The notes under the pieces: model-generated
The model's input: the letters and a program-made list of their open reading frames with translations, nothing else
Databases searched by the model: none
What the model was told of the DNA's origin: nothing
Made by a program: the position numbers and the translations under genes
From: Alphaproteobacteria bacterium
GTDB taxonomy: Bacteria; Myxococcota_A; UBA796; SXON01
Length of the DNA: 49,481 nt
Direction of reading: 5' to 3'
Assembly: GCA_040376255.1 (NCBI GenBank)
Contig: JBEIQZ010000002.1
Location: 1 to 49,481, forward strand
Shown: piece by piece, positions 1 through 49,481 of the stretch
Position numbering within the stretch: the first letter of the stretch is position 1
Layout: every line of letters begins with the position of its first letter

Positions 1-1448
1 AGGCGCACCGCCTCCGGGTACGCCCGCTGGATCAGCCGCGCCCACGCCCGCGAGCGCCGCACCACCTCCTTCGCCGCCGACCGCTCCCGCCGCCGCGCCG
101 CCGACCGGCTCAGGCCCGGATCGGCGCCGCAGGCGTCCTCGACGAGAAACCGGTGGACCCCGTCGACGGTGGCCTGCAATTCCGGGCTGCGCTCCAGCTC
201 CGCCGCGAACGCCGCCGCAGGCTCCGCGCAGGAGAGCAGCAGCCGCGCCCGCGCCCCGTCCGCGCTCCCGGCCCGGCCGCCCGGATCGTCCTGATCCTCG
301 TCCTGATCATTGTCCTGACCGCCGAAGGCGTCGCGCAGATCGAAGAACCGCAGCCGCACCCCGGCGCGCGGGGTCAGCCGCTCCTGCTCCGCCACCACCT
401 CCTCCAGCGCTGCCCGGTAGCGGTCGCAGTCCCCGTCGGTGATCCCGACGACCTCGGCGAACACATGCCCGTCCGAGCAAAGCACCAGCTCCACCCCCGG
501 CGCGTGGAGCGCGGCGATCTGCGCGCACAGCTCCCGCAGCCCCGCCAGCGCCAGCCACTCCGCCATGTCCGGCAGCGGCCCCAGCACCTTCGACGGGTTC
601 GGGGGCCGCGCAGGGAACCCCGGCAGCACCAGCCGGATCGGCGCCGATCCCGCCATCAGCCGATCCAGCCGCGCCCCCCACACCGCCCGCATCCCCGCCG
701 CCGCCGCCGCGCGATCCGCCCCCGCCCGCAGCCGCAGCCGCCGCTCCAGCAGCCGCAGCACCGCGCCGCTCTCCCCACCCCGCTCTGCTGCGCCCGCCCC
801 GCCGAGCATCCGGCCCAGCAGCCCGTCCGCCCGCCCAAGCCACGCCTCCACCGCCGGGACGCGCCTCAGCGCCCCGGCTGACATCACGGATTCCGTTGCC
901 ATATCAAGTATATCTGCCATTATCTCTTGGGCATCTTCCCGCCCCGCGACCTGCACCTGCGCCAGCACCAGCCCCAGGTGCAGCGCATACAGCAGCCGCA
1001 CATGGCCCGCCTGATCCCGCTCCTCCGGCGCGTCCTCCGCCCCGGCGACCGCAGCGGCGAACACCGACTGCACCCGCAGCCGCACCCGCGCCGTCTCCGC
1101 CCCCAGCACGCCCGTCCGCGACCGCGCGTCCAGCCCCGCCGCCAGCAGCGCCCGCAGCAGCGCCTCCTGCGGCGCCAGCAACGCCAGCTTCCGCGCCGCC
1201 ACGAACCGGAACCGCGCCGCCACCGTCCCCGCCGGGATCTCAGGCACCGCCGCCTCCAGCGCCGCAGCGAGCTCCTCGTAGAGCGCCAGCACGAACCCCG
1301 CCCGGCCCGGGAAGTGCCGGTACGCCAGCCCCAGCGCGCACCCCGCCTCCAGCGCCACGTCCCGCATCCGCAGCTTCTCCAGCCCGCGCTCCGCGATCAG
1401 CCGCAGCGCCGCCTCCAGCAGCCGGAGCCTCGTCTGCGCTGATATCAT
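1..1448 (-). CDS. TetR-family regulator fused to isocyanide (isonitrile) synthase-like domain (PvcA/IsnA/DIT1 family); 3' end runs off the window
   Basis: Not in the ORF track (no stop inside the window). Hand translation from ATG 1448 (ATGA overlap with the stop of the upstream gene at 1445-1447) is open to base 1: MISAQTRLRLLEAALRLIAERGLEKLRMRDVALEAGCALGLAYRHF (TetR HTH) ... IRLVLPGFPARPPNPSKVLGPLPDMAEWLAL ... VELVLCSDGHVFAEVVGI ... RRSRAWARLIQRAYPEAVRL (DIT1/PvcA motifs). Frame checked at 566, 884-920 and 1448. Confidence 0.85.
   Translation of the reverse strand, partial: MISAQTRLRLLEAALRLIAERGLEKLRMRDVALEAGCALGLAYRHFPGRAGFVLALYEELAAALEAAVPEIPAGTVAARFRFVAARKLALLAPQEALLRALLAAGLDARSRTGVLGAETARVRLRVQSVFAAAVAGAEDAPEERDQAGHVRLLYALHLGLVLAQVQVAGREDAQEIMADILDMATESVMSAGALRRVPAVEAWLGRADGLLGRMLGGAGAAERGGESGAVLRLLERRLRLRAGADRAAAAAGMRAVWGARLDRLMAGSAPIRLVLPGFPARPPNPSKVLGPLPDMAEWLALAGLRELCAQIAALHAPGVELVLCSDGHVFAEVVGITDGDCDRYRAALEEVVAEQERLTPRAGVRLRFFDLRDAFGGQDNDQDEDQDDPGGRAGSADGARARLLLSCAEPAAAFAAELERSPELQATVDGVHRFLVEDACGADPGLSRSAARRRERSAAKEVVRRSRAWARLIQRAYPEAVR
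288..323. repeat. 3x 12-bp imperfect tandem repeat (GTCCTGATCNNN) encoding an acidic QDNDQDEDQDD insertion
   Basis: gtcctgatcctc / gtcctgatcatt / gtcctgaccgcc read directly from the sequence. Confidence 0.7.
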
Positions 1449-3667
1449 CCCGGCTCCCACTCCTGCTCTCCGTCCCCGTCCGACCCGTCCGGCTCCCACG
1501 GCTGCTCTCCGTCCTCCTGCTCCCCGTCCTCCTGCTCCCCGTCCTGTTCCGGCTCCCGCGCCACCCCCGGCGACATCTCAGCCCACCGCGCCCGGAGCAG
1601 CGTGAGCGCCGCCCCTTCTCCCGCGTCGCGCAGCCACCACGCGCCGTCCTCCAGCACGGCGGGGTTCTGCGCAGCGGTCGCCGCGCCGATGGCGGCAGCA
1701 GCGACGCTGAACGGGCAGCCGAGATCCCTGGCGATGTTGTCGAGCTGGATGGCGGCCTCGCGGGCCTCCTCCGGCTGATCGTGGTCGAGGTGGAGGCTCA
1801 GCAGCAGCAGCCACGCCCCGGCGGCGAGCTGCGGAGCGGCCGGGCCGAGCAGGGTCGCGGCCCAGTCGAGGTGCAGCTCTGCGGCCCCGGAGAACCCGGC
1901 GGGAAGCAGCCACGCGCCGAGCAGCAGGTGGAGCCGCCCCAGCGTCGCCTCGTCGTCCCCGTCGTCGGCCTCGTCGATGGCCTGCTCCAGCAGATCGCGC
2001 GCCTCGGCGGTCTTCCCGCGCTGGTAGAGCGCCATCGCCTCCTCCCAGCCCGCCGGGAGGGCGGCGGGCTGGAGATCAGCCGGGGCGTCGGGCATCAGCC
2101 GCCCCGCCAGAAAGCAGAGGGCGCCGCGCCGGAGCAGCCCGGTGCTGCCCTGGAGCGCCACCGCCTCCTGCGAGAGCGCGGCGAGCCGCTCCAGCGCCTC
2201 CTCCCCCTCCGCGCCGACCAGCCCCTCCACGTCGCGCCCCACCCGCACCAGCCGCCGCGCCGCCCGCTTCAGCAGCGTGTCAAACAGCGCGCAGATCCCC
2301 GAGGCCTCCTGCGGATCGAGCCACGGCAGCGCTGCCATCGCCGCCGTCGCCACCTCGACCTGCAGCAGCCCCATCGCGCTGAGCAGCGCGTTCATCCCGT
2401 CGAACAGCGCCGTCACATCGGACTCCCGGATGCCCGGGGGCGGCGCCTCCTCATCGAACAGCGCGCCGAACATCGCGTCGTAGGCGGCGAGCTCCTCGTC
2501 TGCAGATCCGATTCCCTGACCGCTCATCCGATCCTGCTGCCACAGATCCAGCGCGGGCAGCACCGAGATCGCCGCGACGCGCTCCAGCGCGCGCAGGGCG
2601 GGGCCGGGGGCCTCGTCGGCCAGATCGACGTCGGCGGGCTCGGCCAGCTCCCCCTGGACGTGCTCAAAGATTGCGGGGGCGGTGAGCTGCCCCTGCGGGG
2701 CGAGCGCGGCGGCGGCCTCCTCAGCCAGCCCGCGCGTCCGGGCGTCGAGCGCCACCTCAAGCACCGGCTCCCACTGACCGCGATCCATGCCGCTGAGGAT
2801 CAGCTCAGAGAGCGCGAGGACGTGGGCGATCGAGCCCGCGAACCCGAGCCGCTCCGTCGGGACCGGGTGGGAGGCCACCGCCACCGCCAGCAGCCGCGCG
2901 TCCGGCTGATCCGCCCAGGCCGACAGCAGCTTCAGGATCGCCGATCCGCGCCCGTAGGCGTTGTCCAGCCGGTTCAGCCCCGCCAGCAGCTCCAGCGAGA
3001 ACGGGCGCAGCGCGCACCGGAAGGCATGCCGCAGCCCCCGCGACAGCAGCCCCGGCGACCAGGGCGCCTCCCCCAGCGCCTCCTCTGCACCGGCGAAGTC
3101 CAGCAGCTCCGCGTCCTCCCCGTCCTCCTCCCCGATCCCCTCCAGCGGCGCATCCTCGTCGGGCTCCGGCAGCGAGGGCATCGGCCGCCAGCGCCCGCCC
3201 GCCCGGCGCGCGGGGTCGGCGTCCGCGTCGTCGTCGCCGCCGAAGTAGTGGCCCACCCCCCAGGGAGAATTGCCGGTGGAGGTGCCGCCCGCGTGGCCGA
3301 AGATCGGCAGCACCCGCTCGACCTCGTTGCTGTCGGCCTCCTTCTCCTGCTCCTGCTCCTCCGCCTCCTCCTCGCGCTGCTTCTGCTCCTGCGCGGTGTT
3401 GTCGCCCGAGTCGGTGGTCGTCTCGCTGCCCTGCTTGATCAGGCCCTGGAGCGCCGCGTTGCCCATGCTGGCCTGGATCTGCGCGGCGAGATCGTGGGAC
3501 AGCTCTGTCTTCTCAGCAGACTTCTCCCCCTTCTCGCCGATCTTGTCCGCCGCCTCCTTCAGCGCGTCCAGCTTCGGATCGAGCCTCTGGCTCGGCGTGT
3601 TCTTGACCGCGTCGAGGATGGAGCGCGGATCTTTGCCGTCCGGTCGTCGCTGGTAGGAGGTGGCCAT
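1445..3667 (-). CDS. Hypothetical protein: acidic/disordered N-terminus, helical core, TPR-like C-terminal region, EQEDG-repeat tail
   Basis: ORF 1445..3724 trimmed to ATG 3667 (MATSYQRR...), which has TATATT 6 nt upstream. Natural composition; TPR-like helices (WEEAMALYQRGKTAEARDLLEQAI); stop overlaps the next start. Confidence 0.75.
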   Translation of the reverse strand: MATSYQRRPDGKDPRSILDAVKNTPSQRLDPKLDALKEAADKIGEKGEKSAEKTELSHDLAAQIQASMGNAALQGLIKQGSETTTDSGDNTAQEQKQREEEAEEQEQEKEADSNEVERVLPIFGHAGGTSTGNSPWGVGHYFGGDDDADADPARRAGGRWRPMPSLPEPDEDAPLEGIGEEDGEDAELLDFAGAEEALGEAPWSPGLLSRGLRHAFRCALRPFSLELLAGLNRLDNAYGRGSAILKLLSAWADQPDARLLAVAVASHPVPTERLGFAGSIAHVLALSELILSGMDRGQWEPVLEVALDARTRGLAEEAAAALAPQGQLTAPAIFEHVQGELAEPADVDLADEAPGPALRALERVAAISVLPALDLWQQDRMSGQGIGSADEELAAYDAMFGALFDEEAPPPGIRESDVTALFDGMNALLSAMGLLQVEVATAAMAALPWLDPQEASGICALFDTLLKRAARRLVRVGRDVEGLVGAEGEEALERLAALSQEAVALQGSTGLLRRGALCFLAGRLMPDAPADLQPAALPAGWEEAMALYQRGKTAEARDLLEQAIDEADDGDDEATLGRLHLLLGAWLLPAGFSGAAELHLDWAATLLGPAAPQLAAGAWLLLLSLHLDHDQPEEAREAAIQLDNIARDLGCPFSVAAAAIGAATAAQNPAVLEDGAWWLRDAGEGAALTLLRARWAEMSPGVAREPEQDGEQEDGEQEDGEQPWEPDGSDGDGEQEWEPG

Positions 3668-8404
<4,737 letters not shown>

Positions 8405-8417
8405 CCAAGGTGACAGG

Positions 8418-9200
8418 ATGAGCGGGCGGGCCATCGCGCTGATGCTGTTCCTGCCGCTGGTGATGATCGCGGCGGTCGGGCTCGTGCTCACCGAGGAGGT
8501 GCTGCAGTCCAAGGAGGCCACCAAGGCGCAGGCGGACACCCGGAAGGATCCGCTGGTCGGCATGCGCTTCAACAGCGCAAGCCGCACCGAGAATTTCCAG
8601 CGGATGGGCTTCGATGAGAAAGAGCAGCCGCGCATCCAGAAGGAGCTGAAGATCCTCGTCGACCGGTTCGAGGTCCAGACCAACCCCGGCGGGAACCGCG
8701 TCCGCAAGATGCTGGAGCAGGTGGACGATCAGGACGCGCTGGAGGAGGCGTTCTGCCGATCCGACCGGCTGCCGGTGCGCTATGCGGCGATGAATTTCCT
8801 CCTCATCAACAAGGACGCGGGGCTGCGCCCGGTCGATCTGGCCCAGATCACCGGCCTGGAGGCGCAGGGCTGGTTCGCCGAGAAGCGCAGCGTGATCAGC
8901 AGCCTCCACGAGTCCGCCGATCTCCGCACCGACCGGCGCGAGGACTCCACCCGCATGGTCATCGGCGCCATCCTCGCCGACAAGATGGATCTGCTCCAGA
9001 AGGAGGAGGTGCCGTTCAGCTACTCCAGCCTCTCATGGAACGGCTGGAGCTGGGATCGGCTCAAGGAGATGAGCCCCGGCGTGGACGGGATCGCCATCGC
9101 CTACGTGGCCCTGCTCCAGATCGTCGGCGAGGTCGCCTTCTCAGAGGGCAGCATCTGCTACGACTCCGATCCCGCCAACGCCGAGCCGAAGAAGCCCTGA
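8418..9200 (+). CDS. Hypothetical membrane-anchored (N-terminal TM) protein
   Basis: 13 bp after the upstream stop, AGGA before the ATG; hydrophobic residues 5-25; no family recognised. Confidence 0.75.
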   Translation: MSGRAIALMLFLPLVMIAAVGLVLTEEVLQSKEATKAQADTRKDPLVGMRFNSASRTENFQRMGFDEKEQPRIQKELKILVDRFEVQTNPGGNRVRKMLEQVDDQDALEEAFCRSDRLPVRYAAMNFLLINKDAGLRPVDLAQITGLEAQGWFAEKRSVISSLHESADLRTDRREDSTRMVIGAILADKMDLLQKEEVPFSYSSLSWNGWSWDRLKEMSPGVDGIAIAYVALLQIVGEVAFSEGSICYDSDPANAEPKKP

Positions 9201-9248
9201 ACGCAGCGGAGGGCGCCGGATCGCTCCGACACCCTCCCCTGGAACCCT

Positions 9249-9268
9249 TCTGCGCCGCAGGGCGCAGA
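9249..9268. terminator. GC-rich hairpin between convergent genes (possible bidirectional terminator)
   Basis: TCTGCGCC-GCAG-GGCGCAGA perfect 8-bp stem; no strong U-tract. Confidence 0.4.
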
Positions 9269-9272
9269 CAGA

Positions 9273-9890
9273 TCAGAGCTGCTGGCTGTAGTACTCGACG
9301 ATCGACTGCGGGTTGCAGTTGAACGGCAGATCCTCGCGCTCAGGACGGATGACCATCTTGCCGGCGAATTCGGAGGGGTTGAAGTCCAGGTAGCCGGGGC
9401 GGACGCGCGAGGCGGCATGCTCCAGAGCGGCCTGAACAAAGGTGGTCTGACGGTTCTTCGGGTGGATCGCCACCACGTCGCCGGGGCTGACATGGAAGTT
9501 CGGGCGATCCGTGCGGACGCCGTTCACCATGATGTGCTGGTGGACGACCATCTGGCGCGCGCCGGGGATCGTCCGGGCGAGGCCCAGACGCCACACCACG
9601 TTGTCCAGGCGGCTCTCCAGCAGCGTGACGAGGTTGCGGCCAGCGGCACCCTTCTGACGGGTGGCCTCGACCATGTAGCGCCGGAACTGGCGCTCCTGAA
9701 TGCCGTAGTGGAAGCGCATCTTCTGCTTCTCAACCAGGCGTTCTTTGAAGTTGGACATCTTGCCCTTGCGCCGGGCGCCATGCTGGCCAGGGGCAAAAGG
9801 GCGCTTGAGCTGGGATTCGGTCGTCAGACCCGGCAGAATCTCACCGAGAGAACGGCATACCTTGAGACGGGGTCCGCGGTAACGTGCCAT
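9273..9890 (-). CDS. rpsD: 30S ribosomal protein S4
   Basis: MARYRGPRLKVCRSLG...PGQHG...LVEKQKMRFHYGIQERQFRRY...LLESRLDNVVWRLG...ARQMVVHQHIMVNG...IVEYYS; ATG 9890 preceded by AGGAG. Confidence 0.97.
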   Translation of the reverse strand: MARYRGPRLKVCRSLGEILPGLTTESQLKRPFAPGQHGARRKGKMSNFKERLVEKQKMRFHYGIQERQFRRYMVEATRQKGAAGRNLVTLLESRLDNVVWRLGLARTIPGARQMVVHQHIMVNGVRTDRPNFHVSPGDVVAIHPKNRQTTFVQAALEHAASRVRPGYLDFNPSEFAGKMVIRPEREDLPFNCNPQSIVEYYSQQL

Positions 9891-10004
9891 GAAGAGAGGC
9901 TCCTGAAGAAAAGTGCTGTCCCGGCTAATCCGCTGTGCGCTCAAATGCAAGCTGGATGACCCGGAAGATCTGGATGTCGACGGAGCATCCGGTTATCGCC
10001 CCGG

Positions 10005-10469
10005 ATGGATCAGCTCCGACAGGCCCTCTCTGGACACTTCACGCCCTCCGGCAACGCCGCTGCGCCGACCTCTATCGACGATCTCTTGCCGGATCCGGCC
10101 CGCTCCCCGTGGGCAGAGGCGCTCCGGGGCGCCGGTGTGTCCCTTCCCGCGCGGCCCACGCTCGGGCAGCTCCGCCAGCGTTCGGACGCGCTGGTGAAGG
10201 AGCTGAAGACCGCCGGGCGCAGGCGCGACGCCGATGGGCTGCAGAAGCTCCGCGACGCCTTCGAGAAGGAGCGTGAGAAGGTCGCGTGGTCGCTGATCAA
10301 GGAGTCTTTTGATCAGCACAGCCTCCCGGAGCGGGCGTGGCGGGCGCTGAAGCAGGCGCCTGACGCCGATCCGGTGGCGATCCTCCAGAAGATCCGCAAG
10401 CTCGGCGCCTCGCTCGCCGGGGCGGGGGCGGATCGGGTGCGGGACGCGCTGTTGGGAAAACAGCCGTAG
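10005..10469 (+). CDS. Hypothetical protein
   Basis: 154-aa ORF with natural helical composition and GC3 bias, divergent from rpsD. Confidence 0.65.
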   Translation: MDQLRQALSGHFTPSGNAAAPTSIDDLLPDPARSPWAEALRGAGVSLPARPTLGQLRQRSDALVKELKTAGRRRDADGLQKLRDAFEKEREKVAWSLIKESFDQHSLPERAWRALKQAPDADPVAILQKIRKLGASLAGAGADRVRDALLGKQP

Positions 10470-10497
10470 CGGCGGGCTGCGCCGCGCGGTCGCGCCG

Positions 10498-10506
10498 TGC
10501 TATAAT
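10498..10506 (+). promoter_or_regulatory. Extended -10 promoter element (TGCTATAAT)
   Basis: Perfect TGnTATAAT 24 nt upstream of the pilin-like gene, followed by a GGAGG RBS. Confidence 0.6.
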
Positions 10507-10530
10507 CAGACTCTCTGCACTGGAGGGATC

Positions 10531-11232
10531 TTGTCTGTCCTGTCCCGCCCCTCCCCCCCGCGCGCCGGGTTCAGCCTCATCGAGATGGCGATCGTCGTCG
10601 CGATCTTCGGCATCCTCGCCGCGCTGTCCTCCTCGATGGTCTCCGTCTGGATCCCGACCTGGCGCACCCGGCAGGCGGCCTACCAGTTCGCTGCAGACCT
10701 CAACCTCGCCCGCATGTCGGCGGTCAAGGACAACGTCGAGTACCGGATCGTCGTCAACATCTGGGACACCGACCTCGGCAACGCCGACGCCAACAGCGCG
10801 GGCGGCTGGCTCATCCAGCGCGGGAACCTCGCCCAGTCCTCGACGGTCTGGGACACGCTGCCGGTCGATGACGGCGTGGTGATGGACGGCACCGGGACGA
10901 TCGTCATCAGCGAGGGCGGCACAAGCTCCCTCCCCTGGGTCAGCCTCCAGCAGCCCGCTGTCACGACGGTGACCTTCTCCCCGCGCGGCTGGGTGCAGAA
11001 CACCGTCGGCGACTTCAGCACCGACGGCTACATCCACTTCTACTTCATCAACAAGCGGAAGTACGTCGAGGATGGCGCCGAGGAGGTCTGGGAGGTGATG
11101 GCGGCGCGGGGCGGCATCGTGCGGCTCCAGCCGGGGACGAACCTCTGGGTGCCTGAAAACGACATCGGCATCGGAGAGGCCAGCACCGCAGGCGCCTCCA
11201 CCGGCTACATCGGCGGGCATGCGCCCAACTGA
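10531..11232 (+). CDS. Prepilin-type N-terminal cleavage/methylation protein (FimT/GspH-like minor pilin or pseudopilin)
   Basis: RAG|FSLIEMAIVVAIFGILAAL class III signal; ADLNLARMSAV and TVTFSPRG motifs typical of FimT/GspH; TTG start after GGAGG. Confidence 0.88.
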   Translation: MSVLSRPSPPRAGFSLIEMAIVVAIFGILAALSSSMVSVWIPTWRTRQAAYQFAADLNLARMSAVKDNVEYRIVVNIWDTDLGNADANSAGGWLIQRGNLAQSSTVWDTLPVDDGVVMDGTGTIVISEGGTSSLPWVSLQQPAVTTVTFSPRGWVQNTVGDFSTDGYIHFYFINKRKYVEDGAEEVWEVMAARGGIVRLQPGTNLWVPENDIGIGEASTAGASTGYIGGHAPN

Positions 11233-11248
11233 GGGCGGGCCGGACGGG

Positions 11249-11797
11249 CTAACCCGATGTACCGGCGCAGATGTCGATGGGATCGGGGCTGGTCACCAGC
11301 TCGACGGTGGCGGTGGCCTCGCGTCCGGCGCTGTCGAGCGCCCGGATCGTCAGCCGGATCGGCTGGCCGCAGATCAGCTCCGGCGGGGTGTCGGCGTCCC
11401 CCTCGCTGAGCGCGCTCACGTCCAGGTAGCCGTACATGTTGGTATAGAACCCGGAGCAGTCGCCCATGTCCTTGAGCTGTACGCGATAATGATTGTCTGA
11501 GATGCGCGTCCCGTCGAGGAGATCGATGGTGTAGGCCAATTCCACGATCCGGTCGGTGTGGTGTACCATCACGCTCGCGACGATGTGCCACCCGCCCTGC
11601 GGGCCGTGCACCATCGTCACCTCGGCCCCGTCCGCCACCGGGATGAACTCTGTCGTGCCGTCACCGATCCCGATCAGCGGCGCATCGACGAAGCAGGGAT
11701 CGGTGGTTGTGGACGCGGAATCATCTGCAGACTCCTTCTCACCGGGACAACCAATCAGCAAGAGCAGCCCGGACAGCAGAGACATCCAATCCTCCAC
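11249..11797 (-). CDS. Hypothetical lipoprotein
   Basis: LLLLIGC lipobox (start GTG 11797 or ATG 11785 after GAGGA); MVHGPQGGWHI motif. Confidence 0.75.
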   Translation of the reverse strand: MEDWMSLLSGLLLLIGCPGEKESADDSASTTTDPCFVDAPLIGIGDGTTEFIPVADGAEVTMVHGPQGGWHIVASVMVHHTDRIVELAYTIDLLDGTRISDNHYRVQLKDMGDCSGFYTNMYGYLDVSALSEGDADTPPELICGQPIRLTIRALDSAGREATATVELVTSPDPIDICAGTSG

Positions 11798-11812
11798 CGG
11801 CTGATCATAACA

Positions 11813-12268
11813 TCATCCTCCGGCACCCAGCGCCCCGGAGGTCACCCGCTCCGGCACTGGCGCCCGGAGCGGCGGCAGCGACACCGGCTCCCCGCGCCGC
11901 TGCCGCTCCACCTGCGCCTCCAGCCCCGCCGCCTCGGCGCAGGCAGCGATCTCCCGGCGGAGCCGCCCGAGCCGGATGCCGCCGGTCACCTCAGGCATCC
12001 CCGCCAGCTTCGCCTCCGCCTTCTGCCACTGCCCCTGCGCGCCGCGCGGGTTGTTGCGGCGCAGGTGCTCCAGCCCCACCGCGAGCTGCAGGACGCCCTG
12101 CACCAGCAGGAACGCCTCAGAGCCCCGCTCCAGCCCCCGCCAGAGCCGCTCCAGCACCTCGTGGGCGGTGAACCACTCCCCCGCAGCGAACAGCGCCAGC
12201 CCCTCCTGCCAGTCCGCCTCCGCCGGGAGCTGATCCGGGTGCAGCAGGCGCCGCGCCTGATCAGACAC
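11813..12268 (-). CDS. DUF309 domain protein
   Basis: GLALFAAGEWFTAHEVLERLW...QGVLQLAVGLEHLRRNNPRGA matches the DUF309 pattern. Confidence 0.85.
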   Translation of the reverse strand: MSDQARRLLHPDQLPAEADWQEGLALFAAGEWFTAHEVLERLWRGLERGSEAFLLVQGVLQLAVGLEHLRRNNPRGAQGQWQKAEAKLAGMPEVTGGIRLGRLRREIAACAEAAGLEAQVERQRRGEPVSLPPLRAPVPERVTSGALGAGG

Positions 12269-12722
12269 TCCAGCGCGCCTCGGCCACCGTCAGCGTGTCC
12301 CGGTGGACCCGATCCTCCTCGGCCATCTTCGCGAAGAGATCTTCAAACTCCGGCCGGCCGAGCAGCATCCGGGTGCGCCCGTGCAGCTCCTCGCTGCTCT
12401 CCTCGACGCGGCGGGCGATGTTCAGCGCCTCGCGGATGGTGATCGGGGTGGTGGGCTGCTCGTACTGCTGGCGCAGGGAGCGGAGCTGCTCCAGGAAGGT
12501 GCGGGAGGGCTGCGGATCAGCGTCGCCCTCAGCGGCCGGGGTGAACGTCGCCTGCAGGATGCGGATGCTGGCGGCGTGGTACCGCTCGGCCTCCGCGTAG
12601 TGGCGCCAGAAGTACACCATCTCCGCCCGGCCCTGGAAGCAGCGCGCGAAGACCTCATAGAGGCCCGCACACTCCAGCTCGATCGACACCGCCAGCTCAA
12701 TCATCTCTGCAGGTCCAGCCAT
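12261..12722 (-). CDS. Ferritin-like / rubrerythrin-like di-iron four-helix bundle protein
   Basis: AVSIELECAGLY...EAERYH...ARRVEE...EEDRVH: repeated E / ExxH pattern; overlaps the DUF309 start. Confidence 0.75.
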   Translation of the reverse strand: MAGPAEMIELAVSIELECAGLYEVFARCFQGRAEMVYFWRHYAEAERYHAASIRILQATFTPAAEGDADPQPSRTFLEQLRSLRQQYEQPTTPITIREALNIARRVEESSEELHGRTRMLLGRPEFEDLFAKMAEEDRVHRDTLTVAEARWSV

Positions 12723-12830
12723 TCGGTTCCTCAGCGCAGCACAGCGTAGTAACCGCGAGCGCCTCCGGCTACTGCCCGGAGCGCAGAGACACGCGCTTCT
12801 GTGGGATCACAGACCAGATCAGAGGCTGGA

Positions 12831-14471
12831 TCAGAGGCGGCGCCGGTACACATAGGTCCCGATCGCGCCGATGATCATCGCGCCGGGCATCAACACCAGC
12901 GACACGAGCCAGCAGAGCAGCAGCCCCATCGTCGACATCTCCAGCCGACCCTTCGCCGCCTCGTTCGGACGGATGCCGATCTGATCGTCCTCGCCCGCCA
13001 TCCACGCGACGGTGTTCAGCAGCAGATCCTGGTTCAGCCCGTTGGCGAGGAGCTGGTTGGAGGCGAAGTCCATGTCGCCCACCACCACCACCTTGCCGCC
13101 CGCCAGCCGGGGCAGCTCTGCCGTCACCGCCGCCGGGGGCGCCGCCGGGACGCCCGGCGACCCCTCCGGGGCCACCGGCGCCGCCGCCTCGGTCTTCGTC
13201 CGCAGGCCCGACGGATCGCTGATCTCAGCCACCGCCATCACCGGCACCTTGCCGATCAGGTCGCGGCCCTCAGTCGGCGCAGGCTCCGCCGCCTGATCCT
13301 TGTAGTCGCTCTCGGCCCAGCTCTGCTCAGAGGCGCGGGCCAGCTCCTTCACCTCGACCCCGGCCACCGCGTCGCCGACCTTCACCGAGCGCGCGAGGAA
13401 GAACACCGAGTTGCCCTTCAGCTTCTCGGTGAGCGGGTGCGGCTCGTAGCTGCCCTGATCGACGATCAGCCCGAACGGGTTGTTCTGGAGCATCCGGTAG
13501 GGATCGGTCTCGATGACGACGTCATCGCCGACCTTGACGCCGTACCGCGCGAAGTCATTGGCCACCGTGGCCGGGACCGTCGGATCCATGAGCGCGATCA
13601 GCGCCCCGCCCGCCGCCACGTACTGCGCCAGCCGATCCAGCTCCTCCGGCAGGATCTCAGTCTGCGGCCCGGCCAGCACCACCAGCTCACAGGAGGTCGG
13701 TGATGGCGCGGTCGCGGTGAGCGTGATCTTGCTGACCGTGTAGTTCTGCGCCTCCAGCTTGTCCTTCGCCAGACCGAACCCCGACTGAGAGCCGCTGTCG
13801 TCCGGATCCATCTCCCCGTGACCGCTGACCACGCAGACCTTGTGCTGCTTGTCGGAGGTCACCAGCACCAGCGCGTTGGTGATCGACGACTCGTCGAAGG
13901 TGTACTCGATCCGCTTCTCCTGGCTGCCCGCCCGCAGGATGACCGTCCCGGCCTCCGAGGCGATCTTCTCCTTCTCGGCCAGCAGCGGCTCCTCAGACGG
14001 GTCGTGGTACTCGACCTTCAGCTGCGAGCTGTTGGCGAGGTACTGCTCCATCAGCGTCTCAAAGTTCTTCTGCTCCGGGGCGCCCTTGGTGAAGAAGGCG
14101 ATCACCTCCACCTGACGATCCAGCTTCTTCACAAGATCTACGCTCTGCCCGGAGAGCGTGTACTGCTTGTTCTTCGTCGCGTCCCAGCGCCAGGTGGAGC
14201 TGTGCGCCGCCACGTTCGCGGTGATCGCGATCGCCAGCCCGAGCAGCGTCGCCACCAGCGCGTTGAGCGAGCGCGCGGAGGTCTGATCGTTGCGGTAGTC
14301 CTGGATCAGCGACCAGTCGACCGCGATCCACACCACCAGCAGCGCCACCCCCAGCCCGCCGGCGCCCTTCACCAGGAGCGGCATGTCGCCGTCCAGCGTG
14401 AGCGCCGCCGCGCCGCTCCCGATCAGACACATCAGCCCGATGAGGCCAAAAAACCATCCAAAGCCGCGCAT
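12831..14471 (-). CDS. GldG-family ABC transporter auxiliary component
   Basis: Three N-terminal TMs, WDATKNKQYTLS, VSGHGE, LVVLAGP, VVVGDMDFASN, NQDLLLNTVAWM and a C-terminal TM. Confidence 0.9.
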   Translation of the reverse strand: MRGFGWFFGLIGLMCLIGSGAAALTLDGDMPLLVKGAGGLGVALLVVWIAVDWSLIQDYRNDQTSARSLNALVATLLGLAIAITANVAAHSSTWRWDATKNKQYTLSGQSVDLVKKLDRQVEVIAFFTKGAPEQKNFETLMEQYLANSSQLKVEYHDPSEEPLLAEKEKIASEAGTVILRAGSQEKRIEYTFDESSITNALVLVTSDKQHKVCVVSGHGEMDPDDSGSQSGFGLAKDKLEAQNYTVSKITLTATAPSPTSCELVVLAGPQTEILPEELDRLAQYVAAGGALIALMDPTVPATVANDFARYGVKVGDDVVIETDPYRMLQNNPFGLIVDQGSYEPHPLTEKLKGNSVFFLARSVKVGDAVAGVEVKELARASEQSWAESDYKDQAAEPAPTEGRDLIGKVPVMAVAEISDPSGLRTKTEAAAPVAPEGSPGVPAAPPAAVTAELPRLAGGKVVVVGDMDFASNQLLANGLNQDLLLNTVAWMAGEDDQIGIRPNEAAKGRLEMSTMGLLLCWLVSLVLMPGAMIIGAIGTYVYRRRL

Positions 14472-14481
14472 CTGTCCCCCC

Positions 14482-15252
14482 TTATCGCCAGCGCAACGCC
14501 TCTACCCGCTGCGTTGTCGCCAGCAGGCAGAAGGCGATGAAGCTCAGAAAATAGACCAGATCCTGCATCCGGATCAGACCCTTGCCCATCTCCATGTAGT
14601 GCGTCCCCATCGCGAGGCCCTGGAACACGTCCTGAGCCACCCCCTCCGGCGCCATGTCCGCCGCCCAACCCAGGATCCAGAAGATCAGGTTGAAGGCAAA
14701 TCCCGCCATGAAGGCGATGATCTGGTTCTCGGTGAACGAGGACAGGAACAGGTTGATCGCCACCAGCGAGGACGTCAGCAGGAACAGCGACAGGTAGTTG
14801 CTCAACAACACGCCGGTGTCCGGCTCGCCGTAGCCGTAGAGCAGCGCCATGTACGGCAGCGTCGCCACCATCATCGCCACCACGAAGCCGATCGCCCCGA
14901 AGAACTTGCCGAGCACGATCTCCGTCGAGGAGATCGGGCTGGTCAGCAGCAGCTCGATTGAGCGCTGCTTGCGATCCTCGGCCAGCAGCCGCATCACCAG
15001 CCCCGGCGCGATCAGCAGGATCACCACCGCCATGTTGCCGAACAGCCCCTGGATCACGAAGCTGTTGACGTTCAGCCCCTCCGCCGCCTGCGGGTTGAAC
15101 GCCGCCTGCTGCGAGTAGTCCATGAACGCCGTCACCGACAGGGCGAAGAAGAACCCGAAGATGAACAGGAAGAACATCAGGATGATCCAGCCTATCGGAG
15201 TCGTAAAATAGGCTGCGGTCTCCCGCTTGAAGATCGCGATCGCGCCGTTCAT
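14482..15252 (-). CDS. ABC-2 type permease (GldF-like)
   Basis: KRETAAYFTTPIGW, MRLLAEDRKQRSIELLLTSP, EIVLGKF, SSFTENQIIA; multiple TMs. Confidence 0.92.
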   Translation of the reverse strand: MNGAIAIFKRETAAYFTTPIGWIILMFFLFIFGFFFALSVTAFMDYSQQAAFNPQAAEGLNVNSFVIQGLFGNMAVVILLIAPGLVMRLLAEDRKQRSIELLLTSPISSTEIVLGKFFGAIGFVVAMMVATLPYMALLYGYGEPDTGVLLSNYLSLFLLTSSLVAINLFLSSFTENQIIAFMAGFAFNLIFWILGWAADMAPEGVAQDVFQGLAMGTHYMEMGKGLIRMQDLVYFLSFIAFCLLATTQRVEALRWR

Positions 15253-15255
15253 CGG

Positions 15256-16272
15256 CTACCCCTCCCCGTTCAGGTTCTGCTTCTTCAGGTTCAGCTTCGG
15301 ATCCGGCGTCCCCGCAGGCGCGCCGGACGGCGAATTGATCGACGCGCCGGACGGCGCATTGATCGGCGCGCCGTCCATCCCCGGCGCCGTCCCTGCGATC
15401 AGCGAGAGGTACAGATCCTCCAGCCGCTGCCCGCCCAGCTCCAGGATGCCCGAAGGCGCCGACGCCGACGCCACGTCCTCGCGCAGATCCCGGTCGCCGC
15501 GCACGATGAGCCGCCGCCCGGTGGCCTCGACGCTCAACACGCCGGGGATCTGCTGCAGCCGCGCCATCAGCTCAGGGCCGGGGCGCGCCACCTCGACGCG
15601 GACAGTCTGTCCGGCGTGTCCGAGGTTGGCGATGGAGCTCTCAGTGATGATCCGGCCCTTGTTGATGACGATCACCCGGCCGCACAGCGCCTCCATCTCC
15701 GCGAGGACGTGCGTGGAGAGGATGACGGTGCGATCCCCGGCCGCGAGCTCCTGGATGAGGTTGCGGATCTCGACGCGCTGCGCCGGATCGAGGCCGGAGG
15801 TCGGCTCGTCCAGCACCAGCACCGAGGGCTCATGCACCAGCGCCTGCGCCAGCCCGACGCGCTGCCGGTAGCCCTTGGACAGGTTGTCGATGAGCCGGTG
15901 GGCCACCGGCTGCAGCGCGACCCGATCCAGCGCCTTGTTGACCGCCTTCTTGATGTCGGCGACCCCCTTCAGCTCAGCGGCGAACTGCACGTAGTCGCGC
16001 ACCGTCATGTTGGGGTAGAGCGGCGGCACCTCCGGGGCGTAGCCGAGGATCGACTGCACCGCCTTCGGGTTGTCCGCGACGTCGTGGCCCCCGACCTTCG
16101 CCACCCCCACTGAGGCGCCCAGCGATCCGGAGATGATCCGCATCGTGGTGGTCTTACCTGCCCCGTTGGGACCGAGGAACCCGACGACCTCGCCTTTGGT
16201 GATGTGAAAGCTCACATCCTTGATGGCGAACGTGTCCCCGTACTGCTTGCTCAGCTTCTGAACTTCAATCAC
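15256..16272 (-). CDS. ABC transporter ATP-binding protein (GldA-like)
   Basis: Walker A GPNGAGKTT, signature LSKGYRQR, Walker B VLVLDEPT, H-loop LSTH. Confidence 0.95.
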   Translation of the reverse strand: MIEVQKLSKQYGDTFAIKDVSFHITKGEVVGFLGPNGAGKTTTMRIISGSLGASVGVAKVGGHDVADNPKAVQSILGYAPEVPPLYPNMTVRDYVQFAAELKGVADIKKAVNKALDRVALQPVAHRLIDNLSKGYRQRVGLAQALVHEPSVLVLDEPTSGLDPAQRVEIRNLIQELAAGDRTVILSTHVLAEMEALCGRVIVINKGRIITESSIANLGHAGQTVRVEVARPGPELMARLQQIPGVLSVEATGRRLIVRGDRDLREDVASASAPSGILELGGQRLEDLYLSLIAGTAPGMDGAPINAPSGASINSPSGAPAGTPDPKLNLKKQNLNGEG

Positions 16273-16414
16273 GGCTGCTACCCGACACGCTTACTCCTGA
16301 CCACGGGGGCCGTGCTAACCGCCCGGCCTGCCCATGTCGAAATCTGCGACCGAAGTTGACGACAATGAATGTGCCGCGCCCGCGCCGCCCTGCGCCGAAC
16401 CTTCCGGACGGCGC

Positions 16415-18094
16415 TCAGAGCTTGCGGCAGCCGAACCCGTTCTTGCAGCTCACCGTCACCGAGTCCCCCTCTCCGACGACGAGCGAACGGAGCGTGAAGC
16501 TGCTCCCGTCCTTCAGGGTCACCGTCACCGTGTAGACCCCGGCCGGCACCTGACCGGTCGATCCGCCGGGAGAGACGCTCACCTTCTCCACATCGCCGGT
16601 CACTGAGAGCCGCCCGCCCTTCGTGTCCGCCTTCGCCTTCGCCTCAGCCTCCGCCTTCGCCCTGGCCTCCGCCTCTGCCTTCGCCCTGGCCTCGACCTCC
16701 GCCTTCGCCTCGGTCTCCGCCTTCGCCTTTGCCTCGGTCTCCGCCTTCGCTTTGGCGTCCGCCTCCGCCTTCGCCTTGGCCTCGGCCTTCGCCTTGGCGT
16801 CCGCCTTGGCGTCCGCCTCCGCCTTCGCCTTCGCCTCTGCAGGGCTGAGCTTCACGGTCGGCTCAGGAGCAATCGGGGTCGGCTCAGGGGCGGCCGGGGT
16901 CGCCTCAGGGGTGAGCGGCGGCGTCGCCTCCGGGGTGGGGGGCGGCGTCGCAGGGGTCGGCGTCGCAGGGGTCGGCGTCGCAGGGGTGAGCGGCGTCGGC
17001 GCTGCCACGGGCGTCGCTGCCGGCGCCGGATCGGCCGGCCCCGATCCGTCCGTCCTCAGGTAGGACAGCCCGAGCAGCGTCCCGCCGATCAGCACCGCCG
17101 AGATCCCTCCGGCGAACACGAGCGGCAGCACGGAGCGGCGCGGCGCCACCGCGACGCGCTCCACCAGCAGCGTCCCCATCGTACCGTCCTGCACCGGGCG
17201 GTTCTGCTGCATCACCTCCGGGATCCGCTGCTCCGCCCAGTCGGAGAGCGACTCCATGTTCCCCGGCAGCCGCGCCCGGATGCGCTCCAGCTGCCGCACG
17301 CAGTCGCGCCCGTTCGGACGCTGCGCCGGATCTTCCGAGAGCATCTCGGAGATCAGATCGAACAGCGGGTGCGAGAGGGTCTGGAGCCAGCTCCACTGCG
17401 CCATCAGCGCCTTCCCCGGCGGCTGCCGATCCGGATCCGCCACCGAATTCCCGGGGCGCCCGCCGATGAGCAGCTCGAACAGCATCACCCCGAGCGCGTA
17501 CATGTCCCCGAGGTGGGTGTCCTCCCCCCGGAACCGCTCGGGCGCCATGTAGGCCAGCGTCCCGAAGATCGCCTGTGTCGCGCCGGTCTCCCGGGCTGAA
17601 AATTCGGCATGCGCCACGCCGAAGTCCAGCAGCTTCACCTCTCCTGCCGTCGTCAGCCGGACATTGCCCGGCTTGATGTCGCGGTGGACCAGCCGCAGCG
17701 GCTTCCCGTCCGGGCCGTTCTGGTTGTACGCCGCGTGGAGCGCGCCCGCGACCTCCTCGATGATCGTGAGCGCTGCCTTCGGCGGCACCGGCCCCGACCT
17801 GAGCAGCGTCCCCAGATCGACGCCCTCCACATACTCCATCACCACCGACCACTGGCCGTTGAGCTGGAGCAGATCGTCCACCCGGACGATCGAGCGGTGG
17901 TGGATGAGCGAGAGCATCCGCGCCTCATCGCGCAGGCGCCCGACGAGCTCCGGGCTCACCGAGCGATCCGGGTTCATCACCTTCACCGCCACCTTCCGCG
18001 CCAGCCCCGCCCCGACCGTGTCGGCCAGATAGACCGCGCCGAACGCGCCGCGCCCCAGCAATTCCCGTACCCGATAGCTGCGTCCACCGTTCAA
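16415..18094 (-). CDS. Membrane Ser/Thr protein kinase (Hanks type) with Pro/Thr and Ala-Lys-Glu repeat linker and small C-terminal PEGA-like domain
   Basis: Intact GRGAFG, VAVK, HRDIKPGN, DFG and YMAPE motifs; TM VLPLVFAGGISAVLIGGTLLGL; TTG start after GAGGA. Confidence 0.93.
   Translation of the reverse strand: MNGGRSYRVRELLGRGAFGAVYLADTVGAGLARKVAVKVMNPDRSVSPELVGRLRDEARMLSLIHHRSIVRVDDLLQLNGQWSVVMEYVEGVDLGTLLRSGPVPPKAALTIIEEVAGALHAAYNQNGPDGKPLRLVHRDIKPGNVRLTTAGEVKLLDFGVAHAEFSARETGATQAIFGTLAYMAPERFRGEDTHLGDMYALGVMLFELLIGGRPGNSVADPDRQPPGKALMAQWSWLQTLSHPLFDLISEMLSEDPAQRPNGRDCVRQLERIRARLPGNMESLSDWAEQRIPEVMQQNRPVQDGTMGTLLVERVAVAPRRSVLPLVFAGGISAVLIGGTLLGLSYLRTDGSGPADPAPAATPVAAPTPLTPATPTPATPTPATPPPTPEATPPLTPEATPAAPEPTPIAPEPTVKLSPAEAKAKAEADAKADAKAKAEAKAKAEADAKAKAETEAKAKAETEAKAEVEARAKAEAEARAKAEAEAKAKADTKGGRLSVTGDVEKVSVSPGGSTGQVPAGVYTVTVTLKDGSSFTLRSLVVGEGDSVTVSCKNGFGCRKL
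16625..16840 (-). repeat. AKAKAE(A/T)E repeat (TolA-like helical spacer) in the kinase ectodomain
   Basis: Tandem gccttc/gcctcc units; translation AEAKAKAEADAKA... Confidence 0.8.
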
Positions 18095-18146
18095 GGTATC
18101 CTCGCTTCTCTCACCGCCTCAGAATATCATATCCCCGCTGCTCACG

Positions 18147-19445
18147 ATGCCGATCCTGCCCACCCTGCTGCGTACCGCCCCGCTCTTTCTGCTGGCCTCC
18201 TGCGGGAGCGCCTGGACACCGCTCGATCTGGACGGCGACGGCTACACCGCCGCTGAGGGCGACTGCATCGACGACCCCGCGCAGGCACAGAGCGCGGACG
18301 TCCACCCGTTCGCTCAGGAGATCTGGTACGACGGCACCGATCAGGACTGCGACGGCGGCTCAGACTTCGATCAGGACGGCGACGGCGCCGATCTGCCGGC
18401 AGACTGCGACGACGCTGCCCCGGACGTCCATCCGTCTGCTCCGGAGATCTGGTACGACGGCACCGACCAGGACTGCGACGGCAATGACGGCGACCGGGAC
18501 GGCGACGGCGCTGCGTCCCCCGATGACTGCGACGACCTCGACCCGGACGTCCACCCCGCTGCTCAGGAGATCTGGTACGACGACACCGACGACGACTGCG
18601 ACGGCAACCGCGACGATCAGGACGGCGACGGGTACGGCCTGTCTGAGGACTGCGACGATCTCGACGCGGACATCCACCCCGCTGCTCAGGAGATCTGGTA
18701 CGACGGCGCGGACGACGACTGCGACGGCAACGACGGCGATCAGGACGGCGACGGCGCCTGGAAGGCGGGCTACCCCTACCCGCTGCCCGCCGGCGCCCTC
18801 CCCGGCGACTGCGCCGACGATCCCGCCGCGCCCCCGTCGGGGATCTCCCTGGACGGCGCCCCCGCCAGCCTCCCTGCCAGCGCGGTCTTCCCCGCCGCCG
18901 CCGACGCCCCCTACGACGGCATCGACGCGGACTGCGCCGGGGACGACGATCTCGACGCCGATCGGGACGGCGTCCGCGCCCTCCCCGCAGGCCCGGACTG
19001 CATCGACAGCGACCCCGCCGCCTACCCCGGCGCCATGGAGCGCTGCAACGCGGCGGACGACGACTGCTCCGGCCTGCCGGACGACGGGGATGCCTGCCCC
19101 TGCGCGGCGCTCTGGCGCGGCGCCACGCCCTACCTCTCCTGCCCCGATGGCAGCGGCTCCTCCCTCGCCGGGGCCTGCGCCGCGCTCGGCTACCGCCCCC
19201 TGATCCTCGACGACGCAGCCGAACAGGCGGATCTGCTGCTGGCCGGGTTCGGAGGCTGGATCGGCCTCGGCGATCAGGCCATCGAGGGCGACTACCGCTG
19301 GTACGGCGACGCCCCCGTCACCTGGGACGGCTGGGCGCCCGGACAGCCCGACGATCCCGGCACGGAAGACTGCGCGCGGCTCAGCCCGGAAGGCTGGCAG
19401 GACGCGCCGTGCTCCCTCCTCCTCCCCCTGCTCTGTGAGGGTTGA
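18147..19445 (+). CDS. Lipoprotein with MopE-like metal-binding repeats (DC-D...EIWYDG-D-DCDG) and C-terminal C-type lectin domain
   Basis: LLASC lipobox; repeats at 123-126 bp spacing; WIGLGDQAIEGDYRW...WAPGQPDD...EDCA...WQDAPC lectin motifs. Confidence 0.88.
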   Translation: MPILPTLLRTAPLFLLASCGSAWTPLDLDGDGYTAAEGDCIDDPAQAQSADVHPFAQEIWYDGTDQDCDGGSDFDQDGDGADLPADCDDAAPDVHPSAPEIWYDGTDQDCDGNDGDRDGDGAASPDDCDDLDPDVHPAAQEIWYDDTDDDCDGNRDDQDGDGYGLSEDCDDLDADIHPAAQEIWYDGADDDCDGNDGDQDGDGAWKAGYPYPLPAGALPGDCADDPAAPPSGISLDGAPASLPASAVFPAAADAPYDGIDADCAGDDDLDADRDGVRALPAGPDCIDSDPAAYPGAMERCNAADDDCSGLPDDGDACPCAALWRGATPYLSCPDGSGSSLAGACAALGYRPLILDDAAEQADLLLAGFGGWIGLGDQAIEGDYRWYGDAPVTWDGWAPGQPDDPGTEDCARLSPEGWQDAPCSLLLPLLCEG

Positions 19446-20578
19446 TGTCCCCGCTGCTGTTCTCCCCGCTCCTCTCCATGCTCCTCTCCATGCTCCTCTC
19501 CCTCCAGGCAGCCCTCGCCGCGCCTGCGGCCTGCGCCGCCGCCGACGCTGCCGCCTGCACCGCCCTCGGGAACGCCGCCATGCAGCAGGGGGACGCGGAG
19601 GCCGCCGCCCGCTACTGGGAGCAGGGCTGCAGCTACAGCGATGGTCGCGCCTGCGCCAATCGGGGCGTCCTCGCCGTCCAACAAAACGCCGCTGACGACG
19701 CCCGCCGTTTTTTTGAGCGCGGCTGCGCCCTCCAGTCCTCCACCGCCTGCTACATGCTCGGAAACCTCTATGAAGAGGGGCGCGGCCTCCGCCCGGACGC
19801 GACCCAGGCCATCACCTTCTGGCGGAAGTCCTGCGATCTCGGCTACGCCAACGCCTGCTTCGAGGCCGGGCTCGCGGCCGAGAAGGGCAAGGGGACGCCC
19901 CCCTCCCGCGCCGAGGCCGCCGCGCTGTTCCTCCAGGGCTGCGATCTCAACGACGGCACCAACTGCGGCCAGCACGGCTTCCTGGTCGGCGCGCCCGGCG
20001 GGGTGTCCTCCCTGGAGAAAGGCTGCCGCCTCCATGACAGCTTCTCCTGCTTCCTCCTCGGCCAGTGGTACGAAGACGGCAGCCTCGGCGCCGTCGACCT
20101 CCCCCGCGCCGCCGCGCTCTACGAGACGGCCTGCATCGGGGGGATGCCTGGCGCCTGCGCCGTCCTTGGCGCGATGATCGAGGACGGCCGGGGCCGTGAA
20201 AAGAACCTTGAGAAGGTCGCCGGGTTCTACGCCCTCGCCTGTAAGGGCAAGGAGGCGAGCGCCTGCACGCGGCTGGGCGTCCTGATGCTCGATCAGCAGA
20301 AGGTGCCGGAGGCGGTCGCGCTGTTCGAGGAGGCCTGCACGCTGAAGGAGCCGTTCGGCTGCCTGAACGCGGCGGTCTTCTATCAGGACGGAGGCAACAT
20401 ACCGGTGGACCTGGAGCGGGCGGCGCAGCTCTATGAGGCGGGGTGTACGTTGGGGGCGGGGGACGCCTGCATGGCGCTGTCGGGGATGTATAAGAAGGGG
20501 AAGGGCGTGAAGAAGGACAGGAAGCGGGCGGCGGCGCTCCGGGAGGAGGGGTGCAGGCTGGGGGCAGACTGCGGGTAG
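19442..20578 (+). CDS. Secreted Cys-rich Sel1-like repeat protein (Hcp type)
   Basis: Signal peptide; repeated ACxxLGxxYxxGxG...AxxxYxxxC units; overlaps the upstream stop. Confidence 0.9.
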   Translation: MMSPLLFSPLLSMLLSMLLSLQAALAAPAACAAADAAACTALGNAAMQQGDAEAAARYWEQGCSYSDGRACANRGVLAVQQNAADDARRFFERGCALQSSTACYMLGNLYEEGRGLRPDATQAITFWRKSCDLGYANACFEAGLAAEKGKGTPPSRAEAAALFLQGCDLNDGTNCGQHGFLVGAPGGVSSLEKGCRLHDSFSCFLLGQWYEDGSLGAVDLPRAAALYETACIGGMPGACAVLGAMIEDGRGREKNLEKVAGFYALACKGKEASACTRLGVLMLDQQKVPEAVALFEEACTLKEPFGCLNAAVFYQDGGNIPVDLERAAQLYEAGCTLGAGDACMALSGMYKKGKGVKKDRKRAAALREEGCRLGADCG

Positions 20579-20592
20579 CGGCGCTTTGGCGC

Positions 20593-21225
20593 TCACCCCC
20601 GCTCCAGCAGCCGCGCCACCCGCCGCTCCGCCCCCTCCAGATCCTTCGGCACCGGCACCTCCTCCCGGACGATCTCCCTGAACCCGGCGTCGGGCGCAAA
20701 ACCCCTCCCCCCGTCCGCGAGCAGCACCCTGCCCTCCTGCCGCGCGAGCCACTGGAGCAGCGCTGCAGCGAGGTCGGCGCGGTAGCAGACGTCCCCGATC
20801 AGGACGACGTCGTAGCCAAGCTCCCCCTCCTCAAGCAGATCCCGCAGCTCCACCGCGACCTCCACCCCGCTGGCGGCCGCGTTGAGCCGGATCGCCGCCC
20901 CGGCGAATTCGTCGATCTCGTTGGCGGTGACGGCGGCGCCGACCCGCGCCGCAGCGATGGCGGCGAGGCCGCTGCCGGAGGCGAAGTCGAGGACGCGGCG
21001 ACCGGCGAACTCGTCCGGGTGATCGAGGATGTAGCGCGCGAGGATCTGGCTGCCCGGCCACGCGAAGGCCCAGAACGGGGGCGGGAGCCGGTGGGCGTCC
21101 AGCCACTCCTCAGTCGCCTGCCAGAGCGGGGTGACCTCGGTGGCGAGGTAGAGCTGGATCTCAGGGACGAGGGGGGGCGCGGCGCGCTCGGTGTGCGCGG
21201 AGATGAAGGCGGCGCGATCAGGCAT
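20593..21225 (-). CDS. Class I SAM-dependent (protein lysine) methyltransferase, ETFB-KMT/METTL20-like
   Basis: PPPFWAFAWPGSQILARY, VLDFASGSGLAAIAAA, LIGDVCY motifs. Confidence 0.88.
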   Translation of the reverse strand: MPDRAAFISAHTERAAPPLVPEIQLYLATEVTPLWQATEEWLDAHRLPPPFWAFAWPGSQILARYILDHPDEFAGRRVLDFASGSGLAAIAAARVGAAVTANEIDEFAGAAIRLNAAASGVEVAVELRDLLEEGELGYDVVLIGDVCYRADLAAALLQWLARQEGRVLLADGGRGFAPDAGFREIVREEVPVPKDLEGAERRVARLLERG

Positions 21226-22737
21226 GGGGCTCCTTCAGGCGGGGGAGGCTGATCTCGAAGCAGGTGCGGCCGGGGCGGCTCTCAACCGTGATGCTCCCGC
21301 CGTGGGCGGTGCAGATCGTGCGGACGAGGGCGAGGCCGAGGCCGGTGCCGCCCCTGGAGCGGGCGGTGGTGAAGAACCGATCAAAGATCTTGTCGACGTT
21401 GGCGGGGGAGATCTCTCCGGCGTCGATCACCCGGATCTGGACGGCGGGGCCGGCCCCGCTGACCTCCCCGCTGACCTCCCCGTCGACCTCGACGCTGACG
21501 GGCGGCCTGCCGTGGAGCCGGGCGTTCTGGATCAGGTTCTTCAGGACGGCCTCGATCTGGCCCTGGTTGGCGTGGATCATCAGCGGGTGATCGGGCAGGG
21601 CGGGCGGGTGATCGGCGTCGCGGAGGTCGCGGAGGAGATCGCGGAGGTCGAGGGGCGCGCGACCGGCCCCTCCTCGGCGCGGGCGAGGGCGAGGAGGCCG
21701 CCGATCATGCGGCTCAGCCGGTCGAGATCGGCGAGAGCGTTGTCGAGGAAGCGGAGGCGCTGCGCGGGCGGCAGCTCGTCGTCGTCGCGGAGGATCTCCA
21801 GCGTGCCGCGCAGGGTGCTGACCGGGGTCTTGAACTCGTGGGAGACGTTGGCGGAGAACTCGGTGATGTAGGCCATCCGCTCGGCGAGGCGGCGCTGCAT
21901 GCCGGACATGGCCTCAGCGAGCAGGCGGGTCTCGACGACATGCGAGGCGAGGGCGGGGCGGAGGGCGAGGGCGGCGTCGGCCTCCCCGGCGGCGATGCGG
22001 CGGGCGGTGTGGACGAGGGCGGCGATGGAGTGGGTGAAGCGGCGACCGGCGAGGAAGGCCATGCTCAGGGTGGTGACGAGCGACAGGATCATGCCGAGGG
22101 CGAAGCCGGGGCCGAGCTGGTAGAGGGTCTGGATCTCCTCGCGGGGGGTGCGTGAGACGAGGATCGCGCCGATCACCTCGCCGCGCGCGCGGACGGGCTG
22201 GGCGACGAAGACGCGCATCCCGGAGCGCCGGCTGGCGGAGGAGAGCGGGGCGAAGGTGGAGGGCGCGCTGCGGGGGCGGACGTCCCAGCCGGGGGCTCCG
22301 GCGAGCGCCTGCTGAACCTCGGCGGTGTCGGAGACGTCCTCCCCGAGCCCGGTGCCGGAGGAGGAGGCGAGCACCGCGCCGGTGGCGTCGATGATGCGGA
22401 CCCCGGCGAGGGTCTGCTCGCGGGCCTCGGCCATGCGGGGCTGGAGGCGGGCGGTGACCGCGCTGAGATCAAAAGCGGGATCGGGGTCGCGCTCCAGCTC
22501 GGACTCGATGGTGAGGCGCCAGATCGTCGCCTGGTGATCGATGTCCTCGCGCGTCTGCTGCCAGAGATCGCGGGCGAGCGCGCCCGTCCCGATCATCGCA
22601 GCGATCGGCAGCAGCAGCACGAACAGGTGCGAGAGCGCCATCCAGCTCTGCAGGCGCAGCAGCACGCGCGGGGCCGGAGCGGCCGGCGCCGTCTCAGGCG
22701 CGGTCTCAGGCGCATCCGGCGCCGTCCCGGTCGCCAT
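21218..22737 (-). pseudogene. Sensor histidine kinase (CreC-like) interrupted by a 1-nt frameshift near 21652-21655 (pseudogene or sequencing error)
   Basis: ORF 21580..22737 holds TM-sensor-TM-HAMP-HisKA (SHEFKTP); ORF 21218..21580 holds the HATPase (NLIQNA, DAG, IFDRFFTT, GTGLGL). Adding one C in the C4 run restores ...PVARPLDLRDLLRDL...HPLMIHANQGQIEAVLKNLIQNA. Confidence 0.85.
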
Positions 22738-22738
22738 C

Positions 22739-23467
22739 TCAGGCGTGCAGCCGGTAACCGAGGCCGTGGACGGTCTCCACCGGATCGATCCCGGCGTCCT
22801 TGCACTTCTGGCGGATGCGCCGGATGTGGGAGTCGAGGGTGCGGTCAGAGAGGTGGTGGCCCTCGCCGTAGGCGCGGTCGGTGATCTCCTCGCGGGTGTA
22901 GGCGCGGCCGGGGTGGCTCATCAGCACCTGGAGGATGCTGAACTCCGTCACGGTGAGCGTCAGCTCGACGGCGCCCCCGGGAGCGGCCGGGGCGGACACA
23001 TGGACGCGGTGCAGCACCGGATCGAGGCTGAGCGCGCCGCAGCGGAGGATCGGGCTGGGCGCGCCTGCCGGGGCGGGCTCGGGGCGGGCCCGGCGGAGGA
23101 CGGCCTTGATCCGGCTGACCAGCTCGCGGGGAGAGAACGGCTTGCACAGGTAGTCGTCCCCGCCCATCTCCAGCCCGAGGACGCGATCCAGCTCCTCGTC
23201 GCGGCTGGAGAGGAACACGATGGGGACGGTGTTGATCGGCGGGCCGGACTGCCGGATGCGGCGGCAGGCTTCCAGGCCGTCGAGTTCGGGCATTACCACG
23301 TCCATCACGATCAGATCGGGCGGCAGCTCCGGCGGCTCGGCGCGGGCGGCGGCGACGGCCTGCAGCCCGTCTGCCGCCTCGGTGATCGTCCAGCCCTGCC
23401 GGGCGAGCGCGTAGCGGACCACTTCGCGCAGGTGCGGATCGTCGTCCACCACCAGGATCTTCGTCAT
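22739..23467 (-). CDS. OmpR/PhoB-family response regulator
   Basis: ILVVDDD, DLIVMDVVMP, FLSSRD, DDYLCKPF; winged helix RTLDSHIRRIRQK...ETVHGLGY. Confidence 0.96.
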   Translation of the reverse strand: MTKILVVDDDPHLREVVRYALARQGWTITEAADGLQAVAAARAEPPELPPDLIVMDVVMPELDGLEACRRIRQSGPPINTVPIVFLSSRDEELDRVLGLEMGGDDYLCKPFSPRELVSRIKAVLRRARPEPAPAGAPSPILRCGALSLDPVLHRVHVSAPAAPGGAVELTLTVTEFSILQVLMSHPGRAYTREEITDRAYGEGHHLSDRTLDSHIRRIRQKCKDAGIDPVETVHGLGYRLHA

Positions 23468-24039
23468 GCAGTGATCTTCTCCTCCGCGCTGTTCATCTCG
23501 CTGTTCATCTCGCTGAGCGCCCGCACCCGCGCCGCCAGCGATTGTACCCGGCTCCGCACCGGAGCGGTATCCCCCGCCAGCGCCACCAGCCCGATCTGGA
23601 TCCGCAATTGTATAACCTCCCGCAGCGACGCCTCGATCTCCTGCGCCGCCCGCGCCCGCGCGATCTGGAGCGGCTGGGCGCTCGCTGCGATCTCCGGGTC
23701 GGAGAGCAGGCGATCCACCAGCCCGATCCGGGCGTCCGCCGCCAGCAGGCTCCGCTCCATGCCCTGGACCTCCGCCGCCGGGATCAGATCCTGACCTGAG
23801 GGCTCGGCCAGCGACGCCCGGAGCGCGGCGAAGGCGGCGATGATCCGCGCCGCGTGCGGCCCTTTTCCCGTCGGCAGCCCCTCCGCGCCCTCAGCCGGGC
23901 CGACCAGCAGCGGCCACGCCACCAGCGCCGCCGCCGCCTGCGCGGCCGGATGCCCGCGCCGCCACATCGACGCCCCGACCCCCGCCCCGATCAGCAAATA
24001 GGCCAGCAGCACCCAGGGGAGCAGGCCGCTGCCCATCAC
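23464..24039 (-). CDS. Hypothetical membrane protein (two N-terminal TMs + helical domain)
   Basis: Overlapping stop/start with both neighbours; hydrophobic N-terminus. Confidence 0.75.
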   Translation of the reverse strand: MMGSGLLPWVLLAYLLIGAGVGASMWRRGHPAAQAAAALVAWPLLVGPAEGAEGLPTGKGPHAARIIAAFAALRASLAEPSGQDLIPAAEVQGMERSLLAADARIGLVDRLLSDPEIAASAQPLQIARARAAQEIEASLREVIQLRIQIGLVALAGDTAPVRSRVQSLAARVRALSEMNSEMNSAEEKITA

Positions 24040-24776
24040 TCACCTCCTTCATGCGCGCCGCGCCCGCCGGTCCGCCCGATCACCCCGGCGCCCTCCGGCT
24101 CCCAGTCCTGGTAGGCGCCGAGGGAGGCCAGCACCGTCGCGCCGAGGCTGGAGAAGATGTCCTCCTCGACCGGGCGCAGGAAGCTCACCTCGCCCGCCGG
24201 CCGCGCCACGAACGGGCGCAGCAGCCAGCCCGACTGCGCCATGCACAGGCAGATCAGCCCGAGCGACCCGGCGAGCGCCGCCTGCCGCAGCATCCCGCTC
24301 CCCGGCAGGGTGCGGACGACGGTGGAGAGGCCGGGCAGCCCGACCAGCCCCAGGGTGCCGACCATCGCGAGGATCGCGAGGTGGTAGTCGATGCGCACCG
24401 AGTAGACGAGCCAGATGATCGGGCTGCTCGCCGCCAGCAGGATGGCCGTGCGCGCGAGCCCCGCGAGCCCCGCAAGCGCCAGCCGGGTGTACCGGACCTC
24501 GACCTCGCAGGCGGCACAGATCGCGTGGATCGCCGGGAGGCAGACCAGCACCGGGATCAACAGTAGAAACGGGAACTTGGCCGCCGCATAGACCGTCTGG
24601 AGCCCGCCCCGGTAGCTCCCGACGACCGCCCCGAAGATCCCGCCGCCCAGCCCCACCAGCGCGAGCAGCGCGGGCATGAGGCGGCGCAGGCCGTCCGGGT
24701 TTGCAGGATCGGAGAACTCTGCGATGAGGGCGACAGGGTCGCGCAGGAGGCGGGTGCTGAGGGTGATGAGGTTCAT
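24036..24776 (-). CDS. Hypothetical integral membrane protein (5 TM, QxxWxLRPF motif; possibly Yip1-like)
   Basis: Five hydrophobic segments; GGAG RBS; coupled to the downstream gene. Confidence 0.75.
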   Translation of the reverse strand: MNLITLSTRLLRDPVALIAEFSDPANPDGLRRLMPALLALVGLGGGIFGAVVGSYRGGLQTVYAAAKFPFLLLIPVLVCLPAIHAICAACEVEVRYTRLALAGLAGLARTAILLAASSPIIWLVYSVRIDYHLAILAMVGTLGLVGLPGLSTVVRTLPGSGMLRQAALAGSLGLICLCMAQSGWLLRPFVARPAGEVSFLRPVEEDIFSSLGATVLASLGAYQDWEPEGAGVIGRTGGRGAHEGGE

Positions 24777-24793
24777 GGGGCTCTCCGGAGAGA

Positions 24794-24829
24794 ATTTTAA
24801 AGCTGATTTAAAAGTTTATTTTAAAGTCA
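24794..24829. repeat. AT-rich 3x 12-bp tandem repeat in an intergenic spacer
   Basis: attttaaagctg / atttaaaagttt / attttaaagtca. Confidence 0.8.
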
Positions 24830-25441
24830 AAGAATCGCGAGCAGCGGACCGACACAGAGCCGGAGCCCGATCAGCCCCGCCAGCACCGCCCAGCAGAGGC
24901 CGAGGCTCAGCATCATGAAGCCGCCGCCGTTGGTCCCGGCCAGCCGCTCAGTCTGCTCCATGCGGAGGACGCAGATCCCGAGGCCGAGCGCCCCGGCGGC
25001 GAGGTAGAGCAGCCCGAACAGCATCGGCGCGATGTCGGTGGTCAGCACGAACAGCCCGACCACCGGCACCAGCCCGAGCGCCACGTCCCCGACCCGGCAG
25101 AAGGACTGCCCCAGATCCTGCAGCAGGGCGCGCGGCTCTGCCTGGAGGTTCAGGTACTGGTGCGCGACCAGCAGCGCGGGCGCCGTCAGCACCCCGGTCC
25201 CCAGCACCGGCACCAGCCCCGCCTCCAGCCCCGAGAGCAGCGAGGCGTCATGCCCCCCCAGCGCGGCCACCGCGCCCAGCCCCGCCATCCCGACCGCAGC
25301 GCGGAGGACGCGCGCTGCGCCCAGCGGCGGGGCAGACATCACAGGGAGAGCGGCGGAGAGCGCAGGCGGGGCGGAGAGCGCAGGCGGCGGGACAGACAGC
25401 AGGGAGACAGGCGCGGGGAGGGTGGCTTCGGCAGGCTGCAT
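24827..25441 (-). CDS. Hypothetical integral membrane protein (possible paralogue of 24036..24776)
   Basis: Five hydrophobic segments; TAGAAT -10 and GGAG RBS upstream. Confidence 0.7.
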   Translation of the reverse strand: MQPAEATLPAPVSLLSVPPPALSAPPALSAALPVMSAPPLGAARVLRAAVGMAGLGAVAALGGHDASLLSGLEAGLVPVLGTGVLTAPALLVAHQYLNLQAEPRALLQDLGQSFCRVGDVALGLVPVVGLFVLTTDIAPMLFGLLYLAAGALGLGICVLRMEQTERLAGTNGGGFMMLSLGLCWAVLAGLIGLRLCVGPLLAIL

Positions 25442-25555
25442 GTTCGCTCCATTTCTGCCTTCATTCTATGGAGCCGGTATGCGCGCCCCCTGTCCGGAGG
25501 GCGCAGCGGGCGCTTCAGGACGGTGCAAGGATGGTGCAACAGGATAAACCGGGGT

Positions 25556-27052
25556 GTGCCTCCCTCTCCCATCGATCTGCTCCGCAACCGGCGGCGCGCT
25601 GAGACCGGCCCCCCGCTCGGGCGGGGCGGGCGCGGGCGGGTGGCGATGGTGTACCCCTCCCCGTACCGCGCCGGGATGTCCTCGCTGGGCTTCCAGTGGA
25701 TCTGCAGCCTGATCGAGTCGGGCGGTTTTTCAGTCGAGCGCGCCTTTTTGCCTGACGACGTCGACGCATGGGCGAAGATCCGCCGCCCCGTCCTGACGAT
25801 GGAGAGCCTAAGCCCGATCAGCAGCTTCCCGCTGATCGGCGTAAGCCTCGCCTACGAGCTTGAATTGGCCGGGCTCATCCAGCTCCTCGATCTCTCCGGC
25901 ATCCCGGCGCTCGCGCGGGATCGCGGCCCCGATCACCCGAAGATCCTGCTCGGCGGGCCGCTGACGTTCTCGAACCCGCTGTCTGCAGCGCCGTTCGTGG
26001 ACGGGATGATCCTCGGCGAGGCGGAGGACGTGATCCTCCCGGCGGTCGAAGGCTTTTTTGACACCGGTGCGCTGACCCACCTGCGCGATCTGCCCGGCGG
26101 CTGGCTGCCCGATCACCACGGCCCGATCCTGCCGCCGGTGGCGCGGGCGGAGGACGGGCAGCTCCCGGCGCGATCCCGGCTGATGTCGCCGGACGCCGAA
26201 TTGTCCGACATGTTCCTGATCGAGGGGGAGCGCGGCTGCCACCGGGCCTGCACCTTCTGCGTGATGCGGCGCTCCACGAACGGCGGGATGCGGCTGGTCG
26301 ATCCGGCCTCCGTCCTCAGCTATGTCCCGGAGGAGGCGAAGCGGGTGGGGCTGGTCGGGGCGGCCATCTCCGATCACCCGCAGCTCGTCGGGCTGCTGCA
26401 GGCGCTCGTTGACAGCGGGCGCGGGATCGGGGTGTCGTCGCTGCGGGCGGATCGGGTGGCGCTGAAGCCGGACATCCCCCGGCTGCTGCGGCTCGGCGGC
26501 TACCAGACGCTGACCGTGGCCTCAGACGCGGCCTCCCAGCGGCTCCGGCGGCAGATCATGAAGGGGACGACCGAGGCGCACCTGATCGCCTGCGCGGAGG
26601 CCGCGCACACCCACCGCTACCAGCGGCTCAAGGTCTACATGATGCTCGGCCTGCCGGACGAGCAGGACAGCGACATCGACGAATTGATCGACCTCACCCG
26701 CCGCCTCGCCGCGATCCACCCCACCGCCCTCGGGATCGCCCCCTTCGTGCCGAAGTACAACACCCCGATGGCCCGCGCCCCCTTCGCCGGGGTGCAGCTC
26801 GTCGAATCCCGGCTCGACCGGCTCCAGCGCGGCCTGAAGGGGAGCTGCGCCGAGATCCGCTCCACCTCCGCCAAGTGGGCGTGGGTCGAGTACCGGCTCG
26901 CGCAGGGCGGCCCGCAGACCGGGCTGGCGGTGATGGAGGCCGCCCGCAACGGGGGCAGCTTCTCGGCGTGGAAGAAGGCGCTCGCCCGCTATGAGGGGAG
27001 CGACGCGCAGGCGGCAGCGCAGACGGCAGACGCGCCGGTCGCTCAGGTCTGA
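25556..27052 (+). CDS. Radical SAM protein (TIGR03960-like family)
   Basis: VAMVYPSPYRAGMSSLGFQ N-terminus, CxxxCxxC (GCHRACTFC), SSLRAD, KVYMMLGLPDE, PFVPKYNTP. Start trimmed from 25160 to GTG 25556. Confidence 0.88.
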   Translation: MPPSPIDLLRNRRRAETGPPLGRGGRGRVAMVYPSPYRAGMSSLGFQWICSLIESGGFSVERAFLPDDVDAWAKIRRPVLTMESLSPISSFPLIGVSLAYELELAGLIQLLDLSGIPALARDRGPDHPKILLGGPLTFSNPLSAAPFVDGMILGEAEDVILPAVEGFFDTGALTHLRDLPGGWLPDHHGPILPPVARAEDGQLPARSRLMSPDAELSDMFLIEGERGCHRACTFCVMRRSTNGGMRLVDPASVLSYVPEEAKRVGLVGAAISDHPQLVGLLQALVDSGRGIGVSSLRADRVALKPDIPRLLRLGGYQTLTVASDAASQRLRRQIMKGTTEAHLIACAEAAHTHRYQRLKVYMMLGLPDEQDSDIDELIDLTRRLAAIHPTALGIAPFVPKYNTPMARAPFAGVQLVESRLDRLQRGLKGSCAEIRSTSAKWAWVEYRLAQGGPQTGLAVMEAARNGGSFSAWKKALARYEGSDAQAAAQTADAPVAQV

Positions 27053-27070
27053 TCGCCTGGTCGTACGCCG

Positions 27071-27844
27071 CTACTCCGTCCCGTTCACGTGGGCCTCGAT
27101 CCCCTCATAGTAGGCGAGCGTCCCCTTGATGAGCTCGGTGAGGAGCTGTTCTTCCGTCACCAGCCCGTCAACGATGGTCTTCAGGCGGCTCCACGAGGAG
27201 TTGTACCACAGCACCCCACCGTCCTGCTGCAGCCAGACCTCGATGGTCCAGCCGCAGAGGATGCCGTTCTCGCCGCCCTCGGCGAAGCCGGACTCCGGCA
27301 CCCAGCTCCGCGCGATCATCGCGGTGCCGTGGGAGGTCTCCACCCAGCGGAAGTCCTTGAACATCGAGTAGGGGATGACGATCCCGAACGGGCCGCTCTT
27401 CTCCACGATGTTGTCGGTGGTCATGTGGTCGCCGCCGTCGAGGAAGTCCTCGCCGCTCAGGATCACGCGCGTCCACTGCTTGTAGGTGCTGTGGGCGAAG
27501 CTCTGATCCTCCTCCATCGAGGCCGACGCGTAGCCGTCCAGATCCCCGTCCACGACGTCGATCACGCCCGCCCCGCCGGTCTCCATCTCGCCGCCCTCTT
27601 CGAGATCGTGGATGTCGATGTCCGGATCCAGCTCCAGCCCCACCACGTCCTCGGCGCGGATCGCCTCCAGGAACCACCCGTTGCTCTCCGGAGTGTCGTG
27701 GGTCACCAGCCACTCCAGCAGCGCGTCGATATCCTCCGGCTCCGATTCAGCATCGAAGTTTTTCAGCGCCACCCGCGACAGATCGTCGAGTGTCGCCGGA
27801 GAGAGTTCAGGGGGGGCTTTGCAGGCGAGGAGAATGAACCACAT
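27071..27844 (-). CDS. Hypothetical lipoprotein with very short signal (MWFILLAC)
   Basis: LLAC lipobox at residues 5-8; acidic natural composition. Confidence 0.75.
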   Translation of the reverse strand: MWFILLACKAPPELSPATLDDLSRVALKNFDAESEPEDIDALLEWLVTHDTPESNGWFLEAIRAEDVVGLELDPDIDIHDLEEGGEMETGGAGVIDVVDGDLDGYASASMEEDQSFAHSTYKQWTRVILSGEDFLDGGDHMTTDNIVEKSGPFGIVIPYSMFKDFRWVETSHGTAMIARSWVPESGFAEGGENGILCGWTIEVWLQQDGGVLWYNSSWSRLKTIVDGLVTEEQLLTELIKGTLAYYEGIEAHVNGTE

Positions 27845-27895
27845 GGTCAGGAAGGATAGCAGATCGCGGCGGACACTACTACCTCTCCGTGAGGA

Positions 27896-30886
27896 TCACT
27901 CCTTCTTCTTCTTCTCTTCCTTCTCCGGCTTGATCTTCAGCCCGTGTTCGGCCGCGTAATTGACGCGGGCCGTCTTCCAGTCGAAGACCTCGTAGGCGAT
28001 CTTGGCAGCGTCGAACGTCGGCTTCAGCACTTCGACCGGCCCGACCACGGAGATGACCTCATGCCCGACACAGGTGTCCATCAGCTTCACCATCGCCGGG
28101 ATGTTGGCGTTCTGGAGGCGCTGATAGTAGCTGTTATAAAAATCGATAGGGCGGAGGTTGGAGAACAGCCCCATGAGCCGGGAGTACATCTGGTTGGTGG
28201 ACTGGTGGCCGAGGACGAGCTGCTGCGCGCGCTTGTACTTGGCGACCGCGACGTCGTCGGGGTCGATCTTTCCGTCCTTGGCGCCCTGGCCGATGTTGAG
28301 GAAGGCCTGCACGCCCATCGCCACCTTGCCGTTCTCGACGAGGCTGTTCATCAGCAGGAAGCTGACACCGCCCGGATAGTGCATCGCGCCGACGCTGGCG
28401 CCGTAGCTGGCGCCCGTCTCCTCGCGGAGCGCCATCCACGCCTTCGTGTCGAGGGTGTCGGCGAGGATGGTGGCGGTGACGGCGCCCTGCTCGTCGAGGT
28501 GCGGGAGCTGGCACATGTAGGTGACGTCCGCCTGGCTGGACTTCTCCTTGTCGACCAGCAGGACGGTGCGGGCGGGGGGGGCGGGGAGGGGCGCGTAGGC
28601 GGTCTTGAGCTCTGCCGGGGCGGCGGGCTTGTCGCCCCAGCCGTCCCAGCCGCCGAACCAGGTCTTGACGTCGGCGATGACGTCGGCGGGCTTGACGTTA
28701 CCGACGACGAGGATGGTCCCGTTCTCGGGGCGCAGGATGTTGCTGTACACCGTGCTGACGTCGCTGATGCCCAGCTTCATGAACGCATCGTAGTCCGCAT
28801 GCGTGTACCAGTCCGACAGCGCGTGGCCCGGCGCCAGCCGGAGCTGCTGCTGCTGCTGCGCCCACCAGAACGGATCCTTCAGGTTGGTGGCGATGATCTT
28901 CTTCCACTCGCGCGCCCAGTCGAGCTTGCCGTTGGTGTCAGCGCGGAGGTTCTCGATGCGCTCCCGCAGGATGTAGATCGCGTCCGTCGTGTTGCCGACC
29001 GACGCCGACATGTTGAACGTGGTGGCGCTGCTCCCGATGCCGTAGGTGTCGAAGCCGGCGATGCGGAGGGCGTCGATGCCGTTGGCGGTGAGCTGAGCGG
29101 AGGCGTCGTCACCGACGAAGTTCCATCCGGCCCAGGAGTCGTTGACCTGCATGACATCGGCGAAGTCGGCGAGGCCGCGCGGGAAGTCGGAGAGGGAGCC
29201 GCCCTTGAAGGAGAGGCCGACCTGCACCAGCGGGGAGCCGGAGTAGGGCATGACCAGGACGCGCATGCCGTTGGGGAGCTTCTCCTCGACGATCTTGCTG
29301 ACGTCAGGCGGGATCGCGGCGTCCTTCAGCACCTGCTCGGTCACCATCTTCTCGGTGATCGGGCTGCTGGCGCGATCGGCGCGGTTGGCGCCCTTGTACG
29401 TCGAGTTCGACGAGTCCACCACGATGTCGCCCTCCTCGTAGGGCTCCATCACCAGCGCCACCGCACGGCTCCGGTTCAGGTACTTCTGCGAGAATTCGCG
29501 GACCTGCTTGATGTCCACCTTGCTGATCGCGCTGAATTGCGCCGAGAAGTACTTGAGGTCGCCGGTGTAGTAGGTGTACATCGCCGCAGAGGTCACGCGG
29601 TCGGTGAACAGCGAGGAGATCAGATCGACGCTCTGGAACACCGAGGCGAGGCTGTTCTGCTTGGAGTAGTTGAAGAACAGGTCGTCAAGGCCGCGATCCG
29701 TCTCCGACTCCGGGTTGCTCCAGGCGTGGTACAGCCCGTCGAGCGCCTTGGCCGCGACCGCCTTGCCGTCGGTCCCCTTCTTCATCTCGACGACGCAGTA
29801 GCCGACCGAGGCGTAGACCTGAGACTGGAGGCCGCAGCCGACCTTGTTGAGATCGTAGCCGGTCTCCTCAGCGATCCCTGAGGCCATGCGGCTGACCGCG
29901 ACCTGCATCATCGGCTGCTGCTCGCGCCAGCCGGGCGGCAGCGACCAGCCGATCATCGCGAACGGCTCCTCGACCGGGCCGCGCACGACGCTGATGCCCT
30001 CCGGCTCGCCGTGGACCTCGGCGGGCTCGGCGGGGGGCGGCGGCTCCTCATTGATCACCGGCAGGTGGCCCCTGGGCTCCATCGCCTTCAGCTCGGCCAG
30101 CGGGTTCGCCGGATCGACGAGGACCTCGTAGCCGAGGTTCTCCTCGATGAGCTTCCAGGTGTCTTCGAGCTTGAAGTCGCCGGTGACGAAGATGGTGGTC
30201 TTGTCCGGGCCGTAGTTCTCCTTGACGAAGGAGGCGACGTCCTCCAGCCGGATGGCGTTGAGCGACTCGTGGTTGCCGATGCCCGCGTAGGCCGCGCGCC
30301 CGTACTGGTGGCTCTTGGGGAACAGCCGCACCATCAGGTAGCCGAAGGCCGCGCCGGAGGAGTTCTCGTAGCGCATGCGGAGCTCGTTGCGGACGACGTC
30401 CTTCTCAACCGCGAGGACGTCCGCCTTCACGCCCTCGATCGCCGCCACCATGCGCTGCCGCTCCAGCTTCATCAGCGTCGCCAGGTGCTTGGCGGGCGCC
30501 ACCGTCATGTACACCGTCTCATCGTCCGCCGTGAAGGCGTTGAGGTTCGCGCCCATGAGCTCGAGCATGTCCCAGACCTTCGGGGCCTTCTCGCCGTCCG
30601 TGGACTGGTAGGAGCGGAACCAGAGGTGCTCGACGAGGTGCGCGATGCCCTCCCGCCCCGCCGGATCGGAGGTGCTGCCCCGCCCGTTCACCATCGTGAT
30701 CGAAACCAGCGGCTGCGAGTGATCCTCCTGAAACACCACCCGCAACCCTGAAGGGAAGTTGTAATCCCGCAGGGTCAGGCTGTACTCAGCGGGCTTGAAC
30801 TCCAGCTTGCGCTTCGGATAGTTGTCAGCGGTCGCCAGCAGGGGGATCCCCAGGACGGCGAGGAGGGCGAGGCGGTTGAGCTTCAT
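27896..30886 (-). CDS. Secreted M16 (pitrilysin/insulinase) family zinc metallopeptidase, fused two-half form
   Basis: Signal peptide MKLNRLALLAVLGIPLLA (ATG 30886 after AGGAG); inverted zinc motif HLVEH, NAFT, VRNELRMR; second half begins LPNGMRVLV and lacks HxxEH. Confidence 0.92.
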   Translation of the reverse strand: MKLNRLALLAVLGIPLLATADNYPKRKLEFKPAEYSLTLRDYNFPSGLRVVFQEDHSQPLVSITMVNGRGSTSDPAGREGIAHLVEHLWFRSYQSTDGEKAPKVWDMLELMGANLNAFTADDETVYMTVAPAKHLATLMKLERQRMVAAIEGVKADVLAVEKDVVRNELRMRYENSSGAAFGYLMVRLFPKSHQYGRAAYAGIGNHESLNAIRLEDVASFVKENYGPDKTTIFVTGDFKLEDTWKLIEENLGYEVLVDPANPLAELKAMEPRGHLPVINEEPPPPAEPAEVHGEPEGISVVRGPVEEPFAMIGWSLPPGWREQQPMMQVAVSRMASGIAEETGYDLNKVGCGLQSQVYASVGYCVVEMKKGTDGKAVAAKALDGLYHAWSNPESETDRGLDDLFFNYSKQNSLASVFQSVDLISSLFTDRVTSAAMYTYYTGDLKYFSAQFSAISKVDIKQVREFSQKYLNRSRAVALVMEPYEEGDIVVDSSNSTYKGANRADRASSPITEKMVTEQVLKDAAIPPDVSKIVEEKLPNGMRVLVMPYSGSPLVQVGLSFKGGSLSDFPRGLADFADVMQVNDSWAGWNFVGDDASAQLTANGIDALRIAGFDTYGIGSSATTFNMSASVGNTTDAIYILRERIENLRADTNGKLDWAREWKKIIATNLKDPFWWAQQQQQLRLAPGHALSDWYTHADYDAFMKLGISDVSTVYSNILRPENGTILVVGNVKPADVIADVKTWFGGWDGWGDKPAAPAELKTAYAPLPAPPARTVLLVDKEKSSQADVTYMCQLPHLDEQGAVTATILADTLDTKAWMALREETGASYGASVGAMHYPGGVSFLLMNSLVENGKVAMGVQAFLNIGQGAKDGKIDPDDVAVAKYKRAQQLVLGHQSTNQMYSRLMGLFSNLRPIDFYNSYYQRLQNANIPAMVKLMDTCVGHEVISVVGPVEVLKPTFDAAKIAYEVFDWKTARVNYAAEHGLKIKPEKEEKKKKE

Positions 30887-30983
30887 AGGGTCTCCTGGGA
30901 GAGAAAGACACAGCACGGGCGTACCCGCTTCCGGGCGCCCCTCAGGTGGGGTCGGATGGCACACTGTTTAGCACGAAACCGGG

Positions 30984-31568
30984 CTACCTGCAGTCTGCCC
31001 AGAGCCCCAGATTCTCCTGTTGTGCAGCCTGTACGTCGGTTGCGATCAGATCAGCGAAGCTGTCGTTGGGCGGGATAGTGAGCTGCTCGGCGAAGCCGTT
31101 CCGGGCGAGGTTCCGATCCCAGAAGCCCTCGTCCGTGGCGTCGCGGAAGACGTAGGCCAGCGTCCGGTCGTACACGTCGAGGCACTCCCCGTCGAAGGTC
31201 AGCCAGACGAGGTTCCCCTCCAGCGCCTCGATGCTGCGGCGCCACGCCTCGTTGCCGTAGCACTCCTCCGGCGAGTCGGGGTGATCGACCTCCGGGGTGT
31301 CCACGCCGATCATGCGGATCTTCAGCGATGAGCCATCATCGTCGCGGCTCGACCAGAAGGTGTCCCCGTCCACCACCTCTGTCACCCGGACGATCATCGG
31401 CGACATACAGGGCGAGTCGCCCTCCGGCAGCCCGGTAAGCGCCCGCACCCGCGCGTCGTCCGCCGCCTGATCGTCCGCCGTGTCCCAGGGGATCGAGTCC
31501 TGATCACCGGTGGTTTCAGGATCAGGGTTTTTCTCGACCGGGATGCATGCCAGGAGCAGGATCAGCAT
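30984..31568 (-). CDS. Thermonuclease (SNase) family lipoprotein
   Basis: VVDGDT, IRMIGVDTPE, DVYDRTLAYV, GLWADC; MLILLLAC signal. Confidence 0.92.
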   Translation of the reverse strand: MLILLLACIPVEKNPDPETTGDQDSIPWDTADDQAADDARVRALTGLPEGDSPCMSPMIVRVTEVVDGDTFWSSRDDDGSSLKIRMIGVDTPEVDHPDSPEECYGNEAWRRSIEALEGNLVWLTFDGECLDVYDRTLAYVFRDATDEGFWDRNLARNGFAEQLTIPPNDSFADLIATDVQAAQQENLGLWADCR

Positions 31569-31580
31569 CAGCGCAATGTA

Positions 31581-34154
31581 TCACCCGACGCCGGGGTCTG
31601 CTCCCTCGGCCTCCTCCCCCTCGTCGCCGTCGTCCAGCAGCCCCTCAGGCTCCTCCTCGTTGAGCGGCGCGGAGACCTCCTCACCCTCGATCGCGTCGCC
31701 GCGCTGCTCCTCAGGGATGCGCGTCACGCTCACCACCCGCTCCCCTTCTTCGAGGCGCATCAGGCGGACGCCTTTGGTATTGCGTGCCGTGATCCGAACA
31801 TCCTTGACGCCCATGCGGATCAGCCGCCCGGTGTCGGTGATCAGCAGCACCTGGTCCTCGTCCCCGATCACCTCGCAGCCGACGACGGTGCCGTTTCCAC
31901 CGCGCGCCGTGGTCTGGATGTCGTAGACCCCCTTGGTGTTACGGCTGCGCGACGGGTACTCCGCCAGTCGCGTCCGCTTCCCGTAGCCCTGCGAGGTCAC
32001 GGTGAGGAACAGCGACTCTGGATCATCGGGAAGGATCGTCATCGACACTACCTCATCCCCCTCCTCCAGATCGATACCATGCACCCCGCGCGCGGCGCGT
32101 CCCATCGTGCGGACCTCCTCGCCGCTGAAGCGGGTCGAGATCCCGCTGCGCGTCGTCAGCATCACATCGTCGGACGCCATCGCCGGGAGGACGACCAGCA
32201 GCGCGTCTCCCTCCATCACATCACAGGCCTCCTTGCCAGCGACATAGATGCTCCCGAACTCCCGGATCTTCGTGCGCTTGATGATCCCACGCCGCGTGCA
32301 GAACGCAAAATCCTCCGCACCGCCCTCCACGGTCAGCCCCGCCTCTCCCTGCCGCACCGGCGCCACGCTCGCCACCTTCTCCTCGCCGAGCTGCATCAGG
32401 TTCACCAGCGGGCGCCCGCGCGCCGCCGGACCCGCCTCAGGCACCTCCAGCACCGGCAGCCGGTAGACCCGCCCCTTGTCGGTAAAGCAGAGCAGCGCCG
32501 AGTGGGTGCTGGCGATGAACATCGACGACACAAAATCCCCGTCGCGCGCCGTCATCCCGGTGCGGCCCTGCCCGCCGCGCCGCTGCGTGCGGTAGTCGCT
32601 GAGCGAGGTGCGCTTGATGTAGCCGCTGTGGGAGAGCGTCACGACCTGATCCTCCTCCGCGATCAGGTCATGCAGCGTCAGCGAACCCTCGTCGTTGACG
32701 ATCCGCGTGCGGCGGTTGTCCTTGAACTGGTCGCGCACCGCTGTCAGCTCGTCGCGGATGACGGCCCGCATCGTCTCCTCGGAGGTGAGGATCTTCGTGT
32801 ACCACTCCATCAGCCGCAGCAGCTCCTCGTACTCCTGCTCCACCTTGTCCCGCTCCAGCCCGGTCAGGCGCTGGAGCCGCATGTCGAGGATCGCCTGCGC
32901 CTGGAGCGCGCTGAGGCCGAACTCCGCCTGGAGGCGGGCGCGGGCGAGATCGGTGGTCTGGGAGGAGCGGATGGCGTGGATCACCGCGTCGATGGCGTCG
33001 AGCGCGATCCGCAGCCCTTCGAGGATGTGCGCGCGCTCCTGGGCCTTCCGCAGCTCAAAGCGCGTGCGCCGCAGCAGCACCTCGCGCCGGTGGCCGAGGT
33101 AGTACTCCAGCACCTGCTTCAGGTTCAGCACCTGCGGGCGCTGGTTCACGATGGCCAGCAGGTTCACGCCGAAGGTGTTCTGCAGATCGGTGTGCTTGAA
33201 CAGGTTGTTCAGCGTCACCTCCTTCACCGCGTCCTTCTTCAGCTCGATCACCACCCGCATCCCGTCGCGGTCGCTCTCGTCGCGCACCGTGTGGATGCCC
33301 TCCAGCCGCTTCTCCTTGACAAGATCGACGATCTGCTCCTGGAACCGGGCCTTGTTGACCTGGTAGGGCAGCTCCGTCACCACGATGGCCTCGCGCCCCT
33401 CGATCTCCTCAAAGGTCGTGTGGCCGCGCACCATGATGCGCCCGCGACCAGTGTGGTAGGCCTCGAAGATCCCCTCGCGCCCGTAGATCGTCCCGGCGGT
33501 CGGGAAGTCCGGCCCCTGGATGATCCGCATCAGCCCCTTGATGGTGATCTCCGGATCGTGGATGAGCGCCAGCACCCCGTCGATCACCTCGGACATGTTG
33601 TGCGGCGGGATCTTCGTCGCCATGCCGACCGCGATCCCCTCCGCCCCGTTCACCAGCAGGTTCGGGAACGCCACAGGCAGCACCTCCGGCTCCTCAGTCG
33701 AGCCGTCATAGTTGGGGACGAAGTTCACCGTCTCCTTGTCGATGTCGACAAGCAATTGTTCGGCCACCCGCGTCATCCGGCACTCGGTGTACCGGTAAGC
33801 CGCTGCGTTGTCCCCGTCGACGCTGCCGAAGTTCCCCTGACCGTCCACCAGCAGATAGCGCATGTTCCACGGCTGAGCCATGCGGACCAGCGTGTCGTAC
33901 ACCGCCATGTCGCCGTGCGGGTGGTACTTCTTCAGCACCTCCCCGACCACGCCCGCGCACTTGCTGTACCGGTGCGACGCCTTCAACCCCTCCTTCCACA
34001 TCGCGTAGAGGATGCGCCGGTGCACCGGCTTCAGCCCGTCCCGCACGTCCGGCAAGGCGCGACCGATGATCACCGACATCGAATAGTCCAGGTAGGCCGA
34101 ACTCAGCTCCTTGTCGAGTTGAACCGGCACCAGCAGGCGGGCGATCTGATCCAT
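31581..34154 (-). CDS. gyrA: DNA gyrase subunit A
   Basis: [30 protein letters not shown] (catalytic Tyr), GyrA-box QRRGGQG, beta-pinwheel repeats and acidic tail. Confidence 0.97.
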
Positions 34155-34317
34155 GTCGTTCTCTGATCCTCTCTCTCCCTCCCCCTTATCCCCTCTGCCC
34201 GCCCATTCCCACCTTTATCCAGCGCGCTGTTTCTACATCCGCCAAAATCTGTCCGCGTAATTGACTGGATATTCAGCAATCCCCCCGCTCCCTGCGCCGC
34301 CCTTTTCTGTACCCCCC

Positions 34318-34346
34318 CTTGACCGCGCGCCGCTCCGTTCCTATCC
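34318..34346 (+). promoter_or_regulatory. Candidate RpoH (sigma32)-type promoter of htpG
   Basis: CTTGAC-N16-CCTATC about 45 nt upstream of the htpG ATG, similar to the CTTGAA-N15/16-CC(C/T)AT consensus. Confidence 0.4.
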
Positions 34347-34391
34347 ACACCGGCGCATGCCGCTACCGGCACACCCACCTGTGGAGCCAAC

Positions 34392-36284
34392 ATGGCCGAA
34401 ACACTCTCCTTTCAGGCCGAGGTCCAGCAGCTCCTGGATCTCGTCGTCCACTCCCTTTACTCCGACCGCGAGATCTTCCTCCGCGAGCTGATCTCCAACG
34501 CCTCCGACGCCCTCGACCGCGCCCGGTTCCTCGGCCTCTCCCGCTCCGATCTGCGGGCCGCCGAGGGCGAGCCCTCGATCCGGATCTCCTTCTCCAAGGA
34601 GCGCGGCACCATGACGATCTCCGACAACGGCGTGGGCCTCTCCCGCCAGGAGGCCATCGACCACCTCGGCACGATCGCGCGCTCGGGCACCAAGGCGTTC
34701 TCGAAGATGCTGCAGGCCAAGGGCGAGAGCGCTGAGGGGCTGATCGGTCAGTTCGGCGTCGGCTTCTACGCCAGCTTCATGGTCGCCCACCGCGTCGAGG
34801 TCCACTCCCTCTCCGCTGAGCCTGACGCCGAGGCGATCCGCTGGACCTCTGAGGGCACCGGCACCTTCGAGATCGAGCCGGGCGCCCGCGCCACGCGCGG
34901 CACGGACGTCGTGCTGCACCTGCGCGCTGAGACGCAGGAGTTCGCCGACACCTACCGCATCAAGGAGATCGTCGAGAAGCACTCCGACTTCGTGCAGTAC
35001 CCGATCCTGCTGAAGAAGCCCGGCTCAGACGGCGAGGCGGACAGCGAGGAGCGCCTCAACCAGTCCTCGGCCCTGTGGACCCGCGCCCCGCGCGAGGTCA
35101 AGGATGAGGAGTACATCGCCTTCTACAAGCACGCATGCAACGACTGGAAGGCCCCGGCCGCCTGGGTCCACCTGCGCGCTGAGGCCCCGCTCGAATTTCA
35201 GTCGATCCTGTACGTCCCCACCGAGCGCCCCTACGACCTCGACCACCCGGACGTCAAGCGCGGGCTGAAGCTCTACCAGCGCCGCATCATGATCCTCGAA
35301 CACGCTGAGGCCTTCCTCCCGCGCTACCTGCGCTTCCTGCGCGGCGTCGTCGACGCGCCCGAGGTCTCGCTCAACGTCAGCCGCGAGATCCTCCAGAACA
35401 CCCCGATCATTCAGGCGATCAAGAAGCAGCTCGTCAAGCGCGCCATCCGCCGCCTGACCGAGCTCTCCCGCGAGGATCTGGCTGAGGGCCAGGCCGCCCA
35501 GGATCACCCCTGGCTGAAGGTCTGGGACAACTTCGGCACCACCCTCAAGGAGGGGCTGGCCGAGGACGGCGACAACAAGGACAACCTGCTCCCGCTGCTC
35601 CGCTTCCGCACCACGCTGGACGAGGGCCAGGGCGAGGGCAAGGGCTGGCGCTCGCTCGCGGAGATCAAGCAGGGCATGAAGGAGGGCCAGGACTCCCTGT
35701 GGTACCTGACCGGCCTCGATCTGGAGAAGATGAAGGCCAACCCCCAGCTTGAGCGGTTCCGCAAGAAGGGCTGGGAGGTCATCCTGCTCTCCGATCCGGT
35801 GGACGAGTGGGTGGTGATGAACCTCCCCTCCTTCGAGACCGTCCCGCTGAAGTCCATCGCGCGCGGCGAGTTCAAGGACGAGAGCCCCGTCGCCGAGGAG
35901 GCCCGCAAGCAGGCCGAGCCGTTCGTGGACTGGCTGAAGGGGCTGCTCCAGGGGCAGGTCTCCGACGTGCGGGCCAGCGGGCGCCTCACCGACTCCCCCG
36001 CCGTGCTTGTCGACGGGGAGGACGGCGTCTCCGCCAACATGGAGCGCATCCTGCGCGCCGCCCGCCAGGACGTCGCGCGCTCCAAGCGCATCCTGGAGAT
36101 CAACCCTGAGCACCCGCTGGTGCGGAAGCTCGTCGGCCTCCAGAACACCGGCTCCACCGCGCAGGCCGAGCCGGTCGCGCGCCTGCTGCTCGACTACGCC
36201 CGCATCGCTGAGGGCCACCTGGAGGACACCGCAGGCTTCACCCAGCGGCTCCAGGCGCTGATGCTCCAGGCCAGCGGGGCGTAG
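34392..36284 (+). CDS. htpG: Molecular chaperone HtpG (Hsp90)
   Basis: FQAEVQQLL, SLYSDREIFLRELISNASDA, LGTIARSGT, IGQFGVGFY, LNVSREILQ, LEINPEHP. Confidence 0.98.
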   Translation: MAETLSFQAEVQQLLDLVVHSLYSDREIFLRELISNASDALDRARFLGLSRSDLRAAEGEPSIRISFSKERGTMTISDNGVGLSRQEAIDHLGTIARSGTKAFSKMLQAKGESAEGLIGQFGVGFYASFMVAHRVEVHSLSAEPDAEAIRWTSEGTGTFEIEPGARATRGTDVVLHLRAETQEFADTYRIKEIVEKHSDFVQYPILLKKPGSDGEADSEERLNQSSALWTRAPREVKDEEYIAFYKHACNDWKAPAAWVHLRAEAPLEFQSILYVPTERPYDLDHPDVKRGLKLYQRRIMILEHAEAFLPRYLRFLRGVVDAPEVSLNVSREILQNTPIIQAIKKQLVKRAIRRLTELSREDLAEGQAAQDHPWLKVWDNFGTTLKEGLAEDGDNKDNLLPLLRFRTTLDEGQGEGKGWRSLAEIKQGMKEGQDSLWYLTGLDLEKMKANPQLERFRKKGWEVILLSDPVDEWVVMNLPSFETVPLKSIARGEFKDESPVAEEARKQAEPFVDWLKGLLQGQVSDVRASGRLTDSPAVLVDGEDGVSANMERILRAARQDVARSKRILEINPEHPLVRKLVGLQNTGSTAQAEPVARLLLDYARIAEGHLEDTAGFTQRLQALMLQASGA

Positions 36285-36424
36285 CCGCCCCCGATCCGCC
36301 GCTGTGGCGGGAAGGATCGGGCCAGAGGGAGGGTTCCGGAGGGGGCAGTCACACCTGCCCTCTTCGCAATTCTGCGCAGACGTGGTAGAACCGCGCTCTC
36401 CCTCTCCCCTCTGCTGAGGAACCG

Positions 36425-37465
36425 ATGCACTTCCGGCACCTGCTCCTGATCCCCCTCCTCGCCGTCTTCACCCTGATCGTCTGGCCCGTTCAGGCCGGGA
36501 CGGTAACCCCCACCTGGATATTGAAGCTCGCCTCTGCCGCGCCGGAGGGGACGCCCTGGGCCGACGGGCTGATGGACTTCAAGAAGCAGGTCGAGGCGGA
36601 CACCGGCTACCGCGTCGAGGTGCGGGTGTTCCTCAACAGCAACCTCGGTGACGAGAACGACACCGTCCAGCAGTGCCTCCGGGGCCAGATCCAGGGCGTC
36701 GGTGCCTCCACCGGGGCGCTCGCCTCGGCGGTGCCGGAGATGAACGTGCTGGAGCTGCCCTACCTGTTCAACAGCGCGAAGGAGGCGGACAACATCCTCG
36801 ACACGAAGATCTGGACGGCCTCGGACGGCTACTTCCGCAGCAAGGGCCTGATCCTCGGCTTCTGGTCTGAGAACGGCTTCCGCTCCTTCGGCACCAAGTT
36901 CGGCCCTGTCCACAGCGTCGCCGACCTGAAGGGCCGCAAGATGCGCTCGCAGGAGAGCCCGTCTCATATCGCCATGTGGAACGCCTTCGGCGCCACCCCG
37001 ATGCCGATGCCGGTGACCGAGGTGCTGACCTCGCTCCAGACCGGCGTGGTCGACGGCTACGACAACAGCCCGCTGTTCGCCTTCGCCGGCCAGTGGGTCA
37101 GCGCGACGAAGTACTACACGCTCAGCCGCCACAGCTACCAGCCCGCCGCCATCGTCTTCAACAAGGCGTGGTTCGACGCGCTGCCCGCCGATGTGCAGGG
37201 CGCCATCCTGAAGTCGAAGAGCAACGGCCTCGCCCAGCGCATCCGCGACGAGATCCGCCTGATGGAGCCCGACCTGCTCGCCAACTTCACCGCGATGAAG
37301 ATCCAGGTCTATACGCCCACTGTTGCCGAGATCGACGCCTTCAAGGCCGTCGCCGCGCCCGCCCGCGCCGCCTACATCAGCGGCAAGGCCAGCGCCGGAG
37401 AGAAGGCGCTCTACGCCCAGATCGAGGCGGGGCTGAAGACCTACCGCGCCAGCGGCGGCAAGTAG
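36425..37465 (+). CDS. dctP: TRAP transporter substrate-binding protein
   Basis: Signal peptide; LELPYLF, ENGFR, DLKGRKMR, FGATPMPM...EVLTSLQTGVVDG. Confidence 0.93.
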   Translation: MHFRHLLLIPLLAVFTLIVWPVQAGTVTPTWILKLASAAPEGTPWADGLMDFKKQVEADTGYRVEVRVFLNSNLGDENDTVQQCLRGQIQGVGASTGALASAVPEMNVLELPYLFNSAKEADNILDTKIWTASDGYFRSKGLILGFWSENGFRSFGTKFGPVHSVADLKGRKMRSQESPSHIAMWNAFGATPMPMPVTEVLTSLQTGVVDGYDNSPLFAFAGQWVSATKYYTLSRHSYQPAAIVFNKAWFDALPADVQGAILKSKSNGLAQRIRDEIRLMEPDLLANFTAMKIQVYTPTVAEIDAFKAVAAPARAAYISGKASAGEKALYAQIEAGLKTYRASGGK

Positions 37466-37467
37466 CC

Positions 37468-38259
37468 ATGGGGCTGCCCGGTCGCATCAACGAGGCGCTG
37501 GTGCAGGTTGAACGGGCGGCTGTCTGGATCATCCTGGCGCTCATGGGTGTCACCATGTTCCTGGCCGTCGCCCACCGCCCCGCCATCGCGATGATCAACC
37601 CGCGATCCGCGCCGGAGCTTTTCCTCTCAGCCTTCGGCGAGGAGGCGTGGGTGAGCTGGGGCGGGATGCTCGGCATGTTCCTTGTCGCCTCGTCCGTGGC
37701 GGTGCTGGCGCTCAGGACGCGCGGGAGCGCGCAGGCGATCCCCTTCGGGCTGGGGATCGGGGCCGGGATCACGGTGTTTGAGCGGATCTTCGTCTCGCTG
37801 TTCCCCAACGGGATCGTGCAGGCTCAGCCCATCGCGCTCTCCCTGCTGCTCTGGCTCTCGCTGCTCGGCGCCTCGCTGGCCGCCTACGACCGGCGGCACC
37901 TCTCGGTGGACTTCGGCAGCAAGCTCTGGCCGGAGGCGATGCGCCCGAAGGTGGCGGCGGTCAGCCAGATCGTGACAGCGGCGTTCTGTCTGGTGCTGTG
38001 CTGGCTGGGGGTGCGGTCGACGGGCGATCAATTCCGGATGTGGGTGGACAGCGACGGGGCGGCGGCGGTGCTGTCGGGGACGGCGATCCCGCGCTGGTTC
38101 GCGGTGTCGGCGATCCCCTACGGGATGCTGGCGCTCGCGTTCCGGTTCTCGCTGGAGGCGGTCAAGGCGTGGCGCAACGATCTGGAGGATGTCGATGAGC
38201 TGCACATCCTCGGCATAAAGGCTGATGCCGCAGCAGCTACCGGCGGGGGTGAGGCATGA
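37468..38259 (+). CDS. dctQ: TRAP transporter small permease, with two extra TMs
   Basis: ATG 37468 (inside ORF 36976..38259); LWLSLLGASLAAYDRRHLSVD DctQ motif. Confidence 0.88.
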   Translation: MGLPGRINEALVQVERAAVWIILALMGVTMFLAVAHRPAIAMINPRSAPELFLSAFGEEAWVSWGGMLGMFLVASSVAVLALRTRGSAQAIPFGLGIGAGITVFERIFVSLFPNGIVQAQPIALSLLLWLSLLGASLAAYDRRHLSVDFGSKLWPEAMRPKVAAVSQIVTAAFCLVLCWLGVRSTGDQFRMWVDSDGAAAVLSGTAIPRWFAVSAIPYGMLALAFRFSLEAVKAWRNDLEDVDELHILGIKADAAAATGGGEA

Positions 38260-39920
38260 GCGGGCTGATCTTCTTCGCCGCGCTGGCCGCGCTGCTCGCG
38301 CTCGGCCCCCGGCTGTTCGTCGTGGTCGGCGTCGCCACCACGCTCTCCTTCCTGCTGTTCACCGACTATGACAGCTCGCTGATCCAGCTCGACCGCATCG
38401 TCACCAAGATGGAGAGCCTGACCGGGAAGAACGTCTTTTTATCGGTGCCGTTCTTCATCGCCGCCGGCTCGATCATGACGCGCGGCGGCATCGCCACCCG
38501 GCTGACCGCGCTGGCGAGCGCCGGGGTCGGCTTCCTGCCGGGCGGGCTGGCTGTGGCGTCGATCCTCGCCTGCATCGTTTTTGCTGCGATCTCCGGCTCC
38601 TCGCCGGTCACGCTGGTCGCCGTCGGCGCGGTCATGTACCCGGCCCTCGTCCGATCAGGCTACCCCAGCCGCTTCTCCATCGGCATCCTGACCTCGGCGG
38701 GCAGCCTCGGCTGCATGATCCCGCCCGCGATCACGATGCTGATCTACTCGATCTGCGTCGACGCCTCGACGGCCCGCGTCAACCCCTCCGATCTGTTCTT
38801 CGCCGGGCTGCTGCCCGCGCTGTTCATCGCCGGTCTGCTCGCGCTCTACTCGATCTGGGTCGGGCTGTCGGTGCCGGGCTCCCGATCCCCGTTCGACGGA
38901 GCGGCGCTCAGCCGGGCGGCCCGCGAGGCGGCGTGGTCGCTCACCCTCCCGGCGGTGGTGCTGGGCGGGATCTACGGCGGCATCTTCACCCCCACTGAGG
39001 CGGGCGCGGTGGCCTTCGCAGCGGCGCTGCTGATCGCCTGCGTGATCCACCGGGATGTCCCGTGGTCGAAGGTGCCGTCGATCCTCGTCGAGTCCGCCAC
39101 GCTCATCGGCAGCCTCGTGCTGATCGTCATCCTCGCCTTCGGCCTCAACGATTTTCTCGCAGAGATCGACGCAGCGGGCGCGATCCGCACCTGGGTCACC
39201 GACGCCGGGCTCTCAGCGTTCCAGTTCATGCTCGTCGTCAACTTCGTGCTGATCGTGCTGGGCGCGCTCATGGACAGCATCTCGGCCACGCTGGTCTTCG
39301 CTCCCATCCTCGCCCCGGTCGCGATCAACCACTACGGAATCGACCCGATCCACTTCGGCGTCGTCTTTGTTGTCAACATGGAGATCGGCTACCTCGCCCC
39401 GCCCATCGCCACCAACCTGTTCGTCGCCTCCGCCATCTTCCGCCAGCCCTTCTCGGAGGTGGTCAAGTCGATCTTCCCGACACTCTCGATCATCTGCGGG
39501 GCGCTGTTCGTGCTGATGTACATGCCCGTCTTCTCGACCGGCCCGCTCAACCTGCGCGAGGGCCGCGCGGTCTACACCTCCTTCCCCTGGGACGGCAAGC
39601 CCGCCCCGGAGGCCGCGCCCGGCGAGCCGGCAGGCGATCCCGCCGCAGCGCCCCCCGGCCAGCCGATGACGATGGAGGAGATGAAGCAGCGCGCCCGCGC
39701 CCGCCGGGAGGCGGAGCAGAACGGCGCAGCCCCCCCGGATGGCGCCGCCCCGGACGGCACCGCTCCCGCCGAAGGCCGCGTCCTGACGATGGAGGAGATG
39801 AAGCTCCGCGCCCGCCAGCGCGCCGAGGAGGCCCGCAAGGCTGAGGGGTCTGCTGCTCCAGGGACGCCGGAGGCACCCGCACCGGACGCGCCAGCCACCC
39901 CGGAACAGCCGCCCCGGTGA
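38256..39920 (+). CDS. dctM: TRAP transporter large permease with C-terminal repeat extension
   Basis: SVPFFIAAG, FAAISGSS, GSLGCMIPP, GIFTPTEAG, GIDPIHFG, EIGYLAPP. Confidence 0.93.
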   Translation: MSGLIFFAALAALLALGPRLFVVVGVATTLSFLLFTDYDSSLIQLDRIVTKMESLTGKNVFLSVPFFIAAGSIMTRGGIATRLTALASAGVGFLPGGLAVASILACIVFAAISGSSPVTLVAVGAVMYPALVRSGYPSRFSIGILTSAGSLGCMIPPAITMLIYSICVDASTARVNPSDLFFAGLLPALFIAGLLALYSIWVGLSVPGSRSPFDGAALSRAAREAAWSLTLPAVVLGGIYGGIFTPTEAGAVAFAAALLIACVIHRDVPWSKVPSILVESATLIGSLVLIVILAFGLNDFLAEIDAAGAIRTWVTDAGLSAFQFMLVVNFVLIVLGALMDSISATLVFAPILAPVAINHYGIDPIHFGVVFVVNMEIGYLAPPIATNLFVASAIFRQPFSEVVKSIFPTLSIICGALFVLMYMPVFSTGPLNLREGRAVYTSFPWDGKPAPEAAPGEPAGDPAAAPPGQPMTMEEMKQRARARREAEQNGAAPPDGAAPDGTAPAEGRVLTMEEMKLRARQRAEEARKAEGSAAPGTPEAPAPDAPATPEQPPR

Positions 39921-41416
39921 CAACCTCCGTCCTGCTGATCAACCCGCGCATGTGCTCGCAGGAGACCATGCGGATGCCGCTCACCCTGCTGGCGCTCTCG
40001 GCGGTGCTGGGGGATCGCTACCCCCACCACATGCTCGACGGCAACCTGCTGCCGGATCTGGCGGGGACGGTGGCCTCGCTGCTGGCGTCTGCACCCGGCG
40101 CGGCGGTCGCCGGGATCAGCGTGATGCCCGGCCCGCAGGTGGCGCCCGCCATCGAGGTCAGCCGCCTGATCCGGCGGCTGCGCCCCGACGTCCCGATCGT
40201 CTGGGGCGGCTACTTCCCGAGCATGTACCCGGATTCTGCCGTCAACGCATCCTACGTCGATGTGGCGGTGCGCGGCCCCGGCGAGGACGCGCTGCTGGAA
40301 TTGCTCGCCCTGGCGGAGCGGGGCGGCCTCCGGCCCGGCGCGATGGACACGGCTGCCCTGCAGGGCGTCGCGGGGATCTCCTGGGCGCAGGCGGGCGCGC
40401 CGATCCACACCCCGGCCCGCCCCTTCCGCTCCCCGGACAGCCTGCCCCTGCTCCCCTACGAGCGGCTGCCCGATCTGGGGCGCTGGATGAAGCCGACGTT
40501 CCTCGGCCGGCGCACGGCGTCCTACCAGGCGGCCATCGGCTGCCGCTACCGGTGCGGCTTCTGCGGCGTGGTGTCGGTGTACGGGGGGCAGACCCGGCTG
40601 CAGGGCGTGGATCGCGTGGTGGCGGAGACGCTCCGGCTGAAACACGAGTTCGGCGCGGACGCGCTCCAGTTCTACGACAACAACTTCTTCGACAGCGGGG
40701 ATTCGGCCCTGGCGATGCTGGAGGGGCTGGCGCGGGTGGGGCTGCCGTGGTGGTGCTACGCGCGGGCGGACACGATGGCGAAGTTCCCGGCGCAGACCTG
40801 GGAGAAGGTGCGGCGGAGCGGGATGAAGATGGCCTACATCGGCGCGGAGTCGGCCAGCGACGAGGTGCTGAAGTCGATGAAAAAAGGGAGCCGCGTCGAG
40901 CACACGCTGGAGGTCGCGGCGCGCTGCCGGGAGATCGGGGTGATCCCCGAATTCTCCTTCGTGCTGGGCGGGCCGGAGGACCCGGAGGGCGAGATCGACC
41001 GCACGCTCTCCTTCGTGCGCCGGGTCAAGGCCGCCCACCCGGAGTCCGAGATCATCCTGTACTTCTACAGCCCCACCCCGCAGCGCGACCGCGCCCTCAC
41101 CGGCTACGGACCCGGCGGCCCGCCGCTGCCGACCACCCCGGAGGAGTGGGCGCAGCCGAAGTGGGTCGAGTACGTCTGCCACCAGGACGCGCCCTGGCTG
41201 GCGCCCGAGGTGCGACAGAAGATCCTCGACTTCTCGCGGGTGCTGGCCTGCCGCTTCCCGACCGTGCAGGATCACCGCCTCGGCCCGCGCCGCCGCAGGT
41301 TCCTGCAGGCACTCGCAGGCTGGCGCTACGACCGCGAGTACTACAGCAACGCCTGGGAGCTGGAGACGGCGCGGCGGCTGCTCCGGCTGAAGCGACCGGA
41401 GCGGGAGGGGCTGTAA
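39917..41416 (+). CDS. B12-binding domain radical SAM enzyme (class B methyltransferase-like)
   Basis: GTGA overlap with dctM; PIVWGGYFPS and VRGPGE cobalamin-binding region; CxxxCxxC (GCRYRCGFC); FYDNNFF; IGAES. Confidence 0.92.
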   Translation: MTTSVLLINPRMCSQETMRMPLTLLALSAVLGDRYPHHMLDGNLLPDLAGTVASLLASAPGAAVAGISVMPGPQVAPAIEVSRLIRRLRPDVPIVWGGYFPSMYPDSAVNASYVDVAVRGPGEDALLELLALAERGGLRPGAMDTAALQGVAGISWAQAGAPIHTPARPFRSPDSLPLLPYERLPDLGRWMKPTFLGRRTASYQAAIGCRYRCGFCGVVSVYGGQTRLQGVDRVVAETLRLKHEFGADALQFYDNNFFDSGDSALAMLEGLARVGLPWWCYARADTMAKFPAQTWEKVRRSGMKMAYIGAESASDEVLKSMKKGSRVEHTLEVAARCREIGVIPEFSFVLGGPEDPEGEIDRTLSFVRRVKAAHPESEIILYFYSPTPQRDRALTGYGPGGPPLPTTPEEWAQPKWVEYVCHQDAPWLAPEVRQKILDFSRVLACRFPTVQDHRLGPRRRRFLQALAGWRYDREYYSNAWELETARRLLRLKRPEREGL

Positions 41417-42844
41417 TCAGAGCGCAGTGATCACGCCGCTCGGCCAGTCGATCTCGAAGAAGGGCGCGTAGTAGTCCTCCTGATCGACGTTGCGCGTGTC
41501 AGTCCAGACCTGGAGGCCGCCGAGGTAGACGTTGACCGTCACATCGTTGCGGCCATTGAAGACCGAGCCGGGGAAGTCGTGGACGTAGAAGGTGTAGAGG
41601 CCGTTGGCCGGGGCCCGGATGTTGATGTTCTCCGGGCCGGTGCCGGAGATGTCGTCCAGATCGAGGGCCGGGTTGTCGTCGGTGTCGCCGCGCACGCCCC
41701 AGTCGAGGCCGCCGAAGGTGCAGTTGCCGTAGTAGCAGTCGGTGTTGCTGACCAGCGAGCCGCCGGGAGCGACGAGGTGCATGTCCATGTCGTCGCCGGA
41801 GTGCTGCCAGAACATCTCGATCCAGAAGTCGGCGCCGGGGACGGACTCCAGATCGGTGACGCAGGGCTCGGAGGAGATGCCCTGCGAGTTGGTGACGATG
41901 AGCTGGGCGGTGTAGGTGCCGGCGACGTCGGTGGTGAAGCCGGAGCGGTTGGCGGTGCCGTTGGGCATGCGGACGCTGGAGCCGGAGGGCTGGCTGATCA
42001 GTGTCCAGTTGTAGTTGGTGATGGTGAGGCCGTTCGGGTCGAAGGAGCCGCTGCCGAAGAAGGTGGCGGACTCCCAGATGGTCTCGACCGGCGAGGGGGC
42101 GACGGAGCAGACCGCCACGGGGACGTCGGCGGCCATGCCCATGAGCGGGACGACCGTGGCGCCGCCGGGGTCGTTGCTCTCGATGGAGACCTCGCTCTCG
42201 TACATCCCGTAGGCGGTGGGCGCGAAGCTGACCTCGATGTCCTCGGACTCGTTCTCGCCGAGCGAGATGGGGAAGCTGCCGCTGGCATTGAACGGCGCGT
42301 CGGGGCCGTTGATGCCGCTGATCTCCAGCGTGCCGGTGCCGACGTTGGTGAGCGTCAGGAACAGGGTCTCGCTGTCGTTGAGGTTGACGTTGCCGAAGTC
42401 GATGGTGGCGGGGCGGGCCTCCAGATCGGGCGCGCCCTCGCCGCCCTCCAGCACGACCTCGACGGTGCCGTTGGCGTCGTCGTTGCTCTTCACGATCGCG
42501 GTGGCGGTGTCGAAGTCCGACTCCGGCACATAGACGATCTCCACGTCCAGCTCATCGCCGGGGGCGATGGTGCCGGGCTCTCCGTTGGAGAACACGGTGA
42601 ACGCGCCGGAGCCGTTGATGGTGATCGGCTCGACGATCAGGGGGGCGTCGCCCACGCTCTTGATCGTGAAGCTCTTGACCTTGTCGCTGCCCATTACCAC
42701 CGTGCCGAACTCCAGCACGGAAGGGGTGACCTCAATGAACGAGTCGCCGATCAGCCCGTCCCCGAACTTGGAGATCCCGGCTTCCATCGAGCAACCGGTG
42801 GCGGCGAGGAGGAGCAGGAGGCTGAAGCGCGGTGCAGCAGTCAT
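41417..42844 (-). CDS. Lipoprotein with two Ig-like (choice-of-anchor D/ASH) domains, a PKD-like domain and a YfaP/DUF2135-like C-terminal domain
   Basis: MTAAPRFSLLLLLAATGC (ATG 42844); LEFGTV / IDFGNV...TLTNVGTGTL...SND repeats; GSGSFDPNG...YNW; DMDMHLVAP...LDLDDISGTGPENI. Confidence 0.82.
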   Translation of the reverse strand: MTAAPRFSLLLLLAATGCSMEAGISKFGDGLIGDSFIEVTPSVLEFGTVVMGSDKVKSFTIKSVGDAPLIVEPITINGSGAFTVFSNGEPGTIAPGDELDVEIVYVPESDFDTATAIVKSNDDANGTVEVVLEGGEGAPDLEARPATIDFGNVNLNDSETLFLTLTNVGTGTLEISGINGPDAPFNASGSFPISLGENESEDIEVSFAPTAYGMYESEVSIESNDPGGATVVPLMGMAADVPVAVCSVAPSPVETIWESATFFGSGSFDPNGLTITNYNWTLISQPSGSSVRMPNGTANRSGFTTDVAGTYTAQLIVTNSQGISSEPCVTDLESVPGADFWIEMFWQHSGDDMDMHLVAPGGSLVSNTDCYYGNCTFGGLDWGVRGDTDDNPALDLDDISGTGPENINIRAPANGLYTFYVHDFPGSVFNGRNDVTVNVYLGGLQVWTDTRNVDQEDYYAPFFEIDWPSGVITAL

Positions 42845-42964
42845 GGTGGTTCCCAGGGCAGAGATGTACAGAGCCAACGTGGAGTGTAGATCATCCACAG
42901 ACGCACAGCTATAGCTTTCTGGCGTCCAGCGCAAGATCCTTGAAACAGCGATGCTACCAGCCTG

Positions 42965-43708
42965 CTAAGGCATCGCCATACAGGAGCCATTCACCGCGCC
43001 CGGCGTCCCGTACTGATCGCCGTACATGTCGCCGGAGAGGCACCAGTACTGAACGTCGTCGTTGGACACAGCGTCGAGCATGCCCGGCGCGAGCATGTTG
43101 CTGTAGCCCTTGCTGTCGGGCCAGGCCGGGCCGTCGAGGTAATTGACGCGATCCACCTCCACTGATCCAGCCTTCAGCACGATCTCGTCGTCGTCGTTGC
43201 CGAGGATGAACAGCGCCCCGTCATAGGCATAGTCCACCGGCGTCCCGCCGTTTGTCGCGCTGTCCGCGTTGTTGCCGAGCACCACGTACGCCCCCGGCGC
43301 GATCATCGGCGCCCCGGTGAGCACCACCAGGTCGGTGCCGTCATCAGCGAGCGCCAGGCGGCCGAGATCGAGGCTGCGGCTGCCCGCGTTGTAGATCTCC
43401 AGCCACTCCCCGGCGGCGTCCTCGACGAGCAGCGAGTTCTTGAAGAACTCGGTGATCACCAGCTCTCCGGCGACGGGCGCATCGGCGTCGCTGTCCGAAT
43501 CCGAGTCCGAGTCGCTGTCCGAATCTGAGTCCGAGTCGCTGTCCGTGTCGGAGTCCGTGTCGGAGTCCGTATCAGAGTCGGAGTCCGTGTCGGAGTCCGT
43601 ATCCGTATCGGTGTCTGTCTCGCTGTCGGCGCTGGTGTCGGTGCTGGCGGCGCTGTCGTCGCCCTTGTAGGTCGGGGGGCAGGCCATGAGGAGGAGGTTG
43701 AGGATCAT
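42965..43708 (-). CDS. Lipoprotein with Ser/Thr-Asp repeat linker and lamin-tail (LTD) domain
   Basis: MILNLLLMAC; (S/T)D repeats; GELVITEF...GEWLEIYN...LGNDDDEIVL...GTPGAVN LTD motifs. Confidence 0.88.
   Translation of the reverse strand: MILNLLLMACPPTYKGDDSAASTDTSADSETDTDTDTDSDTDSDSDTDSDTDSDTDSDSDSDSDSDSDSDSDSDADAPVAGELVITEFFKNSLLVEDAAGEWLEIYNAGSRSLDLGRLALADDGTDLVVLTGAPMIAPGAYVVLGNNADSATNGGTPVDYAYDGALFILGNDDDEIVLKAGSVEVDRVNYLDGPAWPDSKGYSNMLAPGMLDAVSNDDVQYWCLSGDMYGDQYGTPGAVNGSCMAMP
43487..43628 (-). repeat. 6-bp unit (S/T)D dipeptide repeat tract
   Basis: gtcgga/gtccgt/gtcgct units giving DTDTDSDSD... Confidence 0.9.
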
Positions 43709-43762
43709 TGGATCTCCAGGCTGGGCGCGCGCTATCCGATCCGCCGCCTGACCGCCACCCGC

Positions 43763-44446
43763 TCAGACCGCCGGGTGGCGGCTCAGCGCCTCGACGCGGG
43801 GCGAGGCGGCCAGATCCAGCACATATGTCACCATCTTCTTGCCGTAGAAGGTGAAGTCCTGCACCCTGGAGAAGCCCCAGCTCTGCAATTGCCGGTTGGC
43901 GGCTTCGTTGTCGACCTCGGTGCTGATCTTTACCTTGTCGCAGCCCCGCGCGAGCAATTCATCGAACAGCACCTTGTTGATGTGGCCGGAGACCCGTTTG
44001 CCGCGCAGGTGCGGCGCGAAGGAGCAGAACAGGCTCTCGGCGGGGACATCGGCGGCGCCGGATCGGTCGCCGTAGCGCGCCGTCTCCAGCAACGGACGGA
44101 GCAATTGCGGGCGGCGCAGCAGCCCGAGCAGCAGGGAGGGCGCCACCAGCAGGGCGCAGCGCCGCTTCACGTCGTCGAACAGCGCGCGGGTGTCGGTGGT
44201 CCCGGCGATGAAGCCGCGCACCTCGTTGTCCTCGACGTAGACGAACCCGATGAAGAACGGGCAGTTGACCATCCCGAAGTACAGATCGGTGAGGAAGCGG
44301 AGGCCGAGCCGCGCCCACAGGCTGTTGCCCATCGCCGCGTGGTGCAGCGCGGCGACGGCGGGCGCGTCGCGGAACTGGAGCGGGCGGATGTTCCGCATGA
44401 CATCGGGATCGACCGGGAACGGTTTGACGCTCGCGTTGACGCTCAC
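43763..44446 (-). CDS. GNAT-family acyltransferase
   Basis: NIRPLQFRDAPAVAALH, VRGFIAG, FAPHLRGKRVS (motif A), DNEAANRQLQSWGF; GTGA overlap with the dpgB stop. Confidence 0.85.
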   Translation of the reverse strand: MSVNASVKPFPVDPDVMRNIRPLQFRDAPAVAALHHAAMGNSLWARLGLRFLTDLYFGMVNCPFFIGFVYVEDNEVRGFIAGTTDTRALFDDVKRRCALLVAPSLLLGLLRRPQLLRPLLETARYGDRSGAADVPAESLFCSFAPHLRGKRVSGHINKVLFDELLARGCDKVKISTEVDNEAANRQLQSWGFSRVQDFTFYGKKMVTYVLDLAASPRVEALSRHPAV

Positions 44447-45183
44447 GGGGCCTGCCGCTTCTTCTTCAGCGTGTCCAGGAACGCCGACTGGCTGATCGCC
44501 CGGTGCTGCGCGGCGAGGAAGTTGCCGATGGCCTCCTCGAAGGGCGCCGAGGCCGACTCCAGCAGGAGCCGCCGCGCCAATTGCACCGCGACCGGGTGGA
44601 CAGGCTGGAGGCGGGGCAGCCAGCGATCGAGCGCCGCCGCGTCCGGCTCGACGCTGTCAATGAGCCCGATCTGCGCCGCCTCCTCCGCAGTGACGACCTC
44701 GCCGGTCAGGATCATGCGCCGCGCCCGCCCCATCCCGACGAAGCGGGCCAGCCGCCACGTCGACATGCCAGGCAGGAAGCCCATGCGGACCTCCGGCAGC
44801 GACAGCGTGACCCCCGGCAGCGCCAGCCGCAGATCGCAGGCCAGCATGAGCTGCACCGCTCCGCCGCTCAACGGGCCGTCGGCCAGGAAGATCGTCAGCA
44901 TCGGGAGCGTCTCGAAGCGGTGGACGAGCTTCTCCCACTTGTTGAAGCCGTGGATGTCCAGCCCCTCCTTCGGGTCGAAGTCAGCGAAGTCGATCCCCTC
45001 GCTCTGTCCCTGGATCAGCAGGAGCTTCGTGCCGGACGCCGCGAGCTGATCTTCAAGCTGGTCGCAGACGCGCTCCATCTCGCGGATCTGGCGCACGTTG
45101 ATGCGGGCGCGCAGCAGCCGGAGGGTCGCGACCTCGCCCTGCGCTGTGAACGAGACGGTCTCAAAATCCGGTGTCCCCGCCAT
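44443..45183 (-). CDS. dpgB: Enoyl-CoA hydratase/isomerase, DpgB-like
   Basis: Crotonase motifs GGAVQLMLACDLR and PEVRMGFLPG; KWEKLVHRFETLP and FEEAIGNFLAA resemble DpgB; adjacent to dpgA. Confidence 0.72.
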   Translation of the reverse strand: MAGTPDFETVSFTAQGEVATLRLLRARINVRQIREMERVCDQLEDQLAASGTKLLLIQGQSEGIDFADFDPKEGLDIHGFNKWEKLVHRFETLPMLTIFLADGPLSGGAVQLMLACDLRLALPGVTLSLPEVRMGFLPGMSTWRLARFVGMGRARRMILTGEVVTAEEAAQIGLIDSVEPDAAALDRWLPRLQPVHPVAVQLARRLLLESASAPFEEAIGNFLAAQHRAISQSAFLDTLKKKRQAP

Positions 45184-45223
45184 CCCTGCTCCCGGCCTGC
45201 AGCCTGTCCCTACCAGCTAACCG

Positions 45224-46291
45224 CTACCAGCGGATCAGGGCAGTCTCAATCTGTGAGCCCGGCCCCATCGTCATCATCACCCCGTAGTCTCCCCGGCGCA
45301 CCCGGCCCTCCTCCAGCAGCCGCCGGTAGCTGAACAGGAAGCTCCCGCTGGAGAGGTTGCCGTAGTCGCGCAGCACGGAGTGGGTGTGGCGGACATCCCA
45401 GTCGGTGATGCCGATGTTGTACTTGATCGCGTCCACGACCTTTTTTCCGCCGGAGTGGACGACCCAGTGGCTGATGTGCCGCCGCTGCAGCGCGAACCGC
45501 GCCAGCAGCCGCTTCAGCGGCAATTCGGCATGCGCCCCGACGACATAAGGGATGTCCCGATCCAGAAAAAAGCTGTACTTTCCAGCCTTGTCGTCCCAGT
45601 CGAACCGCATCGCATCGAGCGCCTCTGGAATAATCTGGCTCTCGAAGCCCAGCACCTCCGGCGCGAACAGCCGGTCGTCCCGCTCCGACACCCGCACCAC
45701 CGCCGCCGCCGCCCCGTCCCCGAACAGGCTGTTCACGATGGCCGTCCGCATCGTCCCGTCGAACACATAGGCCGCTGAGCAGACCTCCACGCATGCCAGC
45801 AGCGCCGTCTTCCCCGGGTTCGCCAGCGCCCAGGACGACACCACGTTCAGCCCGTTCAGCCCCGCGTTGCAGCCCATCCCCACGATGTCGGCGCGCGCGC
45901 AGTCGGTGCGGAGCCCGAATTCCCGGATGAACAGCGCGGTCAGCCCCGGCGTCAGCCAGCCGGTCGAGGTCAGGCAGCAGAGGTAGTCGACGTCCTGCGG
46001 CCCGATCCCCGCCGCCGCCAGCGCCGCCCGGATCGCCTGCCCGCCGATCTCCAGCGCCCCCCGCCGGTGCTTCGCCAGCAATTGCCCCTGCGTCTCGTCG
46101 GGCCGCCCGTCGGGGCCGGGATCGGGCAGGTAGAGGTGGCGGGTGCGGATGTGGGAGCTGGTAAAGAGGCTGCGGAGCTTCGGATCGGCGACGCTGTAGC
46201 GCTCCAGCAGATCCTCCTGCCGGTAACGCTGCGGCGGGTTCGCGGTTCCCAGAGCGATCAGGCGGGGACGGCTGGCGGCGGTCTGCATCAT
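45224..46291 (-). CDS. dpgA: Type III PKS, 3,5-dihydroxyphenylacetyl-CoA synthase
   Basis: LCCLTSTGWLTPG, DIVGMGCNAGLN (Cys), CSAAYVFDGTMRTAIVNSLFGDG, IPYVVGAHAE, HWVVHSGGKKV (His), LRDYGNLSSGSFLFSY (Asn), MTMGPGS...ALIRW: DpgA-specific signatures. Start 46291 or 46288. Confidence 0.9.
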   Translation of the reverse strand: MMQTAASRPRLIALGTANPPQRYRQEDLLERYSVADPKLRSLFTSSHIRTRHLYLPDPGPDGRPDETQGQLLAKHRRGALEIGGQAIRAALAAAGIGPQDVDYLCCLTSTGWLTPGLTALFIREFGLRTDCARADIVGMGCNAGLNGLNVVSSWALANPGKTALLACVEVCSAAYVFDGTMRTAIVNSLFGDGAAAAVVRVSERDDRLFAPEVLGFESQIIPEALDAMRFDWDDKAGKYSFFLDRDIPYVVGAHAELPLKRLLARFALQRRHISHWVVHSGGKKVVDAIKYNIGITDWDVRHTHSVLRDYGNLSSGSFLFSYRRLLEEGRVRRGDYGVMMTMGPGSQIETALIRW

Positions 46292-46373
46292 CGGATCATA
46301 TCGTATCGGTAGCGCAGGCGGAGAGAAGCAGATACCCATAGGGTGCGGGTACAGCCCCACCGCAGGAAGATAC

Positions 46374-46880
46374 ATGGCGCTCACGCCGCTCGACGTACTC
46401 CAGAGACAATTCCAGGCCGCCCGGCGCGCAGGTTACGATCCTGAAGACGTACAGGACTTCCTCGATCAGATCCGGGAAGCCTGGGAGGCCGACCGCGAGG
46501 AGGCCCACCGGCTCCGCGAGGACGCCCGCCTGAAGGACGCGGAGATCTCGCTGCTGCGCCAGGAGCAGGAGGAGATCCGGGAGACGCTGGTGATGGCCCG
46601 CCGGATCTCGGTCGACACCGAGGCGCAGGCCCGCCGGGAGGCCGATCTCGTCGTCGGAGAGGCCCGGCTGGAGTCTGAGCGCATCCTCGCCGTCGCCCAC
46701 GAGGAGCAGCGTCGTATCCAGGAGGATCTTGTGCGGATGAAGTCCATGCGGATCCAGTCCATCGCCCATCTCCGCGCGCAGGTGGAGATGGGCGCCGGGC
46801 TGCTGCGCGAGATCGAGCGCATGGATCAGGGCGCCCCTCAGGCTCCCCGCGCCCCGGCAGGCGGCGCGCCGCGCGGATGA
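46374..46880 (+). CDS. divIVA: DivIVA domain protein
   Basis: MALTPLDVLQRQF...GYDPEDVQDFLDQI followed by coiled coil. Confidence 0.9.
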   Translation: MALTPLDVLQRQFQAARRAGYDPEDVQDFLDQIREAWEADREEAHRLREDARLKDAEISLLRQEQEEIRETLVMARRISVDTEAQARREADLVVGEARLESERILAVAHEEQRRIQEDLVRMKSMRIQSIAHLRAQVEMGAGLLREIERMDQGAPQAPRAPAGGAPRG

Positions 46881-47152
46881 CCACGCTCTCTGTGCGCGTC
46901 CAGCCCGGCGCCCGGCAGAACTGCCTGATCGCCACGCCGGAGGGCTGGAAGATCCAGGTCGCCGCTCCGCCGGTCGATGGCGCCGCCAATGAGGCGCTCT
47001 GCGCCTTCCTCGCCCGCGAGGTGCTGCACCTCCCGACCCGCGCCGTCACCGTCCGATCGGGCGCCGGCGGCCGCCGCAAGCTCCTCAGCATCGACGCGAC
47101 CGCCGGGGAGGTCGAGGCCGCCCTCCAGTCCTGGGCCGCCGCCCACCCCTGA
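46877..47152 (+). CDS. DUF167 (YggU/UPF0235) protein
   Basis: LSVRVQPGARQ...KIQVAAPPVDGAANEALCAFLA...GAGGRRK. Confidence 0.92.
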   Translation: MTTLSVRVQPGARQNCLIATPEGWKIQVAAPPVDGAANEALCAFLAREVLHLPTRAVTVRSGAGGRRKLLSIDATAGEVEAALQSWAAAHP

Positions 47153-47160
47153 TCGCCCCG

Positions 47161-48036
47161 ATGCCGCCCCTCATGCCACCTGCAGCGATCACCCCGCCCC
47201 GCCCCGACATCCACGCCGCGTTCCCCTGCGACTTCCACTTCCACAGCGACCGCTCTGACGGGCGCTGCGCCCCCGCCGATCTGCTGGCCGCCGCCGCCGC
47301 CGCCCGCCTCCACGCGATCGCGCTCACCGATCACGACCTGCCCCCGGCACTCCCCGCCGGAGACCACGTCGTCCCGATCTCCGGCACGCTCCCCGCTGCC
47401 CGGATCGTCCGGGTCATCCACGGCGCCGAGGTCTCGGTGGCGCACGAAGACCGGGAATTGCACATCCTCGTCTGGTTCTCCGGCGAGATGCCCGCCGAAT
47501 GGCAGGACTTCCTCCGGGAGCGCGCCCGGTGGCGGGCGTGGCGCTACGACACCGCCCTCGCCGCCCTCGGCCTCCCCGACCGCGCCGACGCCGACGCCTG
47601 CGCGGGCCGCCGCAGCCTGACGCGCCACCACCTCGCGCACCTGCTGGTCCAGAGAAAGCTCAGCCGCACGCTCCCCGAGTCCTACCTGATCCTGCGCCCG
47701 GTGGTGCCGAAGCTCGACCTGAGATCCGCCGATCTGATCCGCCGCGCCCGCGAGGCTGGCGCCATCACCGCCTGGGCCCACCCGCCGCCCGCCGACGCCC
47801 AGCGCTTCCTCCCCGCCCTCGCCGCCGCCGGGCTGCAGGGGCTGGAGATCGACCGCCCCCTGCTCGCCCCGACGGTCCGCAGCACCCTTCGCGCGCTCGC
47901 CAGCCGCTACCGGCTGATCTCTACCGGCGGCTCCGACTGGCACGGCTGGCGCGAGGGGGCGTTCGGCGCCTTCACCCCCGCCCGCGAATACACCGCGCCC
48001 CTGATGGAGCGCCTCCAGCCGGGCGCCCCCGCATGA
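47161..48036 (+). CDS. PHP-domain phosphoesterase (YciV/TrpH-like)
   Basis: DFHFHSDRSDG, ALTDHD, GAEVS, AHP, TGGSDWHG metal-binding motifs. Confidence 0.9.
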   Translation: MPPLMPPAAITPPRPDIHAAFPCDFHFHSDRSDGRCAPADLLAAAAAARLHAIALTDHDLPPALPAGDHVVPISGTLPAARIVRVIHGAEVSVAHEDRELHILVWFSGEMPAEWQDFLRERARWRAWRYDTALAALGLPDRADADACAGRRSLTRHHLAHLLVQRKLSRTLPESYLILRPVVPKLDLRSADLIRRAREAGAITAWAHPPPADAQRFLPALAAAGLQGLEIDRPLLAPTVRSTLRALASRYRLISTGGSDWHGWREGAFGAFTPAREYTAPLMERLQPGAPA

Positions 48037-48779
48037 CGCCCGCCCCGCCCCCGCTGGTCATCGGCGGCGGCCTGCTCGGCTCCGCCATCGCGCGGCAGCT
48101 CCACGCCGCCCGCACCACCCCGCTCGTCTGCTCCCGCACCCCGCGCGCCCACCCCGGCCTGTGGTGCTCGATCCGCGACCTGAGCCTCCAGCGCCAGCAG
48201 CAGGTCTGGATCGCCGTCGGCCCCGGCCCGCAGGAGTCCGGCGGGGCGGTCTGGGGCCGCTTCCTGCCCGATCTGCTCTCCCGCCTGCTCGACGCTCAGG
48301 CCGATGTCCTGTGCTGCGGGCCGCTCCCCGCCGCCCTCCCCTGCGACGATCTCGCCGCCTTCGATGAGGCCACCCGGAAGTTCCCTGTCCCCGTCCTGCG
48401 CCTCCCCCTGCTGTTCGGCAACGATTCGCCCGCCCGCGCCGCACTCACCGCCCTCCGCGCCGGGGAGACCGTCTGGATCGACCGCGATCTGCCGCCGTTC
48501 CGCCCGCTCTGGGTCGAGGACGCCGCCCGCGCCGCCCTCCTCCGCCACACCGGCGAGCTCCAGGGGCCGGACACCTTCGCCGCCGATGACCTCCTCGACC
48601 TCCTCGCCGCCGGGACGCCGGGGCGCTGGCGCCGCCGCCTCTGGCCCCTCCCCTCCCCCGCCGCCCGCCGCGCCCGCGCCCAGCGCGCCGTAGAGGCCCC
48701 GTGGCCCGACGCCCTGCCCGCGCCGCTCCCGTTCAAGAACTGGCTCGGACGGTTGCCAGAGAAGCCCTCAGGGAGATAG
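48033..48779 (+). CDS. Divergent NAD(P)-binding Rossmann-fold (SDR/epimerase-like) protein
   Basis: ATG 48033 overlaps the PHP stop; LVIGGGLLGSAIA, VLRLPLLFG, PLWVEDAARA. Confidence 0.7.
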   Translation: MTPAPPPLVIGGGLLGSAIARQLHAARTTPLVCSRTPRAHPGLWCSIRDLSLQRQQQVWIAVGPGPQESGGAVWGRFLPDLLSRLLDAQADVLCCGPLPAALPCDDLAAFDEATRKFPVPVLRLPLLFGNDSPARAALTALRAGETVWIDRDLPPFRPLWVEDAARAALLRHTGELQGPDTFAADDLLDLLAAGTPGRWRRRLWPLPSPAARRARAQRAVEAPWPDALPAPLPFKNWLGRLPEKPSGR

Positions 48780-48831
48780 TCTCCCGCTCCCCGCTCTTCC
48801 TCTCTCACCCCCTTCCTCACAGGAGTCCACC

Positions 48832-49155
48832 ATGGCCGATAAGACCGCAGAGTTCTTCAGCACCTACCTCCCCAACAAGATCGCCGCCAAGCCCGACCTG
48901 CAGGCGAGCGTCAAGAACGCCATCGTCTTCGACATCACCGGCGCCGGCGCCTGGACCCTCGACCTCCGCGCCGCCCCCGGCTCCGTCGTCGAAGGCGCGG
49001 ACGCCGCCCCCGGCTGCACCATCACCGTCGCCAAGGCCGACTGGGAGAACATCCTCGACAACCCGGGCAAGGCCATGTCCCTCTTCATGATGGGCAAGAT
49101 CAAGGTCAAGGGCTCCACCGGGCTCGCCATGCAGCTCCAGAAGATCCTGGCGTGA
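48832..49155 (+). CDS. SCP2 sterol/lipid-binding domain protein
   Basis: IVFDITGAGAWTLDL...CTITVAKADW...MSLFMMGKIKVKGSTGLAMQL; AGGAG RBS. Confidence 0.92.
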   Translation: MADKTAEFFSTYLPNKIAAKPDLQASVKNAIVFDITGAGAWTLDLRAAPGSVVEGADAAPGCTITVAKADWENILDNPGKAMSLFMMGKIKVKGSTGLAMQLQKILA

Positions 49156-49158
49156 TTT

Positions 49159-49460
49159 TGCGGGGGGAGGTTCTCCCCCCGCACCGGCACGGGGCAGGCC
49201 CGTGCCTCCCCCCCGCGCTAAGGCGCGACGGCTGGCCCTTGCGGGGGTGAATGTAGAGGACGGTAATATCTGTAGCGACGGGGGCTCTTTCGGTTTTACG
49301 TCCTCTGCGTACACAGCCCGCTTGCGGCGGGCCAGCCGGGGCGGGTCAGGGAACAGTCCCGACGAGTGGATATACAATAAAAGTCCACTTCTCTCTGGGA
49401 CTGTACAGCCTGACCATGTCCGGGTCACAATAGAACCCGTCCCCTCAGGCGAAGCCCCCT
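49159..49460 (+). other. Highly structured non-coding element (candidate ncRNA or MITE/REP-like element end)
   Basis: Consecutive stems: 49159-49183, 49186-49206, 49214-49227, long rod 49229-49338, long rod 49344-49415, 49421-49439. Confidence 0.5.
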
Positions 49461-49461
49461 G

Positions 49462-49481
49462 CTTTCGCCTTTCGCCTTTCG
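49462..49481. repeat. 7-bp tandem repeat (CTTTCGC)n truncated by the window end
   Basis: ctttcgc ctttcgc ctttcg. Confidence 0.7.

Follow-up and report, generated by a model that had tools for sequence, protein, structure and literature searches.

A TetR regulator and a predicted isonitrile synthase encoded as one protein at the head of a conserved gene cassette in Myxococcota

Does the open frame that runs off the end of this contig encode a DNA-binding regulator and a biosynthetic enzyme as one polypeptide and, if so, is the regulator tied to the genes of its own pathway? Few bacterial switches are commoner than TetR regulators, which have found wide use as components of biosensors and are generally small proteins that stand alone. 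In the window, by which we mean the whole stretch of 49,481 nt that was analysed (all of contig G000:C515, from a 6.5-Mb genome that is 86% complete and assembled in 983 contigs), a single frame of 482 codons was found on the minus strand (1448..1), open from an ATG at 1448 to base 3. Its GC3 of 0.91 is at the level usual for coding DNA in this genome. The original prediction saw here a TetR regulator fused in frame to an isocyanide-synthase-like domain, and this proved to be so: the frame is open throughout, its translation scored above the Pfam cut-off for both TetR_N and DIT1_PvcA, and a public protein, P0164, is identical to it across the join with the next contig. The features discussed are listed below.

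1..1448, minus strand: TetR-isonitrile synthase fusion gene, first 482 of 566 codons; starts with the ATG at 1448, and the frame exits the contig end
804..1448, minus strand: whole TetR module, about aa 1-215; helix-turn-helix (HTH) plus all-helical ligand/dimerisation domain
1281..1421, minus strand: TetR_N helix-turn-helix, aa 10-56 (Pfam PF00440, E 4.1e-11); recognition helix ALGLAYRHFPGR
735..803, minus strand: linker, about aa 216-238; residues 218-222 predicted disordered (pLDDT <50, AF2)
3..656, minus strand: DIT1_PvcA isonitrile-synthase domain (Pfam), aa 265-482 of 265-538; remainder on contig C280
279..329, minus strand: acidic low-complexity loop GGQDNDQDEDQDD; length varies between strains through in-frame indels, and P0002 differs here
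1445..3724, minus strand: upstream 759-aa gene, function unassigned; its TGA stop overlaps the fusion ATG (ATGA)

The missing C-terminus (the last 84 residues), which was to be sought by leftward extension of the contig, was recovered on G000:C280 (plus strand, 3..272), which shares a 19-nt terminal overlap with the window. P0164, a 566-aa protein from a 20,152-nt contig of a different public assembly, is identical to the window part of the fusion at 482/482 residues and to the C280 part at 89/89; because it matches both pieces at 100%, the join is settled. The synthase motifs KVLGPLPDMAE, CSDGHVF and RSRAW that had been named for the frame are each present in it. A fourth, AVRL, was only partly within reach: AVR lies inside the window, and the Leu codon is completed on C280.

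Contigs from four runs in four studies cover the fusion stretch and keep its frame. One of 6,576 nt, from another study, covers window positions 1-1482 unbroken and continues beyond the edge, with all its indels in frame. On the long contigs that span the gene (X2, X6 and X7), indels occur only at window 295-319, where they sum to 15 nt and are therefore in frame; one more indel is listed, the loss of 1 nt at position 83 in a 115-nt, low-depth X6 contig. Between 850 and 950, singled out earlier as the place where a break would dissolve the fusion, no indel is listed on the contigs of the four runs and four studies. A scan of metagenome contigs for one nearly identical to the window returned only distant relatives, with 41-62% identity over the matched part. 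An artefact of assembly or gene calling that merged two genes might be suspected in so fragmented an assembly, in which a contig end cuts the gene, but is already refuted and virtually excluded: the architecture turns up in dozens of independent assemblies and studies, at identities as low as 35-40%, P0164 agrees residue for residue over the join, another study supplies a spanning contig, and the trees of the two halves are congruent. The fusion is thus confirmed as a real and conserved gene of Myxococcota.

The predicted enzyme was then compared with known isonitrile synthases. The DIT1_PvcA profile (Pfam PF05141) matched the window translation with E 9.7e-48 and 163.5 bits (cut-off 26.4; profile positions 5-216 of 273), and full-length P0164 with 212.9 bits (positions 5-269 of 273). 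The AF2 model has a pLDDT of 87.6, falling below 50 at residues 380-388 in the acidic loop, and its synthase fold matched those of PvcA and PIsnA (Foldseek E 2.6e-21, target-normalised TM 0.89-0.93, rmsd 2.4-3.0 A). Members of the PvcA/IsnA family act on aromatic amino acids, whose amino group they turn into an isonitrile with a carbon from ribulose 5-phosphate. Near-invariant residues were defined as columns at least 93% conserved among 96 synthase rows without a TetR; P0002, which serves as a proxy for the window protein, keeps 26 of the 27, the exception being Lys281, replaced by Arg. In the FPAK motif the window's clade has Arg, and Lys is found in 94% of standalone and 59/62 fused synthases. 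The NCBIfam model NF045653 (L-tyrosine isonitrile synthase PvcA equivalog) gave 104.7 bits against a cut-off of 600, so we do not call the window synthase a PvcA orthologue and do not assign its substrate. By sequence and fold, the C-terminal two thirds of the protein appear to be an intact synthase of PvcA/IsnA type, which would make an isonitrile.

It had also been suggested that the protein is a one-component sensor that merely borrows the synthase fold, being catalytically dead and reading metabolite levels only. The Arg of the FPAK motif, and the fusion of cNMP-binding, sensor-type domains to related synthases, could be taken in this sense, but the retention of nearly all near-invariant residues, the match of the entire fold to PvcA and PIsnA, and the conservation of dioxygenase, prenyltransferase and Coq4-like partners alongside the synthase all speak against it. 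Because these downstream partners would be pointless without a first enzyme, the suggestion is disfavoured, and we regard a dead synthase as highly improbable.

The architecture recurs. Both PF00440 and PF05141 were found in 13/13 word-indexed matches, and the best 150 cluster representatives include 36 full-length fusions, in which a single stretch matches both halves, as well as 10 fragments that span the TetR-synthase junction. Twelve fused loci were found in genome contigs. A count of genomes with this architecture, which had been proposed as a check, gave 4 of the 401 sampled in the phylum, the window's own included, and homologues are not always encoded as two separate genes. Three proteins, P0146, P0159 and P0120, match the TetR half only; the first two stop in mid-domain and look like contig-end fragments rather than split forms. 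The separate TetR gene at locus L023 was rejected as a split form, having no detectable similarity to the fused TetR halves of 12 other loci (tblastn, E up to 1e-3). In G242, from the window's family, only the C-terminal part of the synthase is retained.

A synthase tree was computed after 16 of 174 candidate rows had been removed because they covered the domain poorly or contained an X; it omits the truncated P0001, for which P0002 stands in. A branch with SH-aLRT support of 98 separates all 62 fused rows from the 85 rows on its other side, none of which has a TetR. Four proteins in which cNMP-binding domains precede an IsnA-type synthase (P0056, P0061, P0065 and P0073) lie on the same side as the TetR fusions. 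Separate trees of the two halves, for which 61 of the 62 fused rows were kept, agree well, with 13/17 and 11/14 starred splits in common and 1 conflict. As judged from these trees, the fused synthases form one clade with one origin.

When the surroundings of the fusion were examined, the same set of genes was found 3' to it in its relatives. A TauD-family gene (E 5.6e-43) begins on the stop codon of the fusion (GTGA), and its best relatives in the PDB are PvcB (3.6e-44) and PIsnB (7.1e-41); the PvcB/IsnB-type dioxygenase that the original prediction looked for nearby is therefore present. TauD lies directly 3' of the fusion in 13/13 loci. The cassette runs from the TetR-IsnA fusion through a PvcB-like dioxygenase fused to a UbiA prenyltransferase to a small Coq4-like gene. 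TauD and UbiA are fused in 5/5 cases tested and also at L023, and UbiA follows TauD at 12 loci and in the window's own genome, where the UbiA half shifts frame near C866:223-241 in this assembly. In the planctomycete locus L021, a soluble Orf2-type aromatic prenyltransferase and a P450 take the place of UbiA. The Coq4-like gene is present at 7 loci and in the window's own genome; an atlas search with this small third gene returned solely clusters named automatically as 'COQ4 family', which we treat as a lead only. According to the accessible part of PMC9467999, K or R at position K107 of PIsnB together with N or H at N188 goes with a vinyl isonitrile, and L together with C with an isocyanoacrylate; point mutants reported there failed to switch the product. 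In the window's TauD the K107 position is occupied by Leu, as in PvcB, and the N188 position by Ala, which belongs to neither type. The gene set probably makes a lipid-anchored isonitrile compound: the fusion would be the first enzyme, followed in gene order by the dioxygenase with its membrane UbiA domain and by the small Coq4-like protein, and the product would be a prenylated, membrane-associated aryl isonitrile or isocyanoacrylate. No myxobacterial isonitrile cluster, and no isonitrile compound from Myxococcota, was found in the open-access papers and preprints searched.

On the 5' side, the fusion follows the 759-aa gene (GC3 0.92), which matched no Pfam family above cut-off and has no relative among 13 related loci. 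Because stop and start overlap (ATGA), the two genes are probably co-transcribed and translationally coupled here, and because the fusion starts on the stop of an unrelated gene, it lacks a separate promoter region in this genome.

The N-terminal part is a complete TetR module. TetR_N scored 42.9 bits against a Pfam cut-off of 24, with all 47 profile positions covered. The closest solved structure, 3c07, matched in sequence over aa 3-171 (E 1.2e-13) and in fold with TM 0.86 and rmsd 1.9 A over 209 columns; the next-nearest structures are the acyl-CoA sensors KstR and FadR. In the AF2 model the helices of the module extend to residue 215. Alignments gave two motifs for the family of the module, PxGTVAxRF and GAxDAP, and the TetR half remains conserved through the fusion family. 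The recognition helix has a signature, S-x-GL-x-YRYF, that is common to the fused TetRs and to standalone myxobacterial paralogues. These paralogues have just 32-34% identity to the fused form, share several ligand-domain motifs as well, though not every paralogue does, and are located near lipid-modifying rather than isonitrile genes. In the window the helix reads LGLAYRHFP, near those of loci L035 and L036, and the flanking Ser and Ser/Thr are lost; in L012 and L015, the closest relatives with upstream sequence, the GL core is replaced. The N-terminal third of the protein is probably descended from free-standing myxobacterial repressors that recognise TGAAC-NN-GTTCA (the TGAACATGTTCA operator).

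Putative operators were sought 5' to the fused genes. In 10 of the 18 fused loci the TGAAC-NN-GTTCA core, with at most 1 mismatch, lies no more than 200 nt before the start codon, against a background of 12 matches in 276 kb, or about 0.01 per 220 nt. L035 and L036 have three copies each; the core was defined as a 12-mer, and the flanks in L036 differ from those of the 18-mer. Similar palindromes, in 1-3 copies, occur close to the standalone TetR paralogues, and at L043 and L045 they lie directly before genes of the fatty-acid-desaturase type beside such paralogues. The presence of an operator tracks the recognition-helix signature. Five of the 18 fused loci lack an operator, namely the window, L012, L015, L021 and L034 (in L034 just 65 nt of upstream sequence are available). 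With up to 3 mismatches allowed, the 18-mer matched nowhere in the window, and with up to 1 the 12-mer core matched nowhere on contigs C515 and C280; in the whole genome there are 7 exact cores, none flanked by the usual AAG...CTT. Upstream alignment of L012 with L015 gave no palindrome in common, and a search for inverted repeats upstream of the window, L012, L015 and L021 found one weak palindrome only, in L015. A sigma-70 promoter scan of the L036 and L022 upstream regions gave 0 sites for the operators to overlap and has no weight either way.

For the family, these patterns support autoregulation of the cassette by the TetR module: in most lineages the module would bind 1-3 operators overlapping its own start region and presumably repress from there. 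The suggestion that the fusion is a self-regulating trigger enzyme therefore stands for the family, given the operators 5' to 10 of 18 loci and near the standalone paralogues, and finds no such support in the window, where a site of this kind is absent. Both domains expected of a trigger enzyme are present and look intact, an operator at the gene itself is found in relatives and is absent here, and the coupling of the two activities is modelled. The regulatory role of the fusion in this particular genome is uncertain, because the operator is missing, the recognition helix has partly diverged and the gene lies behind another gene.

The TetR module might here be a fossil regulator that no longer binds DNA and serves as a structural part, for dimerisation or for holding a hydrophobic ligand or the prenylated product. 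The lack of an operator in the window or its genome, the operator-free L012 and L015 with their replaced GL core, and the ATGA overlap that couples the fusion to the upstream gene all point this way. We nevertheless think it unlikely: the window's helix stays close to those of the three-operator loci L035 and L036, TetR_N is above cut-off over its full length, and the TetR half is conserved across the family. A target in trans could also be unassembled, because the genome is just 86% complete.

The relation between the two halves was explored by modelling. AF2 gave the two-domain protein a pTM of 0.86. A complex model of the TetR and synthase halves scored 0.82, against 0.00 for the best of 3 controls; this mark is reached by 58/80 solved complexes and 2/110 mismatched pairs, which are rough counts, as a custom alignment was used. 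Runs of the model agreed in at least 76% of contacts, with a partner pLDDT of at least 83, and on the TetR side the contacts are at residues 26-29, 38-40, 43-45 and 47-50. Proximity of the modelled chains is to be expected, because they are halves of one polypeptide. On the synthase side of the interface the mean charges sum to -3.10 in fused rows vs +0.34 in standalone rows; random sets of positions were equally negative in 10 of 10,000 trials, and in 116 of 10,000 when drawn from variable positions. The idea of a charge shift came after the residue table had been viewed. In the window's clade the acidic stripe is weak (WAEAQAE) and the face is hydrophobic, and since the model buries the HTH on the synthase, this too fits a TetR module that has become a structural part. 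In an entropy test, interface positions were no more constrained in fused proteins (1177/5000 random sets do as well).

The two halves might instead be independent, an ordinary ligand-gated TetR being tethered to the first enzyme, with the synthase leaving the HTH alone. The effector would then be a lipid or pathway product in the TetR pocket, and fusion would fix only stoichiometry and co-expression. This agrees with the standalone paralogues, which, with exceptions, share the HTH signature and several ligand-domain motifs, with the palindromes before desaturase-type genes at L043 and L045, with the acyl-CoA sensors next in structural similarity, and with the lack of added interface constraint. 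The high pTM, the confident and reproducible modelled interface on the HTH, and an acidic shift that is specific to the fusion and falls at exactly the interface positions argue the other way, and we consider independence possible, though somewhat doubtful. The models hint at enzyme-gated DNA binding, in that the synthase is predicted to sit on the HTH surface, where the fusions are acidic.

We judge it fairly likely that the 566-aa protein is bifunctional, an isonitrile synthase and a TetR autoregulator heading a prenylated-isonitrile cassette. Off DNA, the synthase domain would rest on the HTH through its fusion-specific acidic surface; because the modelled synthase sits on the HTH, enzyme state and DNA binding may be coupled. 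More speculative, and in our view improbable in this full form, is a model in which the synthase is a built-in anti-repressor, with a DNA-like acidic stripe on helix 295-314 that would keep the recognition helix off the operator until a metabolite releases it. Substrate or product in the active site, or occupancy of the TetR pocket, would then decide the release of the HTH. If true, the protein would be a TetR repressor that sequesters itself and is gated by a metabolite, a kind of regulation of which the TetR family has no described example, and it would govern a hitherto unknown class of compounds, membrane-anchored prenylated aryl isonitriles in Myxococcota.

The fusion can be set beside several known systems. 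With PvcA, IsnA and PIsnA (PF05141; PDB 3e59, 9dh4, 9dhm) it has fold, motifs and an immediately downstream PvcB/IsnB-type dioxygenase in common, but those enzymes are standalone and about 300-350 aa long, whereas the fusion has a complete N-terminal TetR and a partner dioxygenase that is fused to UbiA. The paper behind PDB 9dh4 and 9dhm was not found among open-access papers and preprints. With TetR repressors (3c07 of Streptomyces coelicolor, KstR, FadR and the standalone paralogues) it shares the HTH and helical ligand domain and, in its relatives, palindromic operators at the start region of the gene itself; unlike them, it continues after the last TetR helix into a 350-aa enzyme, which is predicted to cover the HTH.

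In the trigger enzymes PutA, BirA and NadR, a pathway enzyme and a DNA-binding regulator of its genes are one polypeptide. Their families and folds are unrelated to those of the fusion, in which coupling of catalysis to DNA binding is so far a modelled property. No description of a TetR-isonitrile-synthase fusion was found in the open-access papers and preprints searched, nor was a TetR module found as the DNA-binding part of an enzyme in the literature searched.

In cyanobacterial pathways of the hapalindole/ambiguine type, an isonitrile synthase and an IsnB-type dioxygenase are followed by prenylation of the aromatic isonitrile. As far as the accessible part of PMC4236562 shows, the logic of those pathways is the same as here, and L021 even has the soluble prenyltransferase and P450. 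The Myxococcota cassettes differ in their membrane UbiA fused to the dioxygenase, their Coq4-like protein and the TetR fusion. Isocyanide synthase domains of the fungal proteins XanB and CrmA have catalytic fusion partners (dioxygenase, NRPS-like), not a DNA-binding regulator. That these domains likewise lie within larger fusion proteins is indicated by the accessible part of PMC5974471. The cNMP-binding-domain-IsnA fusions also place a small-molecule-sensing module N-terminal to the synthase, but their sensor is a pair of cyclic-nucleotide-binding domains and they have no DNA-binding domain. The original prediction had not expected that a UbiA prenyltransferase is fused to the dioxygenase, that the cassette has a Coq4-like gene, that a standalone TetR lineage exists or that the synthase is predicted to dock on the HTH.

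Enzymes joined directly to the switch that controls their own genes are rare in nature, and the fusion would be such a case. With a conserved, complete TetR and the first enzyme of a pathway, it would provide a compact system for studying how catalysis and gene control can be coupled in one polypeptide; in many relatives the operator can be recognised, and the docking model can be tested. Together with the tandem operators ahead of desaturase-type genes, the standalone paralogues make up a small regulon family. The cassette predicts isonitrile natural products from Myxococcota, and its predicted logic of isonitrile synthase, dioxygenase-UbiA and Coq4-like protein resembles the making of a quinone-like lipid head group.

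The fusion frame runs without a stop for 482 codons on the minus strand, from the ATG at 1448 to the first bases of the window, and its GC3 of 0.91 matches the expectation for coding DNA (window GC 69%). Pfam places two domains in its translation:

aa 10-56: TetR_N, E 4.1e-11
aa 265-482: DIT1_PvcA, E 9.7e-48

The contig end cuts the second match short, at profile position 216 of 273; the window is all of contig C515 in an assembly of 6.5 Mb, 983 contigs and 86% completeness. The remaining synthase domain forms the start of another contig, C280, whose end overlaps that of C515 by 19 bases. P0164, a 566-aa protein encoded on a 20-kb contig in a different public assembly, has the same residues as the window part at 482 of 482 positions and as the C280 part at 89 of 89, and both domains are complete in it according to Pfam. 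The open codons, the two domains and P0164 bear out the original prediction that a TetR regulator and an isonitrile synthase share a single open frame. That prediction had also named a stop or frameshift at 850-950 as evidence against a fusion. When contigs from four runs, belonging to four studies, were aligned to window positions 1-1500, no indel was listed at this domain junction, and a single 6,576-nt contig of another study covered 1-1482 and continued beyond the window edge. In the long gene-spanning contigs indels are confined to 295-319 and total 15 nt in each of three runs; they are therefore in frame. A 1-nt deletion at position 83 occurs in one 115-nt low-depth contig only. Positions 295-319 (minus strand, aa ~377-385) encode an acidic low-complexity loop of the synthase with strain-level length variation of 15 nt, observed both in the close relative P0002 and among contigs from three other studies.

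P0002, which is 97% identical to the window protein, was modelled with AlphaFold2 (mean pLDDT 87.6, pTM 0.86). In the model, the C-terminal part aligns structurally with PvcA and with PIsnA bound to L-tyrosine or to product (TM 0.89-0.93), and the N-terminal part with the entire TetR regulator 3c07 (TM 0.86, rmsd 1.9 A); the next-nearest structures to the TetR half are KstR and FadR, which are acyl-CoA sensors. P0002 keeps 26 of 27 columns that are near-invariant in TetR-less synthases, and the sole change, Lys to Arg in the FPAK motif, is common to P0002, P0003 and the window protein. From these predicted folds and conserved residues, both halves of the fusion look functional. For this enzyme class, the abstract of PMC7949033 describes the joining of a ribulose 5-phosphate carbon to the amine nitrogen of Trp or Tyr. 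The window protein scores far under the cut-off of the NCBIfam PvcA equivalog, and therefore no substrate is assigned.

All 13 matches of a word-indexed search have both Pfam domains (520-561 aa, 40-97% identity). An exhaustive profile search covered 1.84 billion cluster representatives; among the best 150 matches, 36 match both halves in one stretch and 10 more are junction-spanning fragments, followed by standalone synthases of ~300-350 aa. Genome contigs supplied twelve fused loci, and the titles of 11 name Myxococcota, Polyangiaceae, Archangium, Myxococcales or Polyangia, the other being Planctomyces. The fused form is present in 4 of 401 evenly sampled genomes of the window's phylum, its own included, and absent from the 12 other genomes sampled in its family, a patchy distribution. 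At one locus in that family (L046, G242:C44, 5001-5717, minus strand) all that is left of a related synthase is its C-terminal part; the frame upstream is garbled, a TetR half could not be detected, and the copy is probably decayed.

In a tree of 158 synthase domains, which is midpoint-rooted only and sampled with a bias toward relatives of the fused family, a branch supported by an SH-aLRT of 98 has all 62 fused rows on one side, together with 6 unfused proteins, 4 cNMP-domain fusions and 1 IsnA-TauD fusion; none of the 85 rows on the opposite side has a TetR domain. Trees of the TetR and synthase halves of 61 fused proteins have 13/17 and 11/14 well-supported splits in common, with one conflict. 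We read this as a single old fusion followed by occasional loss or swap of the N-terminal module, and the position of the cNMP fusions on the TetR-fused side suggests that the sensor domain was swapped. Other architectures occur among P0056, P0061, P0065, P0073, P0126 and P0057: two cNMP-binding domains with IsnA (once with DUF924 too), P450-IsnA, and a 1044-aa IsnA-TauD-UbiA protein. The parts themselves (PvcA/IsnA synthases, PvcB/IsnB dioxygenases, UbiA, TetR repressors) are known, and annotation pipelines have already picked up the architecture, some members bearing the JGI label 'Dit1/AcrR family transcriptional regulator'. No description of a TetR-isonitrile-synthase fusion, or of such a Myxococcota cluster, was found in open-access papers or preprints.

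A PvcB/IsnB dioxygenase had been expected beside the fusion, and indeed a TauD-family gene, with PvcB and PIsnB as its best solved relatives, begins on the fusion's stop codon (GTGA). A TauD gene lies directly 3' of the fusion or synthase in 13 of 13 related loci. In Myxococcota loci its product is ~520-580 aa long with a C-terminal UbiA prenyltransferase (5/5 tested, plus the unfused locus L023), and 12 loci have UbiA-like sequence after TauD. The window's genome carries the UbiA half on a third contig (C866, 2-735; locus L026), where the frame shifts near 223-241 at a run of G; this may be an assembly error or else a real frameshift. Seven loci and the window's genome then have a weakly Coq4-like gene of ~140 aa. 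L023 has two Coq4-like genes:

L023 8849-9607, plus strand: full-length Coq4-like gene, 252 aa (PF05019, E 3.4e-29), upstream of the synthase
L023 12458-12925, plus strand: short form, downstream of the synthase

Their presence ties the cassette more closely to Coq4-type chemistry. The planctomycete locus has a separate dioxygenase, after which come an Orf2-type aromatic prenyltransferase and a P450. That this position is filled by either of two unrelated prenyltransferase types speaks for a prenylated aromatic isonitrile as the putative cassette product. At the positions that are diagnostic under the rule of PMC9467999, the dioxygenase is mixed: one has the Leu of the PvcB type, the other a residue that fits neither type. 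Its product could therefore be an isocyanoacrylate or a vinyl isonitrile.

The first sign of an operator was a set of repeated pseudo-peptides in spurious ORFs just 5' of the fusion gene, where the DNA contains a palindrome. With at most one mismatch, its 12-mer core, TGAACNNGTTCA, occurs no more than 200 nt 5' of the start in 10 of 18 fused loci, against a background outside upstream regions of 12 matches in 276 kb. Loci L035 and L036 have three copies each, spaced by 23 or 48 nt, the last lying over the ATG; in three further fused loci the copies have at least two mismatches. The recognition helix S-x-GL-x-x-[RA]-YFP-[ST]-[RK] is kept in all 13 operator loci, strong or weak, and its GL core is substituted in L012, L015, L021 and L034, four of the loci without an operator. 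Operator presence thus tracks the recognition helix. Upstream of the gene in L021 (~9925-9945) a different 7-4-7 palindrome, TCCGGAA-ttgc-TTCCGGA, was seen by eye only.

Free-standing TetR proteins matching the TetR half strongly (110-185 bits) occur in ~18 of 401 sampled genomes. Ten such loci were fetched and 8 have similar palindromes (18-mer, at most 4 mismatches), the clearest being L040-L043 and L045, each with two or three copies; at this threshold none was found in L047. Loci L040-L045 (G392, G287, G166, G055, G232, G272) have one to three TGAAC-NN-GTTCA-type palindromes near the standalone TetR, multiple copies being tandem repeats at a spacing of 15-34 nt. Those of L043 and L045 are directly 5' of fatty-acid-desaturase-type genes, and the gene in L045 encodes a 651-aa Mpo1-like, LPG_synthase_C and FA_desaturase fusion. 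Judged from sequence, most members of the family probably use the TetR half to bind DNA.

The window itself is an exception: no operator match was found in it, and the seven exact cores in its genome all lack the usual AAG...CTT flanks. The recognition helix of its protein, ALGLAYRHFPGR, is intermediate relative to the family signature. Two genes lie upstream:

window 1445-3724, minus strand: 759-aa gene, GC3 0.92 (coding-type), its stop overlapping the fusion start (ATGA)
window 3711-6686, plus strand: encodes a 991-aa protein and is read divergently from the 759-aa gene

The 759-aa gene has no Pfam family above cut-off and no counterpart adjoining the fusion in 13 related loci; its product ends in acidic EQEDG-type repeats. 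The 991-aa protein has a weak protein-kinase match, under cut-off, and long Pro-rich PEPK/PPRxE repeat tracts. Given the missing operator, the intermediate helix and the start overlapping an upstream stop, cis autoregulation is not supported for the window protein, which may bind elsewhere or have lost binding. The sole perfect 14-mer GTGAAC-NN-GTTCAC in its genome, at G000:C781:1903, may be either a target in trans or a coincidence.

The two halves were also folded as separate chains, each with its own alignment. The predicted complex scores 0.82, 0.82 and 0.78, compared with 0.00 for the best of three controls; test sets attained this mark in 58 of 80 cases for solved complexes and in 2 of 110 for mismatched pairs, which are rough counts, a custom alignment having been used. 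Contacts agree by at least 76% between runs, with partner pLDDT of at least 83. Since no solved chain matches both halves, the score does not stem from a similar known structure; the halves belong to one polypeptide, however, so nearness is expected. On the TetR side the modelled contacts are residues 26-29, 38-40, 43-45 and 47-50, the HTH including the recognition helix. None of the confident predicted contacts falls on the helices that would be expected to form the TetR dimer interface. Over 23 scorable positions of the synthase side, the summed mean charge is -3.10 in fused and +0.34 in standalone proteins, a difference of more than half the whole-domain shift; the charge hypothesis arose after the residue table was viewed. 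Random position sets were equally negative in 10 of 10,000 trials, and in 116 of 10,000 among variable positions. Overall constraint at the interface positions is no higher in fused proteins, and the acidic stripe is weak within the window's clade. Our hypothesis from the models is that DNA binding by the fusion may be enzyme-gated: a synthase domain resting on the HTH would gate access of the regulator to DNA.

Follow-up and report, generated by a model that had tools for sequence, protein, structure and literature searches.

A vertically inherited dpgA-dpgB-GNAT module in uncultured Myxococcota, with a possible role in transferring a resorcinol-acetyl group

Three adjacent genes on the minus strand of the window, the whole stretch of 49,481 nucleotides analysed here, encode a type III polyketide synthase of the 3,5-dihydroxyphenylacetyl-CoA synthase (DpgA) family, a DpgB-like crotonase and a divergent protein with a predicted GNAT fold. 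This trio forms a module that an uncultured group of Myxococcota inherits vertically and carries lineage-wide. In the reading we prefer, to which we would give a probability of about one half from orthology, gene order and residue patterns, DpgA and DpgB would make 3,5-dihydroxyphenylacetyl-CoA (DPA-CoA), and the GNAT would pass that acyl group to an acceptor.

DpgA is the first enzyme of the non-proteinogenic amino acid route feeding glycopeptide- and pheganomycin-type peptide antibiotics, in which the canonical fate of DPA-CoA is oxidation by DpgC, followed by transamination. In this lineage, whose records are mostly from freshwater and which has no cultured representative among the genomes seen, the activated intermediate of DpgA seems instead to be diverted by a dedicated acyltransferase.

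Layout and inheritance of the three genes

The dpgA gene (45,224-46,291) starts from the ATG at 46,291 and encodes 355 amino acids; an alternative longer frame with a GTG start reaches 46,384, with the family match beginning only at its residue 43. Downstream lies a spacer of 40 nucleotides (45,184-45,223), running from the TAG stop of dpgA to the ATG of dpgB, with a purine-rich gggagcaggg immediately before that ATG. The dpgB-like crotonase-fold gene follows (44,443-45,183; 246 amino acids), and its TGA stop is overlapped by the GTG start of the GNAT-fold gene (43,763-44,446; 227 amino acids) in a GTGA at 44,443-44,446, an arrangement typical of translational coupling. An earlier note on this DNA had placed the three genes in these positions on the minus strand, with the 40-bp spacing between dpgA and the crotonase gene and the overlap of the GNAT with the crotonase stop, all of which can be read directly in the sequence. 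A 156-nucleotide contig from an RNA library (X18) covers the dpgB/GNAT junction at 44,401-44,542, but is a weak hint only, because such libraries can contain DNA. On the other side of dpgA, a divergent intergenic region of 82 nucleotides (46,292-46,373) leads to a divIVA-like gene on the plus strand (46,374-46,880; DivIVA Pfam match), and presumably holds the promoter of the trio; this promoter is one that we infer rather than see, since a sigma-70 consensus scan over 42,800-46,900 returned no promoter-like site.

The trio looks native, as the GC3 of all three genes (0.88-0.93) is similar to that of their neighbours, and those neighbours include housekeeping genes such as gyrA, htpG and divIVA. 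When ten flanking proteins of the window were searched in 20 related loci (approximately 13-19 kb each), only the closest relative and a few loci of family f1 had any of them. Hence the flanking genes are not conserved and the trio is itself the unit, in keeping with the earlier description of its surroundings as unrelated genes.

All three genes were present in 55 of 61 related genomes, with none of the three in the other six. The crotonase gene lies directly 3' of dpgA in 54 of these 55 relatives, and the trio as a whole is colinear in 47, convergent but adjacent in two, and has its GNAT elsewhere in six. Likewise, the 80 best public loci comprised 67 that were colinear, two that were convergent, two cut by a contig end, one that was uninformative, and eight in which the GNAT stood alone within the 4-kb flanks. 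The conservation of the GNAT beside dpgAB, which the earlier note had proposed to check, is therefore evident in both sets of loci. The gene content of the minimal cluster it described was likewise upheld. The module is not a one-off, being inherited vertically and kept in more than 100 species-level genomes.

In a wider sample of the phylum, in which 401 genomes were scored for dpgA and the GNAT, both were found in 48, neither in 350 and one alone in three, a pattern of co-presence and co-absence that rests on few independent events, since neighbouring genes disappear jointly and related genomes have a common ancestry. Two of the three exceptions have only the GNAT, one being a genome that is 83% complete with its match at a contig end, and the other having a weak 94.8-bit match with two in-frame TGA codons; the single genome with only DpgA is an assembly in 910 contigs. 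At least five lineages also kept the GNAT once it had left dpgAB: genus g2 (five genomes), genus g21 (G045 and G229), G332, G084 and G374, the last with about 15 kb between the GNAT and dpgAB. The neighbours of the relocated gene, which include a P-type ATPase, a deoxynucleoside kinase and a GSDH-family gene, give no clue to an acceptor.

DpgA, its crotonase partner and the Dpg pathway

The polyketide synthase scores 547.7 bits against the NCBIfam DpgA equivalog NF042429 (cut-off 425), a cut-off that DpgA also exceeds in 54 of the 61 relatives. Residues Cys141, His279 and Asn312 are invariant in 21/21 orthologues, and their aligned counterparts in Pks11 lie in its triad region (GLGCVAG, HPGGPKV, GNLSSAS), such that the earlier recognition of a clear DpgA with a Cys-His-Asn triad was sound. 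The PGAP-annotated DpgA of Streptomyces decoyicus, encoded within a dpgA-dpgB-dpgC-aminotransferase operon, is 58% identical to the window DpgA over 346 residues. More broadly, 17 DpgAs borne on actinomycete plasmids are 56-61% identical to the window protein, and those of other families in the same order 59-69%. A tree of 27 rows puts the DpgAs of Myxococcota and actinomycetes in a single compact group with end branches of 0.2-0.4, without resolving the two from each other; the Myxococcota proteins group by taxonomic family, and the other type III polyketide synthase of the same genome is far removed (branch of approximately 10). The product of this DpgA, acting with DpgB, is presumably DPA-CoA.

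The crotonase has the DpgB equivalog NF042431 as its best model, at 133.6 bits, just below the cut-off of 140, with the next-best NCBIfam model at 77.6. The same model was matched by 20/20 crotonase orthologues (best E value 5.7e-39), none of them clearly above the cut-off. Identity between the window crotonase and an annotated DpgB is 30%, which we count in favour of a DpgB-like partner because it equals the similarity of the Xanthomonas and Amycolatopsis DpgB proteins, given as 31% in Table 2 of PMC3849588.

The remainder of the known route to dihydroxyphenylglycine (Dpg) appears to be missing. DpgC was found in 0/61 genomes of the order at E<=1e-25, of which 35 are at least 90% complete, in a search whose positive control recovered a Streptomyces plasmid DpgC at 571.9 bits; the best match in the genome of the window itself reached 58 bits against a cut-off of 530. 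The assembly of that genome, which is 86% complete in 983 contigs, yielded no DpgD (best 179.5 bits against 400) and no HpgT-like aminotransferase (best match 37.8 bits, at 27% identity). The absent DpgD is not unusual, as it is also missing from the fetched stretches of three of four actinomycete operons. Around the trio in the window, and likewise at 20 related loci, neither an NRPS nor a Dpg-using peptide ligase was found, and no transporter, tailoring gene, carrier protein or aminotransferase is conserved with the trio across the related loci. Hence the earlier statement that the cluster is without dpgC, dpgD, an aminotransferase or an NRPS is true of the locus. Across the genome, the search for dpgC, dpgD and hpgT was similarly empty, although NRPS condensation domains do occur on three other contigs (C524, C911 and C889).

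The GNAT-fold protein and its possible function

The predicted structure of the third gene's product is unambiguously that of a GNAT, although by sequence it is divergent. Against Pfam Acetyltransf_1 it scores 18.4 bits, below the gathering threshold of 20.7, and this model was matched at E<=0.01 by only 6 of 25 family members (best E value 0.0024). The AlphaFold2 model, with a pLDDT of 91.8, gave 397 Foldseek matches at E<=0.001 (top match 1.4e-7), and VIA-align placed 238 chains at Z>=8, including 1wk4 (Z 18.2, rmsd 2.1 over 159 aligned residues), SsHAT (17.9), RimI (16.2) and puromycin N-acetyltransferase (16.1). The nearest solved structures are thus ordinary acetyltransferases, Ard1/Naa10 and SpeG also being among them, and a profile search of the PDB matched Naa30 at E 3.6e-5. 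O-GlcNAcase accounts for two of the top structural neighbours through its acetyltransferase-like domain, one of which is named a pseudo histone acetyltransferase in its entry title. Annotators have named homologues RimI/RimJ-like; there are 586 close ones, and all 120 of those listed are without a precomputed Pfam domain. The model has a helical insert at residues 86-128, between strands β3 and β4, and the protein carries a conserved C-terminal tail. Constraint on the clade is strong throughout, with a mean column identity of 66% and 57 invariant columns.

This clade belongs to a wider family of proteins of approximately 195-205 amino acids from Chloroflexota, Omnitrophota and other uncultured bacteria, which are 32-39% identical to the window GNAT in the 12 best BLAST matches, aligned over about 190-210 residues. 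When 25 clade members were compared with 111 more distant family members, the helical insert region, H35, Y125 and N180 were common to both, as was E137, which is invariant in the clade, present in 104/111 of the distant proteins, and likely the general base. By contrast, the clade alone has an N-terminal KPFPVDP segment and a C-terminal SRHPAV tail, and its specific invariant residues concentrate in β4 (where S138 replaces Leu, C141 Ile, S142 Ala and F143 Val), in the CoA loop and helix α3 (G154, H155, N157 and R151, the last at the canonical Gly) and in α4 (where Q186 replaces Phe/Leu and W190 Leu). These are the elements that hold the acyl-pantetheine in the GNAT fold, and the smaller, polar β4 side chains would fit a bulkier dihydroxyaryl acyl group. 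The canonical pyrophosphate-binding motif of GNATs is Q/R-x-x-G-x-G/A. Within it the clade keeps R148, but has Arg at the motif-glycine position 151 in 23/25 members and Lys in the other two, whereas this position is Gly in 82/111 distant members, with no gap in the alignment between E137 and I156, and the wider family retains both the R-x-x-G motif and a hydrophobic β4. The usual α4 tyrosine of GNATs is Leu in 25/25 clade members. Acetyltransf_1 is above its Pfam threshold in 8/10 distant members, and fusions of distant members with glycosyltransferases, ATP-grasp enzymes or another GNAT occur; in the one genomic context of a distant member that was examined, there was no polyketide synthase nearby.

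A two-step mechanism can be proposed from these data. Judging from orthology, DpgA would join four malonyl-CoA into a CoA-bound tetraketide, with the DpgB-like crotonase helping its dehydration and aromatisation to DPA-CoA. Gene order, co-retention and the residue pattern suggest that the GNAT would then bind DPA-CoA as an acyl donor, in place of its oxidation by DpgC, and transfer the 3,5-dihydroxyphenylacetyl group to a nucleophile on a common metabolite or macromolecule, with the release of free CoA; we infer that this nucleophile is most likely an amine. The slot directly after dpgB is occupied by dpgC in all four annotated actinomycete operons compared (S. decoyicus, S. globosus, Streptomyces sp. 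NBC_01278 and S. cellulosae plasmids; L136 and L138-L140), and by the GNAT here, fitting a CoA thioester as the GNAT substrate. Because no transporter, tailoring or carrier protein gene is conserved with the trio, its acceptor is expected to be a product that the cell makes anyway. That the trio persists throughout the order, and outside it as well, points to a part in the cell's physiology, for example as a signal or protectant or in modifying the envelope or proteins, rather than to a strain-specific antibiotic. The earlier interpretation, that the pathway stops at the CoA thioester for the GNAT to transfer to an amine, is hence supported in part, by the missing Dpg route and by a conserved GNAT beside dpgAB in the dpgC slot.

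Other functions can be envisaged for the same genes. It is unlikely, although not implausibly so, that the GNAT is an ordinary acetyl-CoA-dependent N-acetyltransferase, whose substrate would be either an aminated polyketide derivative or partner or something unrelated, with DPA-CoA being hydrolysed or used by an enzyme encoded elsewhere. Such a role would agree with the acetyltransferases that are its nearest solved structures, the Naa30 profile match, the RimI/RimJ-like annotations, and the Acetyltransf_1 matches and fusions of the distant family. Yet there is no amine on DPA that could be acetylated, the genes conserved with the trio include no aminotransferase, the GNAT occupies the slot of DpgC, and the clade's substitutions fall in acyl- and CoA-binding elements while its presumed catalytic residues are those of the wider family; furthermore, so tight a co-occurrence with dpgAB, surviving relocation, is hard to explain for an unrelated acetyltransferase. 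We think it distinctly unlikely that the protein is not a transferase at all, but a thioesterase-like releasing factor, a malonyl-CoA decarboxylase generating an acetyl starter, or a non-catalytic partner of DpgA or DpgB. The replacement of the motif glycine by Arg or Lys, together with the pseudo histone acetyltransferase neighbour, makes a non-canonical or non-catalytic role possible, and the loss of the α4 tyrosine points the same way. GNAT-like loading domains of modular polyketide synthases and malonyl-CoA decarboxylase supply acetyl starters by decarboxylation, and the clade-invariant S138 and H155 recall what we take to be the Ser/Thr-His pairs of GNAT-type decarboxylases; however, H155 falls within the CoA loop region, where helix α3 begins, and not at the presumed place of the decarboxylase catalytic His. 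Loss of transferase activity also sits poorly with the conservation of E137, H35, Y125 and N180 across the wider family and with the constraint on the whole protein. Nor is a helper decarboxylase needed, because DpgA is described, in PMC6274091, as decarboxylating its own starter malonyl-CoA.

The remaining alternatives concern the polyketide. A different small aromatic thioester, of another chain length or cyclisation, could be made by the DpgA and crotonase of this clade and handled by the GNAT. We regard this as improbable, as DpgA is well above the equivalog cut-off in most relatives and is as similar to actinomycete DpgAs as to those of other families in its own order, despite a crotonase that falls below the DpgB cut-off and a tree that leaves Myxococcota and actinomycete DpgAs unseparated. 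The crotonase also differs from actinomycete DpgB at what we take to be the two catalytic-acid positions, where the Myxococcota proteins have Gln and Glu and that of S. decoyicus has Asp and no acid. Finally, the proposal of an ordinary Dpg pathway, with dpgC, dpgD, hpgT and a Dpg-using NRPS elsewhere in an incomplete assembly, can appeal to the fragmentation of that assembly and the condensation domains on its other contigs, but is close to refuted by a search with a working control that found DpgC in none of the 61 genomes of the order, and by the lack of a DpgD equivalog or of any HpgT-like gene above 37.8 bits in the same assembly.

A fuller version of the preferred reading is one we advance tentatively, rating it a little short of even. 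In it, DPA-CoA serves as a direct acyl donor, an undescribed use, for which a new GNAT subfamily would have evolved, with its Ser/Cys-lined β4, Arg at the motif glycine, helical insert and conserved tail. This enzyme would attach the resorcinol-acetyl group to an amine common in cells, be it a metabolite, an envelope component or a protein, as a lineage-defining and vertically kept trait. If true, the reading would give a new fate to a CoA-retained type III polyketide synthase product, define a GNAT subfamily that is new, with an aryl-acetyl donor and a CoA motif that is non-canonical, and point to a small molecule or modification that may be conserved among planktonic Myxococcota. As only three small genes are concerned, the idea is directly testable by heterologous expression, with no culturing required.

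Comparison with known systems

No description of the dpgA-dpgB-GNAT trio was found in print. The use of bulky or aryl acyl-CoA is known within the GNAT superfamily, from the glycine and glutamine N-acyltransferases (phenylacetyl-CoA) and MbtK/Rv1347c to the FeeM-type N-acyl amino acid synthases and LuxI-type aryl-homoserine-lactone synthases. These share the mechanism proposed for the trio GNAT, in which an acyl group other than acetyl moves from a thioester onto an amine. No specific affinity of sequence or structure to them was found, small acetyltransferases being nearest, and Rv1347c was the only one met in the structure search (Foldseek rank 19). Unlike them, the trio clade has its own helical insert at residues 86-128, the Arg or Lys for the motif glycine, and a Ser/Cys-rich β4.

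Within the phylum, PMC12766979 describes an alkylpyrone-type type III polyketide synthase cluster conserved in cultured Myxococcota, which is likewise a vertically inherited locus, although its synthase family and product differ from those of the trio; the words 'dihydroxyphenyl' and 'acetyltransferase' are absent from that paper. The genomes studied here also encode a second, non-DpgA type III polyketide synthase, which may be that of the alkylpyrone cluster. Dpg genes are also present outside the actinomycetes in the META-B locus of Xanthomonas, where, according to PMC3849588, dpgA-D and hpgT accompany an NRPS in a Gram-negative bacterium and DpgA is 55% identical to that of Amycolatopsis, identities to Amycolatopsis being similar to those of the trio. 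This locus keeps DpgC, DpgD, HpgT and the NRPS, and with them the canonical pathway, whereas the trio is without all four.

The closest parallel in gene order is the actinomycete DpgA-DpgB-DpgC-(DpgD)-HpgT pathway, which shares with the trio both the dpgA-dpgB order and a third gene that adjoins or overlaps dpgB. In the actinomycetes that third gene encodes the DpgC dioxygenase, whereas in the trio it encodes the GNAT, with no aminotransferase, NRPS, PGM1-type ligase or amidinotransferase nearby. The opening pair of genes belongs to a large antibiotic cluster in actinomycetes, but to a module inherited across a whole order in its Myxococcota hosts.

A conserved three-gene module

The trio is arranged head to tail along the minus strand of a contig from a metagenome-assembled genome of 983 contigs and 86% completeness. 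The dpgA gene (45224-46291) starts with an ATG at 46291; an alternative, longer GTG frame extends to 46384, with the family match beginning only at residue 43 of that frame. A 40-nt spacer, read from the sequence, separates dpgA from the dpgB-like crotonase-fold gene (44443-45183), whose TGA stop shares a GTGA with the GTG start of the GNAT-like gene (43763-44446). Upstream, an 82-nt gap sets dpgA apart from a divergent divIVA-like gene, beyond which are a yggU-family (DUF167) gene and a PHP-domain gene. Downstream, after 54 nt in which no terminator-like site was seen, comes a minus-strand gene (42965-43708) whose product has a lamin tail domain and a long Asp/Ser/Thr repeat, and then a choice-of-anchor-D protein gene. 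A lamin-tail-domain homologue follows the GNAT gene in 15 of 80 public loci, and this gene may be co-transcribed with the trio in part of family f1.

The window also holds gyrA, htpG, a Ser/Thr kinase and an M16 peptidase, with a G+C content of about 65-76% throughout. As the GC3 of the trio (0.88-0.93) is in line with that of neighbouring genes, the locus resembles ordinary chromosome, rather than an island. A scan of the trio region (42800-46900) with the sigma-70 consensus found no promoter-like site, and a terminator scan returned four weak terminator-like sites where 1.3 were expected, with no meaningful placement between the trio genes. Short contigs from three metatranscriptome libraries, each from a different study, match 44401-44542 (the dpgB/GNAT junction), 46029-46278, 44956-45138 and 43276-43469 with 0-6 differences, thereby touching dpgA, dpgB and the downstream gene as well; the uncovered parts are uninformative. 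These matches hint at expression of the trio in nature, with DNA carry-over into the RNA libraries being possible.

The minimal dpgA-dpgB-GNAT cluster described in the earlier note recurs well beyond this contig. All three genes are present in 55 of the 61 genomes of the order, counting the window's own, and the remaining six have none of them, namely the five genomes sampled from family f4 and a further genome of 75% completeness. The colinear A-B-GNAT order is found in 47 of the 55; the GNAT gene is adjoining but convergent in two (G039 and G055), on a separate contig from an intact dpgAB pair in five, all of genus g2, and all three genes are on different contigs in one (G045). Across the phylum, an even sample of 401 genomes contained 50 with a match to the GNAT profile and 49 with a match to DpgA, with both in 48 and neither in 350. 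One of the two genomes with GNAT only is 83% complete, with its match at a contig end, and the other has a weak 94.8-bit match with two in-frame TGA codons; the single genome with DpgA only is an assembly in 910 contigs. Within the class, four more families have the pair, as does one family from a different class; in the order itself, none of the 20 f4 and nine f8 genomes sampled yielded it. Four further genomes (G229, G332, G084 and G374) keep both genes apart from one another.

In a species-representative collection, the best 80 of 122 GNAT loci all came from metagenome-assembled genomes, mostly labelled as Myxococcota or Delta-/other Proteobacteria, with many isolate names suggesting lake samples. 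Among these 80, the GNAT gene is colinear with dpgAB in 67, convergent in two, cut by a contig end in two, uninformative in one, and alone within 4-kb flanks in eight. Most sequencing runs containing the stretch are metagenomes of fresh water, rivers or drinking water, and a single one carries a marine label. Several trio-bearing records (L060, L064, L067, L074, L077, L082 and others) are labelled Klebsiella pneumoniae, Enterobacterales, Bifidobacterium breve or Alphaproteobacteria, and such labels on Myxococcota-type trios look wrong.

The genes around the trio, which the earlier note had called unrelated, are conserved only among the nearest relatives. Conservation hence applies to the trio as a unit, which constitutes a real, widely conserved three-gene module.

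Other genes recur beside it in particular families. In f2, f3, f6 and f7, a protein of ~580-650 aa, multi-copy in these genomes and without a Pfam or NCBIfam match, is encoded divergently beside dpgA (L038:6661-8415 (-) and L038:1969-3645 (-); also G060, G056, G051, G058, G049, G055, G054, G039, G053 and G046), and an HD-domain protein shares its neighbourhood in five fetched loci (L038, L041, L042, L044 and L049). The ~580-650 aa protein is non-adjacent in the window's own family. ABC-2 transporter genes and generic enoyl-CoA hydratases are also recurrent near the trio in some families, the extra crotonases scoring 104-112 bits on the DpgD model (cut-off 400). As all these neighbours are absent from the window locus, and the ~580-650 aa protein is multi-copy, they were not counted as parts of the module. 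Family f5 has a generic enoyl-CoA hydratase gene immediately upstream of dpgA (L045:7376-8089 (+) and L046:6758-7900 (+)), with 129.5 bits on Pfam ECH_1 and 108 bits on the DpgD model against a cut-off of 400; this makes a four-gene version, in which the hydratase possibly serves as a functional DpgD stand-in.

Searched against Pfam at E<=1e-5, three large adjacent ORFs elsewhere in the window (1445-8404; 759, 991 and 573 aa; GC3 0.88-0.93) gave no match. A B12-binding radical SAM gene (39917-41416, plus strand), flanked by genes for a TRAP-type transporter and the choice-of-anchor-D protein, was rejected as a tailoring component, having a counterpart in none of 20 related loci. These include the closest syntenic relative (L037), which has both of its neighbours with the gene itself missing, suggesting that it was inserted or lost locally.

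The shared enzymes and the absent later steps

The first protein is a DpgA, scoring 547.7 bits on the NCBIfam equivalog (cut-off 425), with Cys141, His279 and Asn312 unchanged in all 21 orthologues. It shares 56-61% identity over its full length with 17 plasmid-borne actinomycete DpgAs, and 58% with that of S. decoyicus, where the gene order is dpgA-dpgB-dpgC-aminotransferase-methyltransferase-adenylation; for comparison, 55% identity is reported between the Xanthomonas and Amycolatopsis enzymes (PMC3849588). In a tree of 27 rows, five of them from actinomycetes and one an outgroup, the DpgAs of Myxococcota and actinomycetes cluster compactly together, distant from the genome's other type III PKS, with the Myxococcota part grouped along taxonomic families. 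As the split between actinomycetes and Myxococcota is not resolved in this tree, it names neither a donor nor a direction of transfer. The top model for the crotonase is DpgB, at 133.6 bits (cut-off 140) and with the second-best model at 77.6, and none of 20 orthologues is clearly above the cut-off. Its 30% identity to annotated DpgB is similar to the 31% reported for the Xanthomonas DpgB (PMC3849588).

In one relative (G026:C151:5964-6482), the DpgA match spans only model positions 174-350 in mid-contig, with intact dpgB and GNAT genes adjoining, which may reflect a truncation, frameshift or assembly fault. The second, non-DpgA type III PKS (G000:C621:1107-2093, minus strand; 172 bits on the DpgA model) is present in most relatives too, and in four of them (G033, G003, G020 and G060) a divergent crotonase-family gene lies no more than about 1-1.2 kb away. 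This second PKS may correspond to the alkylpyrone-type cluster described as conserved in cultured Myxococcota (PMC12766979).

The lack of dpgC and dpgD noted at the locus extends to the rest of this 86%-complete assembly. DpgC was not detected at E<=1e-25 in any of the 61 genomes, 35 of them at least 90% complete, with the S. decoyicus plasmid as a positive control scoring 571.9 bits. In the window's own assembly, the top DpgD match was 179.5 bits against a cut-off of 400, and the top HpgT-like aminotransferase match 37.8 bits. The absence of DpgD is not unusual, as three of four actinomycete operons likewise lack it in their fetched stretches and one has it. NRPS condensation domains do occur on three other contigs of the genome, and the known Dpg route is nevertheless unavailable because DpgC is missing; a canonical pathway with its remaining genes elsewhere in the genome is therefore scarcely credible.

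The GNAT-like protein and its candidate donor

The third protein scores 18.4 bits against Pfam, below the threshold of 20.7, and only six of the 25 proteins in its family reach E<=0.01. Its AlphaFold2 model (pLDDT 91.8, pTM 0.89) is confident and shows a clear GNAT fold, with 397 Foldseek matches at E<=0.001 and VIA-align Z scores of 18.2 (1wk4), 17.9 (SsHAT), 16.2 (RimI) and 16.1 (puromycin N-acetyltransferase). A helical insert spans residues 86-128, between strands β3 and β4. An ESM Atlas search returned its own Myxococcota cluster and generic GNAT clusters, and nothing else.

The 25 clade members were compared with 111 distant family members, the 12 best BLAST rows of which share 32-39% identity with the window protein. 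Both sets have the likely general base E137 (104 of the 111), H35, Y125 and N180. Specific to the clade are the invariant β4 residues S138, C141, S142 and F143, replacing Leu, Ile, Ala and Val; R151 (replacing the motif glycine), G154, H155 and N157 in the CoA loop and helix α3; and Q186 and W190 in α4. We take these to be the elements of the GNAT fold that hold the acyl-pantetheine, and the pattern fits a changed acyl donor with retained catalytic machinery. A single-protein metagenome scan gave the context of one distant-family locus, where radical SAM, U32 peptidase and MttB genes were present and a PKS was lacking; a single locus (n=1) does not support any generalisation.

For DpgA, a review describes condensation of four malonyl-CoA and a C8-to-C3 aldol closure (PMC6274091). 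The enzyme is boosted by DpgB and DpgD, and DpgC acts on 3,5-dihydroxyphenylacetyl-CoA (DPA-CoA; PMC3849588). The pathway intermediate is thus an activated CoA thioester. In all four annotated actinomycete operons, dpgC, which consumes this thioester, is immediately after or overlaps dpgB, and in the Myxococcota module the GNAT gene occupies exactly this position. Activated CoA thioesters are the kind of donor used by GNAT enzymes. The GNAT would hence move the 3,5-dihydroxyphenylacetyl group from DPA-CoA to a nucleophile. The analysis establishes which genes these are, their order and distribution, and the residue pattern; we infer each chemical step, this donor, and the amine that the earlier note proposed as acceptor. 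Owing to the dpgC-slot position and a residue pattern fitting a change of donor, such a transfer has a probability of roughly 0.5.

An ordinary acetyltransferase, as are the nearest structures to the model, is somewhat unlikely given the same position and residue changes. The loss of the CoA-motif glycine, the replacement of the usual α4 tyrosine by Leu, and a top structural neighbour titled pseudo histone acetyltransferase in the PDB would each suit a non-transferase, acting in release or decarboxylation or as a non-catalytic partner; this is unlikely, and the likely general base is retained. It is very unlikely that the module makes a different polyketide. A complex prediction for DpgA, DpgB and GNAT (from alignments, with GNAT as partner; score 0.00, mark 0.32) is evidence neither way. 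Eight loci with relocated GNAT genes yielded no informative clue to the acceptor, the neighbours being a P-type cation ATPase, a deoxynucleoside kinase, a GSDH-family protein, an E1-type dehydrogenase and unknown proteins.

Relationship to known systems

The literature search, which covered main texts rather than the supplementary genome-mining tables that might list such clusters, turned up neither a dpgA-dpgB pair accompanied by a GNAT gene nor DPA-CoA acting as an acyl donor. An account of conserved Myxococcota biosynthetic clusters (PMC12766979) treats the alkylpyrone-type type III PKS, and contains neither 'dihydroxyphenyl' nor 'acetyltransferase'. It is plausible that the trio represents a new use for DPA-CoA, a known intermediate. 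Among known systems, the Dpg pathway found in actinomycetes and Xanthomonas comes closest; this module has its first two enzymes in common with it, and the third has been replaced.
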